DNA from: Terriglobia bacterium
GTDB taxonomy: Bacteria; Acidobacteriota; Terriglobia; Bryobacterales; UBA6623
DNA: 64,000 bases
Reading direction: 5' to 3'
Assembly (NCBI GenBank): GCA_009838515.1
Contig: VXRL01000002.1
Coordinates: forward strand, 83,248 to 147,247
How positions within the stretch are numbered: the stretch's first letter is position 1; the number at the start of each line of letters is the position of its first letter. Shown here one piece after another: positions 1 to 64,000 of the stretch. The notes under the pieces were generated by a model. That model was given only the letters and a program-made list of their open reading frames with translations, was not told the origin of the DNA and did not search any database. The position numbers and the translations under genes were made by a program.

Positions 1-159
1 CGAAATATGGGCATTCGGGGCAACGCTCAGTCCAAAGAGCGCGCGCAATGTTTCGATGATAGCCATTCCGCCCGCGAAGCCTCAATCTCGCGCGCTCGCT
101 AGGCACCCGAGCCGAGGGTGATCCGAAGCGGGGCCCGACCCGATCGCCACGGCGCCGCA

Positions 160-1155
160 CTAGGCGGCCATGCCCTCGAAGAGGCTGCCCTGCACCGGCC
201 GAGGGGCCAGCTCGCTCGCGACGGGCTTGTGCTCGCGGGCGCGAATCTGTCCGGACAGTCCGTGCTTCTGCCGGATCCGGCAGATCTTTTCAGACAGCCA
301 GTCACGGTATCCGGGCTTCACGTAAGCGCCTCGGCGGTAGTGAGCCTTGTAGCGCGCTGTCAGGTGTGGGAACTGTTCCTCGAGGAAGGATACCATTCGG
401 CGGCGGGCCTCCGACCTCAGGAACAACGGATGGGCGTGCCAGTAAGACGCGTCTGCCCGCTTGGCGGCTTGCGCGACATTCTCGAGCAACTCGGTGGAAT
501 CCGTCAGCAGCGGCAGGACGGGAGCGCTGAAGACGCCCGCCTCGATGCCTCGCCAGCGCAACTCGCGCACGGCTTCGATGCGCTTGTCGGGCCGCACCGC
601 CCGCGGTTCCAGAGCCCTGGCGAGGGCGTTGTCCATGGTCGTGATGGTGACGGTGACGTGAAGCTCGTTCCGCATGGCGATCTCTCCGAGCAGGTCGAGG
701 TCGCGAAGGACCAGGTCGGACTTAGTCGTGATCCCGATCACGTTCCCGGAAAATTCGGCGAAGGCTTCCAAGACGCCGCGGGTGGTTTCGAACCTGCGCT
801 CGGCGGGCTGGTACGGATCGGTGCCGGTTCCGACCGCGATCGGCCCGCTGACGCCCTTGGCGAGTTCGCGGCGGAGCAGGCTCTTGGCGTTCTCCTTGGA
901 GAACACCAGCGAGGCGAACTGGGACGGGTCGTCGATGCCCAGGTACTGGTGGGTGTAGACCGCGTAGCAGTAGTGGCAGCCGATCTCGCAGCCGCGGTAC
1001 GGGTTCACCGTCCACTGGAAGGGCATCTCGGGATTCGAGCAGCGGTTCAGGATGCTCTTCGATGGCAGGCTGCGGTACTCGACGCGCTGTTTCGTGCCTA
1101 GGATCCTGCCGTCGGCCGCTTGGGCGGCGATTCCAGAGAGAATTTGCTTGGCCAT
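160..1155 (-). CDS. radical SAM protein (SplB / Rv2578c-like family)
   Basis: 331-aa ORF. It has the radical-SAM cluster motif CEIGCHYC (CxxxCxxC) about 55 aa from the N-terminus. Overall similarity is to DNA-repair-photolyase-type radical SAM proteins. Confidence 0.85.
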   Translation of the reverse strand: MAKQILSGIAAQAADGRILGTKQRVEYRSLPSKSILNRCSNPEMPFQWTVNPYRGCEIGCHYCYAVYTHQYLGIDDPSQFASLVFSKENAKSLLRRELAKGVSGPIAVGTGTDPYQPAERRFETTRGVLEAFAEFSGNVIGITTKSDLVLRDLDLLGEIAMRNELHVTVTITTMDNALARALEPRAVRPDKRIEAVRELRWRGIEAGVFSAPVLPLLTDSTELLENVAQAAKRADASYWHAHPLFLRSEARRRMVSFLEEQFPHLTARYKAHYRRGAYVKPGYRDWLSEKICRIRQKHGLSGQIRAREHKPVASELAPRPVQGSLFEGMAA

Positions 1156-1160
1156 TCTTT

Positions 1161-1190
1161 AATATTCGCTTTTTGTTTGTATATAGTCAA
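1161..1190 (-). promoter_or_regulatory. candidate sigma70-type promoter giving a leaderless transcript for the radical SAM gene
   Basis: Read on the minus strand: TTGACT (1190-1185), an 18-nt spacer, AATATT (1166-1161), then AAAGA and the ATG at 1155. There is no Shine-Dalgarno sequence. The region is strongly AT-rich compared with its flanks. Confidence 0.4.
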
Positions 1191-1336
1191 GTGATTTCAC
1201 TACTATTTCCGTAAGAATTCGTGAATTGAATCCGATTCTTGCCGTCGAATCGACGAATGCGGCCCGAAACTGCTGCCGGAAACCGCGCCACGGCGTTTGC
1301 TTCCCTCCGGCAGTGCCGCCCGGCTGGGCCTCGCCG

Positions 1337-2440
1337 CTAGTTGCGAGCGTCGCGGAGGAAGCCCAGCATTCTGCGCAACGGCTCGGCCGCGCCCCAGAGG
1401 AGCTGGTCGCCCACCGTGAAGGCGCCCAGGTACTCGGGCCCCATGCTCAGATGCCGGAGCCTGCCTATGTGGACGTCCAGCTTGCCGGCTACTGCGGCAG
1501 GGGTCAATTGGCGGAGAGTGGCCTCTTGGGAGTTGTCGACCAGCCTGACCCAGGCGTTTCCGGAACTGAGCAAGTCCCGCACCTCTTGCAGCGGCACGGC
1601 GCGCCAGAGCTTGATGCACATCGCTTGGCTATGGCAGCGCAGGGCGTCCACGCGGGCGCAGATTCCATCGATTACCACGGGCGGATCGGCGCCGAGGATC
1701 TTGCTGGCCTCAACGCTGGCCTTCCATTCCTCGCGGGTTTGGCCGCTGTCCATGGCGCGGTCGATCCAGGGCAGCACGTTGCAGGCCAGGGGCGCTCCGA
1801 TTTCATCCACGGGAAAGTCCACGCTTGATTGAACGCGAGTGAATGCCTGTTCGACCTCGATGGCAGAACCGCCCTGCAGGTCCGTCCTGGCGGCGCCGAG
1901 AGCGCCCACTTGGCTAGCCAGCTCGGTCAGCTTCCTCGCGCCGGCGCCGGACACCGCTTGATAGGTCATGGTGCTGACCCATTCGACCAGCCCCTCGCGC
2001 AGAAGCCCGCCAATCGCCATCAGCAACAGGCCGACCGTGCAGTTGGCCCCGATAAAATTGCGGCAGCCATCGGCGAGTCGCTCATGGATCTGGTCCGCGT
2101 TGATCGGATCGAGCACGAGCGTGGAATCCTCGCGGAGCCTCAGTGTGGACGCCGCATCGATCCAGTAGCCGTTCCAGCCTGATGCTCTCAGGGCTTCGAA
2201 GACTTCTGAGGTGTAGCCACCGCCTTGACACGACAACACGGCTTCGCAGCGTCCCAGCGCATCGATGTCCCGCGCGTCCTGCAGGACATCGCTGGCACCG
2301 CCATGCGGCGCGCGACCGCCGGGATCTGACGTCGAGAAGAAATGGACTGCCAAGCTGTCCAAGTCCCCTTCCGACCGCATTCTGTCGAGGAGCACGCTCC
2401 CGACCATGCCGCGCCAGCCGACGAATCCTACGTTCAACAC
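1337..2440 (-). CDS. asd: aspartate-semialdehyde dehydrogenase
   Basis: The N-terminus LNVGFVGWRGMVGSVL matches the E. coli-type Asd start (MKNVGFIGWRGMVGSVL). I chose the GTG at 2440 because GGGGGA lies about 8 nt upstream. The ORF track extends to a TTG at 2455. Confidence 0.9.
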   Translation of the reverse strand: MLNVGFVGWRGMVGSVLLDRMRSEGDLDSLAVHFFSTSDPGGRAPHGGASDVLQDARDIDALGRCEAVLSCQGGGYTSEVFEALRASGWNGYWIDAASTLRLREDSTLVLDPINADQIHERLADGCRNFIGANCTVGLLLMAIGGLLREGLVEWVSTMTYQAVSGAGARKLTELASQVGALGAARTDLQGGSAIEVEQAFTRVQSSVDFPVDEIGAPLACNVLPWIDRAMDSGQTREEWKASVEASKILGADPPVVIDGICARVDALRCHSQAMCIKLWRAVPLQEVRDLLSSGNAWVRLVDNSQEATLRQLTPAAVAGKLDVHIGRLRHLSMGPEYLGAFTVGDQLLWGAAEPLRRMLGFLRDARN

Positions 2441-2503
2441 ACCGAGATCCCCCAAGGCGCCGCTCTACGCGCGGCGCAACTGCGGCCCAACGCCGCGACC
2501 TAC

Positions 2504-2734
2504 CTACTCGCTGACGGATTCCTGCGCGCCGGAATCGCGCCAGGCGCTGATCTTGAGGTGCTGGCAAATCCAGCAAAGCCTGTCGGAGCGTTCTGTTGCG
2601 CCGTGTACGCCGCAGACTCGGCAAGGCACTCGCCTGACTGGCTTGGACCGGAGCACGAAGTCCTTCGCGCCGTCAATCAGCTGAGGGTTAACTATGGGGA
2701 TCTCGCCCCCGCCCGCTTTGCTCGTCTTGGCCAT
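2504..2734 (-). CDS. small zinc-ribbon protein, function unknown
   Basis: 76-aa ORF with CRVC...CWIC (two CxxC pairs). It lies about 63 bp upstream of the chosen asd start (2440) on the same strand. A TATAGT box (2766-2761, minus strand) lies upstream. Confidence 0.5.
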   Translation of the reverse strand: MAKTSKAGGGEIPIVNPQLIDGAKDFVLRSKPVRRVPCRVCGVHGATERSDRLCWICQHLKISAWRDSGAQESVSE

Positions 2735-3133
2735 TGGTCTGTCCAGCGTAGGCTATTTCCACTATAAGGTCTAGCACGTCTGCGACCTGGTGTGCATGGC
2801 CGGAACCGCGATACAGGGGTCCGCGAGTGCTGGCGCACAGTCCTTTCGCCCTCACCGGAAGCGAGCGATTCGGCTTCTCGGATGCGACTAGCCAGTCGCT
2901 TGCCGGACGCAGCTCGATGCTGCGCGTGATGCCATGGCGCACTCGTGGCGACCCAGAGGCTGTGGCGTCGCTCCGCTCGCAAGGCGACCCGGCTTGTCGA
3001 GACCCTACTTGGCGAGACCGCGCATTCTCGGACTTGTCGATCGATAGCCAAGCCAAGAGACCAGTCCTCACAGCGCTGCTTCGTCCCAGCGCCAGGCGGA
3101 GCAATGCTAGGATTGCCGGGAGGGTTTCGAGCG

Positions 3134-4000
3134 GTGAAGATCAACGTGTTTGGCGCCACGGGCGGTCTCGGATCTCGTGTCGTCGATGCTTTGCTCGGTC
3201 GTGGCCTTCCCCCCGAGGACTTGATTGCGTGCTCCCGAAGTCCGGATAAGGTCCGGCGATTCAAGCACCTGGGAATCGATATCCGCCGGGCCGACTACGA
3301 GGTGCCTGAGACGCTTTCGGGCGCCCTGGAGGGAACCGACGTGCTGATGCTGATCCCGAGCGCCAGCGATGTGGAGCCCCGGATCGTCCAGCACTCTAAC
3401 ATCCTGGACGCGGCGCGTTCCGCGCGCGTGAAGCGGGTGGTGCTAGCCAGCTCCAGCGCGGCGCGAACGGACTCGAAATTCCTGATCGCTCCTTATCTGG
3501 TGTACGCGGAGTCAAGGCTTCGGACCAGCGGCCTGGGATGGACCATCCTGCGAAACGGCATCTACCTGGACCCTCTTGTCGATTGGGCGCCGGCACTCGC
3601 TGCGATGGGCCGACTCCCGTATCCGGTTAGCAGGGGCCGGGTCGCATATGTGTCTCGGGACGATCTTGCGCGAGCATGCGCGGCAGCGTGCGCGCATGAC
3701 CAACATGCCGAGCAAGTCTATGAACTGACTGGCCTGCGCGCCTTGTCGATGCCCGACCTAGCGTCCGCTCTGACCGACGCGACCGGGCAGACAATTCTGT
3801 TCGACGAGGTGACGGAGGAGCAGTTCGCCGAGCTCTGCCGTGCGGACAAAGTCCCGGAGCCCGACATTGCGATCCTCACCTCCTTGTACCGCGCTGCCGA
3901 TCACGGAGAGTTCGAGCATGTAAGCGACGACATTCGTCTATTGACCGGCATCCCGCCAACAGCTGCTCGGGACTATCTGAGGGAATCGCTCCGAACATAG
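3134..4000 (+). CDS. NmrA-like / atypical SDR NAD(P)-binding protein
   Basis: N-terminal Rossmann motif VKINVFGATGGLGSRVV. I chose the GTG at 3134, which is preceded by GGGAGG (3118-3123) and TAGGAT (3108-3113). An ATG at 3104 is an alternative start, and the track ORF runs from 2945. Confidence 0.75.
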   Translation: MKINVFGATGGLGSRVVDALLGRGLPPEDLIACSRSPDKVRRFKHLGIDIRRADYEVPETLSGALEGTDVLMLIPSASDVEPRIVQHSNILDAARSARVKRVVLASSSAARTDSKFLIAPYLVYAESRLRTSGLGWTILRNGIYLDPLVDWAPALAAMGRLPYPVSRGRVAYVSRDDLARACAAACAHDQHAEQVYELTGLRALSMPDLASALTDATGQTILFDEVTEEQFAELCRADKVPEPDIAILTSLYRAADHGEFEHVSDDIRLLTGIPPTAARDYLRESLRT

Positions 4001-4067
4001 CGCGCATCCGGGCGCAGGTGATGGCTGGTTCGTTGCTGGGAGCCGAAGCGAGAAATCGGCACCTAGG

Positions 4068-4280
4068 TCAGCCGGAGTCTGTCCAATCGATCGTGCTGCT
4101 GCCGGCTTCCAGTTCTTTAGCGTACCGAGCCGGACGCTGATGCTCTTCGCGATAGGGGGCGGGAAAGCCGCGTCTTGCTTCGATTCGCCGGAACATCCGG
4201 TTCCGGTGCGTCCGCTTTGTGGGCCTCAAAGCCCTCGCTGGCTCCAGCCGCGTGGCGTCGGGCATCTTCGAGCCCGCCAT
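4068..4280 (-). CDS. small basic hypothetical protein
   Basis: 70-aa ORF from an internal ATG of the 115-aa track ORF. Third codon positions are strongly G/C, as in neighbouring genes. I recognise no family. Confidence 0.3.
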   Translation of the reverse strand: MAGSKMPDATRLEPARALRPTKRTHRNRMFRRIEARRGFPAPYREEHQRPARYAKELEAGSSTIDWTDSG

Positions 4281-4369
4281 GATCTTGCGAGGTGCGTCGC
4301 ATATTCGCGCCTCCGGGGGGCCTGAATCACCTTTGTCGACGTAGTGACCAGAGCCCGGCGTTCCTTCCT

Positions 4370-4375
4370 TACAAT
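4370..4375 (+). promoter_or_regulatory. candidate -10 box (TACAAT) 6 nt upstream of the GTG start at 4382
   Basis: TACAAT, then ggtgcc, then GTG. There is no Shine-Dalgarno sequence. The geometry fits a leaderless mRNA. Confidence 0.35.
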
Positions 4376-4381
4376 GGTGCC

Positions 4382-5578
4382 GTGAGAGGACTGCTACTGA
4401 CCACGCTGCTGGCACTGTCGGCGATAGGAGGGATCGCGCAAGTGACGGAATTCACCATCCGAGTCGAGGATGCCGCCCTCGCCGACCTCAAGGCGCGTCT
4501 GGAGCGGACGCGGCTGCCAGACCAGATCCCAGGCTCTGGCTGGGACTATGGATCGGATCGGGCGTACATGGAAGAGCTGCTGGAGTATTGGCGAACCGCG
4601 TATGACTGGCGCAAGCACGAAGCTCAACTGAACGAGTTGCCGCACTTCAAGACGTCCGTCGATGGCATCGACATGCATTTCGTGCATGTTCGCTCGAAGG
4701 AAGACTCGGCGATGCCCTTGGTGATAACTCACGGCTGGCCGGGGTCGGTGTACGAGTTCATGGACGTGATCGGTCCGCTGACCGATCCGGTTGGCCACGG
4801 GGGCAGGGCCGAGGATGCGTTCCACCTGGTCTTGCCGTCGATGCCTGGGTACGGCTTTTCAGGGCCGGCCCACCAGCGGGGCATGAGCGTTGACAGTGTG
4901 GCCGGCGTGGTTGCCAAGCTCATGGACCGTCTCGGCTATGAGCGGTACGCGGCTCAAGGCGGGGATTGGGGCTCGGGTGTCTCGTCTTGGCTGGCCCGCG
5001 ATTATCCCGACCGCTTGATCGGAATCCACCTCAACATGGTCGGCGGCGGTCCGCCCGCGGGCATGCAGGATCCCGAAAAAGGTATCCCTGAGTGGGAACT
5101 GAAGCGCTACCGGGAGCGCGCCGAGTGGTGGCGCGGCGAGAATGCCTACGGGAACATTCAGGGCTCCAAGCCCCTTACGCTGGCGTACGGTCTCAATGAC
5201 TCCCCGGCCGGCCTAGCGGCGTGGGTGGTGGAGAAGTTCCGCGCCTGGAGCGACTGCGGCGGCGATGTGGAGAGCCGGTTCACCAAGGACCAGCTCTTGA
5301 CCAACATCATGCTTTACTGGCTAACCGAGAGCATGCCTTCAGCCGTCCGGCTGTACTACGAGTCCCGTCGTAGCGGCCGCCAGCAGGTGCGCAGCGAAGT
5401 GCCGACTGCGATCGCGGTCTTTCCGGGCGAGATCTTCTTCTCGCCCCGCAAATGGGTAGAGACTCGCTACAACGTGCTGCAGTGGACCGAGATGCCGCGC
5501 GGAGGGCACTTCGCGGCGATGGAGGAGCCGGAACTCTACGTTGAGGACGTGGTCAAGTTCTTTCGCGGTCTACGCTGA
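4382..5578 (+). CDS. epoxide hydrolase (microsomal-type EH N-terminal domain plus alpha/beta hydrolase) with N-terminal signal or anchor
   Basis: The EHN-domain region reads EDAALADLKARLERTRLPDQIPGSGWDYGSDRAYMEELLEYW. It also has HGWPGS and a GGDWG nucleophile elbow. The hydrophobic N-terminus is VRGLLLTTLLALSAIGG. Confidence 0.85.
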   Translation: MRGLLLTTLLALSAIGGIAQVTEFTIRVEDAALADLKARLERTRLPDQIPGSGWDYGSDRAYMEELLEYWRTAYDWRKHEAQLNELPHFKTSVDGIDMHFVHVRSKEDSAMPLVITHGWPGSVYEFMDVIGPLTDPVGHGGRAEDAFHLVLPSMPGYGFSGPAHQRGMSVDSVAGVVAKLMDRLGYERYAAQGGDWGSGVSSWLARDYPDRLIGIHLNMVGGGPPAGMQDPEKGIPEWELKRYRERAEWWRGENAYGNIQGSKPLTLAYGLNDSPAGLAAWVVEKFRAWSDCGGDVESRFTKDQLLTNIMLYWLTESMPSAVRLYYESRRSGRQQVRSEVPTAIAVFPGEIFFSPRKWVETRYNVLQWTEMPRGGHFAAMEEPELYVEDVVKFFRGLR

Positions 5579-5581
5579 CGG

Positions 5582-5605
5582 GCCGTTGCCTGCGCGTGCA
5601 GCGGC
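5582..5605. terminator. hairpin between convergent stop codons
   Basis: GCCGTTGC (5582-5589) pairs with GCAGCGGC (5598-5605): 8 bp including one G-U, with an 8-nt loop. It sits between stop codons at 5576-5578 (+) and 5607-5609 (-). There is no U tract. Confidence 0.3.
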
Positions 5606-5606
5606 G

Positions 5607-6998
5607 CTACCGAGACGCGCTCGCGGCGAGTTCCTCGAGCTTGATCTGAATCTCCGCCTCCGGCAGCCACCGGCCGCGCACCATGACGCCGGCACGCTTG
5701 GCTACGTTGGCTGCGTCATCCAGCGGATTGGCTTCGAGCAGCACCAAGTCGGCACGGGCACCGACCTCGACTCGCCCGAACGCGTCGGACCCGAAATGCT
5801 CGGCCGCGTTCTTCGTTGCGGACGCCAGGATTTCGTAGGGCGTCAGGCCGGCGGACGCCATGATGCTGATTTCGCGGTGGATCGAAAAGCCCGGCACGTT
5901 GAAGATCTGCGGCGCGTCAGTGCCGAACGCGATCCGCGCTCCCTCGTCCTGCAATGCCTTGAGGATCTTCTTGCGTATCTCGATCACGCGCGCGCCGGAC
6001 TCGGCGTTCAGGCGCTCTTGGCGGCTGTTCTGCGATTCGATCCAGGCATCGACTGTTGCGCGGGGCAGGTACTTTAGCTCGTCGAAACCGGCATAGTGTT
6101 CTGTCGGCACGTCGGCGTTGAACGTTTCCCACAAAGCCATCGTTGGCACTGCTGAAGCGTTGGCGAGCTTGGTCGCTGAAACCAGGGCCGGAATCTTCTT
6201 CTCGTCGGCGTGCAACCCCATCTCGCGGCCGCGCGTGGCGGCGTCTGCGTTCTTGATCGGCGAATCGTCGGCTTCCAGCGCATCCAGGTAATTGTCCAAG
6301 TGGTCGATGCTGCCTTGGCCTGCTGCCAGCGCATGCAGCAGCCCGACCGGATTGGGAACGTGCCCGCCGAAGGGGATTCCCGCCAGGGTCGCTTCCTCGG
6401 CGATGGCGTCGTACACGTCCACGCTGAGTCCCTCGAGGATCTTGAGCGAGTCGAAGCCAGCCTCGTGCTGTTCGCGGACGCGTTGCCGGGCAACGTCTGC
6501 AGTCAAGTCCTCGGTCGCACGAAAGGCTGGCCCAGCCGCATAGATCGTCGGCCCCAGCCGCCTTCCTCCTGCGATCTGCTTGCGAAGCTCCAGATGCGAC
6601 GCGTTGCCGAGCATGCCGCGCACGGTTGTCACGCCGTTGGAGAGGAACAGGAAGAGGATCCGGTCGACCTCTTCGGGCGGGGTGTCAGCGCCGGGCAGGT
6701 GTGCGTGCATCTCGGTGAGGCCGGGAACGAGGTACTTGCCGCTCCCGTCCACGACCAGCGCTCCCCTTGGGACCTTGATCTCGGACGTCGGCCCCAGCTC
6801 GCTGATCTTCCCCAGCGAGGTGACGACGGTCTGGCCGTGCAAGACACGCTCGTTGTCCATCGGCACGACGCTGGCGTTAACGAAGGCTACCGTTCCCTCC
6901 GGCGCGCTCTGGCAGCCCAGCCCAAGCAGAAACGCGGACACTGCCGCCAGATACTTCGCGCTCATGACTCCTGCTCCGTCGAATGCATGCGTTGCCAC
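5607..6998 (-). CDS. amidohydrolase-family metallohydrolase, exported (lipoprotein-like signal)
   Basis: 463 aa. It has the HxH metal motif EMHAHLPG and an amidohydrolase-fold C-terminus (GTDAP...). The N-terminal signal contains LLGLGC. Confidence 0.8.
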   Translation of the reverse strand: MATHAFDGAGVMSAKYLAAVSAFLLGLGCQSAPEGTVAFVNASVVPMDNERVLHGQTVVTSLGKISELGPTSEIKVPRGALVVDGSGKYLVPGLTEMHAHLPGADTPPEEVDRILFLFLSNGVTTVRGMLGNASHLELRKQIAGGRRLGPTIYAAGPAFRATEDLTADVARQRVREQHEAGFDSLKILEGLSVDVYDAIAEEATLAGIPFGGHVPNPVGLLHALAAGQGSIDHLDNYLDALEADDSPIKNADAATRGREMGLHADEKKIPALVSATKLANASAVPTMALWETFNADVPTEHYAGFDELKYLPRATVDAWIESQNSRQERLNAESGARVIEIRKKILKALQDEGARIAFGTDAPQIFNVPGFSIHREISIMASAGLTPYEILASATKNAAEHFGSDAFGRVEVGARADLVLLEANPLDDAANVAKRAGVMVRGRWLPEAEIQIKLEELAASASR

Positions 6999-7032
6999 GC
7001 TTGGTGGCCCGCTGCAATCTTAACCCTCGGGA

Positions 7033-7512
7033 TCAGTCTTGTGGCTCCTGGAAGTTCTCGACCGTGTACTCGTAGTACGGCCCGCGCAGGAATCCGAGGA
7101 AGATTTCGTTGACCAGCTTGAGCGCCTTGCTGACGGCATAGTCCCAGTCGCCGTCCAGGCTCTGCAGCGATACCGACACCGATCCCTTCCGATTCCTGCT
7201 CTGCACCTTGGCGCGTTGCGAGTCGATGCGTCTGTGCCTCGGGAGCGTTTCGCCGCTCAGCCTGCGCAGGAAGCTCCGGAGATCCCTGTAGAGCGGGGCT
7301 GTCGGTGCCAGATTGGGCAACAGGTCGCGAAACTCGAGTGTGCCGCGGCGCGGATCGAAGATCAATCGGATAGGCCTCTCGCGCAGCCAGACGAAGGAGC
7401 ATTCCAAGCGGTTCCGCCGCCGTGCAGCGGCGAAGGAGCGGAAGACGCCTCGGTCGGCGCGCGAGCGCAGCAGCGCGTCGACGCTGTCCAACGGGTCCGG
7501 AGACTCCGGCAT
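7033..7512 (-). CDS. hypothetical cytoplasmic protein, translationally coupled to the upstream TPP enzyme
   Basis: 159 aa (MPESPDPL...ENFQEPQD). Its ATG shares one base with the TGA of the upstream gene (TGATG at 7514-7510). It has no signal peptide. The track merges it into a spurious 697-aa ORF. Confidence 0.6.
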   Translation of the reverse strand: MPESPDPLDSVDALLRSRADRGVFRSFAAARRRNRLECSFVWLRERPIRLIFDPRRGTLEFRDLLPNLAPTAPLYRDLRSFLRRLSGETLPRHRRIDSQRAKVQSRNRKGSVSVSLQSLDGDWDYAVSKALKLVNEIFLGFLRGPYYEYTVENFQEPQD

Positions 7513-9464
7513 CAGTGGTAGTAAGCCATGCAGCCCGGCTCGACCTTCTGCAGCAGGCCCGGGGGATAGTCCCGAGCGCTCCAGAACTCCTTGATCGCCT
7601 GGCAGTTGATGACCGTCGAGAGCCGCTCGTCTGCTGCCGCCTTGTAACTGCGTGCCAAGGCCGGAGCCAGGTCCTCGGCCTTGGTCACGTATTCTCCGCG
7701 CGCCCCGAGGGCTTCGCCGATCTTCTCGTAGCGCAGATTCTCTTGGAACAGGTACATGTGCTGGGCCCGTGCAGTCTCGCTGCGCCCGCCGCTGGCACCG
7801 GAGCGCCAGACCCCCCAAGCGTTGTTGTTGTACACCACCATGATCGTGGGAATCCGGTACTTGCTCAGAGTCTCCATCTCCATGCCCGAGTAGGCGAATC
7901 CAGCATCGCCCGTAACGGCGAGCACAGGCGCGCCCTTGTAGGGGGCTTGCGGGCCCGTGCCCTGCTGCACGGCTGCGCCGGCTCCGACCGTGTAGCCGAC
8001 GTCTGGCCCGATCGCTCCGTACTGGTAGGCCCCGTTGCAAATCTGGCCCGGGCGGAACGCTCTGAGCCGTCGGCGCGTGTAGCGCCCGACGCCGTAACCG
8101 CCCGACACCACGGTGGTTTGCTCCTTCGGAATATCTCCCTTGTAGAGCAGGTTCTCGATCTCGGCAGCAATCACTGCCGGATGGACGCACCCGGCCTGGG
8201 CGCTGTACTTGAGGCCGAGCTTGTAGTGCTCGTCGTTCTCTGCTTCGAACGCTGCGCGGGCCGCCGCCAACTCGTCGCGCCAAGCCGGGCGCTTCTTCTT
8301 GGGCAAGGCCTCGGCAAGTGCCTCCAAGGCGGCCTTTTCGCAGCTCACGATGCCGAGGTCGATCGGCAGGTTGCGCCCGATATCGGCAGCGTCCGGGTCG
8401 ATGCGAATGTAGGCGACGTCCGGATCGAACGAGTATTCGCCGATGTTGGGCATGCAGTACTGTCCGACCAAGACCACGAGGTCGGCGCTCAACAGGGCGT
8501 CGGGGGCTGCGTTGGCCGATAGGGGGTGCTCGTCGCCGAAGTGGCCTCGGCTGGGGCCCGATTCCACGACCGCGATGTCGGCTTTCTCGGCGACGGCCTT
8601 GAGCGCGTCCCAAGCCTTGCTGTAGAAGACGCCTGCGCTGGCCACGATGATCGGGCGTTCCGCCTTGGAGATCATGCTTGCCGCCTTGGCGATTTCCTTG
8701 GGCGACGGATGCGGACGCGATTCGGTGCGGTATTTCGACTTGTCGTAGAAGAATCGCAGATCCTCCGCGCTGTCGAAGCGCTCGCGCGCCACTTCGCCCG
8801 GAAAGTCCAGATGGACCGGGCGCGGCACGCCAGTCTTGAGCTGGCGGAAGGCGTAACCGGCGTATTCGTGCACGCGCTCGGGATTGATGAGGCGCTTGCC
8901 GTACTTCTTCATGCCTTCGGTCGTTGGCTGCTGGTAGACCCGCTGGATGCCGTGCTCTGTGTCTTCGAGCCCCAGCGTCATGTTGCTGGCCAGCACCAGC
9001 AGCGGCGAGCGCGCCGAGTTGGCGGCGGCGATGTTCATGATCATGTTCGTGAAGCCGGGGCCCTCGGTGCCCGATGCGGCCACGACCTCGCCGGTCACGC
9101 GGGCGAACCCGTCCGCAGCGGCGCACATCATGCCTTCGGTGCGGCCGCCGTAGCTGGGAATGCCCTCCGAGGCGATGGCGTTGATCACGACATAGTTGCC
9201 CGGGGCGCAGAACAGCGCGGCCAGTCCCTCGGCCTTGCAGGCCTTGGCGAAGATCTGAGCGCCTGTCATCGGGAAGTCGGGAGGCTTGGAATCTTCCGCG
9301 AGGCTCGCTGGCACCTCGCTCGGGAGCTTGATGTTGCCGTCGTGTCGCTCGGTGGTCGATGCCGCCGCGTCAGCGCCGGCCGCTACCGCCGCCGCCACCG
9401 CTCCCTTGGTCACGAATCCGCGCCTCGAAACGGTGCGCTCCGCCTTGCTGTGCTTGCTCGCCAT
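7512..9464 (-). CDS. thiamine-pyrophosphate-dependent enzyme (acetolactate synthase / pyruvate oxidase superfamily) with twin-arginine signal
   Basis: The TPP motif is [31 protein letters not shown] catalytic-Glu region ([20 protein letters not shown]) is present. The N-terminus [21 protein letters not shown] looks like a Tat signal. AGGAGA lies 7 nt upstream of the ATG at 9464. Confidence 0.85.
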
Positions 9465-9511
9465 GGTTGGTCTCCTTTGGTTGCCGTGTGCTCGCCACCG
9501 CGCCGCTATCT

Positions 9512-9979
9512 TCAAGGCGTCTCGGGGCGAAGCTCCTTTGGTCCGATGCTTCGAATGAAGAGCACGACTCGCCAGATCTCGTCATCTTGCAGCTGCTTGC
9601 CGAACGGTGGCATTTCGTGGCCGGCGCCGTCCCGGATCGACACAAAGATCTCGCCGTCCGTCGCTCCGTAACGCCACTCGTCCGGATCGCGCAGGCTCGG
9701 GGCCTCGAAGTCCGGATTCGCCTGGGCCCTGCCGTCGGCGCCGTGGCAGTATTGACACAGCCGCAGATAGGCGTTGCGGCCGGCCTTGACGGCCTCGGGC
9801 GCGTAAGCGACCGGGTTTTGCAAGGCCTTGGCCTGCTCTGCCGGCATGCGTTCCGCGGCCGCGCCAGGGGCGACCGCCAGAACCGCCCCGCAGGCGAGGC
9901 CGCACAGCGCCGCGCGCGCCTCGGTCCGCGTGAGACTAGTGCGGATTCGCCCTGCCATTCGCACAGACAGCATAGCCAC
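9512..9979 (-). CDS. class I c-type cytochrome, exported
   Basis: 155 aa with a signal peptide and a single heme motif CQYCHG. A distal Met region (GHEMPPFG) is present. It lies 47 nt upstream of the TPP enzyme on the same strand. Confidence 0.85.
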
Positions 9980-10140
9980 TCGAGGCTTGCGCTGCCAAGT
10001 TCGGGGCGAAAAAACGAAAGACGCTTCGAGGCGGTGGCCTCAGAGCGTCTTCGAAAGGGTGCCGGAGGGGTAAGTCAGGGGTCTTTGGTTGAGGATTAGC
10101 TTGCGTTGGTGGGGTTGTCCCCCCCGGCACTCATTACTCT

Positions 10141-10240
10141 ACTGGATTCCATAGGCCGTTGCAAGCGAATTTACAGATTTTTGTAGAATATTTTTCACGT
10201 TTGCTCATAACAGATTGAAAACAAATATGTTACGAGAGAT
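10141..10240 (-). promoter_or_regulatory. AT-rich intergenic island, probable promoter region of the cytochrome c / TPP operon
   Basis: About 100 bp that is far more AT-rich than anything nearby (for example ttacagatttttgtagaatatttttcacg). It lies upstream of the cytochrome c gene on the minus strand. I could not assign exact -35 or -10 boxes. Confidence 0.3.
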
Positions 10241-10285
10241 TCCAGCGCGCTCCGAGGGCACCGCAAAGAATCCGTGAATAGGGAT

Positions 10286-11077
10286 TTAGCGTAATGTCAG
10301 CGCTACGGGACGTATTGGCGAGCCCGTGGCGCCCCGTAGCCGCAGCGGTGATGCTGCGAAGACAAACTCGCAGACGCCTTCTGCGGAAAGGCTCTCGAGG
10401 TCCAGCGCCTCGATGATGTGAATGCCGCTCTCGACCAACAGGTGGACATGCACGGGCATGCTCGGGGCGGGCACGAACTCGAACGCGATCGTGTCGGAAC
10501 CGCCAGCGAACGCTCCCTTGGCGCTCAGCCAGCCCGCCGCCTCCCGGTTGACGCCAGGGCAGTGCAGGCCATTCACGTACCGGCCAGCATCGTGCCAGTA
10601 GCGCGCCCAACCCGTGCGCACCAGCACGATGTCCCCGGAGGAGACCGTGATGCCAGAGCGATCTGCCGCCCGCTCGAGGTGGTCGGCGCCTACGACGAAG
10701 TCATCGGGCAGCACTCCGAAGCCCTCGGTGGAGGCGACGTCGAGCAGGACTCCGCGGCGAAAGATCGGTGCGATGGTATCGACATGGTGCACTGACAGGC
10801 CGGTCGTGTACGACTGACAACCGACGGCATCAGCTCCGCCGAAGAGTTTTCCATTCAGGGAAAAGTGGCACAACGCGTCGATGTGCGTTCCCACATGCCC
10901 GCCGAGCGCGAGCGCATCTGCAGCCGCGCTGACTCCGTCGCGGGTTGTCTCCCCGTGAGCCTTGTTGAGCCCGTACAAGAACGGCGGATGGTTTGGGTGG
11001 TGGGGCATGCCGGGATAGTACGGCTGTGCCAGATCGATGACGCGCGACTCGTCTAGGCGCTGCAGCAAGTCCTGCAT
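10286..11077 (-). CDS. cyclase-family protein (kynurenine formamidase-like)
   Basis: 263 aa. It has the cyclase-family metal motif GGHVGTHIDALCHF. Confidence 0.8.
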   Translation of the reverse strand: MQDLLQRLDESRVIDLAQPYYPGMPHHPNHPPFLYGLNKAHGETTRDGVSAAADALALGGHVGTHIDALCHFSLNGKLFGGADAVGCQSYTTGLSVHHVDTIAPIFRRGVLLDVASTEGFGVLPDDFVVGADHLERAADRSGITVSSGDIVLVRTGWARYWHDAGRYVNGLHCPGVNREAAGWLSAKGAFAGGSDTIAFEFVPAPSMPVHVHLLVESGIHIIEALDLESLSAEGVCEFVFAASPLRLRGATGSPIRPVALTLR

Positions 11078-11369
11078 AGCAGGGCATTCTACCCGTTGTC
11101 ACGAAGTAGCTGCCCGGTGTCGTCGGCCGCGTCTGACCGCGGAGCGTGGGCCACGGCTTGGCCAGACTCTGGCGGCCGCTGTGGCAACCAGCGGCTGCGG
11201 GCAAGGCCGGAGAGGGGCCGGCGTCAAGCCCGGACAAGGACCGCGTCCGAACGCTGTTCGGGCAGCGCAGCAGGAGGCGCTGCCAGCCGAATTCGTGATA
11301 CTCTCAGGGTTTTGCGGCGGCACGCCTCCGGCCGGGCGGGCCGCCGCCGCAGTCTCCCCGCCAGCTTCC

Positions 11370-12110
11370 ATGAAGTGTAGTTTCACCGGCGAATCAGTTC
11401 CGACCGATAAGCTCTTTCTGCTCTACTACCCCCCCGATGCGGCCCACGAGACTTGGGAGAAGTCGACCTTTGCGGCCGCCCGCGCCCGCGAAGCCATCGG
11501 CGAGGCGCGTCAGTGTTTGGTCTCCTTTTTTCGGCGCTATGTGGCTACCGCGCGGAGCCTGCCGGGCCTGCTCATGGTCTTCGGCGGGCTTGCACTGTTA
11601 GGGATTTGGATTCATTCGGCGATGCGCGGCTGGGGCGAGCTAGGATTCGTCGTACGGTATTTGGCCCCCGCGGTCTTGCTGGTCGTGACGTTCGTCGGCA
11701 GTACTTGGGTTTCCGCGTTCCTGGGCCGCTGGAAGCTCTGGCGGCGAGGCTGCAAGGAGGCTGTCGCCAACGAGCTGGCCGCAGTATCCCGAGTCATGAG
11801 CGACTTGCCGGGGGATCCGGACGCCGAGCAGGCCGCCGCGATCATGCGTCGCGAGGTTCCAAGCATCATGTCGGAGGTGGCCTTTTTCGGCCAGAACTTC
11901 AAGGCGTTCACCTACATGGACTTCGTGCTGGGTCCGAAGCTGCGCAATCCGGCCGACCGCTCCGAGCTGCCGCAGGCGCACAGCCCGTATCGGGATGCCT
12001 ACTATGTGGGCGAAGTCGTTTACGACAATGCGCGGATGTTCCAGAAAGACAGGCGCACCACCAGCGATCCCCGCTTCGTGGGCAGCGGGGGCCGTCGCGG
12101 CGTGATCTAG
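11370..12110 (+). CDS. hypothetical membrane protein
   Basis: 246 aa from the ATG at 11370 (MKCSFTG...). It has two clear hydrophobic helices. I recognise no family. The track ORF starts at 11037. Confidence 0.5.
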   Translation: MKCSFTGESVPTDKLFLLYYPPDAAHETWEKSTFAAARAREAIGEARQCLVSFFRRYVATARSLPGLLMVFGGLALLGIWIHSAMRGWGELGFVVRYLAPAVLLVVTFVGSTWVSAFLGRWKLWRRGCKEAVANELAAVSRVMSDLPGDPDAEQAAAIMRREVPSIMSEVAFFGQNFKAFTYMDFVLGPKLRNPADRSELPQAHSPYRDAYYVGEVVYDNARMFQKDRRTTSDPRFVGSGGRRGVI

Positions 12111-13270
12111 CCCCGGCCGTCCGCGCGCAGGCTCTCGAGCGGATGTACGCGGTCCTTTAGCGGGAAGTCGATCACTTTGCGCTGAAGTTGCGAGGCATAC
12201 ATGCCTTGTGTCATTTCGACAGTCCAGCGTCCGGCACGCTCGCTGCAGGCGGGCTCGCCGCCTGTCTCGATCGCCCGCAGCAGGTCTTCCACCATCAGCG
12301 CGTTGGCCGTGAGGTGGCGCTCGCTGCCGAAACTGCGGTGCTCCGCCTCGATCAGCTCCCACTGCCGGTCGCGTCGCGGCACCCAAGCCGGAGATCGCAG
12401 GATGTAGGCCTCCGAGCTCTCGTCGTAGACCTCGTTGGGAAGGAAGATACAGCCCTGGGCGCCGAAGACGTGCGTTCCGAATCGCCACGGATGGGTCTGG
12501 CTGGACTCGTTCGAGGCGAAGTAGCCGTGCCGGCCCTGGCCGAACGAGAACATCGCGGACATCTGGCGGCCAGCGATGGGTCCGATCGGCTCGTTGGGCT
12601 TGCGCAAGTGGTCGAAGCTGAGTTCCTCGCCCTTGGACGTGATGTGCGAGAAGACCCATTCCGGATCTCCCAGCACGGCGCGCATCATGTCGAAGATGTG
12701 CGATCCGAGCACGACCAAGTCCTCGCCGCCGGCGCGATAGTCCTCCTTGCCCCGCCCCCTCACCTCGTGGATCTCGCCGATCTCGCCGGATTGGATCATT
12801 TCCAGGGCCTTGAGCGTGAACGGAGACCGCCGCATCTGGTGCGCCAGCTGGACCTTGACGCCGGCCTTGCGGATGGCATCCACCATTTGATCGGCGTCTT
12901 CCAGCGTGGCTGCGAAGGGCTTCTCGAGATACATGTGGCAGCCCGCTTGGGCGGCCGCAGTCACCATCGCGAGCCTCTGGTCGGTGTGGCGCGGGCAGAT
13001 GCTGACGATGTCGGGCTTCTCCCTCGCAAGCAGTTCTCGGTAATCGGCGTAGGCGTGCGCGGCGCCGGTTCGCTCCTGCGCCTTGGTGCGGCCGTCCTCG
13101 TCCGGGTCGGCGACTGCGACGACCTGCGTCTGGGGGAATACGGGCCAGACGTCCCCGATGCCGTGGCCGAAGTTGCCCCGGCCGGTGTGGCCGATCACAC
13201 CGACTCGGTAGCGGACCTGAGCGCTGAGTGGGACCGCGAGTGCGGTCGCGAGGAAATGCCTGCGCTGCAT
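12107..13270 (-). CDS. Gfo/Idh/MocA-family oxidoreductase with twin-arginine signal
   Basis: The N-terminus MQRRHFLATALAVPLSAQ looks like a Tat signal. It is followed by the Rossmann motif VGVIGHTGRGNFGHG. Confidence 0.85.
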   Translation of the reverse strand: MQRRHFLATALAVPLSAQVRYRVGVIGHTGRGNFGHGIGDVWPVFPQTQVVAVADPDEDGRTKAQERTGAAHAYADYRELLAREKPDIVSICPRHTDQRLAMVTAAAQAGCHMYLEKPFAATLEDADQMVDAIRKAGVKVQLAHQMRRSPFTLKALEMIQSGEIGEIHEVRGRGKEDYRAGGEDLVVLGSHIFDMMRAVLGDPEWVFSHITSKGEELSFDHLRKPNEPIGPIAGRQMSAMFSFGQGRHGYFASNESSQTHPWRFGTHVFGAQGCIFLPNEVYDESSEAYILRSPAWVPRRDRQWELIEAEHRSFGSERHLTANALMVEDLLRAIETGGEPACSERAGRWTVEMTQGMYASQLQRKVIDFPLKDRVHPLESLRADGRG

Positions 13271-13366
13271 GGCCTGACTATATCAATCGGGCGGTCGCGC
13301 AGGTCAGCGAGACGTCAGGCCGAGTTCCGGCCGACGGCCCCAATATGTCCGATCTTCGAGCTGCAG

Positions 13367-13813
13367 CTACTCCGACACCTGCGTGAGCTCTTGGCCGCCC
13401 TCGACCCAGCCCTCGATCCCTCCGAACTGGATCTCGTTCTCGTAGCCGTTCTCTCTCAACATGGCCGCCGCACGGGAGGCCCTGCCACCGCGCCGTCAAT
13501 AGGCCACGATGGGCTTGTCGCGAGGCACTTCCGCCAAACGGCCCTCGAGTTCGTCGATCGGGATGTGGGTGTAGCCCTCGATCGCGCCGTCCTGCACCAG
13601 TTCCTCGGGCGTGCGCACGTCGAGCAAGAAGATGTCTTCCCCGCCGGCCAGCCGTGTCGATACGTTCCCGACGTCAAGTTCGGTCGGAGCGGCGACCTCG
13701 GTGGCCATCGCCTCGCCTTCCGATGAAGTGGCTGTGTCGGGGCTCTCGCCTCCGCCGCAGGCCGCGAGGGCCAGGGCGGCCGAGAAAGCCCCACATGCTA
13801 GTGCTCTTGTCAT
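13367..13813 (-). CDS. rhodanese-domain lipoprotein with in-frame TGA at the catalytic Cys position (candidate selenoprotein, or a nonsense pseudogene)
   Basis: The track ORF (13496-13813) ends ...DKPIVAY, then TGA at 13498-13496. The same frame continues RRGGRASRAAAMLRENGYENEIQFGGIEGWVEGGQELTQVSE to a TAG at 13369-13367. This completes a canonical rhodanese active-site loop [C/U]RRGGRA and C-terminal helix. The signal has lipobox LALAAC. AGGAGG lies upstream of the ATG at 13813. Confidence 0.6.
13463..13493 (-). promoter_or_regulatory. candidate SECIS-like hairpin(s) just downstream of the in-frame UGA
   Basis: The mRNA reads UGA CGGCGCGGUGGCAGGGCCUCCCGUGCGGCGGCC. Two mutually exclusive folds were found by hand. 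In the first, GCGCGG pairs with CCGUGC plus an inner GGC/GCC. In the second, GGCC-U-CC pairs with GG-C-GGCC around a CGUGC loop. Neither was energy-evaluated. Confidence 0.3.
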
Positions 13814-13825
13814 CTCGTCCTCCTG

Positions 13826-14719
13826 TTAGGCGTGCCAGCCGAGCGTGGACGCCTCTGGTATTCGCTGGACTAGGTCCGCCAACTCGTAACGGTCTTCCGC
13901 TCCGATCGTGAAGCAGTCGATGCAATCCAGAGCCAGCGCATGCTGCAGGGCCTCGCCCACGCGGTCGCGCAGGACGCCCTCGCCGAGAATCTTCATGCCG
14001 ATGACGCCCTTGCCCGCCGCCTTGATCTTGCATAGCTCTTCGATCACGGTGGCCGGGTCGGCGTCCATGCGGGCACCAACTGCGTTGACCCGGGCCAGGT
14101 CTACGTCGATGAATTCCTGTTTGTGGACTTGGCGCAGCGCGGGCAGCGAATGGCAGGAGATCCCGCGTGACTTGACGATGCCTTTCTGCTTGTACTCGTT
14201 GATCACGTCCATGGCGCCTTGGCGCTGGACCGGCCAGTCTTCCTCGCGCACCGCGTGCAACAGCAGCAGGTCGATGTAGTCGGTCTTGAGTTCCCTGCGG
14301 AAGCGCTCGATGTCCTCGCGCATGCCCTTCGCGGTCTTGGTGGTGGACTTGGTCATGATCACAACCTTCTCGCGAGGGATGTCTTCCAGGGCCCGCCTGA
14401 GGTGCGGGTGGCTGCCGTAGGCATCGGCGGTGTCCCAGAAGTTCAGCCCGCTGTCGAAGCCGAAGCGGTACAGGTCCGCCAAGCCCTCCACGCCCAGCTT
14501 GCGCGTTTGGTTGGACGCGCCTCGGAATCCACTAGTGCCGGTGCCCATGGCCAGCCGCGACGGCTTCAGGCCGTCCGGCCCCAGCGCCACGGTGTCGTAG
14601 GCATAGCGACGTGCCGGGTTCTCCGAGTAGCCGGTGACCGCCCCGAAGAGCTTGTGCTGCAGCGCCGCTAACGGAGCCCCTGCCAGCAAGGAATGGCGGA
14701 CGAAGTCTCGTCTTCTCAT
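13826..14719 (-). CDS. aldo/keto reductase with twin-arginine-type signal
   Basis: The N-terminus is MRRRDFVRHSLLAGAPLAAL. AKR motifs FWDTADAYG and the C-terminal region are present. Confidence 0.8.
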   Translation of the reverse strand: MRRRDFVRHSLLAGAPLAALQHKLFGAVTGYSENPARRYAYDTVALGPDGLKPSRLAMGTGTSGFRGASNQTRKLGVEGLADLYRFGFDSGLNFWDTADAYGSHPHLRRALEDIPREKVVIMTKSTTKTAKGMREDIERFRRELKTDYIDLLLLHAVREEDWPVQRQGAMDVINEYKQKGIVKSRGISCHSLPALRQVHKQEFIDVDLARVNAVGARMDADPATVIEELCKIKAAGKGVIGMKILGEGVLRDRVGEALQHALALDCIDCFTIGAEDRYELADLVQRIPEASTLGWHA

Positions 14720-14794
14720 GATGTGAATTCCAGCGTCAGGCTACCACAGCGCCGCAGTCCGCGAAGCCCGCGCGCCGCATTCCCGGACTTGGAG

Positions 14795-15598
14795 TCAGGG
14801 GGCGGGGGTGATCTTCAGGTTGCGGAAGTGCGCGATGGTCGAGCCTTCCAGCCAGAGCGCTACCTTGCCGGACGCGTTCGCGCCGGACTTGACGTCGTTT
14901 ACCAACAGGGTCGGCTGCTCGGCGCCGTTGACGTAGATGCGGGCCTTCTCGCCTTCCACGGTGATCTTGACCTTGATCCATTCGCCCGGCACGATATCGG
15001 CGTACGTCTCGTAGCGGCTGGGCGTCTCGTTGCGGAACTTGAACCACGTCCATTCCGGGTGCGAGATGTACTGGACCGTGTGGTTGCGACGCTCTTGGTC
15101 GTCGGCCCGACCGTTGGTCGGCCGCAGGTAGAAGCAGTCGTAGGTCTTGCGGTCTTCCTGCAGCCGCCAGACGATGCCGACGAATCCGCGCGCGCCGCCC
15201 TGCGCCCCCGGAGCGGGCTGGCCGGAAACCTCGACCTCGATGGTGCCGTTTCCGAATTCCGAATCCTTGACGATAGCGAGATGATTGGTGCGCAGCGCCT
15301 CGAATGTACCGGGGCCCCGCGGCTGCTCGCCGCGCGCTCGCATGGCAGCCACCATTTCCGCCCGCCTCTCCCGGGTCGCTTGCAGGACCTCGGGATCAGC
15401 GCTCACCTTCAGGCCTCGCTGGCCATCGAGTGAGTCGGGCGTCGCCAGGACGTTGACCAGCTCCAGCCCTTCTGCGGAATCCAGGGCAAGCTCCTGTGCG
15501 GCCAGCGGCAGCGACAGGATGGCCAGGCACAGCGTCCAGAGGAGCGGTTTGGCGCGCCCGGCCGTGCCTGGGGCCGGGATACGTGCTACTCGCTCCAT
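14795..15598 (-). CDS. DUF1080 (3-keto-disaccharide hydrolase-like, LamG fold) exported protein
   Basis: It has a signal peptide. The family-typical C-terminus reads GKVALWLEGSTIAHFRNLKITP. Its start overlaps the end of the upstream DinB gene by 13 nt. Confidence 0.7.
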   Translation of the reverse strand: MERVARIPAPGTAGRAKPLLWTLCLAILSLPLAAQELALDSAEGLELVNVLATPDSLDGQRGLKVSADPEVLQATRERRAEMVAAMRARGEQPRGPGTFEALRTNHLAIVKDSEFGNGTIEVEVSGQPAPGAQGGARGFVGIVWRLQEDRKTYDCFYLRPTNGRADDQERRNHTVQYISHPEWTWFKFRNETPSRYETYADIVPGEWIKVKITVEGEKARIYVNGAEQPTLLVNDVKSGANASGKVALWLEGSTIAHFRNLKITPAP

Positions 15599-16119
15599 GG
15601 AGGAGTCACCCCGTTGACGCGAGTGTAGGCGATCATCTGGCCGAGATGCTCGCTAAGGTGGTTGAGGGCCATCAGCATCCCGCCGCGTTTGGTGGTGTCT
15701 TGGCCGAACATCTTCATTGCGCTGTCGGCTTCGCTTGCCGATAGCTTGCCGACCGCGCCTTGGAGATGGGCGAACGATTTCTCGAGGGCGGACTTGATCT
15801 CGCCTGCATCGGTCGTCGAATCCGGCAAGCCTCTCACGTCAAGCCCTTCGGGCGGATTCGTGCCGAACGCCCGCGCTACGAAATAGTTCGCGGATGCGAC
15901 GTGAAGCAAGACCTCCGACATCGAGCGCACGTCCTCACCGGGCCGGTAAGTCTGCTTGTCTCCAACCATGACGTCGCACAGCCCCGTGAACTTCTCCTCG
16001 AGTTCGGCCAAGCGGCCTTCGGCCTCTCCGACAAACCCCTCGGCGGCCACTAGCGCTACCGGCGCCACTAGAATCGCGAGCCCGCAGAATAACGTTGCGG
16101 GCCACCTTCTCACATTCAT
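15586..16119 (-). CDS. DinB-family protein with N-terminal signal or anchor
   Basis: 177 aa from the ATG at 16119, which is preceded by GGAGG. DinB-like His motifs are present (LLHVASANY, LNHLSEHLGQ). Confidence 0.7.
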   Translation of the reverse strand: MNVRRWPATLFCGLAILVAPVALVAAEGFVGEAEGRLAELEEKFTGLCDVMVGDKQTYRPGEDVRSMSEVLLHVASANYFVARAFGTNPPEGLDVRGLPDSTTDAGEIKSALEKSFAHLQGAVGKLSASEADSAMKMFGQDTTKRGGMLMALNHLSEHLGQMIAYTRVNGVTPPWSE

Positions 16120-16272
16120 CACAACCTCCAGCTTGAAGCACTTGCCTGCGTTGGGAAACCCCAACGGAAGCCCCCATCGCAGGCCATCAAAACTCTCGCT
16201 GCCGCTGTACAGCGACGACAACAAGTAGATAGGCTAGCCAAACATGAAACTGGTTACCGCTCCGGGACGAAA

Positions 16273-16491
16273 TCAGCCGAGGCCCAGGTCGTTCGCGCTC
16301 TCGAGGATCGAGCCGCAGGCGGCGCATACTTGGCTGCCGCAACGCAGGCAGGTGGCCGCCCGCACCGCGCTTCTCGCGCAGCGCGGGCAATAGCTCTCTG
16401 GATCGCCGCCGGCGGGCTCGTCGGGAGAGGTCAGCTCGCCGCGCAGCGGGCTGCGGCAATCGCCGCACAGGATGGACTGGTCCGCGCGCAT
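16273..16491 (-). CDS. small Cys-rich double zinc-ribbon protein
   Basis: 72 aa with four CxxC pairs (CGDC, CPRC, CLRC, CAAC). Confidence 0.45.
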   Translation of the reverse strand: MRADQSILCGDCRSPLRGELTSPDEPAGGDPESYCPRCARSAVRAATCLRCGSQVCAACGSILESANDLGLG

Positions 16492-16652
16492 GGCCGGAGA
16501 GCTACCACGCGATCATAGACGACGATCAGGGCGCGGCAACGCCAGCGAGTCTGCGCGGCGAACGCCATGTCCGACCAAGCGCGCCCGCAAACATCGCGCT
16601 ATCGCTGTGTGAGCGTGTAAGTTCTTGTATTACAATACCTTACGAGAATCCT

Positions 16653-16661
16653 TGGTATAGT
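16653..16661 (+). promoter_or_regulatory. extended -10 promoter (TGGTATAGT) giving a leaderless hemE transcript
   Basis: TGG plus TATAGT ends at 16661, and the A of the hemE ATG (16668) is the 7th nt downstream. There is no Shine-Dalgarno sequence. A short inverted repeat GTATT-AC-AATAC lies just upstream. Confidence 0.45.
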
Positions 16662-16667
16662 AGAGCG

Positions 16668-17711
16668 ATGCGCCAGCGATTCCTCCGCGCATGTGCCGGC
16701 GAGGCCGCTGATTGCACTCCGGTGTGGTTCATGCGCCAGGCGGGGCGCTACATGACCGAGTACCGCGCGTTGCGGCGCGACCACACGATCTTGGAGATCT
16801 GCAAGACGCCCCGCCTTGCCGCAGAGGTCACGCGGCAGCCAGTCGACGCCTTGGACGTGGACGCGGCAATCATCTTCGCCGATCTCCTGCTGCCGCTGGA
16901 GCCGATGGGACTCGGGCTGGAGTTCGTGGCCGGTGACGGCCCGCGAATCGAGCGGCCAATCCGCTCCCGCGCCGATATCGATAGGATCGAGACCGAGCGC
17001 GCTGCGGACTTGGATTATGTCGGCGAGTCCATCGCCCTGGCGCGCCGCAATCTGGACGACCGCGTCCCCGTGATCGGATTCGTCGGCGCGCCATTCACGC
17101 TAGCGAGCTACATGATCGAAGGAGGGGGCTCGCGCCATTACGCCGCCACTAAGAGCTTGATGTGGAACGACCCGTCCGGATGGCGGGAACTGATGGAGCG
17201 CATCGTCGCTGTGCTGGCGCCGTACGCTGCCAGCCAGGTCGCCGCTGGTGCCAGCGCCATCCAGATCTTCGACAGCTGGGTGGGTGCGCTGTCGCCGTCC
17301 GACTACGAGCGCTTCGTCCTGCCGCATTCGCGGGAGTTGGTGCGGCGGATCCAATCCGGCGGCGTGCCGGTGATCCATTTCGGCACTGGCAATGCGGGCT
17401 TTCTGAACTTGTTCTATCGAGCTGGCGGCGACGTGCTGGGCTTGGACTGGCGCGTCGACCTGGCGGCGGCGTGGGAGCGCGTCGGCCACGACACGCCAGT
17501 TCAGGGAAACTTGGACCCGATCGCCTTGCTGGCGCCACTGCCAGAGCTGCGCCGCAAGGTGCGGGCCGTCTTGGCCGCGGCGAACGGACGGCCCGGCCAC
17601 ATCTTCAACTTGGGTCACGGCATCATCCCCGAAACACCCGTCGCACATGTCCGCGCCGCCGTGAGCATGGTCCGCGAGTACTGCGCCGAGCGACAGGCAT
17701 GTCCCGGGTAG
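16668..17711 (+). CDS. hemE: uroporphyrinogen decarboxylase
   Basis: It carries the signature PVWFMRQAGRYMTEYR. The 347-aa length is typical. Confidence 0.95.
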   Translation: MRQRFLRACAGEAADCTPVWFMRQAGRYMTEYRALRRDHTILEICKTPRLAAEVTRQPVDALDVDAAIIFADLLLPLEPMGLGLEFVAGDGPRIERPIRSRADIDRIETERAADLDYVGESIALARRNLDDRVPVIGFVGAPFTLASYMIEGGGSRHYAATKSLMWNDPSGWRELMERIVAVLAPYAASQVAAGASAIQIFDSWVGALSPSDYERFVLPHSRELVRRIQSGGVPVIHFGTGNAGFLNLFYRAGGDVLGLDWRVDLAAAWERVGHDTPVQGNLDPIALLAPLPELRRKVRAVLAAANGRPGHIFNLGHGIIPETPVAHVRAAVSMVREYCAERQACPG

Positions 17712-19090
17712 CCATCGTTGGCGGCGGGGTTTCGGGCCTGTCTGCCGCCTACTACTTGGGGCGGCACGGCATTTCCTGCACTCTGATCGAGCGCGAGCAA
17801 AGGCTCGGCGGCATCGTCCGTACCGAGCGCTTCGGTGACTGCTTGGTTGAAGCCGGGCCGGACAGTTGGCTGGCCGAGAAGGCTTGGATGCTGGATCTGG
17901 TCCGCGAACTCGGACTGGGCGACCAAGTGATCGGCTCGAATGATGAGAGGCGGCGCACCTATGTCGTCCGCCGCGGCCGCCCCCGGCCGCTGCCGGAGAG
18001 CATGCGGCTGCTCGCGCCGTCCAAGCCATGGCAGGCGGCCACTAGCGGGCTGTTCGGCTTGGCCGCCAAGGCTCGCATGGCCGGCGAGTGGTTTCGCCGG
18101 CCGCAGACGCTGCCCGAGCGGTCCGTTGCCGAGTTCGTGGAGGACCACTTCGGCCGCGAGGCGGTCGAGTACCTTGCGCAGCCGCTGCTGGCGGGAGTGT
18201 ACGGCTCTCCCCCCGAGGACTTATCGGCCGACAGCGTGATTCCGCGCTTCATCGAATACGAGCGCGAGTACGGCAGCCTGCTGCGCGGCGTGTGGAAGAA
18301 CCGCGAGCGACATCGGGAGGGGGCCCTGTTCCTGACGTTGCGAGAGGGCATGGGTTCCCTGACCGACGCGCTGCGGCGGCAGCTGCCCGGAACCTGCGAC
18401 GTCGTCACGGACGAAGTACGGGAGGTGCAACCGAGCGCCGCTGGCTGGCGAATCCGCGCCGAGCGGGGCGCGTGGGACGCGAGCAGCGTGATCGTCGCGA
18501 CGCCCGCCCCCGAGGCCGGGAGGTTGCTCGCAGGCGTCGACGATGCCCTGGCCGAGGGCCTCAGAAGCATCGTCTATACCTCCTCGGTCGTAGTCGCCCT
18601 GGTGTACCCGCAACTTGGCTTCGGTCATCCCTTGGACGGCTTCGGCCTCTTGATCCCTCGGGTTGAGCGCGGGACGCTTGCCGCCTGCACTTGGACGAAC
18701 ACGAAGTTCGCAGGCCGGGCCGGGCCGGGCAAGGTCCTGCTGCGGGCTTTTCTGGCAGGCTCGGATGCCGAGCGGGCGCTGACGTCGAGCGACGAGGCGG
18801 TTTCAGGGCAAGCGGACGCGGAGCTGCGGCAGCGGATGGATTTTCGACCCGCCATCGAGGTGTCGCGGTCCTACCGCTGGCCCGCGGCGATGCCGCAGTA
18901 CTCGGTGGGTCATGCGACGCGGGTCAGCCAGATCGAAGAGCGGCTGCTCCGGTTCCCGGGGCTGCACTTGGCGGGAAACGGCTACGCCGGGCTCGGCCTC
19001 CCCGACTGCATCCGCCGGAGCGAGTGCATCGCGAGGGCGATAGCGTCCGGAGAAGCGTCCCTCACGACCCCAGCCGCTGGACCGCCATGA
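17699..19090 (+). CDS. hemY: protoporphyrinogen / coproporphyrinogen III oxidase (HemY/CgoX family, FAD-dependent)
   Basis: It starts MSRVAIVGGGVSGLSAAYYL (GxGxxG). The start overlaps the hemE stop by 13 nt. The track ORF is extended artificially to 17162. Confidence 0.85.
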   Translation: MSRVAIVGGGVSGLSAAYYLGRHGISCTLIEREQRLGGIVRTERFGDCLVEAGPDSWLAEKAWMLDLVRELGLGDQVIGSNDERRRTYVVRRGRPRPLPESMRLLAPSKPWQAATSGLFGLAAKARMAGEWFRRPQTLPERSVAEFVEDHFGREAVEYLAQPLLAGVYGSPPEDLSADSVIPRFIEYEREYGSLLRGVWKNRERHREGALFLTLREGMGSLTDALRRQLPGTCDVVTDEVREVQPSAAGWRIRAERGAWDASSVIVATPAPEAGRLLAGVDDALAEGLRSIVYTSSVVVALVYPQLGFGHPLDGFGLLIPRVERGTLAACTWTNTKFAGRAGPGKVLLRAFLAGSDAERALTSSDEAVSGQADAELRQRMDFRPAIEVSRSYRWPAAMPQYSVGHATRVSQIEERLLRFPGLHLAGNGYAGLGLPDCIRRSECIARAIASGEASLTTPAAGPP

Positions 19091-20360
19091 TGGTCATGTC
19101 ATCTGCCTGCGGCGCTTCCCCGCAGAAATCATTGACCTCTTGCAGCAGGGTTTCCAGGAGCTGCTCGGGCGGCAGCGCGGCGTGGGCCCGAGCCGAAGTG
19201 CGCAGGCGCTCGTCGCCGAACTCCTGGAAACGGTCGTTCATGGCCTCGCTGAACCCATCGCTGTAGACCAGCAGGGTCTCGCCGGGCCTCAGTTCCGCCT
19301 CGCCGCGCTCGTAGGGGAAACCCGGAAGCACGCCGAGCACGGGCCCGCCGGTCCGAAGCTGTTCGGGGCGATCCCCTCCGGGCAGCACGAGCGGCGGGTT
19401 GTGGCCCGCGTTGCAGTACTCGAGCCGATGGGTGCCCGTGTCGAGCACGCCGTAGAACATCGTGACGAACTTGTCGGAGTCAGTGCTGGCGTGCAGCATG
19501 TCGTTAGAGCGCGACACGCAACTGGCGACATCGGGCGAGGAGCGACCCTGGCTGCGGATGGTCGCCTGGACGTTGGACATCAGCATCGCGGCTGTGATGC
19601 CCTTGCCCGAAACGTCTGCCAAGCACAATCCGAGACGGTCTTCGCCGAGTTCTAGGAAGTCGAAATAGTCCCCGCCGACCCGCTTGGCGGGCTCGGAGAT
19701 CCCGGCGATGACATAGTCCGGCACTTGCGGCGGCTCTTGGGGCAGCAGGTTCTTCTGGATTTCTCGGGCCAGCCGCAGTTCCTCCTGAAGTACGACCAGG
19801 GCCTTTTCTTCTTCGGCCAGCCGGGCGTTCTCCACCACTTGGGCCGACTGTGTGGCGATGATGCTCAGCAGGCGCTGGTCACCCTCGCTGAAGCCGCTCG
19901 AGCCTTGCTTGTTGAATACGTTCACGACTCCGATCAGGCGGCCCTTGAGCATCATCGGGACGCACAGCAGCGATTGAATGTTGTTGCCGTCCGCAGCGCC
20001 GCGAAAGCGCGTCTCCGATTCGAAATCGTTTATTACCAGCGGCTTGCGGTTCTTCAGCATCCAGCCCGTGATCTGATCGCCCAGGCGCATGGGGATGATC
20101 TGGGAGTCGTCCTGATCGATCTTGCGGACCATCGTCTTGAGGCTCGCCCCTTGCTCGCGCCGGTCGAAGAGCAGGACCGCGCCCTGCTCGACCCGCAAAT
20201 GCTTGACGCACTTCTGCACGATCAAGTCCACGGTGGCGTCGAGCGAGGAGGTCGACGAAACGGCAGTAGAGACCTCGTTGAGGATCGAAAGTTCCTCCAC
20301 CGCCGCCCTGAGGCGGCGGTTTTCTTGCTCGAGGCGTGAGATGTGTCTGGCTGAGTCCAT
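19062..20360 (-). CDS. GAF-domain PP2C/SpoIIE-family serine phosphatase
   Basis: It has an N-terminal coiled-coil plus a GAF domain. The C-terminal PP2C motifs are GGDYFDF, ADVSGKG and YSDG. Confidence 0.85.
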   Translation of the reverse strand: MDSARHISRLEQENRRLRAAVEELSILNEVSTAVSSTSSLDATVDLIVQKCVKHLRVEQGAVLLFDRREQGASLKTMVRKIDQDDSQIIPMRLGDQITGWMLKNRKPLVINDFESETRFRGAADGNNIQSLLCVPMMLKGRLIGVVNVFNKQGSSGFSEGDQRLLSIIATQSAQVVENARLAEEEKALVVLQEELRLAREIQKNLLPQEPPQVPDYVIAGISEPAKRVGGDYFDFLELGEDRLGLCLADVSGKGITAAMLMSNVQATIRSQGRSSPDVASCVSRSNDMLHASTDSDKFVTMFYGVLDTGTHRLEYCNAGHNPPLVLPGGDRPEQLRTGGPVLGVLPGFPYERGEAELRPGETLLVYSDGFSEAMNDRFQEFGDERLRTSARAHAALPPEQLLETLLQEVNDFCGEAPQADDMTIMAVQRLGS

Positions 20361-20409
20361 GGCTTGGCCGGTGGCTAGCGCCGAAACAGCGGCTTGATCC
20401 TAGCGGATT

Positions 20410-20814
20410 TCAACTGCGCTCCACGAGTTCCAGCAGCACGCCGCCAGTCTCGCTCGGGTGAACGAACACGTACTTGTAGCCCTCGGCGCCGATCTGGACG
20501 CGGTCCGTCACCAAGCGGCGCCCCGACTGGCGGATCGCTTCCGCCGCGGCTTCGATGTCGGCGACCCGCAGCGCGAGGTGGTGCATTCCTTCGCCGCGGC
20601 GCTCGAGAAAGCGGGCGATGACCGAGTCTTCGGCGGTGGGCTGCAGCAGCTCGATCCGGCTCTCGCCGGCCGGCAGCAGCGCTGCCTCCACCTTTTCGTG
20701 GGCCACTACGGTACGGTGCGCGGGTTCGACTCCCAAGGCGTCGCGGTAAAACTCCAGCGCCCGATCGATCGAGCGCACGGCGACGCCGATGTGGTCGACA
20801 GTCATCGCTTCCAT
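20410..20814 (-). CDS. methylmalonyl-CoA epimerase (VOC family)
   Basis: The sequence reads VDHIGVAVRSIDRALEFYRDALG ... HHLALRV. An alternative start at 20805 forms an ATGA overlap with the meaB stop. Confidence 0.8.
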   Translation of the reverse strand: MEAMTVDHIGVAVRSIDRALEFYRDALGVEPAHRTVVAHEKVEAALLPAGESRIELLQPTAEDSVIARFLERRGEGMHHLALRVADIEAAAEAIRQSGRRLVTDRVQIGAEGYKYVFVHPSETGGVLLELVERS

Positions 20815-21839
20815 TGTTGCTTGAAGCGGCCCACCACCGCTTGAGCGTACACGTATGGATTAAGCTTGCCCGAGGCGATGGCTGCAGCGGCCCGGTCCAG
20901 ATCCGGCTCGAGTCCCGCGCCGTCCAGCAGCATCGCTTGCAGATCGCCGCTGAGGCGCTTGAGCAGCTGCCGTTTCCAATAGGCCGGGTCGGACGGAGCG
21001 CGGGCGGTCTGTCGCAAGGCCTTGACCAATTCCTCGATACCGTCGCAGCGGCTGGCCGACGTGCGCAAGACGGGCGGCTTGGGCTTTCCAGGGGGGATCA
21101 ACGAGGTCATGGCAAGGATCTGGCGCTCTAGCTCGTCCGCGCCCGGCTGGTCGGCCTTGTTGATCACAAAGACGTCAGCGATCTCCATGATTCCGGCCTT
21201 GGCGGCTTGGATATCGTCGCCAGCGGCGGGGGTCAGCACTACCGCCACCGTGGCCGCGAGGTGCACCACATCGACCTCGCTCTGGCCGACGCCCGCCGTT
21301 TCGATCAAGACCGTGTCGCGACCCGCTGCTTCTAGCAGGGCCAGCGCATCTCCGACTGCGGGCGCCAGTCCCCCCAGCTCCCCCCGGGCTGCCATTGAGC
21401 GGATAAACACGCCGGAATCGCCGTGATGGCGCTGCATGCGCACTCGGTCGCCGAGGATCGCGCCGCCACTGAACGGGCTGCTCGGGTCGACCGCGAGTAT
21501 CCCGACTGACACATCTTCGCTGCGCAAATGGCGCGCGATGCAATCGACCAGCGTGCTCTTGCCGGCACCGGGCGGGCCGGTGATCCCGAAGCGCTGGGCC
21601 ACGGTGTTGGGATCGTGCAGATCGGCCAGCAGTTCATCGGTGCCGGCGGAGCGGTTTTCGACCGCGCTGAGCGCCCGAGCCAATGCGCGCGGATCGCCTT
21701 GCCGGATGCGATCGGCCAGCAGTTTCACTGCCGTCCGCTCCCTGCCGGCAACCGCTCCTGTGTACAGACGTGCCGCATCATGCGGGCCGAATCCGATTGT
21801 ATCCGGGAGACGCATCGGCCCCGCCGCCGCTCCGTGCAA
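20802..21839 (-). CDS. meaB: methylmalonyl-CoA mutase-associated GTPase MeaB/ArgK
   Basis: Walker A motif GPPGAGKSTL and an NKAD motif (VINKADQ). The start codon is uncertain. Confidence 0.85.
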   Translation of the reverse strand: MHGAAAGPMRLPDTIGFGPHDAARLYTGAVAGRERTAVKLLADRIRQGDPRALARALSAVENRSAGTDELLADLHDPNTVAQRFGITGPPGAGKSTLVDCIARHLRSEDVSVGILAVDPSSPFSGGAILGDRVRMQRHHGDSGVFIRSMAARGELGGLAPAVGDALALLEAAGRDTVLIETAGVGQSEVDVVHLAATVAVVLTPAAGDDIQAAKAGIMEIADVFVINKADQPGADELERQILAMTSLIPPGKPKPPVLRTSASRCDGIEELVKALRQTARAPSDPAYWKRQLLKRLSGDLQAMLLDGAGLEPDLDRAAAAIASGKLNPYVYAQAVVGRFKQQWKR

Positions 21840-21898
21840 CGGATCGCTCTGAACGGGTTCTCGCCACCTAGCGGAGCGCTACACTGAGGTTAGTTCTA

Positions 21899-24800
21899 GT
21901 GCCGGAATGGGTGCCTCAGAAATGCGCTGTGCTTGCCGAAAAACCCTCGGTCGCGCGCGACATTTCGAGGGTGCTGGGAGCGACCGGGAGGGGCAGCGGA
22001 TTCTTCCACGGCAACGGCGTGGTGGTGACGTGGGCGATCGGCCATCTGGTGCACCTGGCCGAGCCGCACCAGATCGATCCGGCATGGAAGGAGTGGCGGC
22101 GCGCGCTGCTGCCCATGCTCCCGGGCGACTGGCCGCTGATCGTCGACGAGGAGCGGGCAGACCAGTTCGGCGTCGTCAAGAAGATCCTCAACAGCCCGAA
22201 GATCGATCGGGTGGTCTGCGCCACCGACGCCGGCCGCGAGGGCGAGCTGATCTTCCGCCAGATATATGCGGCCGCGGGCTCGTCCAAGCCCGTGGACCGG
22301 CTTTGGATTTCGTCGCTCACGCAGGATGCGATCCGGCGCGGCTTCCAGAACTTGCAACCGTCCAGTGGCTTCGACGATTTGGCGGCCGCCGCGCGGGCGA
22401 GAAGCCGCGCCGACTGGCTCGTCGGCATGAATCTCACGCGGGCCTACACGCTGGACCACGCCGAGAGCGAAGTGCTCTCGGTAGGGCGGGTGCAGACTCC
22501 AACTCTGGCCATGCTGGTGGAACGCGAGATTGCCATACGGGACTTCGTGCCCGAGGACTACTTGGAGGTCCACGCCGAATTCGATGCAGGCGAGGGACGG
22601 CGCTATCGTGGCGTCTACTTCCGGCTCGAGAAGGGCAAGCGGCAGCAGCGGCTTCCGGCTGACGGCAAGGCAGCGGCGGAGATCGTTGCGAGGGCTCGGG
22701 CCGGCCGCGCCGACATCGTCTCGGTCAAGCGGACCCGGCATCGCCAGCCGCCGCCGCGCCTGTATGACCTCACAGAGCTCCAGCGGCACGCCAACCGCTT
22801 GTACGGCTTCAGCGCCGAGCGCACCCTCGGCATAGCGCAGGCGCTGTACGAGAAGCACAAGGCGATCACATATCCCCGCACCGATAGCCGCTTCCTGTCC
22901 AGCGACGTTGCCAGCCAAGCGCCGCAGATCGCGTCGCGCGTGGCGCGCCGCTATGACGAATCCTTGCTCGCGCCCGGCACTGGCACCGAACCGCTGCCCG
23001 GTCGGTTCGTGAACAATGCCAAGGTCACCGACCACCACGCCATCATTCCGACCGGTTCGGGCCGCGGCGTGCGCGATGGGTCGGCCGAAGCGAAGGTGCT
23101 TGACCTGATCAATCGCCGCTTCCTGCAGGCGTGGCACTCGGAGCACCGCTATTCGTCCACGACCTTGATCACCCGCGTCGTGCACAAGGCCGATGAGGAT
23201 CAGTACCTGTCGAGCGGCAAGGCCATTGACGACCCCGGCTGGAAGCTGCTTGACGTCGCGCCGACGAGCAAGCGCGAGCCCAAGTCCGAGCAGGATCTGC
23301 CGAGCGGCTTGCGTCAGGGCCAGAGGGTGGAGGTGCAAGCGGCCGAGGCAGTCAAGAAGAGGACCAAGCCGCCGCCGCGGTTCACGGACGCAACCTTGCT
23401 GACGGCCATGGAGTCGGCGGGCAAGACGCTTGACAGCCAAGCGCTCTCTGATGCCATGAAGGAGCGCGGGATCGGCACGCCTGCGACCCGTGCCTCGATC
23501 ATCGAAACTCTCCTGAAGCGTTCCTACGTCGAGCGCGAGAAAAAGACCCTGCGAGCCACCGAAAAGGGGATCCGCCTGCTCGACCTGGTTCATCCCAAGG
23601 TCCGCAGCCCCGAAATGACCGGAGAGTGGGAGGCCAAGCTGCGCAGCATCGAGCGTGGCGACGGCGGCTACGCCAAGTTCATGCGGAGCATTGAGGAGTT
23701 CGTGCGCGATGTTGTCGGCGATTCTGGCAACGGTTCAGGCTCCGCAAGCGACCGCGACGCATCCCGCTCTCAGCTGGTGCCGAGCCCGCAGCAGCCCGCA
23801 GCCCGCACCCGGCAGCACCCGCAGCCGAAACAGCGGAAAGCGCTCGCAGCCGACCAAGCTCAAAGGCCCGCGGGCGCGCCCGATGCGGAATCGAGCGTAC
23901 CGAGCGGACCCTCCGAGGAAAGAGCGCCCGCCGCTGCCAAGCCGGCACTCCAGCGGCACGGCTTCGGCTCGCCGCCGCCCGATCAGCCGGCCTCGCCGCT
24001 ACCCTCGCAAGCCGGGCCGAAGCCGGTTTCCGTCTCCCCGGAACGGCTGAACGACCTGCTGCGATCGCGCTTCGGGCATGCCTCCTTCCGCCCCAACCAA
24101 GAGGCGGTCTGCCGGGATGTCGTAGCCGGCAGGGACGTGCTGCTCGTCATGCCCACTGGAGCCGGCAAGTCGCTCTGCTACCAGCTGCCCGGAATCGCCC
24201 GCGGCGACACGACCATCGTGATCAGTCCTCTGATCGCACTGATGGAGGACCAGACGGACAAGCTGCGCCAGCAGGGGTTCAATGCCGAGCGGATTCACTC
24301 TGGCCGCGACCGGCTTGAATCGCGGCGCGTGTGCAAGGAATATGTCGCAGGCGAGCTGGATTTTCTCTACATCGCTCCCGAGCGCTTGGCCGTGCCGGGC
24401 TTTCCCGAATTCTTGGCCAAGCGCACGCCAGCTCTGGTCGCCATTGACGAGGCGCATTGTATCTCCATGTGGGGCCATGACTTCCGCCCGGAATACAGAC
24501 GCTTGCGCGAGCGCTTGCCGTCCCTGCGCCCGGCCCCGGTGATAGCGCTGACGGCGACGGCCACCCCCATCGTCCAGCGCGACGTGATCGACCAATTGGG
24601 CTTGGGGGATTGCAAGCGCTCGATTCATGGGTTCCGGCGCGAGAACCTGCAGATCGAACTCGTGGAACTCGTGCCGTCGCTCCGGCCCGGTGCCTTGGCA
24701 AGGCTGATGCTTGATGACTCGCGGCGGCCGGCGATTGTCTACGCCCCGACCCGCAAGGCCGCCGAGGAGCAGGCCGAGCTCTTGCAGTCGAGCATGACCG

Positions 24801-26104
24801 CAGCTGCCTATCACGCCGGCATGCTTGCCGAGGACCGCGACCGGGTGCAGGCCGCGTTCCTGCGGGGCGACCTTGAAGTCATCGTCGCTACGATCGCTTT
24901 CGGCATGGGCATCGACAAGCCGGATGTGCGCACGGTTGTCCATACCGGGCTGCCCGGTTCGATCGAGAGCTACTACCAAGAGATCGGCCGAGCGGGCCGC
25001 GACGGACTGCCCTCCAAGGCAGTCCTGCTGCACTCGTGGGCGGACCGCAAGACGCACGAATTCTTCTTGGACCGGGATTATCCCGAGCCGCCCAAGCTCG
25101 AGGCCATGTTCAACCGCCTCAGTTCGGCCAAGCTGCCGATCAGCGACTTGGCCGCGGACTTTTCCGGCGATTCCGAACAGTTCGAGAAGGCGCTCGAAAA
25201 GCTGTGGATGCACGGTGGCGTGAGAATCGACGCGGACGATCAGGCCACCAAGGGCGACGGTAGGTGGCGGGCGAGCTATGACCAGCAGCGCGCCTACAAG
25301 ATCCGGCAGCTAGATCAGGTGAGCGAATTCACCCGGTCCAACCAGTGCCGCATGCTCGACTTGGTGCGGCACTTCGACGACGTCGAGGATTCGCTCAAGC
25401 CCTGCCAGCATTGCGACAACTGTGATGCGGAGACCTGCACTGTCAAGACGTTCCGGCCGCCCACGCCGCAGGAATCGGCTGTGCTGGACACGATTCGACA
25501 GGCCCTGCGCGAGCGTGACGGACAGTCGGTCGGCAAGGTCTTTCGCGATTGCGTGGAGCCGAACAAGGTGGATCGAAAGACGTTTGAGCGGCTGGTAGAC
25601 GGTCTGGAGCGGGCGGATCTGGCACGCGTCGCCCCCGATTCGTTTGTCAACGCGCAGGGTGAGTCGATCCAGTTTCGCCGTATCTCGCTTACGCCCGAGG
25701 GTCGCAGTGCGGCCAGCCTCGGCAGCCGCATTAGGTTGCCCGAGGAGGGCGCTGGATTGAAGCCCGCGAAGCGGGCATCGCGTCCGAGAAAGGGCGCTAA
25801 GGCGGGCTCTGCAGGAAAGCGCAACGGTAGTCGCGCCACGAAGCAGTTTGGCTTGGGAGAGGCCCCGCCTCGCGACGATTCTGACGAGCTGATCTTCTCC
25901 GCGTTGCGGGCTTGGCGAAAGACCGAAGCGGGAAGACGCCGGATGCCCGCGTTTCGCGTGTTTCCCGATCGCACCTTGAACGCCTTGGTCGATCGCAAGC
26001 CTTCGAACGAAGCGGAACTGTTAGACGTGCCCGGCGTCGGGCCTACGCTCGCGAAGAAGTACGGGGAGCAGCTGATCCGGGTCATTCGCAGTTCCGGCGT
26101 TTGA
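21899..26104 (+). CDS. fusion protein: DNA topoisomerase III (type IA) N-terminal module plus RecQ helicase C-terminal module
   Basis: The topoisomerase part has VLAEKPSVARDI, ATDAGREGE (as I recall for B. subtilis TopB) and catalytic-Tyr motif ITYPRTDSR. A linker of about 105 aa (nt ~23720-24040) is rich in P, A, S and Q. The RecQ part has FRPNQ, MPTGAGKSLCYQLP, DEAHCISMWGHDFRPEY and YYQEIGRAGRDG. It also has a Zn cluster (C...CQHCDNCD) and a C-terminal HRDC domain. One open frame of 1401 aa. Confidence 0.85.
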   Translation: MPEWVPQKCAVLAEKPSVARDISRVLGATGRGSGFFHGNGVVVTWAIGHLVHLAEPHQIDPAWKEWRRALLPMLPGDWPLIVDEERADQFGVVKKILNSPKIDRVVCATDAGREGELIFRQIYAAAGSSKPVDRLWISSLTQDAIRRGFQNLQPSSGFDDLAAAARARSRADWLVGMNLTRAYTLDHAESEVLSVGRVQTPTLAMLVEREIAIRDFVPEDYLEVHAEFDAGEGRRYRGVYFRLEKGKRQQRLPADGKAAAEIVARARAGRADIVSVKRTRHRQPPPRLYDLTELQRHANRLYGFSAERTLGIAQALYEKHKAITYPRTDSRFLSSDVASQAPQIASRVARRYDESLLAPGTGTEPLPGRFVNNAKVTDHHAIIPTGSGRGVRDGSAEAKVLDLINRRFLQAWHSEHRYSSTTLITRVVHKADEDQYLSSGKAIDDPGWKLLDVAPTSKREPKSEQDLPSGLRQGQRVEVQAAEAVKKRTKPPPRFTDATLLTAMESAGKTLDSQALSDAMKERGIGTPATRASIIETLLKRSYVEREKKTLRATEKGIRLLDLVHPKVRSPEMTGEWEAKLRSIERGDGGYAKFMRSIEEFVRDVVGDSGNGSGSASDRDASRSQLVPSPQQPAARTRQHPQPKQRKALAADQAQRPAGAPDAESSVPSGPSEERAPAAAKPALQRHGFGSPPPDQPASPLPSQAGPKPVSVSPERLNDLLRSRFGHASFRPNQEAVCRDVVAGRDVLLVMPTGAGKSLCYQLPGIARGDTTIVISPLIALMEDQTDKLRQQGFNAERIHSGRDRLESRRVCKEYVAGELDFLYIAPERLAVPGFPEFLAKRTPALVAIDEAHCISMWGHDFRPEYRRLRERLPSLRPAPVIALTATATPIVQRDVIDQLGLGDCKRSIHGFRRENLQIELVELVPSLRPGALARLMLDDSRRPAIVYAPTRKAAEEQAELLQSSMTAAAYHAGMLAEDRDRVQAAFLRGDLEVIVATIAFGMGIDKPDVRTVVHTGLPGSIESYYQEIGRAGRDGLPSKAVLLHSWADRKTHEFFLDRDYPEPPKLEAMFNRLSSAKLPISDLAADFSGDSEQFEKALEKLWMHGGVRIDADDQATKGDGRWRASYDQQRAYKIRQLDQVSEFTRSNQCRMLDLVRHFDDVEDSLKPCQHCDNCDAETCTVKTFRPPTPQESAVLDTIRQALRERDGQSVGKVFRDCVEPNKVDRKTFERLVDGLERADLARVAPDSFVNAQGESIQFRRISLTPEGRSAASLGSRIRLPEEGAGLKPAKRASRPRKGAKAGSAGKRNGSRATKQFGLGEAPPRDDSDELIFSALRAWRKTEAGRRRMPAFRVFPDRTLNALVDRKPSNEAELLDVPGVGPTLAKKYGEQLIRVIRSSGV

Positions 26105-26469
26105 GGGCGTAGTGGTCGTCTGAGATCGCTGCCCAGCCCTGCGTGGCACCGGCCGCGCCTTCGATTGAGATGCGGATTATGCGCATCGAGAGAACCGGCC
26201 TTGTAGGTTCCACGCTCAGATCTCGGCATGCGAATCGCACATCTACTGTCGCTCCGGACAGGGACGAACGATTCGGACTCGGCACCGTGATCGGTCGGAA
26301 CTGCGGCAACGCTCTGACCGCTTTTCAGAAGCAGGCGAGGCCACGGCTGCGACCGTTCCGGGCGAGCCGCTCGTGCGAAGAGGTCGCCCATTGGACTACG
26401 AGACACCCGAATCCGAGGGAGGTCTGGCCTACATGTCTGGAAGGGCATCGCCTGGCCGCGTCCCGCGAC

Positions 26470-28035
26470 CTATCCGGAGATTCGCCGCGCGTGTCGACGA
26501 AGCCTCTGCCAAGCCTGCCGAACCGGGCTCAGGCAGAGCAACAGCCCGCCTAGGCACAGCGTGATGACGGTGAGGTCCCATAGGGGACGGCGATCGTAGA
26601 GGAATCGGAAGTCGAGGCTATGCAGACCGTGATACAACCAGCGGTTCAGCCGGGTGAGCCGCTCTTCCTTGCGAAGGATGAGCCCTCGTTGCGGATCGAC
26701 GTAGAGCCACGTGCGCACGGCGTCGGCGAATCGCAGCCGAAGAACCGGAATCGGGAGAGTCCGGTTCCGCGAGTAGTAATAGCTGTCGTAGTCCTCCAGC
26801 CAGGAGGAATCCGCAATCGGGGTTCCGGCCATCGCCTCGGCTGCGGCTGATCGAAGCCGGGCAACCGAGAAGCGCTCGAACGTCGGTGCCGCAGGATGGG
26901 CGAGCGACACTGCGGCGTGCTGCATGGGCTGCACCGAGGAAAGAAACGCAGTCGGTCCGGCGCGCCTTCCAGGCGGAGCGGGCGTTGGAGGTCGATAGGC
27001 GAGCAAGAACGGTTCGCCGGAGAATTGCAGGACCTCCAGCTCTTTCGGCACGAAGGATCCGGCGACGGCTGCCGCACCCGTGCGGATCCTGTCCAGTGTG
27101 ACGGCTTCGAGCCGAAGGGACCCTCCCGCAAAGGCTTCCCGCTGCTCCCGGGTCGGCGAGGATGGCGGATGCCAGTCCCACGGGTCCAGCGACAAGCATC
27201 CACTCAGGACCCATGTAAACGTCGTAAGGCCGAACGCAAGGCCAGCGAAATGGTGCCAGCGCATTAGGCCAGAATACGGAGATCGATAGCGTACTCCCCG
27301 GATCCGGTACCTGGCCGTGACGGAGACTCGCCAGATACCCCAGGCGATGCCCGATAACGCTAGTATGCAGCCAGCGATTGCCAGCCAGATCACCGTATTG
27401 ATCCACAACGTGGTACGGAGCCGAAACGGCGTGAAGTACAGCCAGTGCGTCACAGCCCCCAGATAGCCCCACAGCCTTCCCGTCCTTGTCGTCTCCATGA
27501 CCGGCTCACCCGAGCGCGAGGAGACATAGAGATGAGTGCCCGCCGGATCGTCGAACTCGATCCGATGGGCCGGCATCAGGTTGCGCAACGAAATCGTCCA
27601 TTGGTCGGGTTCGCGCAACAGCGTCGACGACGTGACGCGGTAAGCATCGAAGGACAGGAAACGCCTGGCGATCCTTTCCGCGCCGCGAGTGTCCATCGAT
27701 CGCATCGACTCTCCCGTATCCGCGAACACCGTTGACCAGTCCCCGCCGCGCGAGAAGCGGTAGACGGGCCTGTCTCCGAGCATTGCGACGCGGAACCGCT
27801 CCGGCGCGAAGTCCGCCCGACGAGCCGCTACATTGGGTGGGACAGCCAGCGCGGAAAGATCCAGCTTCGCCATCCGCCGCAATCGATCTTCAGGCGCCAA
27901 GCTGGGCATCCGCTTGTACATCATCACGATGCCGGAGGAAAACCATGCGGCGAACAAAATGCAGCCGCAAATGCCCAGCCAGCGGTGCGTGTAGATCAAT
28001 GCTCGGCGGAAGGGGAACCGAGGGATGCGCGGCAC
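26470..28035 (-). CDS. PepSY-associated TM-helix protein (PiuB-like iron-regulated membrane protein)
   Basis: The N-terminus reads FRRALIYTHRWLGICGCILF. Several TM segments follow in the typical PepSY_TM arrangement. The start is a GTG at 28035. Confidence 0.8.
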   Translation of the reverse strand: MPRIPRFPFRRALIYTHRWLGICGCILFAAWFSSGIVMMYKRMPSLAPEDRLRRMAKLDLSALAVPPNVAARRADFAPERFRVAMLGDRPVYRFSRGGDWSTVFADTGESMRSMDTRGAERIARRFLSFDAYRVTSSTLLREPDQWTISLRNLMPAHRIEFDDPAGTHLYVSSRSGEPVMETTRTGRLWGYLGAVTHWLYFTPFRLRTTLWINTVIWLAIAGCILALSGIAWGIWRVSVTARYRIRGVRYRSPYSGLMRWHHFAGLAFGLTTFTWVLSGCLSLDPWDWHPPSSPTREQREAFAGGSLRLEAVTLDRIRTGAAAVAGSFVPKELEVLQFSGEPFLLAYRPPTPAPPGRRAGPTAFLSSVQPMQHAAVSLAHPAAPTFERFSVARLRSAAAEAMAGTPIADSSWLEDYDSYYYSRNRTLPIPVLRLRFADAVRTWLYVDPQRGLILRKEERLTRLNRWLYHGLHSLDFRFLYDRRPLWDLTVITLCLGGLLLCLSPVRQAWQRLRRHARRISG

Positions 28036-28042
28036 CTGAGGA

Positions 28043-28645
28043 CTACCGAACGACGAGCGATACGGTCAGCGTTACCTGCCTTGGCCTGCCGCTACGTGCA
28101 GACGGACCGCGGGAAATGTCGCCGTTCCAGAAGCACTCTTTGTCGAAGAGATTGTGAGCGGGGAGGGCTGTGAGCGATGGTCCGCGCCCCCGCGAGACAG
28201 CGGCATCCACGAGGGTGTAGGAACTGAACCTGAGTGTATTCCCTTGATGGACTTGGGCCGGCCCCAAACGTTTCACGTCGAAAGCCACGTCCGCGCTCCG
28301 GGCGCCCGAGATCGTGGCACCACCGCTGAGCACGACGCCAGGTACGGTCGGTAGCCGATTGTCGGTCAGCACCGTGTCGCTGCTGGCGGACTGAATCACG
28401 AAATCTCCGAAGCGATCACGGCAGAAACACGCGTTCGCATGGCCCGCTACGCGGCGGCCTGGATCCCAGCGCAATCCACTTTCGAAACCCCGGCACCGGT
28501 GTTCGCCGGCGTTCGACGGCAGGAAGGAGGGACGCTGCCAGACTATCGTAACGATGCCATCACGACGCATCCAGAACAAGCCACCTTCCACGGTAAGTTC
28601 TCCGTCGAACGCGTGTGCCTTGAGCCCGGCCGCGTGGTTGTCCAC
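28043..28645 (-). pseudogene. C-terminal remnant of a TonB-dependent receptor
   Basis: The 200-aa ORF resembles only the last beta-strands of a TBDR (...NLFDKECFWNG...GRPRQVTLTVSLVVR). There is no plug or N-terminal barrel. A divergent gene begins about 115 bp beyond it. It sits 7 nt upstream of the PepSY gene, its usual partner. Confidence 0.5.
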
Positions 28646-28759
28646 AGCTTCGGGAACTAGACCTCCTAGTCGCGGCCGGGCCTACAATTGAGATCACGGG
28701 CTTCAGGTCCGGCACGGTGCCGCCCGCAGTGCCCTGCGGCCGAAGGCGCTAGCAGCAAG

Positions 28760-29389
28760 ATGGTCGCCAACTGCACCTGCGGAAGCCCCCTGCCTCCGGG
28801 CGCTTCGTTCTGCCCCCGCTGCGGGCGGCCGCTGGTGCCGGGCGTGGGCGAGCCCGAAGTGCCGTTCGAACTGCCCGGGCAACCCGAGTCGGTGCCTCGG
28901 GAGCTGACCGCGAAAGACTACCTCAGAGCCGTCGGCCCGCCGGCGATAGCGGGCATGTCCCTGCGCTTTCTTCTCAGCGCGCTGGTCTCGCTGATTGGCC
29001 TGGGCTTTGCCGCGGCGATGCTGGGCATCGGGGTGGTGTGGCTGGTGGCCTACTACGCGGTGAGGCGCTTCGAGCAGAGAGTCGCGCCGGTCTCGGGCTT
29101 GTGGCACGGATTCGGGGTGGGGGCGCTGACGGGCCTGCTGTGCTACCTTCCGACGCTCGTCACGCAACTGGCGGTGCTAGGCGGGCCGGGTCAAGAGGCG
29201 TTTCTGGAGGCATTGCGGGAACAGGCGCAGGAGTCGCCCATCATCGCGGGAGCGGCTACCGCGCTCGAGGATCCGACCGTATTCTGGGGCGCGATGGTCT
29301 TGACCATCCTCGTAGAGGCCACGGTGCTCGTGGCCGGGGCCGGCGGGTTCGGAGCGCTGGCCGCAAGGACCGTGGTCAACGAGCGCTAA
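28760..29389 (+). CDS. zinc-ribbon membrane protein, function unknown
   Basis: It starts MVANCTCGSPLPPGASFCPRCGRPL, followed by several hydrophobic helices. A TACAAT box lies at 28683-28688. Confidence 0.55.
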   Translation: MVANCTCGSPLPPGASFCPRCGRPLVPGVGEPEVPFELPGQPESVPRELTAKDYLRAVGPPAIAGMSLRFLLSALVSLIGLGFAAAMLGIGVVWLVAYYAVRRFEQRVAPVSGLWHGFGVGALTGLLCYLPTLVTQLAVLGGPGQEAFLEALREQAQESPIIAGAATALEDPTVFWGAMVLTILVEATVLVAGAGGFGALAARTVVNER

Positions 29390-29437
29390 CGGGATCGGCC
29401 GCGCACGCGGGATGCCGGGAGCCGGGCCGCCCTGCGT

Positions 29438-29443
29438 TATACT
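29438..29443 (+). promoter_or_regulatory. candidate -10 box (TATACT) 6 nt upstream of the GTG start at 29450
   Basis: TATACT, then cgcagc, then GTG. There is no Shine-Dalgarno sequence. The geometry fits a leaderless mRNA. Confidence 0.35.
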
Positions 29444-29449
29444 CGCAGC

Positions 29450-30397
29450 GTGAAGTCTGACAAGGCTTCGGAGTGCTACACGCGGGCTGGCATTCGGCGG
29501 ATCTTGGGGATCAACGAGAACCGGTTGCGCGCATGGGAGCGCGCCGGGCTGACCGAGGTCAAGGAGAGCTATAGCTTCGCCGATCTGATCTCGCTCAGGA
29601 CGCTGCAGGGGCTCCGCGTCGAGCGCATCTCGACGAAGCGCATCCAGCAGGCGCTCCAACACTTGCGACACCGTCTCGCCTCCATCCGCGAGCCGCTGAG
29701 CGAGCTCAAGATCGTCTCTTATGGCCGCCGCATCGCCTTCGAGCTGCCGGGCGAGAAGATCGAAGCGCTGACCGGCCAGTTGTTGCTGAAGTTCGACGTC
29801 GAGCAGTTGCGCCAGGCGTCCGTCGTCGAGATTCAGAGCCGCCCGTCGCAGTCTGCCGAGCACGCCTTGGACGGCGAAGCGCTGTTCCAGCGCGCTATCG
29901 AGCTGGAGAGCAGCGGCGCGCCTGTGCCGGAGCTTGTCGGCCTCTATCGCAAGGTGCTCGAACGCGATCCTGCGGCGGCCGGTGCACTGGTGAATCTCGG
30001 CACGCTGCAATTCCGGCAGGGCGAGACCGCCCAAGCCGAACAACACTACCGCGACGCGCTGCGTTTGTACCCGAACTATGCTCTGGCGCACTACAACCTA
30101 GCGAACGTCTGCGATGCCTCGGGCAGGCTGGAAGAAGCCGTCCAGCACTACTCCGACGCCCTGCGCTACTGCCCCGATTATGCCGACGCGCACTATAACC
30201 TCGCGCTGGTGGAAGAGCGCCTTGAGCGCTTGGCCGAAGCGGCACGGCACTGGAGCGCCTACCTCCAGTTCGATTCGTCCAGTCCCTGGGCGAAGATCGC
30301 GCGCCTCAAGTTGCGAAAATTGCGCAAACCCGACAAGGGCGGCCCCCAGCCCGTCGGGACCACGTTCCGCAAGCCGTTCGACGGCGCGCAAGAGTAG
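29450..30397 (+). CDS. MerR-type HTH domain fused to TPR repeats
   Basis: The N-terminus YTRAGIRRILGINENRLRAWERAGL...YSFADLISLRTLQGL follows the MerR HTH pattern. The C-terminal half has tandem TPR motifs (YRDALRLYPNYALAHYNLANV, YSDALRYCPDYADAHYNLALV). Confidence 0.75.
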   Translation: MKSDKASECYTRAGIRRILGINENRLRAWERAGLTEVKESYSFADLISLRTLQGLRVERISTKRIQQALQHLRHRLASIREPLSELKIVSYGRRIAFELPGEKIEALTGQLLLKFDVEQLRQASVVEIQSRPSQSAEHALDGEALFQRAIELESSGAPVPELVGLYRKVLERDPAAAGALVNLGTLQFRQGETAQAEQHYRDALRLYPNYALAHYNLANVCDASGRLEEAVQHYSDALRYCPDYADAHYNLALVEERLERLAEAARHWSAYLQFDSSSPWAKIARLKLRKLRKPDKGGPQPVGTTFRKPFDGAQE

Positions 30398-30430
30398 CCG
30401 CCGTCCGCGGTTCGGTACCATCGGGGATCC

Positions 30431-31135
30431 ATGCAACCGTCGCTCGAGCGCGTCAGCACCCTGACTTTCGACATGTTCGGCACAGTGCTGGACTTGTCGG
30501 GCTCTGTCGTTCCGGCAGTGCGCGATTTCTTAGCTGCCGCCGGAGTGGAGGCCGACGCATCGGCGGTCTGGGCTGACTGGCGGACGCGCCAGCGGCTCGA
30601 GCAGCATCAGGACACGATCTTGATGCTGGGGCACAGAGGCTACCTCGACTCTGCCCGCCGAGCACTGCAGCACACGCTCAAACGCCACCGAGTGGCATAT
30701 GCGGAGGACGGTGTGCGGGACTTGCTGAAGGTGTTCGAGCGCCTGCGTCCGTTCGACGACGCGCAGACGGGTCTGTTGCGGCTGGGCGAGCGCTATCGAC
30801 TGGTGGCGCTTTCCAACGGCGATCGCGGCTTGGTCGAGCACTTGGCGGCGAACAACGTGGAAGCGGCGTTCGACCGCAGCCTATCGGTGGACCGGGTGGG
30901 GCGTTTCAAGCCGCATCCGTCGGTATACCGGATGGCCGCGGGCGAGCTGCAGTGCGAGCCGGGGGAGATCATGATGGTGGCGGCACATGCGTTCGACATC
31001 TTGGGGGCGAGGGCGTGCGGCTACCGCGGCGCCTATGTCAACCGCTACGGACTGCCCTACGAGGACTCGCCGTTGCTGCCGGACCTCGAGGTCCGCGACT
31101 TCAATGAACTGGCCGACCGCCTGCTGGCCCGCTGA
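30431..31135 (+). CDS. haloacid dehalogenase type II (HAD superfamily)
   Basis: It has the HAD motif I region LTFDMFGTVLD, then SNGD, and a C-terminal AAHAFDILGA. Confidence 0.8.
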   Translation: MQPSLERVSTLTFDMFGTVLDLSGSVVPAVRDFLAAAGVEADASAVWADWRTRQRLEQHQDTILMLGHRGYLDSARRALQHTLKRHRVAYAEDGVRDLLKVFERLRPFDDAQTGLLRLGERYRLVALSNGDRGLVEHLAANNVEAAFDRSLSVDRVGRFKPHPSVYRMAAGELQCEPGEIMMVAAHAFDILGARACGYRGAYVNRYGLPYEDSPLLPDLEVRDFNELADRLLAR

Positions 31136-31230
31136 GCAGATCCGTCCGCAGCGCTGCGGTTCGACCCCGCGTCGACTTGACCTAGCCGGGCTCGTGACGG
31201 CGCACCGGGCCGACTAGCGGGTTACGTCGC

Positions 31231-31614
31231 GTGCGTTGGTTCGTCGTGCCATCCGGCTTCGGAGCGGCCTTCCTGCGCTTGGTGTGGGAGAAGTACCGGG
31301 CCGAGATGGTAGCGGCGATCGTTGCGGCCACCGCGCTGCCGCTGCTATTCGGATGGGTGCCACCGAACCCGTACTACGGATTCCGCACGCCCCGTTCCAT
31401 GAGTTCGCCGGAAGCTTGGTATAGGGCGAACGAGATCATGGCGTACTATCTGTTGGCATCCCAAGCTCTGGGTCTCTTGGCGAAGCGGCGCGTCACTGCA
31501 ACGCTGATCGCCCGTTGGGGCAGGGACGAATCGACGTGGGCGACGCCTTGGGTATGCGCCGCCGCGATCTTGGGCGTGCTAGGCTCCGTCGCTCATTTCT
31601 ACTGGATCGGCTGA
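31231..31614 (+). CDS. SdpI-family membrane protein
   Basis: 127 aa with 4 TM segments. It has the motif PPNPYYGFRTPRSMSSPEAW, typical of SdpI/YhfL. Confidence 0.7.
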   Translation: MRWFVVPSGFGAAFLRLVWEKYRAEMVAAIVAATALPLLFGWVPPNPYYGFRTPRSMSSPEAWYRANEIMAYYLLASQALGLLAKRRVTATLIARWGRDESTWATPWVCAAAILGVLGSVAHFYWIG

Positions 31615-31641
31615 GCGCCGGGGCGAGTATGGCGGTGCCGC

Positions 31642-32730
31642 CTATTGCAACGGCGCGCGGATTTCGGCTGGCGTGTCCGCTGCATGGCGTACCGTCGCTC
31701 CGGTCAGCACGATCTTTTGGTCCCGGACTTCCAATCCGCCTTCTGGCATCGGCGGACCGTCGTGATCCCGGAAGTACAGCGGCAGGCCTTCGGAGAAGTT
31801 GAGCGGGCGGCCTCGAGGATTCTGGCGTTGGTGATGGATATGAATGTGGGGCTCGCTAGTATTGCCCGAGTTGCCGCAGGCTCCGATCGGCTGTCCCTCT
31901 TCGACTTGGTCGCCGCGCTCCACCAGCACACTCCCCCGCTGCAGATGCGCGATCAGCAGGTAGGTTCCGGTATGGAGCTCGAGCGCTACTGAATTGCCGG
32001 CCGGGTGCTTGATGTCCATGCTCGCTTTGCCCGGCATGTGATCCGGCAGCCCGTCTACTGCCATCGCCACGGTCGCTGCAGCCGGCGCGACGACAGGCGT
32101 GCCGTAGCAGCCGTAGTCGGCGAGATCCCTGCCGCCGTGCGCGGCCGGTTCTACCAGCAGGTCGTAGGCCCACCGCTGGTCTGGGTAGGCGGCGTGATAG
32201 TTCGTGTCGAGGCTGTCGCCGCCCCAACCGACGAGCAGCTCTTCGTTGGAGGGCAAGCGAACGGTTGCGGAGGGCGAGGAAGTCCCCAGGCTGAAAGGGA
32301 ACGTGATGGTGAGGATTCCGAATCCCCACAATGCGGGCCAGAAGGCCACTGCCGCCAGTCCGAACGTCACTTGCATCGGGCGGCTGAAGTGCCGCGTGCG
32401 CAAGGCATGCGCGAGCAGCGCCATGAGCGAGACCGGGGCAAGGGTCTGGCCTGCCGTCACCAGCGCCAGCCAGCCTACGACGGCAGCCATACCGCCAGAA
32501 AAGTACGCTGCCCACCCGGAAATGAGCACCAAGGCCAACGTGCCCGGCAGGCACCAGCGCAGGATTGGCCAGCATCGCTCCCAGACGGTTCTTAACCGGC
32601 GTAGGATTAGTGGGCCCCAGTCCGCCATTGCCGATGGCAAGTTCCAGCCTGCCCCATTATTGCGAACGGTGTCGGCGAATTCGGCCAGATTCGGCCGAAC
32701 GGTGCCAGCCGAAAGCTCGGCTGCGCCCAT
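31642..32730 (-). CDS. M23-family metallopeptidase with polytopic N-terminal membrane domain
   Basis: The C-terminal LytM motif is GACGNSGNTSEPHIHIHH. The N-terminus is multi-TM. Confidence 0.85.
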   Translation of the reverse strand: MGAAELSAGTVRPNLAEFADTVRNNGAGWNLPSAMADWGPLILRRLRTVWERCWPILRWCLPGTLALVLISGWAAYFSGGMAAVVGWLALVTAGQTLAPVSLMALLAHALRTRHFSRPMQVTFGLAAVAFWPALWGFGILTITFPFSLGTSSPSATVRLPSNEELLVGWGGDSLDTNYHAAYPDQRWAYDLLVEPAAHGGRDLADYGCYGTPVVAPAAATVAMAVDGLPDHMPGKASMDIKHPAGNSVALELHTGTYLLIAHLQRGSVLVERGDQVEEGQPIGACGNSGNTSEPHIHIHHQRQNPRGRPLNFSEGLPLYFRDHDGPPMPEGGLEVRDQKIVLTGATVRHAADTPAEIRAPLQ

Positions 32731-32764
32731 GCCCGCTACGCCAGCGAATGCTTGGATGGGCTGC

Positions 32765-32770
32765 TAGGAT
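32765..32770 (+). promoter_or_regulatory. candidate -10 box (TAGGAT) 6 nt upstream of the ATG at 32777
   Basis: TAGGAT, then tcgacc, then ATG. There is no Shine-Dalgarno sequence. Confidence 0.3.
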
Positions 32771-32776
32771 TCGACC

Positions 32777-35284
32777 ATGCGCGTTGCAACGCTGACGCTG
32801 CTTGCATGCCTTGGCGCGTTTGGCCAGGACGTGTTGCCCCAGGATCAAGGCATCGGCGGCCTTGCCCAGAAGCTGCGCCAGCTGGCATCCCCCTACCGGG
32901 TGCTGCACATCGTGGCGCACCCGGACGACGAGGACGGCCCGACGCTGACGTACCTGAGCCGCGGGCTCGGCGCCGAGGTCGTGATCGCATCGATCACACG
33001 CGGCGAGTCCGGCGCAAACTTGGTCACGGGCGACTTCTTCGATGCGCTGGGAGTCTTGCGGACGCTTGAGTTCCGCAAGTCAGCGCAGTACTACGGAACC
33101 GACCTGCGGTTCACGCGCTTCGCCGACTTTGGTTATTCGAAGACTCTGGAGGAGACGCTCTCGAACTGGGATCGTGACGAGGTCACGCGCGACCTGGTGG
33201 CGATTATCAGGGAGGTGCGGCCCCATGTCGTGCTGTCACGGTTTCAGGGTGGGCCCCCTGACGGGCACGGCCATCATCAAGCTGCTGGTCTTCTGGCCCG
33301 CGAGGCGCATCAGGCGGCCGGAGACCCCTCTCGGTATCCGGACGCCGGCCAGCCTTGGCAGCCGTTGAAACTGTATGCCAACAACAGGCGCGACGGCCAG
33401 GACTGGACGGTGGCGATCGATTCCGGCGCATACGATCCGGTGCTGGGAACGACCTACGCCGAAATGGCGCGCTCGGGCCTGCGCTTCCAGCGCTCCCAGG
33501 GCGCGGGTTCGGCGATCGCCGAGCCCGGGCCGTCGGTGCGACGCTACAAGCTGTTGGAGTCTGCGGTCGGCTTGGCAGAGCGCGAGGAGTCGATCTTCGA
33601 CCGGATCGAAGCCGAGCTGCCGCGCGGCGTGGCCGAGGCAGTTGCTGCTGCCGCGCAGCGGCTGGGCCCGGATCGGCCCCCAGATGCGTGTGTGCCGGAC
33701 CTGCTGCGCGGACACAGTGCTGTCCGCGCAGCGCGGCGGGCGTCCGATTCGGCGTCACTGGCACGGCGCGAGTCCCTGTTCGAGGTTGCCGTGGCACAAG
33801 CCTTGGGATTGCGGCTCGCCGTTCTCGTCGAACCGGACCAGACCGCCGGGCGCTCCTCGTCGTTCCTGCCGTTCGAGACGGTGAACATCGCTACGCCCGG
33901 GCAGACGGTCGAGGTCACCGCCCGGCTGTTTGCGGCTGGCGATCTGCCAGAGGGAATTGCATGCCGCGTCGACGCTCCTGCCGGATGGGAGGTAGAAGCC
34001 TTGGACGGGTTGCGCTTTCGCGTAACGGTGCCGGAGGACGCCCAGCATTCCGCTGTGCCTTGGCGGCGAGCGTCGGTTTGGGATCTGTCTTACGACGATA
34101 CGGCGCAAGAGCACTGGAGCCGAGCGCTGCCGCGATCGCCGCTGCGGGTCAGCTGCTCCTATCGCGTTAACGGAACTCAGCTGCATCTCTCCGCGGCGGC
34201 TCAGGCGAGTTACATTGACGCGGAGCGCATCCAGCGTCGCCGTGAGTTGGCCGTCGGGCCGGCAGTTGCAGTCGAATTTGCCACCGACGCGGGCGTGATC
34301 GTCGCCGGAAGCGGCGCGTACCGGCTGGCAGTGTCCTTGCGCAGCAACGCGTCCGCGCCCGTGGATGGCCACCTGCAGCTGGGCCTGCCGCCTGGCTGGT
34401 CGGCGGCTGAAAGCAAGAAACGGTTCGCTTTCCGCCGCGCGGGCGAAATCGCAGAGATCGATTTCTCCATCCGGCCTGCCCCGGACGCCGCGCCGGGCAC
34501 CTACGCGATCCGGGCCGAAGCACAGTACAACGGCAGAACATCGGCCGTGAGCTTTCGGCGAGTGCTCTACCCGGGACTCGAGACGGCGTACTTGTCGAGG
34601 CCTGCCCGGCACGAGGCCCGCGTGGTCGACGTCGCCACGGTGCCCCGATTGCACGTCGGATACATTGTCGGCACCGGAGACGCCGTCCCCGAGGCCATCA
34701 GGCAGCTCAGCGCACGGGTCACGATGCTCGGCGCGGCGGAGCTGGCTTCCGGGGACCTGTCTAGGTACGACGCCATCTTCGCCGGCATCCGTGCCTATGC
34801 CGTGCGCGAGGACCTCAAGGCCCACAACGCCCGGCTGCTGGAGTACGTCGAGAGCGGCGGCGTGGCCGTGATGCAGTACAACACGCCCGAGTTCGATCAG
34901 AATTTCGGCCCCTTCCCCTACAAGATGACGCGGCGCCCGGAAGAGGTCAGCGAGGAGGACTCGCCCGTAACGATACTGCGGCCGGGCGATCCTGTCTTCA
35001 CTTGGCCTAACCGCATTACCGAAGACGACTTTCACGGCTGGGTGGAGCAGCGCGGGTCGAAGTTTCTCGCGGAGTGGGACGAGCGTTACGTGCCGTTGCT
35101 GGAAACGCACGACACCGGCCAGGAGCCTCAGCGGGGAGGATGGCTGGTCGCGCGACACGGCAAGGGCCTGTACGTCTATTGCGCCTATGCCTGGTACCGG
35201 CAATTGCCGTACGCCGTTCCAGGGGCTGTGCGCATCTTCGCTAATCTGCTGGCCCTTGGGGCGCCCGACGCGCCTTGGCGGTAG
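32777..35284 (+). CDS. exported PIG-L/LmbE-family deacetylase fused to a large C-terminal domain
   Basis: It has a signal peptide and the PIG-L motif HIVAHPDDEDG. Total length is 835 aa. The C-terminus looks ThuA- or amidotransferase-like, but that call is weak. Confidence 0.75.
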   Translation: MRVATLTLLACLGAFGQDVLPQDQGIGGLAQKLRQLASPYRVLHIVAHPDDEDGPTLTYLSRGLGAEVVIASITRGESGANLVTGDFFDALGVLRTLEFRKSAQYYGTDLRFTRFADFGYSKTLEETLSNWDRDEVTRDLVAIIREVRPHVVLSRFQGGPPDGHGHHQAAGLLAREAHQAAGDPSRYPDAGQPWQPLKLYANNRRDGQDWTVAIDSGAYDPVLGTTYAEMARSGLRFQRSQGAGSAIAEPGPSVRRYKLLESAVGLAEREESIFDRIEAELPRGVAEAVAAAAQRLGPDRPPDACVPDLLRGHSAVRAARRASDSASLARRESLFEVAVAQALGLRLAVLVEPDQTAGRSSSFLPFETVNIATPGQTVEVTARLFAAGDLPEGIACRVDAPAGWEVEALDGLRFRVTVPEDAQHSAVPWRRASVWDLSYDDTAQEHWSRALPRSPLRVSCSYRVNGTQLHLSAAAQASYIDAERIQRRRELAVGPAVAVEFATDAGVIVAGSGAYRLAVSLRSNASAPVDGHLQLGLPPGWSAAESKKRFAFRRAGEIAEIDFSIRPAPDAAPGTYAIRAEAQYNGRTSAVSFRRVLYPGLETAYLSRPARHEARVVDVATVPRLHVGYIVGTGDAVPEAIRQLSARVTMLGAAELASGDLSRYDAIFAGIRAYAVREDLKAHNARLLEYVESGGVAVMQYNTPEFDQNFGPFPYKMTRRPEEVSEEDSPVTILRPGDPVFTWPNRITEDDFHGWVEQRGSKFLAEWDERYVPLLETHDTGQEPQRGGWLVARHGKGLYVYCAYAWYRQLPYAVPGAVRIFANLLALGAPDAPWR

Positions 35285-35508
35285 CTGGCATGGCAGAGCA
35301 GTACGACGCCGACGTCGTTGTGATCGGCAGCGGCGCCTCTGGCGGCCGCTTCCAGCGAAAGGACTTCTGGACGCATGTCAAGGGGTGGCAGCGGGCGGAG
35401 CGGCTGCGGCGCGGCGAGCAGCCACCGCCGTTCTGTCCCGACCGCGCGGAGCAGCCCTACACGACTGTGGCGGATCGTCCCTTCGACCTGACGCCGTGGT
35501 GCGATTGA
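35275..35508 (+). pseudogene. N-terminal remnant of a GMC/FAD-dependent oxidoreductase
   Basis: It contains AEQYDADVVVIGSGASGG (the dinucleotide-binding GxGxxG start of GMC enzymes). After that it degenerates and stops after 77 aa. About 280 bp without an ORF follow. Confidence 0.4.
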
Positions 35509-35788
35509 CCCGGGGAGATAGGGTCTAGTCGCCACGCTGAAACAACCCTGCTGACTGCTGGGATTTCCAAATGTGCGATCCCGGGCGTACCACGGGTTCT
35601 GCGCCTTTACCGCGCTCCGGCGGGCGTTCGACCAGGAATCCCAGCGTTTGAATGGGTAGCCGGACAGCGAGATGCGCGAGCGCTTCTCTCCGGCGAACAG
35701 GTCGGCCGAGTCAATGGAAAACGCTACCGGAGCCGAATCGGTTAAGTTACGGACATGAATGTGCTAGTCTCCGACACGGGGAGGCTTA

Positions 35789-38245
35789 ATGGTGCAGGCA
35801 TGGCCAACCACTAGGCCGGCGAGTTCCCCCGATAGGGGGCCAACTGCCCTGCGGAAGCCCGCGATGATGGCTCTCTTGCGATTCGGAGCGCTGTTTCTCG
35901 TGGGCTCCGTGCTGTCTTCAGGCGCGAGCCGCGAACGAGTGGAACAGGCGCTCGACAACGATATCCGGCCGCTGCTTGCCACATATTGCATCCGTTGCCA
36001 CGGCCCCGAGGTGCAGACCGTCGGGATCGACTTCAGCGTTTTTGACGATCACGGCTCGGTCCTTCGCTCCCGCCCACTGTGGCTGCGTGCGCTGCGCGTG
36101 CTGCGCGAGAACGAAATGCCTCCGGCCGGGGCGCAGCCGACCACTGAGGAGCGCCGGCGGATGGTAGCGTGGATCGACGATGCCGTCAACAATCTCGATT
36201 GGAGCGAGCACCGCCAGCCGGGGTCGGTCACGATCCCCCGCCTCAATCAGGACGAGTACAACAACACGATCCGCGACCTGACCGGGCTTGACCTGCGCCC
36301 GGCAGACGCATTCCCCGCGGACGGGCACGGGGAGAGCGGGTTCCGCAACGACCGCGACGGGCTGTTCGTCGCCCCGGTCTTGGCCGAGAAGTACCTGCAG
36401 GCTGCGGGCCTGGTCGTGGAGGAGTTGATCGCTGCCAAGGCCGCAAAGGATCCGCTCGGCGTCCGTCTGGAAATCGAGGATTTTTTCCGCACCGAGACGA
36501 ATCACGAATTCACCCCCTACGGCCTCGACCTGCGCAATTACCAGCAGACCGTCTACCGCTACGTCACATTTCCCCGGTTTGGCCGCTACCGCTTCCGCAT
36601 CCGGGCGTGGGGCGAGTCACCCGTCGCGGGCCAGCTGCCCGGTGTCACGCTCCGCGTCGGAGGGCGCATGGTTGGTCAGTCGCATGTCGCCGCTGACCCG
36701 CAATCTCCCGCCGTCTACGAATTCGAAGCGAACATCCCGCGCGGCAGCCACCGCGTCTCACTGCACTGGTTCAAATCCCCGACTGCCCTGACGAACGAGC
36801 ACAACCGCCGCTTGGCAGAAGAGCACCAGCGGGCGCGGCAGCTTGCCGAGGCCGAGGGCAACAAACCACCGGCAGCCATCGTGCTCTTGTCCTTGGACTG
36901 GGTCGAGGTCAAAGAAGTGCTGGAGGCGGGACAGGACGGCTCGCTGGTCTGGATCGCCGCGCCCGGCGACGGCCTTGACGATCGAGAGGCGGCCCGCCGC
37001 ATCTTGGCGAACTTCGCGGAGCGCGCGTATCGACGTCCGGTCGGCCCGGGCGAGGTTGACGCACTGCTGGCGTTCTATGACCGCGCCGCCGCGCGGGGAG
37101 AATCATTCGAGCGGTCCGTAGGATTGGCCTTGCGCACCGCGCTGGTCTCGCCGAAGTTCCTGTTCCGGCCCGAGAGTGGCGGCGCTGCGTCCAACGATTA
37201 CCGGCTGAACGATTTCGAGCTTGCCTCGCGCCTCTCCTACTTCCTCTGGATGTCGATGCCCGACGCGGAACTGACGGATCTGGCCCGAGCGGGGTCTTTG
37301 GGCGATCAGCGAACCCTAGCACAGCAGGTCTCGCGCATGATCGCCGATCCCAAGTCCGAGGCCTTCATCGCGGCCTTTTTCGGACAGTGGCTGGGCTTCG
37401 CCGATCTCGGCGGCACGCTCAAACCCGACGACGTCGCTTTTCCCGAGTTCACGCCGGCGTTGGGCGAAGCCATGGTGCAGGAAGCTACGAGCTTTTTCGG
37501 CCGGATCGTGCGCGAGGATCGCAGTCTGCTGGAGATCCTGGATTCCAGCTACAGCTATCTCAACGAGGATCTCGCCAAGCACTACGGATTGGAGGGAGTG
37601 GTCGGCCGCGAACAGCGATTGGTCGAGTTCGAGGACGCTCGCAGGGGCGGCGTGCTCGGCATGGGGGCGATCCTAACGGCGACCTCTCTGCCCACGCGGA
37701 CTAGCCCGGTCGTGCGCGGGAAATGGGTTCTCGAAACCATGCTTGGCGAGGAATTGCCTCCGCCTCCGCCCGACGCGGGTGAACTGGCCGAGCCCGGCGA
37801 AAGCTCCGAAGGCATGACCATGCGGCAGATGTACGAAATGCACCGCGACGAGCAGCGCTGTGCCGTCTGCCACGACGAGATCGATCCGATCGGCTTCGGA
37901 CTGGAGAACTTCGACGCCATCGGGCGCTGGCGCGACACCGATAGCGGGCAGCCGATCGATTCCACCGGGACACTGCCGAGCGGCGAGAGCTTCGCAGGCC
38001 CGGTGGAATTGAAGCAAATCCTGCTGGAGCGGAGCGAAGAATTCGCTGAGATGATCAGTGAGCAGATACTGGGTTTCGCTTTGGGCCGAAATCTGGAATA
38101 CTATGACCAGCCGGCCGTCGAGGAGATCAGCCGCGCTGTGATCCGCAGCGACTACAGCGCGCAAGCGCTGATCGCCGAGATCGTTGCTAGCTATCCGTTC
38201 CGCTTCCGGCGGGGCGCAGCGGACAGCCGCGAGGAGAGCGAGTGA
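35789..38245 (+). CDS. DUF1587/DUF1592/DUF1595/DUF1588/DUF1585-type multidomain protein with cytochrome-c-like CxxCH
   Basis: 818 aa. It has an N-terminal CIRCHGPE and a second CAVCHDEIDP near the C-terminus. GGGGAGG lies upstream of the start. It forms the canonical pair with the following DUF1552 gene. Confidence 0.75.
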   Translation: MVQAWPTTRPASSPDRGPTALRKPAMMALLRFGALFLVGSVLSSGASRERVEQALDNDIRPLLATYCIRCHGPEVQTVGIDFSVFDDHGSVLRSRPLWLRALRVLRENEMPPAGAQPTTEERRRMVAWIDDAVNNLDWSEHRQPGSVTIPRLNQDEYNNTIRDLTGLDLRPADAFPADGHGESGFRNDRDGLFVAPVLAEKYLQAAGLVVEELIAAKAAKDPLGVRLEIEDFFRTETNHEFTPYGLDLRNYQQTVYRYVTFPRFGRYRFRIRAWGESPVAGQLPGVTLRVGGRMVGQSHVAADPQSPAVYEFEANIPRGSHRVSLHWFKSPTALTNEHNRRLAEEHQRARQLAEAEGNKPPAAIVLLSLDWVEVKEVLEAGQDGSLVWIAAPGDGLDDREAARRILANFAERAYRRPVGPGEVDALLAFYDRAAARGESFERSVGLALRTALVSPKFLFRPESGGAASNDYRLNDFELASRLSYFLWMSMPDAELTDLARAGSLGDQRTLAQQVSRMIADPKSEAFIAAFFGQWLGFADLGGTLKPDDVAFPEFTPALGEAMVQEATSFFGRIVREDRSLLEILDSSYSYLNEDLAKHYGLEGVVGREQRLVEFEDARRGGVLGMGAILTATSLPTRTSPVVRGKWVLETMLGEELPPPPPDAGELAEPGESSEGMTMRQMYEMHRDEQRCAVCHDEIDPIGFGLENFDAIGRWRDTDSGQPIDSTGTLPSGESFAGPVELKQILLERSEEFAEMISEQILGFALGRNLEYYDQPAVEEISRAVIRSDYSAQALIAEIVASYPFRFRRGAADSREESE

Positions 38246-39576
38246 TGGCACGCAACAGAATTTCCCGGCGCGCGGTACTGCGCGGCGCAGGCGTGACGAT
38301 GACGCTTCCGTTTCTCGAAGTGATGGAACGGTCGCTGGGGGCGGCGCGCGTCGCTACCGGGAGTGCCCCGGTGCGATTGGCGACGCTGTTCCACCCCAAC
38401 GGCGTGTACCCGCAGAACTGGGATCCGGACGGGGTCGGGCGCGAATACAAGCTGTCCCGTATCCTCGAGCCGCTGGCTCCGGTTCGGGACCACGTCAGCG
38501 TGATCTCCAACCTCGGCACTGGGGCGCAGGGCCACGTTGGCGCCACGTCCGCGTTCCTGACCGGCACTCCGCTGCACAAGAAGGCGGCAGGCCGGATCAA
38601 CACGCCCAACATGGGCACCTCGCTTGACCAGTTCGTCGCCGAGCGAATCGGCGGCAGAACCGGCATGCCTTCGCTAGAAATCGGGGCGGAACCGCCGCGT
38701 TCGGGCGGAGAGAACGGACTGGCGATCTCGTACGCCAACACCGTTTCGTGGCGCTCCGACAACACCAAGGTCGATCCCGAGATCGAGCCGCAGGCGGTCT
38801 TTGACCGGCTGTTTGGGGTCAGCAAGAAGACACGTCGGCAACTCGCCGACGAGGCCAGCATCATCGACCACGTGCTTGACGATGCCAAGGTCCTGCGCGC
38901 CCGCGGCAGTACCGCCGACCGGCGCAAGCTGGACGAGTTCCTCACTTCGGTGCGCGACGTGGAGGGTCGCATCGAGCGCAATCTGAACCCGGCCGACACC
39001 GAGGCCGAATGGAAGCCCGTGATCGAGCCCGAGCTGTTCAGGCCCGAGGCCGGTATCCCGCAGACCCGCGACGAGCATCTGCGGCAGATGCTGGATCTGA
39101 TGGTACTGGCGTTCCAGACCGACACCACGCGGGTGGCGACCTTCATGATGGCGCACGGCTTCAGCCGCCAGAACTTCACATTCTTAGATGGCGTCAGCGG
39201 AGACCACCACTCGATCTCGCACCACAAGGAAAATCCCGAGCTGACCGAGCCCTACACCATCGTCAGCCGCTGGTACGTCTCGCAACTCGTCTACTTGGTC
39301 GAGAAGATGGGCGCCATCGACGAGGGCGAGGGTCGCACGCTGTTGGACAACACGATGATCCTTTATGGTTCGGCGCTGAAGAACGGGAACGGCCACACAA
39401 CGCAGAACCTGCCCGTCCTGCTAGCTGGGCGCGGTGGCGGCAGGCTCAATCCCGGGCGCAGGATCGTGCTGCCGGATGAGACGCCGATCACGAATCTCCA
39501 TTTGACGCTGGCGCAGCACATGGGGGTCGAGGCCGACAGCTTCAATACGAGTACCGGCACAATCACTGACCTGTAA
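38242..39576 (+). CDS. DUF1552-family protein with twin-arginine signal
   Basis: The N-terminus is MARNRISRRAVLRGAGVTMTLPFL. Its start overlaps the upstream stop by 4 nt. The 444-aa length is typical for the family. Confidence 0.75.
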   Translation: MMARNRISRRAVLRGAGVTMTLPFLEVMERSLGAARVATGSAPVRLATLFHPNGVYPQNWDPDGVGREYKLSRILEPLAPVRDHVSVISNLGTGAQGHVGATSAFLTGTPLHKKAAGRINTPNMGTSLDQFVAERIGGRTGMPSLEIGAEPPRSGGENGLAISYANTVSWRSDNTKVDPEIEPQAVFDRLFGVSKKTRRQLADEASIIDHVLDDAKVLRARGSTADRRKLDEFLTSVRDVEGRIERNLNPADTEAEWKPVIEPELFRPEAGIPQTRDEHLRQMLDLMVLAFQTDTTRVATFMMAHGFSRQNFTFLDGVSGDHHSISHHKENPELTEPYTIVSRWYVSQLVYLVEKMGAIDEGEGRTLLDNTMILYGSALKNGNGHTTQNLPVLLAGRGGGRLNPGRRIVLPDETPITNLHLTLAQHMGVEADSFNTSTGTITDL

Positions 39577-39644
39577 CGCCGCGGCCGCGACGGGGGCGCT
39601 CTTGCGGCATACCTAGGGGGTGGCTGTTCCCGCCCCGCCGTTGA

Positions 39645-40601
39645 TCACTCGCCGAGAAATGCTTCCAGCTTGGTCTTTGCGTCGCTGAAATAGTCCGGCA
39701 AGTCCTCCACTGGGCCGCCAATTTCGAACACGAGCAGGCCCTCGTATTCGATCTGTCGGAGTTTCGCAATGAGCCGCGGGTAGTCAACGAAGCCGTGGAC
39801 TAGCGGCTTGTGCTCGGCCCACGTATCTGGCTCGATATCGTGGACGTGCATATGGAAGATCTTGGGCCCCAGCACGTCGATGATCTCGAGCGTGACATCG
39901 TTGTAGGCCTTGATCCCAGCGGGCGTGCCTTTCTCGTCCGGAGGCACGCGGGCAAGCAGTTCGGCGAAGTTCTTCTGATGGCCCACGTCGACGGTCGCGC
40001 CGACGTGTTCGTGATCGACTTCGCGAACCAGCCTCGTGAAGTCGGCCACGGATTCGGGATAGCCGGTCTCGATCGCCAGTCGGAACCCGAAGTCGCGCGC
40101 CATGTCCCCCCAGCGGCGAAAGTTGCTGAGCATCATCGGCCAGGCGTCTTGCAGGGACAGGTGCGCGGAGCGCTGCACGTGGATGTTGGCCAGTTCGGCG
40201 CCGACGAAGGCCGTGGCTTCGAGAGCGACGTCAATTCGCTCGACTCCGAACGCATGGGAGGGCCCGAACGGCGAGAAGTAGGGCGTGTCGACCCATGGCA
40301 GGTGCGTCGAGACGTAGCGGAACGGCTCCAGTGCCGCTTTGAGCCGAGCTCGGCCCTCGGCTCCCAAGTCTCTGAATTCAAAGCCGGGAGGTACGCCCGG
40401 GCGAGCAGCCACCGGGCCCATCGGGTGCAGCTCGATGGTCTGGAAGCCGAGATCGCGCAGGATCCCGATTGACCGAAACAGTCCGTATCCCGGGAAATAG
40501 GGGTTTGCTCCGATGATGGCGGGATCGAGGCCGCGCTTCTGCGCTTGGGCCTTGAGTGCTGCTGCGCCAAGTGAGATCTGTAAGAAACGACGGCGATGCA
40601 T
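39645..40601 (-). CDS. xylose-isomerase-like TIM-barrel protein (sugar phosphate isomerase/epimerase family) with twin-arginine signal
   Basis: It starts MHRRRFLQISLGAAALKAQA. The TIM-barrel body reads ...FRLAIETGYPES...HMHVHD. The track ORF is artificially extended to 41219. Confidence 0.8.
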   Translation of the reverse strand: MHRRRFLQISLGAAALKAQAQKRGLDPAIIGANPYFPGYGLFRSIGILRDLGFQTIELHPMGPVAARPGVPPGFEFRDLGAEGRARLKAALEPFRYVSTHLPWVDTPYFSPFGPSHAFGVERIDVALEATAFVGAELANIHVQRSAHLSLQDAWPMMLSNFRRWGDMARDFGFRLAIETGYPESVADFTRLVREVDHEHVGATVDVGHQKNFAELLARVPPDEKGTPAGIKAYNDVTLEIIDVLGPKIFHMHVHDIEPDTWAEHKPLVHGFVDYPRLIAKLRQIEYEGLLVFEIGGPVEDLPDYFSDAKTKLEAFLGE

Positions 40602-41040
40602 GGAGTCTTCTCGTTTCGAGTGCGTGACGACGGTATCGGCTACCGTAGCACGGCGCGACATTCCAGCCTTAATTGCCAAGGGATTCCGGAGCACAATAGT
40701 CCTTGAGGACTGCCCTTCCAAGAGGAAAACACTCCAAGGAAAGTCGACGTTCTTGCGCAGGATTCTTGAGTCGTCACGTAGGGAGGCAAGGTCCCTCCGT
40801 CGTGCGTCCATCTCCAGCGGAGCGCCTGCGCAATCCGGTTGGCTGCCGCACTGGTCGCGGCAAGGATCCAACAGCGTGTGAGTTTGTCTGTTGCGACACC
40901 CGGCCTTGATTCCGCTGGCAATGCCCTCGAGAGAGCGGTGCACCTTGAGTGGAGTTCCGGCGCAACGTTCTGGATGGGGGATTCCGGTCCGCGGGTGCCG
41001 GAAGGCGGTTCGGCGCAAGCGAACGGCATTGCGCCCAAGC

Positions 41041-42168
41041 CTAGCTGGTGCCGGAGGCGACACCTCTAAGCGTGTAACTGGTGCTTCGCCCGCCCGCTGT
41101 GCTTCGTACGAGGATCCCGAGTTCAAGAAGCTCGGTGATGTCGCGAAGTGCTGAATCATCCGAGGTCTTGCAGATCTTGGCCCATTTCGACGTCGTGAGC
41201 TTCCCTTGAAAGCCGTCAAGCAGCCGATTCAGCATCTCGCGCTGGCGTGAATTGAGGGACACTTCACGCACCGAATCCCAGAAGCGGGCCTTCGCCAGAA
41301 CGGCCCCAAGTGTTTCTTGAGCTCCTTCGATCGCCCTGTCAAGACACTTCAGAAACCACTGCATCCAAATCGTCACGTCTAACGAGCCCTTCTGGGTCCG
41401 CTCCAGAACGTTGTAATAGTCCGCGCGTTCCTGCAGGATCTGGCCTGACATGCTGTAGAACCGCTGTGAAGTCCGCTCGGACCGAGCTAGCAGCATGTCG
41501 GCGACGGCCCGAGCGACCCGCCCGTTTCCGTCATCCAGCGGGTGAACCGTTACAAACCAAAGGTGGGACAGCGCGGCCTTCAGCAGCTCGTCGGTTCTTG
41601 ACGGAGCGTTAAACCAGTCCAGGAACTGCCGCATCTCAGATTCGATCCGCTCCGCCTTCGGCGCTTCGAAGTGAACCCGTTCGCGGCCGATCGGGCCCGA
41701 GACGACCTGCATCGGTCTGCTAACGTCGTCCCGCCACGCACCGACCCGTATGCGCTTCATGCCGCTACGACTCGTTGGAAAAAGCGCGGCCTGCCACGAA
41801 AATATCCTTTCCGACGTGAGCGCCTGATCGTAGTTCCCGGTCGCGTCGATCATCATCTCGACTACGCCCTCAACCTGAAGGTCGGGCTCTCTCAGGCCCG
41901 CGATCTCAATTCCAAGGCGTCGCGCAATCGACGAACGGACTGGTTCCTCGTCGAGTCGCTCGCCTTCGATTTCGCTTGTCTTCACGACATCCTGTGTGAG
42001 AGTGCGCACAATCGCCTCCTGCCTGAGGTCGAAGCCGAGCGACTCCATCTGGCCCATTAGGTGCCCCTGTTTGTGCCGAACCTCAGACAAGATCTGGAGG
42101 ATAGCCTCATTTCGCCAGCTGAAACGAGGCCAATCCGGCTGTTCGTGAATGTAGCTGAACGAGGCCAA
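41041..42168 (-). CDS. Fic-family protein (DUF4172 N-terminus, Fic core, C-terminal wHTH)
   Basis: The Fic motif is HPLDDGNGRVARAVAD, a variant of HxFx(D/E)GNGRxxR. An N-terminal inhibitory-helix-like TSEIEG is present. The start is a TTG at 42168 with AGGAG 8 nt upstream. G+C is visibly lower than in neighbouring genes. Confidence 0.85.
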   Translation of the reverse strand: MASFSYIHEQPDWPRFSWRNEAILQILSEVRHKQGHLMGQMESLGFDLRQEAIVRTLTQDVVKTSEIEGERLDEEPVRSSIARRLGIEIAGLREPDLQVEGVVEMMIDATGNYDQALTSERIFSWQAALFPTSRSGMKRIRVGAWRDDVSRPMQVVSGPIGRERVHFEAPKAERIESEMRQFLDWFNAPSRTDELLKAALSHLWFVTVHPLDDGNGRVARAVADMLLARSERTSQRFYSMSGQILQERADYYNVLERTQKGSLDVTIWMQWFLKCLDRAIEGAQETLGAVLAKARFWDSVREVSLNSRQREMLNRLLDGFQGKLTTSKWAKICKTSDDSALRDITELLELGILVRSTAGGRSTSYTLRGVASGTS

Positions 42169-42186
42169 TGCCGGGCTCCTGCGGAG

Positions 42187-42195
42187 ATTATCGCA
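42187..42195 (-). promoter_or_regulatory. extended -10 element (TGCGATAAT) upstream of the Fic gene
   Basis: The minus strand reads TGCGATAAT, followed by a short leader that contains the AGGAG Shine-Dalgarno sequence. Confidence 0.35.
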
Positions 42196-42712
42196 CTTAT
42201 TTACCGCAGATTATGCGGCCAATAGAATCTATTCGCAGTGCCCGAGTCGCAACGATCCAGTTCATCGCTTTGGGCTTGCGCTGGCTGGCCCACGGTAGAA
42301 AACTACTCCAGCCATGCGGGGCATCGAGTGGCACCGGCGAGGCTCCTGGGCCGGTCCGCGCGCGTGGAGCCAGCAGCCACGTCGAACGTTCTTCAGCTCT
42401 GGCCGAACTTGTCGCCCCAGTGTGCCAGGGTCGCGCCCTCGGCAATGTCGGCTGTGCCTGCCTCCCCACCCGAGCCCCCTGGGCCACGAGGTCCGCCCGT
42501 GCATCCTGTTGATCGGCGGCGTCGCGTCGCCGCCACCAACCTTGCTTGCAACGAGCCCGCCTTGCTGCTCGCCGCCGAACTTGCCAGAAATCGACGGCTG
42601 AATCCGTAGCTCAGCAACAGGCCCGTGAATCTCGTGAGCAATGTCGACGAATCGGAAATCGATAAAGACACAAGTGCGTGGTTGGAGCTTCAGGAATACG
42701 CTCCGGCGGATT

Positions 42713-43219
42713 TCAGCGCTGGTTTCCGACGACCTCTACCGCAATGGCACCGGCAGTGTGGAGAGACTCTTGGATTCCTGCCGTGTCTCGTGCTCCCGCA
42801 ACTTGCAGCACCACGCCTTGGTCCGGCAGGACCGGCACGGGAACGCGCTCGCGCCTGCGGATCAGTCCAGACTCCCAGAGCAGGGCGGCGAAAATCCCCA
42901 TGACCGCCCCAGCCATGGTTGTCTCGAATGTCACCACGCCGGTGGCCCAGCCCGAGTTGATCGGCATCCCGCCAGTAATCAGCGGGTAGTCGCGCTGCGC
43001 CCAGTAGACTAGCGCGGTGGCTCCGCCGCCCACGGTGATCGCCGAGAGCACGGCAATCAGCGACATCCGGCTGCGCCTGGCCAGCGGAGCCGGCTCCAGT
43101 TCGAGCGGTCGCAACGAGTAGATCTCCATTGCGCTGGCAGGCACTCCCAGCGCGGCAAGGCCGGCGATCGCCGCCGCGGCGTCCTCGCCCCGTGAGAACT
43201 CAGCGTGCACGTACTCCAT
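42713..43219 (-). CDS. DUF3341 / ActD-like membrane subunit of an ACIII-type complex
   Basis: 168 aa from the ATG at 43219. It has YPLITGGMP and TFETTMAGAVMGIFAAL, matching the DUF3341 pattern. It overlaps the end of the NrfD gene by 20 nt. Confidence 0.7.
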   Translation of the reverse strand: MEYVHAEFSRGEDAAAAIAGLAALGVPASAMEIYSLRPLELEPAPLARRSRMSLIAVLSAITVGGGATALVYWAQRDYPLITGGMPINSGWATGVVTFETTMAGAVMGIFAALLWESGLIRRRERVPVPVLPDQGVVLQVAGARDTAGIQESLHTAGAIAVEVVGNQR

Positions 43220-44528
43220 CGTCGTACTCCCAGATGGCGATGATCGGAAACGCCTTGACGAATAGCAGGTACAGCAGCACCATCGCCGCGAACGTCCCCG
43301 CTGTGATCGAGAGTTCGATCCAGCTCGGCGCATAGCTGCCCGAGGCTGCGGCTAGCGGCGGGGTTGATAGCGGCGGGATCACGATCAGGAACCGTTCGAG
43401 CCACATCCCTACGAGCACTGCCGCGCTGCTGACGGCTATGGTCGGGATACTGCGCAACCTCGAGATCCCCAGCAGCACGAGCGGAACGACGAAGTTGCAG
43501 GCCACCATGGTCCAAAAGAGCATGCCGTAAAGGCCGTGTTCCCGGATTTGGAACACACGGATCTCGGAAGGCAGGTTGCCGTACCAAGTGGTGAGGTGCT
43601 CCGAGAACGTGAAGTAGCCCCAGATCAGGCTCATCAACAGCAGCAGCTTGCTCAGGTTCACGAAATGGACTTCGCGAAGGTACCCCTCCAAGCCCATCAG
43701 CTTGCGCAATGCCGCCATCACCAGCACCAGCGCCGCGATGCCGCTGAAGATCGCGCCGACCACGAAATAGGGCGCAAAGATCGTGTTGTGCCAGGTCGGC
43801 ATGACCGACATCGAGAAATCATAGGCGACCACCGAATGCACTGAAACCGCGATCGCCAGGATCACAACAGCCATCAGCTTCATGGACCGCTCCAAGGCCT
43901 GCCATTGCCGGTCCGAGCCTGTCCATCCGAGCGACAGGGCCCGATAGATGCGGCGCTTCGCTCCTTTGTTGTGCCTTGCCAGCTCGGCCAGATCCGGGAT
44001 CAGCGGCAGGTAGAGATAGATGACGCTGCCCGCTAGGTACGTCAGGATCGCGGTCAGGTCCCAGAACAGCGGCGAGCGAAAGTTGGGCCACAGCAGGCGC
44101 TCGTTGGGATAGGGCAGCATCCAGTAGAAGAACCACGGGCGGCTGATGTGGATCAGGGGAAACAAGCCACCGATCATCAGGCAGAAGACGGTAATCGCCT
44201 CGGCGGCGCGGGTGACGGGCTTGCGCCATTCCGCCCCGGTCAATCGCAGGATCGCGGAGATCAGCGTGCCGGCATGCGAAATGCCGATCCAGAAGACGAA
44301 GTTGACGATGTAGAAGCCCCAGTAGACCGGCCGCCGAACACCCGTGCTGCCGAAACCGTTGACGATCTGGTAGCCCCATGCGAACAGAGCCCAGGCCACG
44401 ATCGTGCCGCATGCGGCAACACTTACCAGATACAGCCCGCTGGCGCCGCGCATGCGCCCGAGCAAGTCGTCGCGGACGCTTCCGTGGCTCGAGACCGCAA
44501 TCGGTGTTGTGCTCTGAATTGCGTCCAT
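43200..44528 (-). CDS. NrfD/PsrC-family polytopic quinone-interacting membrane subunit (ActC-like)
   Basis: 442 aa with about 10 TM helices. It has the NrfD-type sequence pattern and lies directly downstream of the FeS subunit. Confidence 0.85.
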   Translation of the reverse strand: MDAIQSTTPIAVSSHGSVRDDLLGRMRGASGLYLVSVAACGTIVAWALFAWGYQIVNGFGSTGVRRPVYWGFYIVNFVFWIGISHAGTLISAILRLTGAEWRKPVTRAAEAITVFCLMIGGLFPLIHISRPWFFYWMLPYPNERLLWPNFRSPLFWDLTAILTYLAGSVIYLYLPLIPDLAELARHNKGAKRRIYRALSLGWTGSDRQWQALERSMKLMAVVILAIAVSVHSVVAYDFSMSVMPTWHNTIFAPYFVVGAIFSGIAALVLVMAALRKLMGLEGYLREVHFVNLSKLLLLMSLIWGYFTFSEHLTTWYGNLPSEIRVFQIREHGLYGMLFWTMVACNFVVPLVLLGISRLRSIPTIAVSSAAVLVGMWLERFLIVIPPLSTPPLAAASGSYAPSWIELSITAGTFAAMVLLYLLFVKAFPIIAIWEYDDGVRAR

Positions 44529-44561
44529 CGCTGCAAATGCGCCGCTAGCAGGGTTGCGGCG

Positions 44562-45290
44562 CTAGTCGGCCTTCTCTAGATAGAACACGCGCGGCTTGGT
44601 GCCGAGACTCTCGAGCAGCTGTCCGGACCGCCCGCTGCCGAGCTGCCTGGCGACCTTGCTGTCAGGATCGGTCATGTCGCCGAACACCATGGCCTCGGCC
44701 GGACAGGACTGCACGCAGGCCGGCTGTACGTCGCCGTCGGCCAGCTCGCGTCCTTGGGCGTCCGCGTCGAGCTTGGCGCGCTTGATCTTGTGGGCGCAGA
44801 ACGTGCATTTCTCCACAACCCCGGACGGTCGGATGGAAACGTCGGGGTTGAGCTGCAGATTCAACGGCTCGGCCCATTCCGGCGCGAACCAATTGAAGAA
44901 GCGAACCGTGTAGGGACAGTTGTTGGCGCAATAGCGCGTGCCGATACAGCGGTTGTAGATCTGGACGTTGAGGCCCTCGGCGTTCTGATAGGTGGCGTTG
45001 ACCGGACAGACCGGCTCGCAGGGGGCCTCGTCGCACTGCTGGCACATCACAGGCCGGTACTTGACCTTAATGTCGGGAAACTCGCCCTCGTAGTAGCGGT
45101 CGATGCGGATCCAGTGCTTCGTGCGGCCCATAGCCGCTTGGTCCTCGCCGGCGGTCGGGACGTTGTTCTCCGAGGCGCACGCCACGACACACGCCTCGCA
45201 GCCGGTGCAGCGGTCCAGGTCGATCGCCATCGCCCACTGGGGCGTCCGCTCCGCCCCTTGCTCGGTTTGCTCAGCGGTTTGCTCGGCCAT
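44562..45290 (-). CDS. 4Fe-4S ferredoxin-type subunit (ActB2 / PsrB-like)
   Basis: It has four Cys clusters: CTGCEACVVAC, CQQCDEAPCEPVCP, CIGTRYCANNCP and CTFC. GGAGGA lies upstream of the ATG at 45290. Confidence 0.9.
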   Translation of the reverse strand: MAEQTAEQTEQGAERTPQWAMAIDLDRCTGCEACVVACASENNVPTAGEDQAAMGRTKHWIRIDRYYEGEFPDIKVKYRPVMCQQCDEAPCEPVCPVNATYQNAEGLNVQIYNRCIGTRYCANNCPYTVRFFNWFAPEWAEPLNLQLNPDVSIRPSGVVEKCTFCAHKIKRAKLDADAQGRELADGDVQPACVQSCPAEAMVFGDMTDPDSKVARQLGSGRSGQLLESLGTKPRVFYLEKAD

Positions 45291-45304
45291 CGAGTTCCTC
45301 CGTT

Positions 45305-47446
45305 CTAGACCCTGTGTGGCGGCAAGTCCCGATCCTGCCGCGAGAACTGCACGAGCCGCGCGCCCCCCGCGATCTTCTCGAGGCGGATCGGCGTCGGACC
45401 CATGGCCGGGCAACCGGTCTTTTCGTCACGCGCATTGCCCACGACGACCATGGGGTTTGCACCCCGCCCGGAGGCGTAACGCCCGTAGGATGCGTGCCCT
45501 TGGCCCACTGCCATGGACACGACCCCGGGAATGGCCGCGGGATTGACGTAAACAGGGGCTTCCAAGGCGCCGTACTCGGATCGGATCCGCACGTTGTCAC
45601 CGTTGACGAGGCCAAGCCTTTCCGCGGTTGCCGGATCCATCTCTACCGGCAGCCCCCAGAGGGCGCTCGATGTCGGATCGGGCAATTCTTGCAGCCACGG
45701 GCGGTTAGCGCCGCTTCCAGAGCCGAATTGCGGCGACTCGTAGGCCTGAAACATCACGCCTTCCTGCTTGGCGGCTATTTCGAACGTACCCAACGTTCCC
45801 GGCGTCGCTGGCGGCTTCCCGGACGGCTGTCCTTGCCAGCCTCCGTCCCTGAGGGTCGTTGCCTCGAAGTCCGACGCTGAAGTCTCCGATCCGGCCGATT
45901 CGACCGCGGAGTGCAGCGTGCTCACCGCTTGGCCTACCGTAAGTTCCTCGAACGGCCGTTCCGCGGCCTCCGCCAACTCGGACAAGGCGGTCGCGATCGG
46001 TCGCGAATCATACAGCGGCGCGACAAACTCCCCCGCCGCCGCAATCGACGGGGACGGCGATACCGCGGGCACTTCGAGCGCAGCCTGCTCCAGCGGATCG
46101 TGATCGGGAAGGATGAGGTCCGCGAATGCGGAAGTGTCGTCCAAGAAGGAAGAGAAGCTGATCACCGTCTGAGCTGCGGCCAGAGCGCCTTGGCTAGCGG
46201 GGGCGTTGTAGGCCGGATTCACGCCATCGACCAGCACAACAGCGGCTTGCTCCAAGCGCTCGGACCAATCCTGGGAGAAGCGAGGTTGCCGGGCGAGCAC
46301 GCCCAGAGGGTCGGCCGGTGGGATCACGCCCCCCGGCTTGCCCACGCAGCCGAGCAGCCAGTTCAGGGCTAACGCGGCCGCGACCGCGTCGGCGGAGTTC
46401 CGGCGTACCATCGAAGCGCCGGCCACCACCACGGGCGCGGACGCTTGGGCCAGTTCGGACGCCGTCTGCCGGATCGTCTCTGCGGGAACGCCGGCTGCCC
46501 CCGCGGCCTTTTCGAGATCGACGTCAGCGAAGATCGATACGACGCTCGCCGGCGTGTCGGCGATTTGCTCGCCGAGGAGCACGTGTCCGATGGCCGAAGC
46601 TAGGGCGAGTTCTCCGCCAGGCCAGACAGGCAGCCAGCGATCGGCGTTCCAAGCCGTGAGCGAGAATCTGGATTCGGCGTGGATCAGGCGCCCGCGCAAC
46701 TCGCGACGCCCCTGGCGCATGTGCCCGTAGCGCCTCGAATACAGCACCGGCGACGCCCACCCGCCAAGGAAATCTGCTCCTATCGACAACACTAGGGAGG
46801 AGTCTTGGATCTCATAGAGCGGCAGGCCGCTTCGTCCGAATACACGTTCGGACGAAGCGCGCTCGGCGGCGAAGTCACCGACGCCGATGCTGGTAGCAGG
46901 CGGGGCGCCGACAGCCTCCAGAAAGCGGGCGATATTCTCCGAACGCACGCTTTCGCGAGCTCTTGCCAGGAAAAGGATCCTGCCGGGATCAGCGGCCGCC
47001 AATGCCCCGGCGGCCTCTGTAATCGCGTCATCCCATGAAATGGCTTCGAACTGGCCGGAGGCCCGCGGGCCGACCCGCTTCAGCGGGCCGCGCAGCCGAT
47101 CAGGGTTGTACAAGGACTGCAGGGAAGCGTGGCCGCGGGCGCACAGCCGCCCGCCGCTGACCGGATCGAGGGGGTTGCCCTCGAGTTTCTTGACAGCCGC
47201 GATCTTCTGGCGGACAAGTTCCCCGTCAACCTCGATCTCGCGTTCGGAAGCCATCACTCGGGCTAGCGTGCCGCAGGCCGCTGAGCACTCGCCGCAGACG
47301 CTTGGGTGCCACTGCTCGACGCCGACCGGGACGCTCTCCTCGGGCACGAGGAGCGGGATGATTTCCTCTGCTTGGCGGCCACACGCGCCAGTAACCGCGC
47401 CGCCAGAAGCGGTCCCGACCAACTTGACAAAGTTGCGCCGATCCAT
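45305..47446 (-). CDS. molybdopterin-oxidoreductase-fold subunit with Tat signal (ActB1-like)
   Basis: The N-terminus is MDRRNFVKLVGTASGGAVTGACG. An N-terminal FeS motif reads CGECSAACG. It is 713 aa with the Mo-bisPGD fold and has no in-frame stop. Confidence 0.85.
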   Translation of the reverse strand: MDRRNFVKLVGTASGGAVTGACGRQAEEIIPLLVPEESVPVGVEQWHPSVCGECSAACGTLARVMASEREIEVDGELVRQKIAAVKKLEGNPLDPVSGGRLCARGHASLQSLYNPDRLRGPLKRVGPRASGQFEAISWDDAITEAAGALAAADPGRILFLARARESVRSENIARFLEAVGAPPATSIGVGDFAAERASSERVFGRSGLPLYEIQDSSLVLSIGADFLGGWASPVLYSRRYGHMRQGRRELRGRLIHAESRFSLTAWNADRWLPVWPGGELALASAIGHVLLGEQIADTPASVVSIFADVDLEKAAGAAGVPAETIRQTASELAQASAPVVVAGASMVRRNSADAVAAALALNWLLGCVGKPGGVIPPADPLGVLARQPRFSQDWSERLEQAAVVLVDGVNPAYNAPASQGALAAAQTVISFSSFLDDTSAFADLILPDHDPLEQAALEVPAVSPSPSIAAAGEFVAPLYDSRPIATALSELAEAAERPFEELTVGQAVSTLHSAVESAGSETSASDFEATTLRDGGWQGQPSGKPPATPGTLGTFEIAAKQEGVMFQAYESPQFGSGSGANRPWLQELPDPTSSALWGLPVEMDPATAERLGLVNGDNVRIRSEYGALEAPVYVNPAAIPGVVSMAVGQGHASYGRYASGRGANPMVVVGNARDEKTGCPAMGPTPIRLEKIAGGARLVQFSRQDRDLPPHRV

Positions 47447-47560
47447 GCTAGCTAGCCTCGGCCGAAACGCTTTGCCCGGGCTCGAGCGGCGTACGCGGCG
47501 TAGCCGCTGGGACGTCCCGGCGCATTCGGGCTGGCACGTTCGATTGCATCACCGGCTGGC

Positions 47561-48034
47561 CTAGTAGTGACATGCCAGGCAGTCGTCGGTCGCGGAATTG
47601 TCGCGGTGGCACTGAATGCAGGAGCCCATGGTGTGCGTCACCGCCTTGACCGCGACCGTCATGGACGCCACGTCGCCGTGGCACTGAGAGCAAGCGATTT
47701 CCGCTCTGGCGTGCGGCGCGTGGCGAAACTGTACCGCGGCCGTCTTGGCAAATCCGTAGATGCGCTCCCAGGGCACCTCGTGCTTGCGCTCCCAGTATTC
47801 GCTCAGGCGCACCACCTCGGGTAAGTCCGTCGCGATGAACTGGTGGCACAGCATGCACTTCCGAATTGACGGCAGTCCGGCCGAGTCGCGCGATGTCGCG
47901 CCTTCGTGGCAGTCGGTGCATTGCATGCTGGCCTTCTCGATGTGGGCGGTATGCGAAAAGCCGATCGGCTGCTCTGCTGCCGACGCGGTCTGAACGGCCA
48001 GAAGGAGCAACGCTGAGTGCATCGCAAGGGACAC
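47561..48034 (-). CDS. pentaheme c-type cytochrome (ActA / cytochrome c3-c7 family)
   Basis: It has a signal peptide plus five CxxCH motifs: CTDCH, CMLCH, CSQCH, CIQCH and CLACH. Confidence 0.9.
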   Translation of the reverse strand: MSLAMHSALLLLAVQTASAAEQPIGFSHTAHIEKASMQCTDCHEGATSRDSAGLPSIRKCMLCHQFIATDLPEVVRLSEYWERKHEVPWERIYGFAKTAAVQFRHAPHARAEIACSQCHGDVASMTVAVKAVTHTMGSCIQCHRDNSATDDCLACHY

Positions 48035-48120
48035 GAGGAATTCGCCCTAAGCGGATGTCCAGCATAGCTTAGCCGCGAATGCAGGCCCCGGTCGGATCGC
48101 GCGGGCAGCAGGCCTCCCTT

Positions 48121-48711
48121 TCATGCGTCTCCCAGCGCCTTGTCGATCAGTTCTCGGCACTCGGGCGAGTATTCGATCTCGAGGGCCGCCGAGCGGCCTG
48201 CCTCGGACATCTTCTTCCACGTCTTGCGCAGGATGTTGATCATGCTGTCTTCAGCTTGGTCTCCTGCAAAGGGCGCGAAATAGTGGTCCAAGAACACCAA
48301 GCACGCTACGTCCTCCAACAGCTGCGCTAGTCGGTCGGTCTTGAAGCGCTCCTTGCGGATGATGGACTGGACGCGCAGCACGCTGCTGTCGTCCAAACCG
48401 CAGTCGCGCATGATCGCGCCGGCGGTATCGGCGTGGAAGCGCCCGAGCTCCCTGCGCCAGGCGAGGTAGGCGCGCCTTCCGGCAGGGTAGCTGCTGCGCG
48501 GGATCTCCCAGCGGCGGATGTGTTGGGCTCGCACCGCCAGCCGCACTTCGTCTGGGGCATTCGGTTCTAGCCGGTCCAGCCAGGCCGACATGCGCTTCGC
48601 GTACGACAGTTCCTTGGGCTCGCCGCTGGGCTCGCGGTTGGGGTCCTCCGCGTTCGCGGCGTCGAACATTTCCATGCAGCGGCGCACGCGCGCTTCGTCC
48701 ATGTCGCTCAT
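48121..48711 (-). CDS. DUF4202-like protein
   Basis: 196 aa. My family assignment from memory is moderate. A 4-nt overlap with the rsmE stop suggests co-translation. Confidence 0.6.
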   Translation of the reverse strand: MSDMDEARVRRCMEMFDAANAEDPNREPSGEPKELSYAKRMSAWLDRLEPNAPDEVRLAVRAQHIRRWEIPRSSYPAGRRAYLAWRRELGRFHADTAGAIMRDCGLDDSSVLRVQSIIRKERFKTDRLAQLLEDVACLVFLDHYFAPFAGDQAEDSMINILRKTWKKMSEAGRSAALEIEYSPECRELIDKALGDA

Positions 48712-49424
48712 GGTCCACCCTCGGCGGCGCAGCGGCCGGCACAGATCGCGGCCAGCGCGACAGCCGCTGTCTCGGCCCTCAATACGTTGCGTCCGAGGCT
48801 TGCGGCCTCAAAGCCGCTCTCGTACGCCAACTGCGACTCCTGCTGCGTCCAACCGCCCTCCGGGCCGACAAGGACGGTCGTCTCGTGGCCGCAGCGGACG
48901 CTTGCCACGGGGGCGCCAGCCGGTTCGGCCAATAGCTTCGCGTCACTGCCGCAGTCTTGGACAATGTCCGCGAAGGCTGTTGGCACCGCCAAGGTCGGAG
49001 CGGCCAGCCGCCGGGACTGCTGGGCGGCCTCGAGTGCGATGCGCCGCCAGCGCTCAGCTCGCTTTTCGGCCGACTGTACCAACTTCGTGTCGCTGCGAGC
49101 GGCGATCAGGGGTGTAATCGAATGCACGCCGAGTTCAGTCAGCTTCTCGACAGCCCACTCGAAGCGGGCGAACTTGACGATTGCCAGCACTACGCTCAGG
49201 CGCGGGAATTCGGGCTCAGCGGGCAGTGCGCCTTCGATGCGGAAGCGCACTTCTGCCGGCGTGCAGCTCTCGGTGAGAGCCCGATAGGCGGTCACTTGGT
49301 CGGAGACCTCGACCTGTTCCCCCGCCTGCAGGCGCGCCACCCGTGCGAGGTGATGTGCTTGGGCTCCGCGAGCGACTGCCGCGCCGCCTTCGATCACGTC
49401 CACGAACACGCGCCGCAGGGCCAT
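48708..49424 (-). CDS. rsmE: 16S rRNA (uracil1498-N3)-methyltransferase
   Basis: 238 aa from the ATG at 49424 (MALRRVFVD...). It has the conserved VGPEGGWT motif. The track ORF is over-extended to 49799. Confidence 0.85.
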   Translation of the reverse strand: MALRRVFVDVIEGGAAVARGAQAHHLARVARLQAGEQVEVSDQVTAYRALTESCTPAEVRFRIEGALPAEPEFPRLSVVLAIVKFARFEWAVEKLTELGVHSITPLIAARSDTKLVQSAEKRAERWRRIALEAAQQSRRLAAPTLAVPTAFADIVQDCGSDAKLLAEPAGAPVASVRCGHETTVLVGPEGGWTQQESQLAYESGFEAASLGRNVLRAETAAVALAAICAGRCAAEGGP

Positions 49425-49510
49425 TCCAAACAGCTTATCGCTTCGAATTCGAATCGCTTCGCCTGGCGGCGCTTGCCCGCCACGCGCGATTGGCGGCATC
49501 CCTTGATCGG

Positions 49511-49516
49511 TAGACT
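49511..49516 (+). promoter_or_regulatory. candidate -10 box (TAGACT) 5 nt upstream of the ATG at 49522
   Basis: TAGACT, then ggagc, then ATG. The GGAG is too close to the start codon to act as a Shine-Dalgarno sequence. Confidence 0.3.
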
Positions 49517-49521
49517 GGAGC

Positions 49522-50754
49522 ATGGGCCTGGGAATCGGAGCGCAGGTCGAAGCCGGCGGAGGGCACTCCATCGCTGCTGACGAGACGGCGCGGGTGGTCA
49601 GAGACCGGCTGCGCCCGCACTTCGAGGAGCTGGCGCAGTGCGGGTCCACACCCGAACTGCTGGGCCACAGCCTGTACCGGCAGATCCAGCCCCTAGCGGA
49701 TCGGGTGCTGGCCACGACTGAAAACGGCACGTTCGCGCCTCCAGATGCTCCGGCCAAGTCGTCGTATCGCTTGCTGGCTTGGAATATCGAGCGCGGCATA
49801 GAGTTCGAGGCCCAGATGGAGGAGTTCGGGGGGCATGACTATCTGCGTTCGGCGGATGTCCTGCTACTCACCGAGACTGACGTGGGCATGGCTCGGTCGG
49901 GAAATCGCAACGTTGCCCGCGACTTGGCCCGCGAGCTGGGGCTGAACTACGCCTTTGCGCCCTGCTATTTGAACCTGTCCAAGGGTGCCGGTGTTGAGAG
50001 CGAATCGGCGGGGGAGAACGACGTGGGTTTGCACGGCAATGCGCTGCTGAGCCGTTACCCCCTGCGCAATCCGCGCCGCATCGCATTGGGGAACGGCCGC
50101 GACAAGATGCGCGGCCGGGAGAAGCGGCTGGGCCAGCAGGCAGCCATCGCCGCCGAGGTTGACTTGCCGGGGCTGCCGCTAACTGCTTGCTCGGTTCATT
50201 TGGACGCGCAGTCCCGCCAGCGCCACCGGCGAGACCAGATGGAGTTGGTGATCGACGGACTGCCGCCTGACGGACCAGCCGTGATCGCCGGAGACTGGAA
50301 CACGACGACGTTCGACTCTTCGAGCGCCCGCTCGGTGATCATCGGGTATTTCGTGCGGCTGACGTTCGGTGTCAACAACATGATCAAGGGCCACTTCTTG
50401 CGGCCGTACGCCTTCTTCGAGCGCGATCTGTTCCGGCTGCTGGAGCGGCGCGGGTTCGAGTGGCGCTCGTCGAACGTGCTGGACGAACGGACCACTTCCT
50501 ACGATGTCGAAGATGCCAAGACACACAAGAACCTGCGCGAATGGGTGCCTGAGTGGTGCTTCGATTTCGTCCGCTGGGCCTTGAGGGACTTCGACGGCAA
50601 GTGCCCGCTGAAGATCGACTGGTTTGCCACTCGGGGCTTGTCTCCGAAGGATCCGATCGTGTTGCATGAGTTTCGCGAAAACCGCGTGCCGCCACTATCC
50701 GACCACGATGTGATCGGCCTCGACCTGCCGGTTCCCGCTCGGACGGCAACATAG
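49522..50754 (+). CDS. endonuclease/exonuclease/phosphatase (EEP) family protein
   Basis: It has LLAWNIERG near the start of the catalytic domain and a C-terminal SDHDVIG. Confidence 0.8.
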   Translation: MGLGIGAQVEAGGGHSIAADETARVVRDRLRPHFEELAQCGSTPELLGHSLYRQIQPLADRVLATTENGTFAPPDAPAKSSYRLLAWNIERGIEFEAQMEEFGGHDYLRSADVLLLTETDVGMARSGNRNVARDLARELGLNYAFAPCYLNLSKGAGVESESAGENDVGLHGNALLSRYPLRNPRRIALGNGRDKMRGREKRLGQQAAIAAEVDLPGLPLTACSVHLDAQSRQRHRRDQMELVIDGLPPDGPAVIAGDWNTTTFDSSSARSVIIGYFVRLTFGVNNMIKGHFLRPYAFFERDLFRLLERRGFEWRSSNVLDERTTSYDVEDAKTHKNLREWVPEWCFDFVRWALRDFDGKCPLKIDWFATRGLSPKDPIVLHEFRENRVPPLSDHDVIGLDLPVPARTAT

Positions 50755-50789
50755 CCGCCCTCCCTGGATCGCCCTGCGATCTCGCGCTG

Positions 50790-51695
50790 CTACCACGGGT
50801 CCTTCTGGACTCGTTCCAGCGGCTTGTCTGTCATGGTGGGTCGAAACGGCTCGCGAGATCCCATGTCGTAGCGGTCGCCCGGCGCGAGGAAATAGAACCT
50901 GCCGGCCGGTGGGATCTTTCGCTGGTTGTCGTAAATGACGGCGTAGCTCTGCCCGATGACCTCGAACCGGTCCCCCTCCACCACGATCGCCGTGTTCTCG
51001 TCGATTCCGATTCCCAGAAGTTCCGGGTGAGACTCGATCACTTCGAGAAGGTCGAATTGGCGGTTCCGACGGAGCAGGTGCTGGTCTATCCCGACATTCT
51101 TCAACAGTCCGAACCCCTCGATGTGATCTCCCATCATCACGGTGTTCGTCTTGGTGTCCCCGCGGATCAAGAACGAGCCCATGATCGACGCCCCGGCGGA
51201 AGACCCGCTGATCACGCCGCCCCGATCCAGTAACGCGAGCAGTTCCCTGTGGGTAAGGGTGTTCAAGTACGCGTCGGCCAAGCGCCACTGCCGGCCTCCG
51301 CCGAAGAACACGCCGCGGGCGCGGCGCAGCGGAGCGACGAATTCGTCCGTATCGGCCACGCTCGGGTCGTAGGTGTGCAGAACGGTGATGTCCGTTGCGC
51401 CTGCGGCCTTGAAGGGGCGCTGGCCCTTCCAGTGCTGGTCGTAGTGCGGAGCTCCTCCGGCGGTCGGGATAGCCACCAGCGGGGCGTCAGGCCCCCCGGC
51501 GAGCTCGATGATTCGGTCGACGATCGCCGGGTCCCGCATCGCGCCGCCGATGATCACTAGAGATCCACGTGCAGGCCCGACAAGGGGGCTCTCGGCTGCC
51601 GGGGGATCTTGTGCGCTGGCGGGCGCGGCTACGAGAAGCAGCGCGGCCGCGACGAACGCGACCCAGCGTGTCGATTTCAGGCCTGCTCCGTGCAA
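50790..51695 (-). CDS. secreted cyanophycinase-like peptidase (S51 family)
   Basis: It has a signal peptide. The motifs are LVIIGGA, FFGGGRQWRL and the nucleophile region SGSSAGASIMG. Confidence 0.8.
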   Translation of the reverse strand: MHGAGLKSTRWVAFVAAALLLVAAPASAQDPPAAESPLVGPARGSLVIIGGAMRDPAIVDRIIELAGGPDAPLVAIPTAGGAPHYDQHWKGQRPFKAAGATDITVLHTYDPSVADTDEFVAPLRRARGVFFGGGRQWRLADAYLNTLTHRELLALLDRGGVISGSSAGASIMGSFLIRGDTKTNTVMMGDHIEGFGLLKNVGIDQHLLRRNRQFDLLEVIESHPELLGIGIDENTAIVVEGDRFEVIGQSYAVIYDNQRKIPPAGRFYFLAPGDRYDMGSREPFRPTMTDKPLERVQKDPW

Positions 51696-52033
51696 CTCGC
51701 CGAGTTTACCTCTGGGACGATCCGGCGGTCAACGAATCGCAGTCACGCGCGGCCCTGCCGGCCCTGCCCGATCCAGGCCTCGCGCGGCGCGACTGTAGGG
51801 CTGTAAGAGCGAGAGATCGGGCGGGAACTTTGTCCGGCGGTCGTGCTTGCGCTCGCCGCCGCTAGGGAAGCCCCGCCGCGGGCGCGGCCGAACAACGCTC
51901 AGGCTTCTCCGGCCGGCCCCCTCTTAGTGGAATCAAGGGTTCGCTCACGAACGGGACGTGGCGCAGACGATGCGCGTTCGAAGGGGCCGTCGGCTGCGCC
52001 TTGAGTCGGCGCATGGGAAAGGACCTCACCGCC

Positions 52034-52039
52034 TATAAT
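52034..52039 (+). promoter_or_regulatory. perfect TATAAT box 14 nt upstream of the metW ATG
   Basis: TATAAT lies at 52034-52039. I found no convincing -35 box. Confidence 0.3.
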
Positions 52040-52053
52040 TTGGGAAACGGCCC

Positions 52054-52677
52054 ATGCCAGTTTTGGAGGCGTCAGAGGTTGCGACCGTGCCAGACTCGCT
52101 GGCGCGGGAGGATCACCGCATCATCGCCGACATGATCGGCGAAACCTCGACAGTGTTGGATTTGGGCTGCGGCGAAGGCGACCTGCTTGCTTGGCTGGCG
52201 CGGAACAAGCGCGTCGAGGCGCGCGGGGTGGAGATCGCTCCGGAGAAAGTCCGGCGGTGCGTCGAACTGGGCCTGTCCGTCTATCAGGGAGACATCAACC
52301 AGGGCTTGGCCGACTACCCAGACGCCTGTTTCGACTACGTGATACTCAGCCAGACTCTGCAGGTCGTGCGGCATCCCCTCGAGCTGATGCGAGAAATGCG
52401 GCGGGTGGGCCGGCGGATCGTCGTGGCCTTCCCCAACTTCGGTCACTGGAGCGTGCGCCTGTCGCTGCTATGCACCGGGAAGGCTCCTCGCACGGGGCAC
52501 CTTCCGTACCAGTGGTACGACTCCCCGAACATCCGCGTGCTGACGATCCTCGACTTCGAGGACCTGTTGCGCCAGGAGGGGCTCCGTGCCGAGCAGTCGT
52601 GCTTCCTGAGGCGCGGCCGGCGGGTGGCCAGCCAGCCGAATCTCCTAGCTGATTCGGCGATCTATCTGCTCAGCTAG
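52054..52677 (+). CDS. metW: methionine biosynthesis protein MetW
   Basis: It has DLGCGEGDLL and VVAFPNFGHWSVRLSLLCTGKAP...WYDSPNIRVLTILDFEDL, a characteristic MetW pattern. Confidence 0.85.
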   Translation: MPVLEASEVATVPDSLAREDHRIIADMIGETSTVLDLGCGEGDLLAWLARNKRVEARGVEIAPEKVRRCVELGLSVYQGDINQGLADYPDACFDYVILSQTLQVVRHPLELMREMRRVGRRIVVAFPNFGHWSVRLSLLCTGKAPRTGHLPYQWYDSPNIRVLTILDFEDLLRQEGLRAEQSCFLRRGRRVASQPNLLADSAIYLLS

Positions 52678-53692
52678 CGCTCCGGTCTTCCGCCAGCAGT
52701 TCGTCGACGGCTCGCGCCACAGCCTCCGGCGTCACCGACAGAATGCAGCGGGGCTCGTCGAAGGCGTAGCAGCGGTCGCCCGGGCAGGGCTTGCAGTCCC
52801 AGGCGGTCTCGACAACCCTGTGCCGTGTCATCCACGGGTGCCAGGTCTTTGAGTTTGAAGATCCAAAGATTGTCACGCAGGGGACATCGAACGCCGCCGC
52901 TATATGGGCCGGGCCGGAGTCGTTGCCCACGAACAGCCGCGCGCCGGCCAATAGCGACATTAGGTCTGGCAGGGGCAGTCCTTGGCGCACCTGAAAGTCC
53001 GAGAGCTTTGCGGCAAGGTCTGCCTCGTCTGGGCCGCAGACGAACACCGGCTCCAGTCCGTGACGCTTTCGCAGCCGGTCGGCCAACGCTAGGAAGTGCG
53101 CGAGCTGCCAGGTCTTGGTGGCGTAAGTCGCGCCGGCGTGCAGGATCGCATACGGCTGGTCTGCATCCGCCGGCGCTGCTGCTAGGCGGGCGCCCGGGAT
53201 CGGCTCTAGCGTTCCGGCTAGGTGCATGACGGCCGCGGCGTGGTGCTCGGCGGTATGTACGCTTTCGTGCTCGTCGCGTCCGAGCACCTCTTGCGGGCGC
53301 GGGATCTGAACGTTATAGGCCCAGCGCTGGCGGAAGTGGGCAAACCCCGCCCGCCAGCGCGCCCCGGACAGGGCCGTGCACCAGGCCGCCGTCGTTCCGC
53401 CGTGCATGTCAACGCACAGGCTCGGCTGCAGCGCACGAAGGTCCCGCACCAAGCGGGTCTTGCTCAGGGCGCTGGCACCCGTTGCGAGGCGCACGACTCC
53501 GTCGATGTCCGGCTGGCCCGCCAGCACGTCCGCGAAACGCTCCTCCATCGCGACGTGGATGCTAGCGCGGGGCATCGCCCTGCGCAGCAACGAAAAGGCG
53601 GGAGTCACCAACACCGTGTCGCCGAGAGACCGCAACCGCACCAAGACGATCGAGGCTTCGGGCGAGAGTCGGGAGAGAATCGGATCGCTCAC
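52670..53692 (-). CDS. glycosyltransferase family 9 (heptosyltransferase-like)
   Basis: It has the GT9 motif FVGNDSGPAHIAAAFDVPCVTIFG. Confidence 0.85.
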   Translation of the reverse strand: MSDPILSRLSPEASIVLVRLRSLGDTVLVTPAFSLLRRAMPRASIHVAMEERFADVLAGQPDIDGVVRLATGASALSKTRLVRDLRALQPSLCVDMHGGTTAAWCTALSGARWRAGFAHFRQRWAYNVQIPRPQEVLGRDEHESVHTAEHHAAAVMHLAGTLEPIPGARLAAAPADADQPYAILHAGATYATKTWQLAHFLALADRLRKRHGLEPVFVCGPDEADLAAKLSDFQVRQGLPLPDLMSLLAGARLFVGNDSGPAHIAAAFDVPCVTIFGSSNSKTWHPWMTRHRVVETAWDCKPCPGDRCYAFDEPRCILSVTPEAVARAVDELLAEDRSAS

Positions 53693-53701
53693 GCAGGCAG
53701 C

Positions 53702-54361
53702 TCAGGCCGCGCGCGATTCGGCCACTGTATCGAGAAACCCCCTCGCGGCGGTCTCGATTCGCCCGAAGTCTTCGTTCATCAGCCAGCGCTTGTTGACCAG
53801 TTCGGAGCCAACTGCGACCGCGCTAGCCCCGGCCCGGAAGAAGTCTCCGGCGTTGGCTAGGGTCACGCCCCCGGTCGGCACGAGCAGCACTTGGGGCAGC
53901 GGGGCCTTGACGGCTTTGATGTAGCTCGCACCGCCGACCGCACCTACGGGGAAAACCTTGACCATGGACGCCCCGGCATCCCACGCGGTCATGATCTCGG
54001 TGGGTGTCAGAGCGCCGGGAATCACGCATTTCGAGTAGCGATTGCAGATTTCTATGGTCGCTAGGTCGAGCGAGGGGGTAACGCAGAACTGAGCGCCGGC
54101 CAGCATGCAATTGCGCGCCGTAGTGGCATCTAGGACGGTGCCGGCACCGAGCACCAAGCGGTCGCCGAAGCGGTCGCATGCCGCTTCTAGCGTCTTGATC
54201 GCCCCCGGGACGGTCATCGTGACCTCCAGTACCGGGATGCCCGCGTTGTAAATCGCCTCAACGGCGTACAGCGCGTGCCCGGCGTCATCGGTGCGAACGA
54301 TCGGGATGATGCCCACATCCAAGATCGTGTTCAGAATGTCCTGCTTGGCCATACCTGCCAA
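53702..54361 (-). CDS. eda: KDPG / 4-hydroxy-2-oxoglutarate aldolase
   Basis: It has GIIPIVR, LEVTMT, GAGTVL and KVFP motifs. The length of about 215 aa fits. Confidence 0.85.
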   Translation of the reverse strand: MAGMAKQDILNTILDVGIIPIVRTDDAGHALYAVEAIYNAGIPVLEVTMTVPGAIKTLEAACDRFGDRLVLGAGTVLDATTARNCMLAGAQFCVTPSLDLATIEICNRYSKCVIPGALTPTEIMTAWDAGASMVKVFPVGAVGGASYIKAVKAPLPQVLLVPTGGVTLANAGDFFRAGASAVAVGSELVNKRWLMNEDFGRIETAARGFLDTVAESRAA

Positions 54362-54500
54362 ATCCTAAGCCGATACAGTACCAGAGCGGCCGATCTTCCG
54401 GCAACGGCTCCGTTCCCATTGCGCCGAAGACCTCGCGGCCGCGCGATGCCGTTGGCGCGGCCGGCGCTTCGGACAGCCTGGCGAATTACACTGGGAGACC

Positions 54501-55715
54501 GTGGCAGTGCCGGCCTTGGCGGTGACAGGCGGAGACCCCCTGCGCAAAGCTCCATACCCGGAGTGGCCGACCATGAGCGGCGGCGATCTGGAACGGGTTC
54601 GCAAGGTGCTCGAAACCTCAGGCTGGGGTGGCAGCAGTCCGCCGGTCGCAAGCTTCGAAAGCCTCTTCGCCCAGTATCACGACGCGGCCTTCGGGGTCGC
54701 CGTCTCGAGCGGCACGATGGCACTGGAACTGGCCATGCACGCCCTTGGGATTGGCCAGGGCGACGAAGTTATCGTGCCGGCGCACAGCTTCGTCGCCACG
54801 GCCACTGCCGTCTGTCGGGTCGGCGGCGTTCCTGTCTTCGTCGATATCGAAGCGGACACCTACAATATCGACCCCGTGAGGGTCGCAGAAGGGCTTTCCA
54901 CTTCCACCAAGGCAATGATTCCCGTGCATTTCGGCGGGGTGATGGCGGACATGGATCGCCTCGGCAGCGTTGCGACGGACAGCGACACGGTCGTAATCGA
55001 AGACGCGGCCCACGCCCATGGCGCCGAGTGGTTCGGCACGCGCGCGGGCGGCCTGGGGATGATCGGCACCTTCAGCTTCCAAAACTCGAAGGCCATGACG
55101 GCGGGAGAGGGCGGCATCTTTATCACCAGTGACGAGGGCGTGGCCGGCAAGGCGCGTTCGATCGCAGATGCCGGGCGGCTGCCGGGCAAGGGGTGGTTCG
55201 AGCATTTCGAGGTCGGGACCAACCTGAGGATGACCGCAATGCAAGCCGTGTTGCTGGGCTCACAACTCGAGCGCTTGCAGGATCAGATCCGCCTCAGGGC
55301 GACCAATTTCGGCCGCTTTCGGCGAGAACTGGAAGGAATTCCGGGCATTGACTTCCAGCAAGCGCCGCCCGGTGCCACCGTGCAGACGCGGTATATCGTT
55401 CCGGGCCGCATCTCGGAGAGCGAGTTCGGAACGGACCGCGACCACTTTGTCGCCGCTGTTCAGGCCGAGGGCGTGCCCGTGCGGCCGTTCTACCCCCATG
55501 CCCTGTATGCGAACCCGCTGTTCGACCGGCAGCCGCACCGCGTACTCCCGTGCCCGGTCGCAGAAGCCGCGACCCGCAATGCGTTTTGGCTGCCAATGAA
55601 CATTTTCATGGGCACCCGGGACGATGCGGCCGACGCCGCTCGGGCCATAGCCAAGGTCCACGAAGCATACAGGAGCAGCGGGTCGGAGAAGACGAACGGA
55701 TCGCCCGGCGTGTGA
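54501..55715 (+). CDS. DegT/DnrJ/EryC1/StrS-family PLP aminotransferase
   Basis: The PLP-Lys region reads GTFSFQNSKAMTAGEGG. The overall pattern matches the family. The start is a GTG at 54501. Confidence 0.85.
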   Translation: MAVPALAVTGGDPLRKAPYPEWPTMSGGDLERVRKVLETSGWGGSSPPVASFESLFAQYHDAAFGVAVSSGTMALELAMHALGIGQGDEVIVPAHSFVATATAVCRVGGVPVFVDIEADTYNIDPVRVAEGLSTSTKAMIPVHFGGVMADMDRLGSVATDSDTVVIEDAAHAHGAEWFGTRAGGLGMIGTFSFQNSKAMTAGEGGIFITSDEGVAGKARSIADAGRLPGKGWFEHFEVGTNLRMTAMQAVLLGSQLERLQDQIRLRATNFGRFRRELEGIPGIDFQQAPPGATVQTRYIVPGRISESEFGTDRDHFVAAVQAEGVPVRPFYPHALYANPLFDRQPHRVLPCPVAEAATRNAFWLPMNIFMGTRDDAADAARAIAKVHEAYRSSGSEKTNGSPGV

Positions 55716-55741
55716 CAGCCAGCGCGCGCCGGAAACCGGTC

Positions 55742-57382
55742 TCAGTCTTGCCGGGGCGGCTCGCGGATCGTGTGGACTTGACCCGCGGCCAAGCCCTCCA
55801 AGCGCTGGTCCGTACCGCTCGGCCAGCGCAGTTCGAGATCGACCTCCGTGGCAGGGCCCAGTCCGAAGTGCAGCCGCAAGTCGTGCTGCGATAGGTAGCT
55901 GCCGCCGCCCCTGACCTCCCCTCGCTGTGTCTTGTCACCGGCGATGACGCGCACCTTCGCGCCAATCGCGCTGCGGTTCGAGACGCTGCCCTCCAGGTGC
56001 AGCACGATCCAGTTGCCCGAGGCGCTGCCTTGCTGGGCTAGCAGCGCTGGCCGCTCGTTCTGGCTATTGATCAACGCCTCGACCCTGCCGTCGTTATCGA
56101 TGTCGGCCAAGGCTAGGCCCCGAGCCGCGCGCTCTTGCCGCATCCCGGGGCCGGCGCGGGCCGAGATGTCCTCGAATCTGCGGCCCAGCAAGCTGCGATA
56201 CAGCACGGGCGGCTCGCGATAGCTCAGGTCGCTATCGACGAGCGTTTCGACTTCGGGGAAGACGTGGCCATTGACTAGGAGTATGTCTCGCCAGCCGTCG
56301 TTGTCGGCGTCTAGGAAGCCGCAGCCCCAGCCAACGAAGTGCGTATTGACGCCTAGGCCGTAGCGAACGGTCGAATCATCGAAGTCGCCGCCTCCCCGGT
56401 TGGTGTACAGGGTCGAGCGCTCGTCAGAAAAGTTCGTGCGAAAGATATCGTCACGACCGTCGCCGTCCATGTCGCCGGCGGCCACGCCCATGCCGGAAAG
56501 GGCCTCTCCGTGCTCATCGAAGGCCACGCCGCGCAAGACCGCCTCGTCGGCGAACGTGCCGTCTCGCTGGTTGACGTACAGGATCGACGGAGTGCGGTCG
56601 CAGGCGACGTAGATGTCCGCCCAGCCGTCCCCATTGAAGTCTCCGCTGACGGCTCCGAGCGAGTAGTTGCGGCCGGGAGCGGCAATCCCGCTTGCGCGGG
56701 ACGCGTCCGTGAAGCGGCCCGTGCCTTCATTGCGCAGAAACTCGTTGCGGGCGAACGGCAGGCCTCGCGGTCCGCAGGCGACGGGCATGTCGCGATAGAA
56801 GCAGTACGGGTTCTGGCCCGGTTTCGGCGTGCGCTCGAAATCGAACTCGAGATAGTTGGCAATGAACAGGTCTAGATCGCCGTCGTTGTCAGCGTCGAGA
56901 AAGGCGCAACCCGTGCTATAGCTGCCGCTGTCGGGGACTGGCAATCGCTCGAACCGCTCACCGGACTGGTTGCGATAGAGGCGATTCTCGCCCCAATAGG
57001 TGACGAAGAGGTCGGCGAGCCCGTCGTTGTCCACATCGCCGACGCAGGCGCCCTGCCCCCAGCCCTCGCTCAGCAGTCCTGCTCGCTCGGTCACGTCAAC
57101 GAAGCGCCGTCCGCCTTGGTTTTGGTACAAGCGGTTCGTGCCGCCCTGTCCCGACACCACGAAGGCATCGGGCAGGCCGTCGGCGTTGAAGTCGAAGAAG
57201 GCGGCGCCGCTGCCGGTGGTCTCGAGAATCCAAGCCTTGGATCGGTCTCCGCCGTTGGGAAATACGTCTCGCAGTCCCGCGGCAGCGGCGATATCGATGT
57301 AGCGCACGGATTCGGCGACAGCGATCGGGGCACTGGCAATCAGCAGCGCAAACGCCGCGCGTGCGGTGCCGCGCGCCTTCAC
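55742..57382 (-). CDS. CRTAC1 / ASPIC-UnbV family protein with FG-GAP (VCBS) repeats, exported
   Basis: It has a signal peptide. Repeated motifs are DFNADGLPD, DVDNDGLADL, DADNDGDLDL, DMDGDGRDD and DIDNDGRVE. The C-terminus is UnbV_ASPIC-like. Confidence 0.8.
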   Translation of the reverse strand: MKARGTARAAFALLIASAPIAVAESVRYIDIAAAAGLRDVFPNGGDRSKAWILETTGSGAAFFDFNADGLPDAFVVSGQGGTNRLYQNQGGRRFVDVTERAGLLSEGWGQGACVGDVDNDGLADLFVTYWGENRLYRNQSGERFERLPVPDSGSYSTGCAFLDADNDGDLDLFIANYLEFDFERTPKPGQNPYCFYRDMPVACGPRGLPFARNEFLRNEGTGRFTDASRASGIAAPGRNYSLGAVSGDFNGDGWADIYVACDRTPSILYVNQRDGTFADEAVLRGVAFDEHGEALSGMGVAAGDMDGDGRDDIFRTNFSDERSTLYTNRGGGDFDDSTVRYGLGVNTHFVGWGCGFLDADNDGWRDILLVNGHVFPEVETLVDSDLSYREPPVLYRSLLGRRFEDISARAGPGMRQERAARGLALADIDNDGRVEALINSQNERPALLAQQGSASGNWIVLHLEGSVSNRSAIGAKVRVIAGDKTQRGEVRGGGSYLSQHDLRLHFGLGPATEVDLELRWPSGTDQRLEGLAAGQVHTIREPPRQD

Positions 57383-58404
57383 GGAACCTCGCCGATCCGC
57401 TTAAGAAAATCGCTGAACTCGCCTTCGGACGGGGCCTGCAACTCTTCCAGCGCCTGCTGGACACGACGGGCGTCCTCGCGTCGCCCCGCATTGCGGTATG
57501 CCAGCATCAGGCTGTAGTGTGCGGGCTCGCTCGCCGGATGCAGCGCCAGCGCGCGTTCGAGCAGGGCGATCGCCTCGTCGTACTGTTCCCGGCTGGAGCG
57601 TTCTTTGGCCAGAGCGATCAACGCCTCGGGAAACTCGCCGTCAAGCGAGACTGCTCGCTCGAAGTGCGCCAGGGCTTCGGATGGTTGGCCCAGCACTTGG
57701 AGGATCTGGCCGACTTGAAATTCCGCCACCGCGTCTGAGGGGTTGAGCTCCAGCTCGGCGCGGAATTCTTCCAAGGCCTCAGTGAGCGCCTCCGGCTCGT
57801 GGGAGCGCATCAGCAGGGCGCGTCCCAAGCGGTAGTGCAGGTTCAGCGTTGCCGGCGCCTTCTCAATGGCCTTGCGGTATTCGCGCACGGCGTCGTCATA
57901 GCGCCCTTGGATCTCGAAGATCTCAGCCGACAGCTGGTTCACTCGAAACGATGCCGGGGCGGATGCGAACATCGCCTCGACCGCATCGTTCCAGCCTTTC
58001 AGGTACAGCCTGGCGGTCTCGTACAACACGTCGGGGTCTTCGGAGAGCTCGGAGGGCATGCCTGTCAGAGCGGAAAACGCGGCATCGAACCGCCTCTCCG
58101 CGATGGCGCAGCGCGCCATAGCCAGTCCTGCCAGCTTGGCGACGGTCAGGTCTTGCCGGTCCGTCGCTTCGAGGCGTTCCAGAGCCTGCGCGCACTGGCC
58201 CAAGGAAGCATCGACGACCGCTTCCAGCGTGGGTGCGCGCGGATCCGAGGAGGCCGCGAAGCGCTGCTTTGCGGCGGTGTATTCCCCGGAGCCGAAATGC
58301 CGCAAGCCATCCTCGAAGGGCTGGTCAGCCGTTGCGGGCGGTCCTGCGGAAAGCAGGCACGCAAGCCCTGCCGCGACAGTCAGTTGGCCCCTAGTGGCCG
58401 GCAT
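57379..58404 (-). CDS. exported TPR-repeat protein
   Basis: It has a signal peptide and multiple TPR-like repeats. A 4-nt overlap links it to the downstream CRTAC1 gene. Confidence 0.75.
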   Translation of the reverse strand: MPATRGQLTVAAGLACLLSAGPPATADQPFEDGLRHFGSGEYTAAKQRFAASSDPRAPTLEAVVDASLGQCAQALERLEATDRQDLTVAKLAGLAMARCAIAERRFDAAFSALTGMPSELSEDPDVLYETARLYLKGWNDAVEAMFASAPASFRVNQLSAEIFEIQGRYDDAVREYRKAIEKAPATLNLHYRLGRALLMRSHEPEALTEALEEFRAELELNPSDAVAEFQVGQILQVLGQPSEALAHFERAVSLDGEFPEALIALAKERSSREQYDEAIALLERALALHPASEPAHYSLMLAYRNAGRREDARRVQQALEELQAPSEGEFSDFLKRIGEVP

Positions 58405-58675
58405 CGTCCATCATCAGGTCCAACTCGCCAAAGCGATGGCGGCGGCGGTCTTCCAAGTACCGGAAGGCCAGCATTGGCGGATCGCCGGGTGCTAGCCGGC
58501 CAGTGGGCCTGAGCCGGTCGGACGCGCTTACACCGATCAAGCCCAGGCGGCCGGATCGCTCGATATCCCGAAGCAGCTGAGCCTCAGCGTCTGCGTTCCC
58601 TGTGACAGTGGCGGCCGCGCCGAGGGCCAGCACGCCGACCGAGAGCTTCAACGCCGCCTCTCGAATCGCTGTCAT
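58391..58675 (-). CDS. small secreted hypothetical protein
   Basis: 94 aa from the ATG at 58675 (MTAIREAALKLSVGVLALGAAATVTGNADA, signal-like). TATAAT (58700-58695, minus strand) lies 19 nt upstream. The track ORF starts at a GTG at 58720. Confidence 0.45.
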   Translation of the reverse strand: MTAIREAALKLSVGVLALGAAATVTGNADAEAQLLRDIERSGRLGLIGVSASDRLRPTGRLAPGDPPMLAFRYLEDRRRHRFGELDLMMDDAGH

Positions 58676-58736
58676 CAGCAGTTTCACTGAGTGGATTATA
58701 TGGGAAAGCGGCGAAATCACTACAGAGCGCGCTTGC

Positions 58737-60020
58737 TCAGACCGCGGAGGGATCGAGGCCCAGCCAGCGGGCGCAGCTCAAGAAGACTTCCTCGGGTCTT
58801 TGAGGCGTGTCTGAAGCGAGCAGCGGGAAATCCGGCGGCGCGATTGCGAAGAGCGCGTCCATGCCCGTGCCGACGAAGAGATACGCCGTGTTCCGCCGGT
58901 ACTCGGCGTATTTCTCGCATTCTTGCCAGATGTACTGGTAGAACACTTCCAAGTCGACGTACGAGCCCAGCATGTCTGCCTGCGTTGGAATCGGGTTGGT
59001 CTCCTCTTGGTCGGAATAGATCAGCAGGCTGCTGAACGGCTTGACCTTGTTGCGGATGCCGAACGAGGCGAGCAATACCGAAGGGCGCGCCCGCCGGATG
59101 GCCTGCAGGGAGGCCCATTCGACGAACGTGTTGTTGATCAGCAGCGTGCCGTTGCCGTTGAGCAGGACCGACTGGAGGAAGTCCTGCATGACCGGATCGC
59201 GTCCGGCGGCTCGCCTTAGGGCCCCCGGATTCATCTTCTGCAGGCGCTCGCCCAGCTGACGCGGCCCGGGAATCTTCTCTTGGGTGACCAGTTCGTTGAC
59301 ATCCTTCATCAGCGCCTGACGCAGATCGGCCATGCGCTCGAAGCTCAGGCCGGTCCAGCCGACGAACCCGCGGGCCAGACGCATTAGCGGGTCCGAAGCC
59401 TCCACCACCCAGGTGTCAAACTGGCTTTCGGAGCGCTGCTCGCCGTAGAGGTCGAAGATGCTGGGGCGCCGCCCGGACACGGCGGCACCGCTCAACAAGC
59501 GGGCCAGATAGTCGCGCAGCGGTGCATCCTCGGCCACCGCTAGCGGCACGACGCGACCGCGATCGCGGATTCGCGTCCACATGCGGTCGGGTCCCATCGG
59601 CAGTTCGGCCGGAGAGACGACCGCCACCAAGCGGGGCTTGCCCGCGCGAGCCACCTCGGCATCGAGCAGCGGATCGATTTGGGCGAAGATCCCGGCGATG
59701 GCTTGGCGCCATTCCGCGAGGTAGCGATTGCGCTGCAGGAAGTCGACGTGCTCGAGCGTGAAGTCTTTGGTCTTCCAGATTCCCCCGCGGATGTCCATCT
59801 TCTGCTCGACCTGCCGCAAGGGGCCGAACAGTTCTGCGACGGCTTCGTCGGAGGATCGCTCCAGCAGGCCGAACAACCGCTCGAAGTAGTCCTGTTCGGC
59901 AGGGAACAAGCGCTGCCAATCCCTGATGCGGTCAAGGGAGTAGACGGCGAACGTCGCGGGGAGGCGCTCGAAGAGGCCGCCATCGATCAGACGCTTGATT
60001 GCTGGACTGTAGTTCTGCAT
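58737..60020 (-). CDS. hypothetical protein (427 aa, no family recognised)
   Basis: It is a long ORF with strong third-position G/C bias. It is the first gene of a four-gene minus-strand cluster. I could recognise no motif. Confidence 0.6.
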   Translation of the reverse strand: MQNYSPAIKRLIDGGLFERLPATFAVYSLDRIRDWQRLFPAEQDYFERLFGLLERSSDEAVAELFGPLRQVEQKMDIRGGIWKTKDFTLEHVDFLQRNRYLAEWRQAIAGIFAQIDPLLDAEVARAGKPRLVAVVSPAELPMGPDRMWTRIRDRGRVVPLAVAEDAPLRDYLARLLSGAAVSGRRPSIFDLYGEQRSESQFDTWVVEASDPLMRLARGFVGWTGLSFERMADLRQALMKDVNELVTQEKIPGPRQLGERLQKMNPGALRRAAGRDPVMQDFLQSVLLNGNGTLLINNTFVEWASLQAIRRARPSVLLASFGIRNKVKPFSSLLIYSDQEETNPIPTQADMLGSYVDLEVFYQYIWQECEKYAEYRRNTAYLFVGTGMDALFAIAPPDFPLLASDTPQRPEEVFLSCARWLGLDPSAV

Positions 60021-60310
60021 AGCGTCCGGCAGGGCGCGGTGCCGGGCACCGGTCCGTCCACTCTAATCATCGGCGAATGGCGCGGATCGGAACGCAGGCC
60101 GCCAGCGGTCTGCCGTGGTCCCGTTGGCGTTCGCATCGCACTGTCACGATTGGGCCGGCCGCACCGCTAGTATCGCCGGAACTGTCGTGGACGGCAAGAG
60201 ATCTTCGGTGGCTGTCGGGGCGTGGCCACGCAGGGCTTGCGGGGCTTGTAGGCCTTGGTGGCGCTGAAGAGTCGGCGACCCTGTCCGGCCCTCTTGCGAC
60301 AATAGGCGTC

Positions 60311-60616
60311 ATGGTTCACGTCATCGCGTCAATCCGCGTCAAAGAGGGATCCTTGGACGAGTACATAGCCCTGTTCAAGGAGAACGTGCCGAACGTCCTC
60401 GCCGAGGACGGCTGTGTCCAGTACGCGCCGTGTATCGATGCCGAGACTGGCTGGAAGACGCAGGCCTTGGACCCGCAGCGCATGACCGTAGTCGAGCAAT
60501 GGGAAAGCATGGAAGCGCTGCAATCCCATTCCCGGGCTCCGCACATGGCGGCTTTCCGAAAGACGGCGGGGCACCTCGTCGAGGGCATGGTGTTACAGGT
60601 CGTGGAGGACGCCTGA
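60311..60616 (+). CDS. antibiotic-biosynthesis-monooxygenase (ABM) family protein
   Basis: 101 aa (MVHVIASIRVKEG...VEQWESMEALQSHSRAPHM), which fits the ABM/dimeric alpha-beta barrel pattern. Confidence 0.75.
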   Translation: MVHVIASIRVKEGSLDEYIALFKENVPNVLAEDGCVQYAPCIDAETGWKTQALDPQRMTVVEQWESMEALQSHSRAPHMAAFRKTAGHLVEGMVLQVVEDA

Positions 60617-60639
60617 ATCGGAGGCGGCCTGCGAACGCT

Positions 60640-61320
60640 TCAGGCCGACTCGTGGATCAGCCCGCGCCTGCGGGATTCCTCGCGAACGTCCGCGAATAGC
60701 CAAGTGCCTACGTACATCAAGGGTGTGTCCGCTGCTGCGACCAGCAGTTTGAAGGCGTAACTCGCAATGATTACCGCGCCTATCTCGGACCACGACCAGA
60801 CGCCGTAGAACAGGACCGTCACGACAGCCGTCGTGTCGATCAGCTGGCTCAGCATGGTCGAAGCGTTATTGCGCAGCCACAGATGGCGCCCGTCTGTGAG
60901 CTTGCGCCAGAAGTGGTATAGGCGGACATCGACGAATTGCGCGAGCAGGTAGGCCACCATGCTCGCGAAGATGGCGCGAGCGCTCTGTCCGAACACCGCC
61001 ATGTAGTGGTCTTGGATCGCGGCCTCCTGCAGATGGGACACCGGCAGCACCCGTCCGATCTGCAGCAGCACCAGCATGTATGCCGACACCGCGGCTCCGG
61101 TCAGCACGATGGCGTTGGCGCGCTGCTTGCCGTATAACTCGCTGATGAGGTCGGTGCAGAGGAACGTGATCGGATAGGGCAGCACGCCCAGGCTGATCGT
61201 CGCCACGCCTATGATCGGCAGCGGAACGTCGATGAACTTGAAGACGAAGGAGTTCGCCAGGACCAGGCTGGAGAGGAAAAATCCGGCCAAGAGGAGGAAT
61301 ATGAAGTCGAACCGCTGCAT
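60640..61320 (-). CDS. yhhQ: queuosine-precursor transporter (YhhQ / VUT family)
   Basis: It has the pattern LPYPITFLCTDLISELYGKQRA and 6 TM segments. Confidence 0.85.
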   Translation of the reverse strand: MQRFDFIFLLLAGFFLSSLVLANSFVFKFIDVPLPIIGVATISLGVLPYPITFLCTDLISELYGKQRANAIVLTGAAVSAYMLVLLQIGRVLPVSHLQEAAIQDHYMAVFGQSARAIFASMVAYLLAQFVDVRLYHFWRKLTDGRHLWLRNNASTMLSQLIDTTAVVTVLFYGVWSWSEIGAVIIASYAFKLLVAAADTPLMYVGTWLFADVREESRRRGLIHESA

Positions 61321-61353
61321 GCCCCGTGGTGGCCTGACTTCGCATTGAGCGGG

Positions 61354-61644
61354 CTAGCCTAGCGAAACGCCCAGTTGTTTGAGCCGTTCGCTGGCCGCCC
61401 TGACCCTCTCCGCGGCCTCGGCCATGCTGTGGTAGGTCACCGCCACGTCGTCGGCCTCGGGGCACTTCAGTTCGTCCTGCGAGGAGTCCCTGCCGTTGGC
61501 ACGGTCCTCCAACCGCTGGGCCGCCCGTTTCAACGCCGAGGACAGCCCGGAGGCTTGTGACTTGAGGCCGTCCAACCGCCGCCGCTGCTCGGTGAGTTCC
61601 AGCGTGGACTTGCCGATCTCTTGGTGGCGTTCGGCTTCGGTCAT
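61354..61644 (-). CDS. small coiled-coil hypothetical protein
   Basis: 96 aa from the ATG at 61644. The longer track ORF would run into the tRNA-like gene. Confidence 0.4.
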   Translation of the reverse strand: MTEAERHQEIGKSTLELTEQRRRLDGLKSQASGLSSALKRAAQRLEDRANGRDSSQDELKCPEADDVAVTYHSMAEAAERVRAASERLKQLGVSLG

Positions 61645-61717
61645 ACCCGTGCTAGACTGCGATTGAGAGGCACCGGACTGCCGGTTCAGAGCTGTCGCTC
61701 CCCTCGGTGAACGATGG

Positions 61718-61791
61718 GGCGCGGTAGCCAAGTTGGTAAGGCTGGTCCGTGAAACGATTGATCGCCGGTTCGAACCCGGCTCGCGCCTCCA
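61718..61791 (+). tRNA. tRNA-like gene with encoded CCA but an aberrant anticodon arm (identity undetermined, possibly GAA/Phe)
   Basis: The acceptor stem GGCGCGG/TCGCGCC has 7 bp including one G-U. The D arm is GCC-AAGTTGGTAA-GGC. The T arm GCCGG-TTCGAAC-CCGGC is perfect, followed by a T discriminator and CCA. The segment GGTCCGTGAAACGATTG cannot form a 5-bp stem with a 7-nt loop. The best fold is a 4-bp stem (two G-U) with an 8-nt loop CGUGAAAC. Confidence 0.5.
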
Positions 61792-61827
61792 CCGTTCGAT
61801 TCGATTGTACCGCTGGGACGGGCCGAC

Positions 61828-62289
61828 CTACTCGCAGTGGTAGACCACGCCGCTGAACAGCGAGCGCTCCACCGAACCGATGGTGCGCCCCGAGAACGAC
61901 CGTAGCTCCACGCTGTGCCACGTGCCCGACGGCCTGGCCGAGTGCCGCTCCATCGCCGACATCAGGACGGCCATGTTGTTCCGCTGGATGTCACACGAAG
62001 CCCGCTCCCACGCCACCGTCATCGCCTCGTCGACGGTCACAGTCAGCAGGCCAAATTCCGGATCGGCCTCGTGCGACACGATGCCAGCGGCAATGGCGCT
62101 CTCGGCCAGCGACTCCTCGATGCCCGCCTTCCGGTCCCGGGCCTTGGTGGCCTCGTATCCCGCCGTTGCCCAAATCCGCTCGCGCCGTTGGCGGGCGTCC
62201 CGGGCCTTGCTCTCGATCCCCCAGTTGAACGCCGCCCACGTCCCCAGCAACACTGCGATGATGATTCCGCCGATCACTCTGGCCGCCAT
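61828..62289 (-). CDS. hypothetical membrane-anchored protein
   Basis: 153 aa from the ATG at 62289 (MAARVIGGIIIAVLLGTWAAF...). It has one N-terminal TM helix. I recognise no family. Confidence 0.45.
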   Translation of the reverse strand: MAARVIGGIIIAVLLGTWAAFNWGIESKARDARQRRERIWATAGYEATKARDRKAGIEESLAESAIAAGIVSHEADPEFGLLTVTVDEAMTVAWERASCDIQRNNMAVLMSAMERHSARPSGTWHSVELRSFSGRTIGSVERSLFSGVVYHCE

Positions 62290-62758
62290 CTCGATTCCCT
62301 CCCTCGGAAGGCCAGAATGGGCCTCCCGTCCCCGTGGTACCGGCAACGGGGAGGGGCCTGCGACGGCAACGCAGGCTGAGATACGCTGGTGGAGACAGGG
62401 GCCCGGCCCGAACGGGACCGGCGTTCGCCTGATCCCTCTCGCGACCCGGGCCTGCCGGGGATAGCTACCGGGCCCCTGTCACATCGACCCGGAGCGGCGC
62501 GGCTCCTCGTCATGATCCCTCCCGCCCGGCACGCAAGGGTGCCGGGCCCGGCAACCGTCGCTCGGGAAGGAGAGAGGTCCCGCGTATTCGCCGCTTCCGG
62601 GTAGCTACTCCCGTCCGCTTCGTGTTGGCTGTTGTATTCCGCAGGGGACCCGACTCGGGGCCTTCCCGCACAACGGTTGCGATCTAAGCCTAACAGGCCC
62701 GCAGGCCCGTTGGATAGCGGATCGGGGAATTTTTTACAAACGGGCAGGTATCCGGCCG

Positions 62759-63658
62759 CTACGAGCAAGCCTTCTCCAGCAATTCGTCCATGCTCCACGG
62801 GTGATCGGCCAACCCCGCCGCCATGGCCGGGGTCTTCCGCAACGTGGTGTGGACCTTGCAGAAGTTGTACGAGGCGAACAGCAGGGCCAAGGCCGCCTCC
62901 AGCATGTCCCAGTCCTTGGAGAACGCATAGGTCTTCCGGCTGAACCGGCGCAGCCACCCTCGGAGCGTTCCGTTGAAACGCTCGATATAGGTCGTCTCGA
63001 TCTGGCTGACATCCGGGTTCCCGAACACGGGCTCCACCCGGCCGGGATTGGTGACCTTCACGATCCTGCCGTAGCTGGCCCGGTCGGACAGCCCGGCCTC
63101 GATCGCGAGTTCGTACTCCGGGTACCCGTCGGTGCTGATCTGGAACCGCTTGGCCGAGGTGGCCTGACGGACGGCGAGGATGAAGCGGGCCGTGTGGGAC
63201 AGATCCCGCTTGCCCAGGTGCCACGCCACGATCAGGCGGGTCGTCCGTTCGATGGCGATGAACACGTAGGCATCCCCGACCGTGTCGGGATCCTTGGCCG
63301 TGACCCGCCGCTGCTTCTTGTAGACGAATCCCCAGATCTCATCCAGTTCCAAGTGATCCACGTCCACGTTCCGGATCCTGTCGCGGAGCAGCAGGCGGCA
63401 AGCGCCCCCGGCCTTGGCCACCAACGACAGGACCGTGCAGCGCGGGAGTCCGGACAGCCGGGCGGCCGACCGGACCGAGCAGCCCTCCACCAGCAGCTCC
63501 GCCGTACGGCAGGCTTTCTCGAACGGCAGGTACATGTTCCCCACCGAGCGGCGGGGTTCGGATTGCGTTCTCCCGCAGCGGACGCATTGGTAGCGCCGGG
63601 TGCCGCTACGGTTCTTCCCGTAGTCCCGGCAGCGGCCGGAGCAATGTTTGCATTGCAT
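62759..63658 (-). mobile_element. IS1-family transposase gene as a single ORF (IS ends not determined)
   Basis: 299 aa from the ATG at 63658. The N-terminal zinc finger reads CKHCSGRC...YQCVRCG, and an HTH follows. The catalytic-region pattern is DEIWGFVYKK...ISTDGYPEY...IERFNGTLRGWLRRFSRKTYAFSKD...YNFCKVH. I found no terminal inverted repeats by eye. Confidence 0.75.
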
Positions 63659-63775
63659 GATTCCCTCCCTGAAGGCCGGGAAGGGACTGCGAAGGCCGCC
63701 GGTCCGGTACAATCCGGATGTACGCGTGAGAACCGTGCTGGTTGACGGCGGCTTTCCATGTCCTCCCTCGGCCAT

Positions 63776-63803
63776 CCCACGGGGCGCTCCAACGCCCCGT
63801 GGG
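63776..63803. repeat. perfect 11-bp inverted repeat (GC-rich hairpin, 6-nt loop)
   Basis: CCCACGGGGCG (63776-63786), ctccaa, CGCCCCGTGGG (63793-63803). It lies between the transposase start and the tRNA-Trp-like gene. On the minus strand it is 45 nt downstream of the tRNA and preceded by a T-rich run. Confidence 0.6.
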
Positions 63804-63847
63804 AACTTCGTAAACAACAAACCGTGCGGAGGAACTGGAGGAGTAGG

Positions 63848-63919
63848 AGCGGGAGACCGGAGTCGAACCGGCACCTCGGGATTTGGAGTCAGGCGTGCTA
63901 CCGTTTACACCACTCCCGC
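63848..63919 (-). tRNA. tRNA-Trp(CCA)-like gene with two mismatches in the anticodon stem
   Basis: The minus strand reads GCGGGAG-TG-GTGT-AAACGGTA-GCAC-G-CCTGA-CTCCAAA-TCCCG-AGGT-GCCGG-TTCGACT-CCGGT-CTCCCGC-T. The acceptor, D and T arms are good. The loop CUCCAAA gives anticodon CCA. Positions 28-42 (C-C) and 29-41 (U-C) do not pair. CCA is not encoded. Confidence 0.6.
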
Positions 63920-64000
63920 GTCTGATTTCCCGGCCCCTCCGCACGTCCACAGGGGCCTGACAAGAAAGGCTCCCGTAGGTGTTGTACGGGAAACGGTTTT

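Follow-up and report, generated by a model that had tools for sequence, protein, structure and literature searches.

A Tat-signal ThDP enzyme, a cytochrome c, and a small basic protein form a candidate system for oxidizing small molecules outside the acidobacterial cytoplasm

To our knowledge, all the characterized enzymes of the ThDP superfamily examined here are cytoplasmic or sit on the cytoplasmic face of the membrane, which raises the question of what such an enzyme might be doing when its gene starts with a twin-arginine-type signal and lies between genes for a cytochrome c and a small protein. This is the situation in a sponge-associated acidobacterium (Terriglobia bacterium, assembly GCA_009838515.1), of which we analyzed a stretch of 64,000 nt (contig VXRL01000002.1, positions 83,248 to 147,247; hereafter the window). 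Here, a module on the minus strand runs from the cytochrome c through the 650-aa ThDP enzyme to a 159-aa protein (table 1). Many relatives of this organism encode the same enzyme system, of which we found no description in the literature and which looks like an undescribed way to oxidize small molecules outside the cytoplasm.

Gene layout and flanking elements

The arrangement described by the original prediction is present in the sequence: the stop codon of the cytochrome gene precedes the enzyme ATG, which has an AAGGAG upstream, by 47 nt, and the 159-aa ORF overlaps the enzyme stop codon through a TGATG. In front of the three genes, a promoter-like element, which is the sole sigma-70-type match within positions 5400-10500, keeps its hexamers amid variable flanks in an alignment of 16 Bryobacterales loci and is the probable promoter of the cytochrome/ThDP/small-protein operon. 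Because this element covers the first two start codons of the cytochrome ORF, the true cytochrome start is probably the ATG at 9958, not the GTG at 9979.

Table 1. Features of the locus, with positions counted from the first letter of the window.
Feature	Position	Strand	Evidence
Monoheme class I cytochrome c, Sec-type signal peptide	9512..9979 (longest ORF, GTG 9979); likely start ATG 9958	(-)	PF13442, PF00034, CQYCH
650-aa ThDP-dependent enzyme, distinct Tat-signal clade (P0001)	7512..9464	(-)	Pfam TPP_enzyme_N, _M, _C
Predicted twin-arginine signal peptide, residues 1-33	9366..9464	(-)	SRRGFV, h-region, ADA/A
Conserved linker of ~30 residues, signal to catalytic core	9270..9365	(-)	Alignment; AF2 disorder
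Conserved C-terminal tail of the ThDP enzyme, final invariant His	7512..7547	(-)	Alignment
159-aa signal-less basic protein, partner of the ThDP enzyme	7033..7512	(-)	Co-occurrence, AF2 model, Foldseek
Amidohydrolase, probable lipoprotein	5607..6998	(-)	PF01979 at 5e-24
Promoter-like element TTGGCA-18 nt-TATGCT	9969..9998	(-)	Both hexamers conserved, 16 Bryobacterales loci
Predicted conserved small RNA, ~120 nt	10009..10128	(-)	Terminator covariation, model R1 matches
Putative small-RNA promoter and operator	10136..10187	(-)	Conserved blocks in 16-locus alignment

An exported amidohydrolase had been placed 34 nt behind the small ORF, a spacing that holds only if GTG 6998 is used, whereas the ATG at 6965 is preceded by a better RBS and yields a protein with a lipoprotein-like signal. 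In the comparison of loci, the amidohydrolase lies downstream in only 22 of 80, all from Bryobacterales and all with an enzyme identity of at least 83%, and it is absent from 16 loci of other families; it is a lineage-specific neighbor, outside the conserved module.

The AT-rich island noticed ahead of the cytochrome gene is real (GC content of 0.54 in positions 10001-10400 vs. about 0.65 around), but it appears to be the promoter region of a small RNA rather than a feature of the operon. From sequence conservation, this RNA is predicted to be a separate small-RNA gene, conserved order-wide and outside Rfam, in which no match to it was found at E<=1. Its 5' end would form a stem between a G-run and a C-run, with a C-rich loop, and its terminator hairpin (10015-10053, with U6 at 10009-10014) is predicted to fold at -28.2 kcal/mol (z -3.3), with compensatory changes at ten of the terminator pairs. 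The putative promoter combines a -35 TTGCAA (10159-10164) and a -10 TAGAGT (10136-10141) separated by 17 nt, and an operator palindrome, TCTACA-N6-TGTAAA, lies at 10170-10187. A model of the RNA (R1) has a single copy in its own genome and matches in 109 of the 121 genomes of the order. Two other candidates were rejected for this region: a TPP riboswitch or another known RNA in the AT-rich leader, as Rfam matches none there, and a cis-leader of the three-gene operon, as the conserved RNA occurs throughout the order, including in genomes devoid of the trio, and can precede dxr, accD, or purA.

A distinct ThDP enzyme with a Tat-type signal

The 650-aa protein matches PF02776 (1.4e-20), PF00205 (1.3e-23), and PF02775 (3.2e-19), all above the Pfam cut-offs, and both the TPP motif and the catalytic Glu that the original prediction relied on are present and invariant in the family: E110 (RTEG), which aligns with the conserved Glu of BbmA, G519-D520-A521, and N546-N548 are identical across 14 diverse aligned members of the clade. 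When the named ThDP subfamilies were tested by their curated NCBIfam cut-offs (AHAS, OXC, HACL, Xsc, GCL, IolD, and others), the enzyme fell below every one of them, with a best match of 201 bits for a cut-off of 587, and with scores of 170 vs. 557 for OXC, 149 vs. 600 for HACL, and 159 vs. 538 for AHAS. Full-length cluster representatives share 60, 56, and 42% identity with the enzyme (829, 731, and 514 bits), after which identity drops to about 33% and the next full-length match scores 219 bits. By these sequence comparisons, the enzyme is placed in a compact clade, distant from all the named ThDP subfamilies. Matches of odd length that might have passed for enzyme-cytochrome fusions turned out to be mis-called or frameshifted metagenome proteins.

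With regard to the cofactors, the nearest solved structures are the HKA synthase BbmA, OXC/HACL, and BAL. Profile scores of the whole enzyme reach 199 bits for the best match vs. about 102 bits for POX; the middle domain alone scores 47-63 bits with OXC/HACL, 45 with GCL (an FAD enzyme), 33-34 with POX (likewise FAD), and 33 with BAL. The idea of a possible flavin is thus left without support, because the nearest solved relatives, for the whole enzyme and for its middle domain, are non-flavin lyases and decarboxylases of the OXC/HACL/BAL type, and not the far lower-scoring pyruvate oxidases, which are the only true ThDP oxidases that we know of. Since these closest relatives are also non-redox, no electron-relay cofactor is recognizable in the enzyme. 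Three Cys (C76, C86, and C621) are invariant, and reading them as an Fe-S site is only a lead. Also invariant are E642, P643, G644, and H650 of the C-terminal tail, and the most distant clade still has this tail, as IEPG..AVAH. AF2 gave a mediocre model of the enzyme (pLDDT 70, from 14 sequences), which covers neither the signal and linker nor the C-terminal tail and was used solely for ranking structural neighbors.

The N-terminus bears out the twin-arginine-type signal first noticed, with SRRGFV followed by a hydrophobic stretch and by ADA/A, such that the mature protein would begin with AAS. The two arginines are conserved across the clade: R14 and R15 are invariant in 14 aligned members, SRRxF[LVIAF] is found in most of the homologs inspected, SRRxF recurs in further homologs down to 56% identity, and AxA-type sites follow the RR in diverse members. 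The curated Tat-signal model TIGR01409 gives the enzyme's own N-terminus 15.9 bits, just under the cut-off of 16.7, and gives homologs 20.1, 24.7, 19.5, 21.3, and 15.5 bits, with no match for two more; four of the eight family N-termini (19.5-24.7 bits) therefore pass. The genome encodes TatC (208 bits) and two TatA/B genes. Taken together, these motifs suggest that the ThDP enzyme would be exported via Tat. Behind the signal, a linker aligns as I-K/R-I/L-P-x-E ... P-x-D/E-F-P-M, with P48, P61, F64, P65, and M66 invariant or nearly so, and is predicted to be disordered though conserved (AF2 pLDDT <50 for residues 1-62).

A cytochrome c and a small protein that accompany the enzyme

The cytochrome is recognized by both PF13442 (1e-13, 51.7 bits for a cut-off of 27) and PF00034 (5e-8, 34.5 bits for a cut-off of 21.3), and displays a CQYCH heme motif and a hydrophobic N-terminus ending in AAA/E. 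Its position beside the enzyme, already pointed out from this single locus, is a durable one, as the linkage survives rearrangement into three gene orders (cyt-TPP-small, TPP-small-cyt, and small-cyt-TPP) in the neighborhoods of 97 loci. A homolog of the cytochrome adjoins the enzyme in 13 of 17 and in 74 of 80 loci; over the 97, the cytochrome stands beside the enzyme/small-protein pair in about 90%, and about 10% have no adjacent cytochrome. The most distant branch (L126) likewise has the cytochrome adjacent, and the most distant family member examined (P0193, 36% identity) comes with the same trio and no other context. Among the neighbors compared, there is no conserved fourth gene that would name the substrate, PQQ dehydrogenases, VOC-type proteins, and a penicillin-acylase-like gene being lineage-specific only.

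The small ORF, on whose conservation the original prediction depended, occurs in the same 15 of 301 Acidobacteriota genomes as the enzyme, with 18 genes each, matching copy numbers, and constant adjacency. Of four genomes with a locus lacking the small gene, three encode it at another position, and in the fourth, a draft MAG, it was not found. In one genome ~40 kb separate the small gene from the enzyme gene, and two genomes carry a second copy of the enzyme that is not paired with a small gene. The small ORF is a real gene, because a profile search collects at least 662 sequence clusters of homologs, all annotated as "hypothetical," and because its AF2 model reaches a pLDDT of 89. Neither Pfam nor NCBIfam matches the protein, even at E<=10 in a loose Pfam scan and with 21 homologs, and a profile search for remote relatives brought up only further family members, likewise "hypothetical."

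For the small protein, an alpha/beta fold is predicted, unlike the all-helical TorD type. Its top Foldseek match is the T3SS chaperone ExsC (probability 1.0, E 6.5e-3, TM 0.45/0.52), with SchA, Spa15, and VecA, as well as MotA C-terminal DNA-binding domains, among the lower ones. The protein is Arg-rich, with a pI of 10.2 (7.9-10.8 in 20 of 21 aligned sequences), when the mature enzyme and the cytochrome have pI values of 6.2 and 5.2. No signal peptide was seen in the nine longer homologs inspected, and the small protein evolves much faster than the enzyme (38-49% vs. 64-71% identity at the same loci). The suggestion that it is a chaperone of the enzyme is thus retained in part: strict co-occurrence, the missing signal, and a predicted fold nearest to secretion chaperones speak for it, but the protein belongs to no known Tat-chaperone family and is strongly basic.

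A possible periplasmic oxidation route and its known counterparts

On this basis, we propose that a Tat-exported ThDP enzyme oxidizes a ThDP-bound intermediate and delivers the electrons to cytochrome c with the help of a dedicated partner protein, a reading that we rate slightly above even. The 650-aa enzyme would be made in the cytoplasm, where it would bind ThDP-Mg2+ and form a dimer; as enzymes of this superfamily have their cofactor at the dimer interface, loading must come before export. The 159-aa basic protein may bind the precursor through either its signal peptide or its disordered linker, as an escort or for proofreading, after which the Tat translocase would export the folded holoenzyme and the signal would be cut after ADA. 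In the periplasm, the ThDP ylide would attack a small carbonyl, most likely a 2-oxo acid, an aldehyde, or an alpha-hydroxyketone, and the resulting hydroxyalkyl-ThDP (enamine) would be oxidized by the co-encoded monoheme cytochrome c in two one-electron steps. The acyl-ThDP could then be hydrolyzed to the acid, and the cytochrome would hand the electrons to the respiratory chain. More speculatively, and on a version that is possible but on which we would not bet, the enzyme would represent a new class, that of a flavin-free, Tat-exported ThDP dehydrogenase whose enamine is oxidized directly by a dedicated monoheme cytochrome c, respiring small 2-oxo acids or aldehydes in the periplasm, and the small protein would found a new family of T3-chaperone-like Tat escorts.

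The role of the small protein allows other interpretations. Within the same enzyme-cytochrome system, it could be a structural or regulatory subunit that lacks its own signal and is co-exported with the enzyme through Tat, a "hitchhiking" known from hydrogenases and from the three-subunit flavoprotein dehydrogenases of acetic acid bacteria. The one-to-one pairing and copy numbers, the translational coupling observed here, the signal missing from all nine longer homologs inspected, the stable, well-folded domain, and a pI of 10.2 that complements the acidic mature enzyme and cytochrome would all suit such a subunit. However, the faster evolution of the small protein, the genome where its gene is ~40 kb off, the two with an unpaired second enzyme copy, and the secretion chaperones among its best fold matches lead us to regard co-export as unlikely, though far from negligible. 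A DNA-binding regulator of the operon would agree with the Arg-rich composition, the pI of ~10, and Foldseek matches to the MotA DNA-binding domain and to the PA14_16140 operon regulator, but the protein has neither a helix-turn-helix nor a Pfam DNA-binding domain, a secretion chaperone heads its fold matches, and its gene comes last in the operon, its start overlapping the preceding stop, an arrangement implying that its synthesis is near-stoichiometric; we deem this role very improbable.

The enzyme itself might be an exported non-redox lyase, carboligase, or decarboxylase, and the cytochrome, only a habitual neighbor, might serve another step or another enzyme. All of the nearest relatives by sequence and fold are indeed non-redox, there is no sign of a flavin or of an Fe-S cluster, and some loci lack the cytochrome; yet the latter remains next to the pair in all three gene orders and in different classes, and no other conserved dehydrogenase is found nearby, which makes a non-redox enzyme improbable in our view. 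The least probable alternative that we considered is an N-terminus that is an uncleaved membrane anchor or has no function, the enzyme being at the membrane or in the cytoplasm. Its own TIGR01409 score just below the cut-off and weak matches to Rieske-type Tat anchors are compatible with this, when the invariant RR followed by AxA-type sites in diverse members, the four homologs that pass TIGR01409, and the export of the partner cytochrome itself all argue against it.

If the proposed transfer of electrons from an exported ThDP enzyme to its cytochrome c were genuine, small 2-oxo acids or aldehydes could serve bacteria as respiratory substrates with no need for uptake, their oxidation taking place in the periplasm. 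A periplasmic member of this superfamily wired to cytochrome c would bring new cofactor chemistry to extracytoplasmic respiration, ThDP would be a new cofactor class among Tat substrates, and the 159-aa protein would stand for a new family of accessory proteins. This would also point to an unrecognized energy route from small carbonyls in abundant soil, groundwater, and sponge-associated Acidobacteria. With only three genes, the trio is small and directly testable by expression.

Among known systems, OXC, HACL, BAL, and BbmA (PDB 2q27, 2c31, 8vza, 7pt1, 2ag0, 8x3x) resemble the enzyme in their three-domain ThDP fold, in the catalytic Glu, and in having a GDx...NN motif; no others match it better, whether in sequence (160-199 bits) or in structure (TM 0.76-0.82), and its middle domain comes closest to the ADP-binding OXC/HACL type. 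However, their identity to it is just 22-27%, and they are cytoplasmic, non-redox enzymes, acting mostly on CoA thioesters, with no Tat signal, cytochrome partner, or small protein. CoA thioesters are unavailable in the periplasm. Pyruvate oxidase/PoxB, by contrast, performs the chemistry proposed here, oxidizing a carbonyl on ThDP and passing the electrons to the respiratory chain, but it uses FAD, reduces quinone or O2 rather than cytochrome c, is cytoplasmic or associated with the inner side of the membrane, and is more distant in sequence.

The operon logic of the trio is that of torCAD, napDAB, SorAB sulfite dehydrogenase, FccAB, and PchCF, in which an enzyme loaded with its cofactor and bearing a Tat signal is accompanied by a small cytochrome c exported via Sec and by an accessory protein that has no signal, although the cofactor is a molybdopterin or a flavin in torCAD, napDAB, SorAB, and the flavocytochromes c, and would be ThDP here. 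The small protein falls outside the TorD/DmsD/NarJ and NapD families, from which its predicted fold differs, and this alpha-beta fold is best matched by class I T3SS chaperones (ExsC, SchA, Spa15, and VecA) and by the structural-genomics protein 2plg. Class I T3SS chaperones are small, acidic proteins (pI about 4-5) with an alpha-beta-beta-beta-alpha-beta-beta-alpha fold. The match to them is modest (TM 0.45-0.52, 8-17% identity), the small protein is basic (pI ~10) where they are acidic, and the route proposed here is Tat and not type III; like them, however, it is small, of cytoplasmic type, and encoded beside one specific secreted partner.

The gene set and its linkage

Four genes follow one another in the same direction on the minus strand of the window, and the original description of them was confirmed by the domain matches, the 47 nt between the cytochrome and enzyme genes, the overlap of enzyme and small-protein genes, and a GC content of 0.54 in 10001-10400 versus about 0.65 in the surroundings. 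The genome (5.84 Mb, 99 contigs, 99% complete) also encodes TatC and two TatA/B proteins. Relatives at 88-99% identity are MAGs named Bryobacterales or Terriglobia, many with sponge-metagenome isolate labels (SB06xx, RHO).

Features of the operon region in the window
Feature	Position	Strand	Remarks
Small RNA with own operator, promoter and terminator	10009-10187	-	Alignment of Bryobacterales loci
Promoter-like pair TTGGCA-18-TATGCT	9969-9998	-	Conserved; downstream of RNA terminator
Cytochrome c ORF	9512-9979	-	PF13442 and PF00034 matches; CQYCH
ThDP (thiamine diphosphate, TPP) enzyme, 650 aa	7512-9464	-	Three Pfam ThDP domains; ATG nine bases after AAGGAG
159-aa ORF	7033-7512	-	ATG overlaps enzyme TGA as TGATG
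Amidohydrolase	5607-6998	-	Fourth gene of the row

Among 301 Acidobacteriota genomes, the small protein was found in 15 and the enzyme clade (E<1e-100) in exactly the same 15, with equal copy numbers (four genomes with two of each; 18 small-protein genes and 18 enzyme genes) and adjacency in every case. In a second sample of 80 loci from GTDB species genomes (enzyme identity at least 64%), the small-protein gene adjoins the enzyme gene in 71, and 5 of the remaining loci end at a contig edge. When the other four genomes were searched in full, three had the gene elsewhere (two beside a second enzyme copy, one alone about 40 kb away); the fourth yielded none genome-wide, and directly behind its enzyme gene the profile matches no more than weakly and in part (E 0.0015). 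The cytochrome gene adjoins in 13 of 17 loci and, in the GTDB sample, in 74 of 80. The genes are arranged in three ways (cyt-TPP-small, TPP-small-cyt, and small-cyt-TPP). The most distant small-protein homologue that could be traced (36% identity) comes from an unrelated metagenome contig, where an AraC-type regulator precedes the locus; it too lies in the order cyt-TPP-small, and the locus shows overlapping start and stop codons as well as a Tat motif. Because this linkage persists through rearrangement and across classes, which is our main argument, the three proteins would work together.

No gene beyond these three is conserved among the neighbors of the loci compared. The amidohydrolase, originally noted as the next gene, lies downstream in only 22 of the 80 loci, all from close Bryobacterales relatives, and falls outside the conserved set; its start is more likely ATG 6965 (RBS GGAG), giving MSAKYLAAVSAFLLGLGC..., a lipoprotein-type signal. 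In some Acidobacteriota families (L031, L034, L035, and L037), other genes near the trio resemble, by eye, those for a dehydrogenase of the quinohaemoprotein type with an export signal, for a VOC/glyoxalase-like protein of two domains, and for proteins with haem motifs; these surroundings would be a periplasmic redox neighborhood, without conservation elsewhere.

The upstream small RNA and the probable cytochrome start

Over the 300 nt ahead of the cytochrome gene, Bryobacterales loci whose enzymes are 85-99% identical share 75-94% identity. Their alignment reveals, in this order, a palindrome TCTACA-N6/7-TGTAGA, a -35/-10 pair (TTGCAA/TTGCCA, 17 nt, TAGAGT), a core of 70 nt with hardly any variation (GCCGGGGGGG...CCUCAACCAAAGACCCCUGA...CCCCUCCGGCACC), and a hairpin of varying sequence and kept pairing, followed by a U-run. 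This terminator hairpin (-28.2 kcal/mol, z -3.3) shows compensatory changes at ten pairs across 15 sequences. The RNA, about 120 nt long in the window and about 75-100 nt elsewhere, had no Rfam match at E<=1. A covariance model found one copy in the same genome and matches in 109 of the 121 genomes of the order, including two without the trio (G269 and G279), although matches at 30-40 bits call for caution. Reading 12 matching regions, we found the core in 11; pairs that join the 5' G-run to either C-run change there from G-C to A-U, and the RNA lies upstream of dxr (six), accD (two), or purA (one). It adjoins the trio only in the window's genus, where one locus has three copies; in other genera its usual place is ahead of dxr. 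A related Bryobacterales genome carries three tandem copies around its cytochrome gene (L067 1829-1951, 2583-2705, and 3325-3447).

Given its presence in genomes without the trio and upstream of dxr, accD, and purA, this element is a small RNA in its own right that occurs across the order, has a C-rich loop, and lies beside the operon only locally. The "AT-rich island" originally noted ahead of the gene set is a separate small-RNA gene with its promoter. Judging by its unpaired C-rich stretches (CCUCAACCAAAGACCCCUG), the RNA may regulate in trans. As the promoter-like pair downstream of its terminator covers the first two starts of the long cytochrome ORF (GTG 9979 and ATG 9973), the cytochrome probably starts at ATG 9958, with a very short leader.

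The small protein

The small protein belongs to a real, widespread family: at 90% identity its members fall into 662 clusters, none of them named and none with a Pfam domain; the window's ORF matched nothing in Pfam or NCBIfam. Its AF2 model (pLDDT 89, pTM 0.84) runs helix, four strands, helix, two strands, two helices. Foldseek gave no strong match in the PDB, the best being the T3SS chaperone ExsC (prob 1.0, E 6.5e-3, TM 0.45/0.52) and the structural-genomics protein 2plg; SchA, Spa15, and VecA rank lower.

This modest resemblance in fold to secretion chaperones would fit the predicted chaperone role, as would the N-terminus: none of nine longer homologues inspected has a hydrophobic one, their basic extensions looking like mis-called starts. 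The acidic character of T3SS chaperones, however, is missing: the protein is Arg-rich and basic (pI 10.2; 7.9-10.8 in 20 of 21 aligned sequences). A regulator, as which the intermediate Foldseek matches (the MotA DNA-binding C-terminal domain and regulator PA14_16140) might be read, is less likely; a co-exported subunit, equally paired with the enzyme and equally lacking a signal of its own, is possible. Taking together fold, charge, absence of a signal, and an evolution faster than that of the enzyme (38-49% versus 64-71% identity at the same loci), a dedicated cytoplasmic escort would fit best.

The enzyme, its predicted export, and its proposed electron path

In a search of 1.84 billion cluster representatives, full-length relatives of the enzyme scored 829, 731, and 514 bits (60, 56, and 42% identity), and the next full-length match fell to 219 bits, at about 33% identity, among generic ThDP enzymes; no NCBIfam model came near its cut-off (best 201 versus 587). 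By sequence, the enzyme forms a clade of its own, in which a Tat-type signal is conserved. R14, R15, the catalytic E110, and the GDA...NNN motif are invariant in all 14 aligned members (down to 54% identity), and the N-termini (VSRRGF, VSRRKI, VSRREFL, VSRRDFL, STRRGFF, FSRRKFI, and SPSRRNFM) each precede an Ala/Gly-rich hydrophobic stretch and AxA-like sites; a conserved linker of about 30 residues, disordered in the AF2 model, follows the signal. Against TIGR01409, a curated model of Tat signals with a cut-off of 16.7 bits, the window's enzyme reaches 15.9 and four homologues 20.1, 24.7, 19.5, and 21.3. With the twin arginines and these scores, the anticipated Tat-type signal is well supported at the family level, the window's copy being borderline by score only.

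Two further ThDP genes deserve mention. In one complete Acidobacteriota genome (G110:C1:3528166-3530072, L040), a frameshift divides the orthologue between two frames that overlap; the gene may be a pseudogene, or the sequence may contain an error. Contig C82 of the window's own genome encodes a second, unrelated paralogue (L006 1381-3303, minus strand), nearest to benzoylformate decarboxylase/PRK08327, yet under their cut-offs. It is extended at the N-terminus by LTRRGLSRKLAALGLTAAAAQS, which TIGR01409 does not recognize, and is possibly a second exported ThDP enzyme. Beside it, as judged by eye, lie an ORF resembling a sulfatase and another whose N-terminus looks like a signal peptide.

The suggestion of a flavin found no support. 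Against solved structures, the clade profile ranked HKA synthase BbmA (199 bits), oxalyl-CoA decarboxylase and 2-hydroxyacyl-CoA lyase (OXC/HACL; 162-179 for most entries, full range 142-179), and benzaldehyde lyase (BAL)/formolase (160) before glyoxylate carboligase (FAD; 136), pyruvate oxidases (FAD; about 102), and ALS/AHAS (86-95). The AF2 model (mediocre, pLDDT 70) likewise placed 2-hydroxyacyl-CoA synthase, OXC, HACL, and BAL first (TM 0.76-0.82), and the middle domain alone came nearest to the ADP-binding OXC/HACL type (47-63 bits; glyoxylate carboligase 45, pyruvate oxidases 33-34, BAL 33); nothing in these comparisons or the model supports FAD, although its presence is still conceivable. 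The nearest relatives use CoA thioesters, which are out of reach for a periplasmic enzyme, and the substrate must therefore differ from theirs.

The electron path is the weak point of the proposed mechanism: since the enzyme has no recognizable relay cofactor, the ThDP enamine would be oxidized by the haem protein either directly or via protein residues. Further positions without variation among the 14 aligned members are C76, C86, C621, and H650, the last residue of an almost invariant C-terminus; neither the cysteines nor this His belong to the residues common to ThDP enzymes at large. Together with Y648-H650, the cysteines may make up a site that binds metal, forms a disulfide, or relays electrons; as an electron route, they and the invariant Tyr-Tyr-His tail are leads, not evidence.

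The combination of the three proteins is absent from the Pfam and NCBIfam libraries used, and we found no description of it in the literature searched. Its operon logic is that of torCAD/nap-type systems and of SorAB-type enzyme-cytochrome pairs, and its enzyme shares the catalytic fold of OXC, HACL, and BAL.

Follow-up and report, generated by a model that had tools for sequence, protein, structure and literature searches.

The gene on the reverse strand at 13367..13813 of the 64-kb stretch of DNA analysed here (the window) raises the question of whether a TGA, located precisely where a rhodanese carries its catalytic cysteine, terminates a short protein or is read as selenocysteine (Sec) in a complete one. 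We favour the latter, and put at roughly 0.88 the probability that the in-frame TGA is a genuine selenocysteine codon in a full-length, 148-residue, predicted exported rhodanese, with a downstream hairpin (H2) as its putative SECIS element. This reading draws on a Sec/Cys pair, on a TGA that is conserved and followed by codons under translation-level selection, and on a conserved, co-varying hairpin that is specific to TGA genes. The features of the gene are the following:

13367..13813, reverse strand: complete candidate selenoprotein gene of 148 codons (105 + UGA + 42), with a TAG stop at 13369-13367
13819..13824, reverse strand: Shine-Dalgarno-like AGGAGG, 5 nt ahead of the ATG, read directly from the sequence
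13757..13813, reverse strand: predicted signal peptide, from the sequence pattern; Cys19 of its lipobox L-A-A-C is encoded at 13759-13757
13403..13645, reverse strand: rhodanese domain (Pfam PF00581), residues 57-137, spanning the UGA
13496..13498, reverse strand: UGA, codon 106, predicted to encode selenocysteine; in Pfam, PDB and orthologue alignments it occupies the catalytic-Cys column
13481..13498, reverse strand: active-site loop U-R-R-G-G-R, of the six-residue [C/U]X4R rhodanese type, from sequence and alignment

Reading frame, rhodanese domain and predicted lipoprotein signal

The open reading frame starts with the ATG at 13813-13811 and ends with ...DKPIVAY and the TGA at 13498-13496, after which 42 in-frame codons (RRGGRASRAAAMLRENGYENEIQFGGIEGWVEGGQELTQVSE) lead to the TAG. 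Our re-reading agrees in this with the first-pass annotation, as it does with respect to the good Shine-Dalgarno sequence (AGGAGG, 13824-13819) and to the location of the gene in a tightly packed operon, where the neighbours end at 13826 and start at 13270, all on one strand. Since TGA ends 19 of the 41 other called genes in the window, the standard genetic code is used. TGA is also the commonest stop codon there, and gene callers and NCBI annotate just the 105-108 aa product that stops at the TGA for close orthologues, and both facts speak for a real stop. A truncated lipoprotein of 105 residues would then be made, and the hairpin would be regulatory or of terminator type, or else the 42 downstream codons would be translated separately. 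We consider this very unlikely. With Cys in place of the stop, the 148-aa product matches PF00581 with 53.1 bits (cut-off 22.2, E = 4.7e-14), and because the match crosses the TGA, the downstream codons complete the rhodanese domain. Separate translation is opposed by the presence of a single ATG (Met at +12) in the 42 codons, with no Shine-Dalgarno-like sequence noted before it, and a terminator by the lack of a U-run after the hairpin. The stop is furthermore always found at the one catalytic column.

Alignment with solved rhodanese domains (PDB sequence matches, E = 4e-13) places residue 106 at their catalytic Cys, a column that holds Ser in the Npsr mutant C43S/C531S (3NT6). The earlier proposal that the TGA falls exactly at the rhodanese catalytic Cys is thus borne out by Pfam, PDB and orthologue alignments alike. 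Fold and loop geometry were assessed in a model of a Cys-form relative that shares 63% identity with the protein of the window. The model shows a rhodanese fold with pLDDT of at least 94, where strand 105-109 ends at Cys109 and is followed by helix 113-124, and its best PDB matches are rhodanese domains (rmsd 1.2-2.5 Å, 34-45% identity). In the modelled relative, the nucleophile of the six-residue loop is located between a central β-strand and a helix, in an α/β rhodanese fold. Judged from the same model, a product of 105 residues would be non-functional, as it would lack the active-site loop and the fold-integral helix-strand-helix segment; the need of the rhodanese fold for this segment after the catalytic residue is an additional argument against a real stop.

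The N-terminus of the protein, MTRALACGAFSAALA-LAAC, fits by pattern match a basic n-region, a hydrophobic h-region and a lipobox of the form [LVI][ASTG][GA]C. A lipoprotein signal had been pointed out before, and the lipobox (L16-A17-A18-C19) is indeed present, with a Cys that is nearly invariant in an alignment of 22 homologues. We infer that the protein is exported and lipidated, and a probable substrate of signal peptidase II. None of the NCBIfam models captures this rhodanese clade. The PspE equivalog models NF007627 and TIGR02981 give 35.2 bits (cut-off 102) and 29.6 bits (cut-off 126.3), respectively, and NF041203 (rhodanese_LYCAU, 'form 3', CxU) gives 24.4 bits (cut-off 115). The present motif, Y-U-R-R-G, lacks the Cys that precedes U by two residues in CxU.

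Conservation of the TGA and selection on the downstream codons

All orthologues from the main Bryobacterales clade (35/35, from 35 species-level genomes) have TGA at the catalytic-Cys column. So do a basal Bryobacterales genome and rhodanese genes from Vicinamibacteria/Marinacidobacterium, Verrucomicrobiales and Multivoraceae, while sister-clade orthologues have TGC. About 90 protein clusters stop exactly at ...KPIV[AT]Y, and the orthologue frames past the TGA are open for 39-50 codons. Because the TGA is kept in 35 Bryobacterales genomes and in other lineages, it is not a unique nonsense mutation. The first-pass annotation, which proposed an exported selenoprotein rhodanese, regarded the codon of the orthologues at this column as a discriminator, and its proposal gains support from the TGA in 35 Bryobacterales genomes and other lineages, with TGC in the sister group, as well as from the TGA-specific hairpin described below. 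The alternative that it offered, a nonsense pseudogene generated by mutation of TGC/TGT to TGA, fares differently. A change from TGC to TGA involves a single base, and could in principle have inactivated the gene or reflect an assembly error. However, six independent assemblies of this organism show the same TGA, which excludes a sequencing error, and the codon has been kept in 35 species with proteins that have diverged to ~57% identity, and in other phyla as well. Purifying selection persists downstream, the hairpin is restricted to TGA genes, and the operon context is conserved, and the pseudogene or assembly-error reading is effectively refuted.

Several downstream residues are invariant while their codons vary synonymously: Leu+13 is encoded by five different codons, Arg+14 by six, and Gly+17, Gly+25 and Gly+26 by four each. 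This pattern indicates that the codons past the UGA are translated in frame and are under selection at the amino-acid level, and conservation of this kind in the same frame as the upstream part weighs against a real stop. A different behaviour is seen for codons +6 to +11 (GCC TCC CGT GCG GCG GCC), which have ~0 bits of synonymous diversity in the Sec forms, compared with 1-1.7 bits in the Cys forms when two codons are left aside at which Sec and Cys forms differ in majority residue. Among the frozen codons is the otherwise rare CGT, which supplies the U of the hairpin loop. The codon usage points to an RNA element that overlaps the coding sequence in TGA genes only, and can be viewed as a natural experiment, where one and the same G-R-A-S-R-A-A motif is written in Sec genes with codons that form the hairpin, and in Cys genes with codons that vary freely.

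In databases, the orthologues of the Bryobacterales clade appear as entries of 94-113 residues that are designated 'hypothetical protein' where named; a cluster look-up returned two accessions only, MDE0108075.1 and MDE0104337.1, both with this label. The short entries most likely represent full-length selenoenzymes, and a mis-annotation that extends over the whole clade.

A hairpin specific to TGA genes

Two hairpins can form in the mRNA that follows the UGA:

13463..13481, reverse strand: predicted SECIS hairpin H2, stem GGCC(U)CC / GG(C)GGCC, from comparative analysis and folding
13470..13493, reverse strand: alternative hairpin H1, mutually exclusive with H2 and present in Bryobacterales only, -11.8 kcal/mol

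Hairpins in the region 13463-13493 had been anticipated from the sequence, including one with a GU-containing loop. Both exist, and the one with the GU loop is the conserved hairpin; the stronger, overlapping one is not the conserved element. In the window, H2 consists of a 6-bp stem with one mismatch (-10.1 kcal/mol) and a CGUGC pentaloop at 13474-13470, 21 nt past the UGA, with the loop G-U 23-24 nt past the UGA. The main Bryobacterales clade has a U-C mismatch in the stem, at position 19/29. At least four of the five core pairs of H2 are present in 59/59 TGA genes, together with a CGUGC or, rarely, a CGGGC loop, whereas 0/28 Cys-codon homologues have 5/5 core pairs and 0/28 have the CGUGC loop. 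Each of the 54 distinct sequences retains the two inner pairs as well as the two located past 19/29, and the innermost pair is C-G (31), G-C (22) or A-U (1). The covariation score is 0.217 compared with 0.086 in shuffles, is reached in 0/500 shuffles and lies above all slid controls; it arises mostly between clades, and represents therefore few independent events. RNAalifold recovers the H2 core de novo. The hairpin, which the first-pass annotation wished to see co-vary among relatives, is accordingly both conserved and co-varying. The consensus for bacterial SECIS elements (bSECIS) comprises a loop of 3-9 nt with G followed by U/G in the first loop positions, a spacing of 16-37 nt, and a stem of 4-16 bp with an MFE of at most -7.5 kcal/mol (PMC13188914); H2 lies within all of these limits, with its CGUGC loop, spacing of 21 nt, stem of 6 bp with one mismatch and -10.1 kcal/mol.

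Folding of the single sequence was dropped as a source of SECIS evidence. The z-scores relative to shuffles were +0.71, +0.59 and -0.44, the last of them for the 21-nt hairpin. Because G+C-rich shuffles fold equally well, folding energy provides no evidence, and the significance of the hairpin comes from comparison across genomes and not from thermodynamics. A lower stem that would join the UGA region, or the upstream GGCC, to downstream sequence was also discarded, as it has no consistent register across clades and no RNAalifold support.

As for H1, it is slightly more stable than H2 (-11.8 vs -10.1 kcal/mol), and is both the MFE hairpin and the RNAalifold consensus of the Bryobacterales set. 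Sec could be inserted with H1 (13470-13493), or a larger structure, as the functional SECIS instead of H2. In Bryobacterales, codons +1 and +2 (CGG CGC) and the preceding TAT are frozen as well, and H2 leaves these unexplained. We find this quite unlikely. Two of the H1 pairs are unpaired in 23/54 sequences, the covariation score is 0.056 vs 0.045 in shuffles, and the hairpin is not conserved in other Sec lineages. Only 11 nt separate its loop from the UGA, fewer than the 16-37 nt of the consensus (PMC13188914). A CGC codon would strengthen H1, yet CGT is invariant, and it is H2 that places this U in a loop; H1 furthermore leaves the frozen nucleotides 27-33 unexplained. H1 was rejected as SECIS because it is not conserved outside Bryobacterales and is too near the UGA.

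The preferred candidate H2 resembles the SECIS of E. coli fdhF: both hairpins lie within the coding sequence, closely follow the UGA and carry a G-U in a small loop at the apex. In fdhF, the G-U is located ~20-21 nt after the UGA, compared with 23-24 nt here. The putative element H2 differs from that of fdhF in that the loop is CGUGC instead of GGUC, the fdhF-type bulged U is absent, and the stem is short by comparison and consists almost entirely of G+C. The features shared within the family, i.e., a G+C stem of 5-7 bp and a CGUGC loop that starts 21 nt past the UGA, provide a very clean SECIS signature at the sequence level that may be used to re-annotate genomes, and to find SelB-binding rules outside Proteobacteria and Firmicutes.

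Proposed mechanism, related enzymes and genomic neighbourhood

Under the selenocysteine reading, the UGA at 13498-13496 would not be read as a stop. The hairpin 15-33 nt past the UGA, with its G+C stem of 5-7 bp and CGUGC loop, would act as a bacterial SECIS that recruits SelB with Sec-tRNA(Sec) to the ribosome, where Sec is presumably inserted in a SelB-dependent manner, and translation would then continue for 42 codons to the TAG. The product would be a single-domain rhodanese that starts with a lipoprotein signal and has Sec, not Cys, as its catalytic residue, and it should face the periplasm after its predicted export and lipidation. We expect the selenolate to take sulfane sulfur from a donor, probably thiosulfate, a persulfide or a polysulfide, to form a Se-S intermediate from which the sulfur would be handed to an acceptor, as in other rhodaneses with a six-residue loop.

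Some Acidobacteria have been reported to use Sec or to have selenoproteins (PMC1794560). Genes for SelA, SelB, SelD and tRNA-Sec were found neither in the 64-kb window nor in ~10 kb past its low-coordinate end and ~1.6 Mb of flanks. ARAGORN and Rfam identify two tRNAs in the window, neither for Sec, and ARAGORN gives no tRNA-Sec in any of the collected loci. Searches by tblastn of all collected DNA with E. coli SelA, SelB and SelD as queries (approximate sequences) returned no credible match, and no sel genes appear in Pfam annotation that covered the entire window and 10 kb past its low-coordinate end. A screen of the window and flanks for a second selenoprotein gene, using in-frame-TGA, GC3 and hairpin filters, returned rhodaneses only.

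The sequence does not by itself identify the inserted residue, and the UGA could be recoded to something other than Sec, either by a tRNA(Cys) that resembles tRNA-Sec, has a UCA anticodon and is delivered by a SelB-type factor, or by an acidobacterial suppressor allo-tRNA that inserts Cys or another residue. A selC* tRNA(Cys) with a second selB is present in Deltaproteobacteria and other phyla, and allo-tRNAs occur in Acidobacteria (PMC5389517). The window also contains an irregular tRNA-like gene at 61718-61791; this gene, however, shows no UCA anticodon, and selC* is reported in Firmicutes, Thermodesulfobacteria, Nitrospirae and Proteobacteria, but not in Acidobacteria (PMC5389517). If Cys were to be inserted, TGC would suffice, as in the sister clade, and the upkeep of TGA and hairpin in 59 genes is sensible only if the product differs from Cys, which makes recoding to another residue highly improbable.

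Selenocysteine-containing rhodaneses have been predicted since 2005, in the selenoproteomes of the Sargasso Sea and GOS and in later work (PMC1088965, PMC2398784, PMC9312934, PMC13188914), in line with the predictions from metagenomic surveys that the first-pass annotation mentioned. Forms 2 and 4 of 'rhodanese-related sulfurtransferase' / 'rhodanese-like domain-containing protein' have a UxxG motif and are of COG0607/PspE type or PF00581. The U-R-R-G motif here fits UxxG, in a comparison with forms 2 and 4 (representatives MBM9537886.1 and MCY3690685.1) made by description. As for the predicted UxxG enzymes, a single rhodanese domain has Sec in place of the catalytic Cys, and there are many homologues with Cys; a Sec/Cys pair combined with a hairpin also led to the known families, which come from marine metagenomic sources. 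The present clade is set apart by the lipoprotein signal, by a gene order of aldo/keto reductase, rhodanese and Gfo/Idh/MocA in 35 Bryobacterales species, by the lack of an NCBIfam model, and by close orthologues that are annotated as truncated hypothetical proteins. The gene is a well-supported new case of the already catalogued UxxG Sec rhodaneses, and opens no new category. It is carried by at least 35 Bryobacterales species, and by relatives in Vicinamibacteria, Verrucomicrobiales and Multivoraceae.

The thiosulfate:cyanide sulfurtransferases PspE (periplasmic) and GlpE (cytoplasmic) of E. coli are likely mechanistic analogues. They are also small single-domain rhodaneses where the nucleophile opens a six-residue loop, and PspE is exported as well. 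Both use Cys instead of Sec, and scores against their equivalog models are low (PspE 35 bits vs 102, GlpE 23 vs 102); we know of no lipobox in PspE, in contrast to the one observed here. By sequence and by fold, the closest solved structures are rhodanese domains of enzymes that handle persulfides, namely Shewanella Npsr (3NTA), Bacillus CoADR-RHD (3ICR) and a Burkholderia persulfide dioxygenase-rhodanese fusion (5VE3), where the catalytic Cys aligns with U106. These are cytoplasmic domains fused to flavoenzymes or dioxygenases, unlike the stand-alone, predicted exported Sec domain of the present protein.

The rhodanese gene is flanked by two oxidoreductase genes:

13826..14719, reverse strand: upstream gene for an aldo/keto reductase that has a twin-arginine signal; its stop codon lies 12 nt ahead of the ATG of the rhodanese gene
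12107..13270, reverse strand: gene for a Gfo/Idh/MocA oxidoreductase that has a twin-arginine signal, the usual downstream neighbour

The aldo/keto reductase gene is located directly upstream in 35/35 Sec-form Bryobacterales loci, and was not detected at any Cys-form locus. An NCBIfam scan of the neighbour genes gave no specific functional clue. We infer a functional link between the rhodanese and these Tat-exported oxidoreductases. In a more far-reaching version, which we regard as speculative and rather unlikely, a lipid-anchored selenoenzyme facing the periplasm would be co-transcribed and functionally coupled with the Tat-exported, nucleotide-cofactor oxidoreductases (aldo/keto reductase and Gfo/Idh/MocA), with the coupling conserved in 35 Bryobacterales species. 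In the cell envelope, the enzyme would then act as a relay for sulfane sulfur or redox equivalents that is based on selenium, and not as a generic PspE-like detoxifier. H1 would exclude the SECIS and so adjust the balance between Sec insertion and termination. Judging from record names, many of the relatives' genomes appear to be sponge-associated.

Reading frame across the UGA

The gene for the rhodanese lipoprotein carries an in-frame TGA at the position of the catalytic cysteine, which we read, with a probability of about 0.88, as a UGA recoded to selenocysteine (U106, or Sec106). The gene and its immediate neighbours comprise the following features.

Features of the rhodanese gene and its neighbours
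13813-13811, minus strand: ATG start codon, with AGGAGG (13824-13819) five bases ahead
13498-13496, minus strand: in-frame TGA after ...DKPIVAY, end of the ORF as annotated
13369-13367, minus strand: TAG that closes the frame 42 codons beyond the TGA, as read from the sequence
13826-14719, minus strand: upstream aldo/keto reductase with a twin-arginine signal (MRRRDF..), its stop 12 nt before the rhodanese gene
12107-13270, minus strand: downstream Gfo/Idh/MocA oxidoreductase with a twin-arginine signal (MQRRHF..), 96 nt after the rhodanese gene

With Cys in place of the stop, the product has 148 residues, and the Pfam Rhodanese match (residues 57-137; 53.1 bits, threshold 22.2) spans the TGA. 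The N-terminus, MTRALACGAFSAALALAAC, contains a lipobox L-A-A-C with Cys19, and six assemblies of this organism, independent of one another (Logan, NCBI, ENA), agree on the TGA, so that the interrupted lipoprotein ORF described in the first-pass annotation is borne out. Because 19 of the 41 other genes called in the window end in TGA, the recoding is local and does not reflect a reassigned code.

The closest solved structures are the rhodanese domains of Shewanella Npsr (3NTA), Bacillus CoADR-RHD (3ICR), and the Burkholderia persulfide dioxygenase-rhodanese fusion PRF (5VE3). In the alignment to the Npsr rhodanese domain, U106 falls on the catalytic Cys, a column occupied by Ser in the C43S/C531S mutant of Npsr (3NT6). 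In the model of P0019, a relative with Cys at this position that shares 63% identity with the window protein (pLDDT at least 94 over the domain), the catalytic residue terminates a central strand; judging from this model, the helix-strand-helix that follows, encoded beyond the UGA, forms an integral part of the rhodanese fold. Among 35 orthologues, invariant residues downstream of the TGA use many synonymous codons (five for Leu+13, six for Arg+14, and four each for Gly+17, Gly+25, and Gly+26, counted in codons from the TGA). At the level of sequence, such variation at unchanging residues is the signature of translated and selected sequence. Genuine termination at the UGA, followed by a hairpin with a regulatory role, is very unlikely beside this pattern.

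Conservation of the TGA among relatives

A protein search gave about 90 clusters whose members are 94-113 residues long and have diverged to about 57% identity; all of the approximately 30 inspected end in ...KPIV[AT]Y. Full-length proteins of about 150 residues, with the sequence ...KPIVTY-C-MRGGRASRAA..., came from the same search. At the DNA level, with one genome sampled per species, the codon is TGA in 35 Bryobacterales/Terriglobia genomes, which have a further 41-50 open codons in frame and a conserved downstream peptide, and TGC in the sister group, which answers the orthologue comparison proposed at first pass.

Further rhodanese genes with TGA occur in a basal Bryobacterales genome (locus L060), Verrucomicrobiales (L062), and Multivoraceae (L084). 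Loci of Vicinamibacteria/Ca. Marinacidobacterium (L064-L066, L068, L070, L072, L074, L075, L080, L081, L086; ~9700-10650 each) hold two adjacent genes. In both, TGA occupies the catalytic column (..ILTT-U-MVGPRAAR.. and ..ILTA-U-QGGGRAAR..), and each gene has a hairpin of its own, GCCGCG-CGUGC-CGCGGC; the two look like tandem selenoprotein paralogues. As the TGA is kept across these lineages and the 35 genomes, it is no lone allele; the nonsense mutation weighed in the first-pass annotation falls away, and we give a pseudogene hardly any credence. The L060 gene (10304; Bryobacterales OZ252029.1) is placed by a rough NJ tree at the base of the Cys-form clade, and its hairpin, GCC UCC CGU GCG, is identical to that of the main Sec clade. 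This suggests that Cys and Sec were exchanged more than once or that the Cys forms descend from a Sec ancestor.

Hairpins downstream of the UGA

Two overlapping, mutually exclusive hairpins follow the TGA.

Predicted hairpins
13470-13493, minus strand: H1, the thermodynamic favourite in Bryobacterales
13463-13481, minus strand: H2, the predicted SECIS, stem GGCC(U)CC/GG(C)GGCC, cap CGUGC

Codons +6 to +11 (GCC TCC CGT GCG GCG GCC) have almost zero synonymous diversity in the Sec forms, with normal variation at codons +3 to +5 and in the rest of the gene, and the Cys forms use mixed codons (1-1.7 bits) at the shared residues of this stretch. The four H2 core pairs flanking the 19/29 position are paired in 54/54 distinct TGA sequences, which cover all lineages. 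The innermost pair is C-G (31), G-C (22), or A-U (1). At position 19/29 the main clade has a U-C mismatch, two members and the other phyla have G-C, and a further subclade has U-G. For covariation, H2 scores 0.217 against 0.086 in shuffles (0/500 as high), above all slid controls, and RNAalifold recovers the core de novo. At least four of the five core pairs are present in all 59 genuine TGA genes, together with the loop CGUGC (57) or CGGGC (2); neither the full stem nor the CGUGC loop occurs in any of 28 Cys-codon homologues. The latter mostly use the preferred CGC codon, giving a CGCGC loop, and the invariant rare CGT codon of the Sec forms can thus be explained as the source of the loop U. 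The conserved, covarying hairpin sought at first pass is accordingly present. H2 also fits the bacterial SECIS consensus as published (distance to the UGA of 16-37 nt, stem of 4-16 bp, loop of 3-9 nt with G and then U or G among its first positions, MFE of -7.5 kcal/mol or lower; PMC13188914), at 21 nt and -10.1 kcal/mol. Since single-sequence z-scores of folding are unremarkable, the hairpin evidence is comparative.

Around the UGA (13493-13501 and orthologous positions in loci L007-L042), the codon ahead of it is TAT in 35/35 Bryobacterales Sec forms versus TAC in 14/15 Cys forms, and in the former codons +1 and +2 are fixed as CGG CGC. These constraints are beyond what H2 accounts for; their positions match the 5' strand of H1, and they may reflect stop-codon context or competition from H1. 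Within the Sec reading, it is nevertheless unlikely that H1 or a larger structure is the functional SECIS, as H1 fails in the TGA sequences of the other lineages compared, which leaves H2 as the only general hairpin of the two by sequence comparison.

Predicted selenocysteine decoding and genomic context

Rhodaneses with selenocysteine are already established as a predicted class, as the first-pass annotation had noted for metagenomic surveys. The Sargasso Sea selenoproteome contains three such sequences (PMC1088965), GOS lists "Sulfurtransferase COG0607" along with related entries (PMC2398784), and a 2026 review distinguishes five forms, two with a UxxG motif (PMC13188914; also PMC9312934). 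The window gene, with its UxxG motif, fits this class. Scores far below the cut-offs exclude the PspE equivalog and the CxU form NF041203. Current annotation misses the selenoprotein: the close orthologues MDE0108075.1 and MDE0104337.1 (NCBI; Bryobacterales MAGs; clusters P0007/P0113 and P0086) are recorded as truncated "hypothetical protein" products of 105-108 residues.

In the proposed mechanism, SelB with Sec-tRNA(Sec) would bind H2 as the ribosome arrives at the UGA, Sec106 would be inserted, and the ribosome would continue to the TAG. The protein would be exported and lipid-anchored via Cys19. The selenolate heading the six-residue loop U-R-R-G-G-R would take sulfane sulfur and hand it on, the analogues being PspE/GlpE and the rhodanese domains of Npsr, CoADR-RHD, and PRF, which carry persulfides. 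We infer the identity of the inserted residue, the lipidation, and the enzymatic activity; confidence in a specific substrate is much lower than in the recoding itself. Selenoproteins are reported for some Acidobacteria (PMC1794560). No selA, selB, selD, or tRNA-Sec gene was found in the window, in the adjoining 10 kb at its low end, or in ~1.6 Mb of flanking sequence retrieved with the loci, nor a second selenoprotein gene in the window and flanks. It is highly improbable that a Sec-like tRNA(Cys) or an allo-tRNA (PMC5389517) recodes the UGA to a different residue.

The aldo/keto reductase lies directly upstream in 35/35 Sec-form Bryobacterales loci and was detected in none of the Cys-form loci compared. 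The signals of both flanking oxidoreductases suggest Tat export of cofactor-loaded enzymes; an NCBIfam scan of the neighbours gave no specific function.

Elsewhere in the window, a tRNA-like gene (61718-61791, plus strand; ARAGORN "tRNA-???" with a two-base anticodon, Rfam tRNA 43 bits) has, by eye, normal-looking acceptor and T arms and an irregular anticodon arm; irregular tRNAs are reported from Acidobacteria (PMC5389517). A 1401-residue ORF (21899-26104, plus strand) with Toprim, bacterial topoisomerase, DEAD/Helicase_C, RecQ zinc-binding, and HRDC domains is a topoisomerase-RecQ helicase fusion, and a cluster at ~43200-48034 (minus strand) encoding ActD, an NrfD-type membrane subunit, a 4Fe-4S protein, a molybdopterin-family subunit, and a multihaem cytochrome c resembles alternative complex III.

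Follow-up and report, generated by a model that had tools for sequence, protein, structure and literature searches.

Organization of the fused gene

The window analysed here is a 64,000-nt stretch of Terriglobia bacterium DNA (GCA_009838515.1, VXRL01000002.1:83248-147247), the source being of soil type and probably one of the Bryobacterales. On its plus strand, to which all coordinates below refer, a single ORF of 1401 aa (21899..26104, stop codon included) encodes, in this order, Topo III, a linker and RecQ. The ORF starts with GTG, preceded 9 nt upstream by a Shine-Dalgarno-like GAGG (21886..21889), and its translation contains no internal stop codons. The initial annotation had described one ORF with a complete Topo III and a complete RecQ, which is borne out by the uninterrupted translation and by the Pfam and NCBIfam domains; every motif quoted there for either half was found in the translated protein. 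All Pfam domain matches exceed the gathering cut-off. In the window and at loci L081 and L082, the gene neighbours encode MeaB, a glyoxalase, a GAF-SpoIIE phosphatase, an amine oxidase and a TPR protein.

At its N-terminus, the protein has an entire type IA topoisomerase of the Topo III kind. Its core (aa 11–606) contains a Toprim domain (21929..22312, aa 11–138; PF01751, 34 bits versus a cut-off of 23.1) and the Topoisom_bac domain, the type IA cleavage/strand-passage core (22373..23683, aa 159–595; PF01131, 377 bits versus 35.1, E about 1e-112). The type IA hallmarks claimed initially are all present, namely VLAEKPS with Glu14 and ATDAGREGE (aa 108–116) in Toprim, and ITYPRTDSR with the catalytic Tyr325 (codon 22871..22873). 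In an alignment of 17 diverse family members (A1), Tyr325, Asp110 and Glu114 are invariant and Glu14 is nearly so. The NCBIfam models NF005829 ‘DNA topoisomerase 3’ (656 versus a cut-off of 597) and TIGR01056 topB (574.5 versus 515.75) both match, and the Topo half is assigned to the PRK07726 subfamily with the Toprim motif ATDAGREGE. The second Asp of the E. coli DPDRE motif is replaced by Gly; this Gly is common to stand-alone Topo III relatives, in which the ATDAGREGE variant is also found. The best solved-structure match is E. coli Topo III (1d6m, E 3e-86), and the alignment to its residues 5–595 has short gaps only. It covers the decatenation-loop region (E. coli 502–519), which aligns without gaps at aa ~506–524 with a lower basic character than in E. 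coli. The DNA-binding C-terminal tail of stand-alone Topo III is replaced in the fusion by the linker, which is flexible and evolves fast, and by RecQ.

The RecQ helicase core (24047..25006, aa 717–1036) carries motif 0, the Walker A Lys757, DEAH (aa 850–853), an aromatic loop and RAGRDG, and the translation reads FRPNQ at aa 730–734, MPTGAGKSLCYQLP at aa 751–764, DEAHCISMWGHDFRPEY at aa 850–866 and YYQEIGRAGRDG at aa 1025–1036. Pfam delimits DEAD (aa 731–889), Helicase_C (aa 933–1036), RecQ_Zn_bind (aa 1127–1175) and HRDC (aa 1332–1396). Lys757 and DEAH are invariant in the 17-sequence alignment, as are all four cysteines of the Zn cluster within RecQ_Zn_bind (Cys1150, Cys1169, Cys1172 and Cys1175; 25346..25423). 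The HRDC domain (25892..26086; Pfam E 4e-18) is a helical bundle in the AF2 model and follows a second disordered, basic spacer of variable length (25778..25870, aa 1294–1324, pLDDT <50). Thus, the RecQ motifs, the Zn-binding Cys cluster and the C-terminal HRDC domain hold as initially claimed. An RQC-type winged helix (25466..25690, aa 1190–1264) was recognised by its fold in the AF2 model only, the Pfam RQC model giving no match to the 1401-aa protein.

The closest solved structure to the RecQ half is the E. coli RecQ core (1oyw, E 1e-90), and Foldseek aligned about 590 columns to RecQ catalytic cores including the WH domain (4tmu and 1oyw, TM 0.72–0.73). The family model TIGR00614 recQ_fam is matched with 394 bits versus a cut-off of 219.8. 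Assignment to the canonical bacterial RecQ equivalog was considered and rejected, as TIGR01389 (492 versus 640.2 bits) and PRK11057 (388 versus 1015) remain below their cut-offs. Inside the Zn-binding subdomain lies an extra small winged-helix-like insert (25088..25252, aa 1064–1118), modeled by AF2 as three helices and a hairpin with pLDDT of about 90. Stand-alone RecQ relatives align through it without gaps; the insert of ~55 aa is a trait of the RecQ subfamily of the fusion, and this subfamily is distinct.

Linker and start codons at the junction

The two halves are joined by a disordered linker of about 110 aa (23717..24046, aa 607–716), defined by its composition, low sequence identity and low pLDDT. 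The initial description of a Pro/Ala/Ser/Gln-rich, stop-free linker agrees with the counts over 109 residues (aa 608–716; P20, A18, S16, Q11). AF2 predicts it entirely as coil, with pLDDT of about 29. Mean pairwise identity in A1 is 0.21 in the linker, 0.66 in the Topo half and 0.75 in the helicase core. Linker length ranges from 31 to 196 aa in A1 and from 9 to 362 aa (median 100) across 224 fused family members. The third-position G/C bias put forward as a sign of coding turned out to be a weak argument. In the linker, GC content is 0.77/0.66/0.75 at codon positions 1/2/3 and all three frames are free of stop codons, so that composition cannot discriminate the reading frame and the argument is carried by the comparative data. 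It had also been claimed that no in-frame ATG or GTG with a ribosome-binding site precedes the helicase. This stands for Met, the next of which (Met751) lies inside motif I, and for the GTG of Val627, which has no Shine-Dalgarno-like sequence; it does not stand for the GTG of Val602 (nt 23702), which has GAGGAG upstream. The same GAGGAG also codes for two conserved, consecutive Glu residues of the last Topo helix.

Conservation and distribution of the fusion

Both halves were found across the junction in 224 of 323 retrieved proteins, 55 of the 224 being representatives of 50%-identity clusters. Moreover, all 120 database clusters among those listed (50–92% identity) share this set of six Pfam domains, with full coverage; the architecture is common. 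The fusion occurs in Acidobacteriota (Bryobacterales, Solibacteraceae and Thermoanaerobaculia) and in MAGs labelled Oligoflexus, Polyangiaceae and Zetaproteobacteria; their source names suggest mesophilic bacteria from the environment as hosts. Divergent family members, including the Zetaproteobacteria MAG, retain the Topo III–RecQ architecture, and the catalytic residues of both enzymes are invariant among the 17 aligned members.

At the genome level, 10 of 13 loci have an uninterrupted ORF across both halves. Three of these ten are in MAGs labelled outside Acidobacteriota (Oligoflexus, Polyangiaceae and ‘uncultured proteobacterium’); in one of them, L036, the linker is only about 20 aa long. 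The other three loci (L009, L011 and L048) are frameshifted, and they either are also frameshifted within one half or come from long-read MAGs. A syntenic orthologue with 84% identity on a 6.47-Mb contig is likewise fused, with synteny kept upstream and downstream. Separate adjacent topB and recQ genes were not found at any genome locus examined; the orthologous loci, checked for such a split, are fused. Stand-alone RecQs of the same subtype are found in Acidobacteriaceae, Holophagae and Ktedonobacteraceae, and one Polyangiaceae MAG encodes both the fusion and a stand-alone RecQ of this subtype (L004, L027). Overall, these sequence comparisons show the covalent Topo III–RecQ fusion to be real and under selection.

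Structure prediction

An AlphaFold model had been proposed as a check of the fusion. The RecQ half alone folds confidently (pLDDT 85.6, pTM 0.78); the two-module AF2 model (pTM 0.50) gives no confident arrangement of the modules, the linker being coil, and thus no fixed geometry between them. A transient interface may nevertheless form between the modules, the AF2 model having been scored without PAE.

Alternative explanations

Several other readings of the locus have to be weighed against a tethered enzyme pair. The fusion could be an assembly or sequencing artefact, with topB and recQ lying side by side and a stop or frameshift between them having been missed, and the three frameshifted relatives would fit this view; furthermore, the linker is stop-free in all frames, so that the sequence alone cannot fix its frame. 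However, the same in-frame fusion recurs in hundreds of assemblies that are independent of each other and come from several sources, and no examined locus has the two genes separate and adjacent, which leaves an artefact with a negligible probability. Alternatively, the fusion might serve co-expression only, with two separate enzymes arising by internal initiation or linker proteolysis and the link having no mechanistic role. The GTG of Val602 could yield a separate linker–RecQ product, the linker is disordered, unconserved and protease-accessible, and the stand-alone RecQs of the same subtype imply that the helicase is able to work alone. Nevertheless, the GAGGAG at Val602 is explained by coding, since it encodes the conserved Glu-Glu. 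If co-expression were all, stops and frame changes would be expected commonly in a linker of 9–362 aa, yet 224 proteins and 10 of 13 loci keep one frame, and the broken loci bear frameshifts within a single half as well or stem from long-read MAGs. In addition, the linkers of 9–20 aa in some members are too short for an internal start signal. We consider co-expression as the sole role improbable.

Two functional alternatives go further from a tethered pair. Reverse gyrase is the known helicase–topoisomerase IA fusion (PMC7245102), and the NCBIfam rgy model partially matches the Topo core, which might suggest a tightly coupled machine for ATP-driven directional strand passage (supercoiling) instead of unlinking. 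However, TIGR01054 rgy reaches 116 bits versus a cut-off of 471.7 and on the Topo core only, the two modules come in the reverse order, Topo being N-terminal, RecQ is complete, including its Zn, WH and HRDC domains, a latch insertion was not noted, and the apparent hosts are mesophiles. Since the linker, of 9–362 aa, is predicted to be disordered and no inter-module geometry is confident, the data agree better with a tether than with an integrated, reverse gyrase-like machine, which we regard as very unlikely. A component of defence systems or mobile elements (a Dpd-type 7-deazaguanine helicase ‘DpdF’, or a plasmid/ICE Topo III), as opposed to housekeeping genome maintenance, is suggested by the PADLOC model PDLC02865 ‘DpdF’, which matches aa 9–1304 with 1485 bits. 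This match, however, reflects a model built from the Topo III–RecQ fusion family. Other PADLOC ‘DpdF’ models (~610 positions) match the RecQ core only and resemble ordinary RecQ, so that the label reflects a broad clustering of RecQ-like sequences. Moreover, the NCBIfam DpdF equivalog NF041063 scores 180 bits versus a cut-off of 550, no Dpd partners or mobile-element genes were found near the fusion gene in the window, L081 and L082, and flanking synteny on both sides is kept with the 84%-identity relative. The chance of such a role is accordingly slim in the extreme.

Proposed mechanism

Collectively, the ORF is a real chromosomal gene for a single polypeptide, which probably works as a tethered RecQ–Topo III pair. 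At gaps, forks or junctions, the RecQ half would unwind duplex DNA in the 3'->5' direction at the expense of ATP and would so provide the single-stranded region strictly needed by type IA enzymes; the tethered Topo III would then cut one strand via Tyr325, pass another strand or duplex and reseal. As a result, catenated or hemicatenated intermediates would be unlinked, such as late replication intermediates, converging forks and double Holliday junctions. Being covalent, the tether would impose 1:1 stoichiometry and a high local concentration. For this role, E. coli relies on SSB, and eukaryotes on RMI1 together with the N-terminus of BLM/Sgs1. As the tether is disordered and unconstrained in length, coupling is most likely by proximity, and a fixed helicase–gate interface as in reverse gyrase is unlikely. 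The protein would be a putative ‘single-chain dissolvasome’. In its strongest form, the fusion would be the only RecQ/Topo III system that Acidobacteriota of the Bryobacterales type have, and a self-sufficient dissolvasome, carrying out ATP-dependent decatenation and dissolution of double Holliday junctions and hemicatenanes without SSB or an RMI1-like cofactor and outperforming the separated halves; we find this possible but on balance doubtful.

Significance

In every domain of life, RecQ helicases work together with enzymes of the Topo III type. The partnership is already known; its covalent fused form is real and is not described in the literature found, where we met neither a description nor a test of a Topo III–RecQ fusion, including in surveys of type IA topoisomerase domains. 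The initial remark that no characterised example was known is in line with this, though the architecture is common. In public records, the protein goes by no name other than ‘DNA topoisomerase 3’ or ‘RecQ family helicase’, one PADLOC model calling it ‘DpdF’, and the fusion thereby exposes annotation problems in public databases. PMC13244152 describes the physiological role of Topo III in bacterial recombination as poorly defined, and PMC7245102 says that hyperthermophiles have ‘uniquely’ fused helicase and topoisomerase units, as reverse gyrase. This picture changes with a second natural fusion, in which the order is opposite, RecQ is complete and the tether is flexible, and which is widespread among mesophilic bacteria of soil and sediment. 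If the tethered pair is confirmed, it would offer independent evolutionary evidence for the bacterial RecQ–Topo III partnership, a 1:1 system on a single chain in which helicase-coupled strand passage could be studied structurally and at the single-molecule level and, in the natural linkers of 9–362 aa, a test of how coupling depends on tether length. A sole-system dissolvasome would further provide a minimal single-chain model of the BLM–TOP3A machine and Rosetta-stone evidence that the bacterial partnership is physiological.

Comparison with known systems

In reverse gyrase, the helicase module acts as a nucleotide switch, is non-processive and has a latch but no Zn, WH or HRDC domains, and rigid coupling leads to positive supercoiling; to our knowledge, the enzyme is confined to (hyper)thermophiles. 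The fusion differs in its opposite domain order, its disordered linker and an rgy score far below the cut-off. According to PMC7245102, reverse gyrase is the only natural protein described to join a type IA topoisomerase to an SF2 helicase-like module in one chain. In Sulfolobus, a RecQ-like SF2 helicase, Hel112, and Topo III interplay on Holliday junctions and forks (Valenti et al. 2012, as cited in PMC8185306). Unlike the fusion, these are separate proteins, and Hel112 is devoid of the RecQ C-terminal domains.

In E. coli, RecQ and topoisomerase III (with SSB) carry out strand passage (Harmon, DiGate & Kowalczykowski 1999; Suski & Marians 2008; both cited in PMC7245102 and PMC8185306). According to these two sources, RecQ unwinding feeds ssDNA to Topo III strand passage, and the two enzymes jointly resolve converging forks and dissolve double Holliday junctions. 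The fusion consists of the same two enzyme families and its chemistry is expected to be alike, with helicase-made ssDNA serving type IA strand passage; it differs in being one polypeptide with a disordered tether and without the Topo III tail. In contrast to the E. coli enzymes, its RecQ belongs to a separate subfamily with the extra winged-helix-like insert (492 versus 640 bits on the recQ equivalog), and its Topo half to the PRK07726 subfamily with ATDAGREGE. The eukaryotic BLM–TOP3A–RMI1/2 and Sgs1–Top3–Rmi1 complexes likewise have an HRDC-bearing RecQ helicase physically linked to a Topo III-type enzyme, and the presumed task, joint-molecule dissolution, is shared. No RMI1-like partner is evident near the fusion gene in the window, L081 and L082. 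The eukaryotic link is non-covalent and is made by the N-terminus of the helicase together with the OB-fold of RMI1, the latter also modulating the topoisomerase gate, whereas in the fusion the topoisomerase lies N-terminal to the helicase in the same chain.

Domain composition of the fusion protein

The fusion gene occupies window positions 21899-26104 on the plus strand, where it opens with a GTG start preceded at 9 nt by a Shine-Dalgarno-like GAGG and runs for 1401 codons with zero internal stops. Six Pfam domains, each scoring above its gathering cut-off, are found in the translated protein: Toprim (aa 11-138) and Topoisom_bac (aa 159-595, E ~1e-112) in the N-terminal half, and DEAD (aa 731-889), Helicase_C (aa 933-1036), RecQ_Zn_bind (aa 1127-1175) and HRDC (aa 1332-1396) in the C-terminal half, with a Pro/Ala/Ser/Gln-rich linker (aa 607-716, window 23717-24046) between them. 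The proposal of the initial annotation that a single ORF joins topoisomerase III (Topo III) to RecQ is thus borne out, and each of the motifs it quoted is present in the translation. NCBIfam models class the N-terminal half with the Topo III subfamily (NF005829: 656 bits, cut-off 597; TIGR01056: 574.5 bits, cut-off 515.75) and the C-terminal half with the RecQ family (TIGR00614: 394 bits, cut-off 219.8); the canonical recQ equivalog is not reached by the C-terminal half (492 bits against a cut-off of 640). On the features tested, the protein is assigned by sequence to both the Topo III and the RecQ families. Canonical RecQ equivalog, reverse gyrase and DpdF were each rejected as its identity on NCBIfam scores.

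Distribution of the fusion

Among 5.8 billion protein clusters searched, at least 120 match at 50-92% identity with near-full coverage, and every cluster among the matches listed combines topoisomerase and RecQ-helicase Pfam domains in a single protein. Mb-size contigs encode several of these fusion clusters, and the named sources are annotated as "DNA topoisomerase 3" of Bryobacterales, Bryobacteraceae, Thermoanaerobaculia or Acidobacteriota MAGs. Furthermore, aa 202-1401 were used as the query of an exhaustive HMMER search against 1.84 billion representatives of 50%-identity clusters, and all retrieved sequences were checked by BLAST for both halves and a covered junction. Both were found in 224 of the 323 retrieved proteins, with linkers of 9 to 362 aa (median 100); 55 of these 224 proteins represent clusters at the 50% level, and their identity goes as low as about 33-40%. 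A scan of GTDB species genomes placed fused loci in Bryobacterales, Solibacteraceae, Bryobacter and Terriglobia, as well as in MAGs labelled Oligoflexus (L003), Polyangiaceae (L004) and 'uncultured proteobacterium' (L036), and the Topo III-linker-RecQ architecture recurs in a protein from a Zetaproteobacteria MAG; the non-Acidobacteriota labels of fusion-bearing MAGs should be taken with caution.

An uninterrupted stop-to-stop ORF spans both halves in ten genome loci, and the syntenic orthologue with 84% identity, located on a 6.47-Mb contig, is likewise fused, which favours covalent fusion, as initially proposed, over separate orthologous genes. The gene is frameshifted in three loci, all from MFD-series MAG assemblies: L011 has its break inside the Topo half, L048 inside the RecQ half and L009 between the two. 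Since the first two breaks each lie inside a single half, they point to sequencing error in long-read MAGs, and all three breaks are likely to be of this kind rather than biological. The initial annotation had also taken third-position GC to support the reading frame of the linker. This argument does not hold, as GC is 0.77, 0.66 and 0.75 at codon positions 1, 2 and 3, respectively; stop codons are absent from all reading frames of the linker. An artefact, namely a stop or frameshift missed between topB and recQ, was nevertheless rejected on comparative evidence and has a negligible probability, because the same in-frame fusion recurs across database relatives, genome loci and the syntenic orthologue. 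Judged by these sequences, the Topo III-RecQ fusion is real and widespread.

Conservation of the active sites and of the linker

In an alignment of 17 sequences with 55-84% identity to the window protein, Toprim Glu14, Asp110 and Glu114, the catalytic Tyr325, Walker A Lys757, the DEAH box (850-853) and the four Zn cysteines are invariant or nearly so. Mean pairwise identity in this alignment is 0.66 for the Topo core, 0.75 for the helicase core, 0.49 for the Zn/WH region and 0.53 for HRDC, falling to 0.21 for the linker, the length of which ranges from 31 to 196 aa. These residues and regional identities indicate that selection keeps both Topo III and RecQ as active enzymes, and the linker is constrained only in in-frame continuity and composition. 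Gly occupies the position of the second Asp of E. coli Topo III in the Toprim motif ATDAGREGE; since this variant is common to stand-alone Topo III relatives, it represents a subfamily trait and not decay. The linker of the Polyangiaceae locus L004 (~7850-8200) consists of tandem ARGAA(A/S)PAV repeats, an example showing that linkers can be lengthened by repeat amplification.

Structure of the two modules

The Topo half aligns with residues 5-595 of E. coli Topo III with short gaps only, and the decatenation-loop region falls inside the aligned stretch. Conserved Topo sequence stops at about aa 606, so that the C-terminal tail of the stand-alone enzymes has been replaced. AlphaFold2 folds aa 700-1401 with confidence (pLDDT 85.6, pTM 0.78) into, in order, two RecA-like domains, a Zn subdomain, a winged helix, a spacer and HRDC. 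The winged helix is of the RQC type (aa ~1190-1264) and was missed by Pfam; the spacer between it and HRDC is basic and predicted to be disordered. Within the Zn subdomain, the model places a winged-helix-like insert of ~55 aa (aa 1064-1118, window 25088-25252, plus strand) made up of three helices and a hairpin. This insert, predicted with high confidence, is a trait of this RecQ subfamily, and stand-alone relatives from Acidobacteriaceae align over it without gaps. The best PDB matches identified with Foldseek are the bacterial RecQ catalytic cores 4tmu and 1oyw (E ~1e-33, TM 0.72-0.73), and no PDB entry with both modules in one chain was found. A 1200-aa AlphaFold2 model comprising part of the Topo core, the linker and RecQ has a pTM of 0.50, with the linker all coil at pLDDT of about 29. 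These pTM and pLDDT values, which are only suggestive, argue against a rigid inter-module interface, and the modelling suggests two folded modules connected by a flexible tether.

Stand-alone relatives and origin

RecQs of the subtype present in the fusion also exist as stand-alone proteins, with 46-52% identity over the full RecQ half, in Acidobacteriaceae (Tunturibacter, Granulicella, Edaphobacter), Holophagae and Ktedonobacteraceae. One Polyangiaceae MAG (JAVTWR01) encodes both the fusion L004 and a stand-alone RecQ of this subtype (L027), which is 49% identical to the RecQ half of the window protein. No topB was found within 6 kb of the same-subtype stand-alone RecQs (L010, L012-L027, L039), so these loci bear no sign of an adjacent-gene precursor, and a split ancestral operon was rejected for them. 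In rough neighbour-joining trees, built without support values, the fusion Topo halves form one clade, the fusion RecQ halves group with the same-subtype stand-alone RecQs apart from canonical RecQ, and short-linker members are basal in the RecQ clade. The most economical reading, tentative because the trees carry no support values, is a single old fusion with subsequent fissions and transfers.

Genomic context

The fusion gene lies on the chromosome, in synteny with its 84%-identity orthologue, and genes on the opposite strand flank it on both sides. On the upstream side are amine oxidase, GAF-SpoIIE phosphatase, glyoxalase and MeaB genes and on the downstream side Zn-ribbon and TPR genes, both in the window and at the orthologue. 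Neighbours related to repair, SSB, RMI1, Dpd or mobile elements were found neither in the window nor at L081 (syntenic) and L082 (Thermoanaerobaculia), the 64-kb window holds no second Topo IA or RecQ paralogue, and a promoter and terminator scan returned nothing informative. No conserved neighbour or operon partner was identified, and the Bryobacterales and Thermoanaerobaculia contexts differ. In L082 (5525-7704), the fusion is preceded by two divergently oriented genes, one for an AAA_21/AAA_15 ATPase and one of 291 aa without Pfam match, and followed by a FitA-PIN toxin-antitoxin pair, a setting not kept elsewhere.

The fusion gene is separated from the Zn-ribbon gene by ~2.5 kb (window 26143-28645) containing a 521-aa minus-strand ORF with zero Pfam or PADLOC matches; adjoining it in another frame is a 200-aa piece that matches the terminal part of a TonB-dependent-receptor barrel. 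This ~2.5-kb stretch, possibly a degraded receptor gene, is lacking in L081, where the fusion stops at 12308 and the next gene lies at 12419; the difference is an indel.

Possible function and alternatives

Type IA enzymes require single-stranded DNA, which RecQ unwinding provides, and RecQ and Topo III together carry out catenation and decatenation of duplex DNA, resolution of converging forks and dissolution of double Holliday junctions (PMC7245102, PMC8185306). The fusion probably acts as a tethered RecQ-Topo III unit that would unlink replication and recombination intermediates, the covalent link standing in for recruitment carried out elsewhere by SSB or RMI1.

Alternatively, the fusion might serve co-expression only, with two products arising through an internal start or cleavage. 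Contrary to the initial annotation, which had excluded an in-frame GTG with a ribosome-binding site, in-frame GTGs are present near the junction, and one of them, Val602 (nt 23702; window 23682-23704, aa 596-602), follows GAGGAG and could start a linker-RecQ product. However, the same six nucleotides serve as codons for the conserved Glu-Glu of IEEFV at the C-terminal end of the Topo core, and we regard co-expression as improbable. Directional supercoiling in the manner of reverse gyrase is a good deal less probable still. At least as unlikely is a role in defence or Dpd, raised by the PADLOC model PDLC02865 'DpdF' (1499 positions), which hits aa 9-1304 with 1485 bits. Since this match covers both halves, the HMM was evidently itself derived from Topo III-RecQ fusions. 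By contrast, sibling 'DpdF' models (~610 positions) behave like plain RecQ, and dpd genes are absent from the neighbourhood; the label was therefore treated as a clustering by-product, and the 'DpdF' model set looks mislabelled or over-broad.

Comparison with known systems

Sequences of the fusion family are already public under uninformative names. A search of freely accessible full texts retrieved no description of a Topo III-RecQ fusion, and surveys of how type IA topoisomerase domains are organised in microbes (PMC9369019, PMC10969213) mention neither RecQ nor a fusion of RecQ type. Hence, no earlier characterisation of the fusion was found, while the functions of its components and their cooperation are already known. 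For the specialist, the fusion is notable and experimentally useful. A 2020 paper describes hyperthermophiles as having "uniquely" fused helicase and topoisomerase units (PMC7245102).
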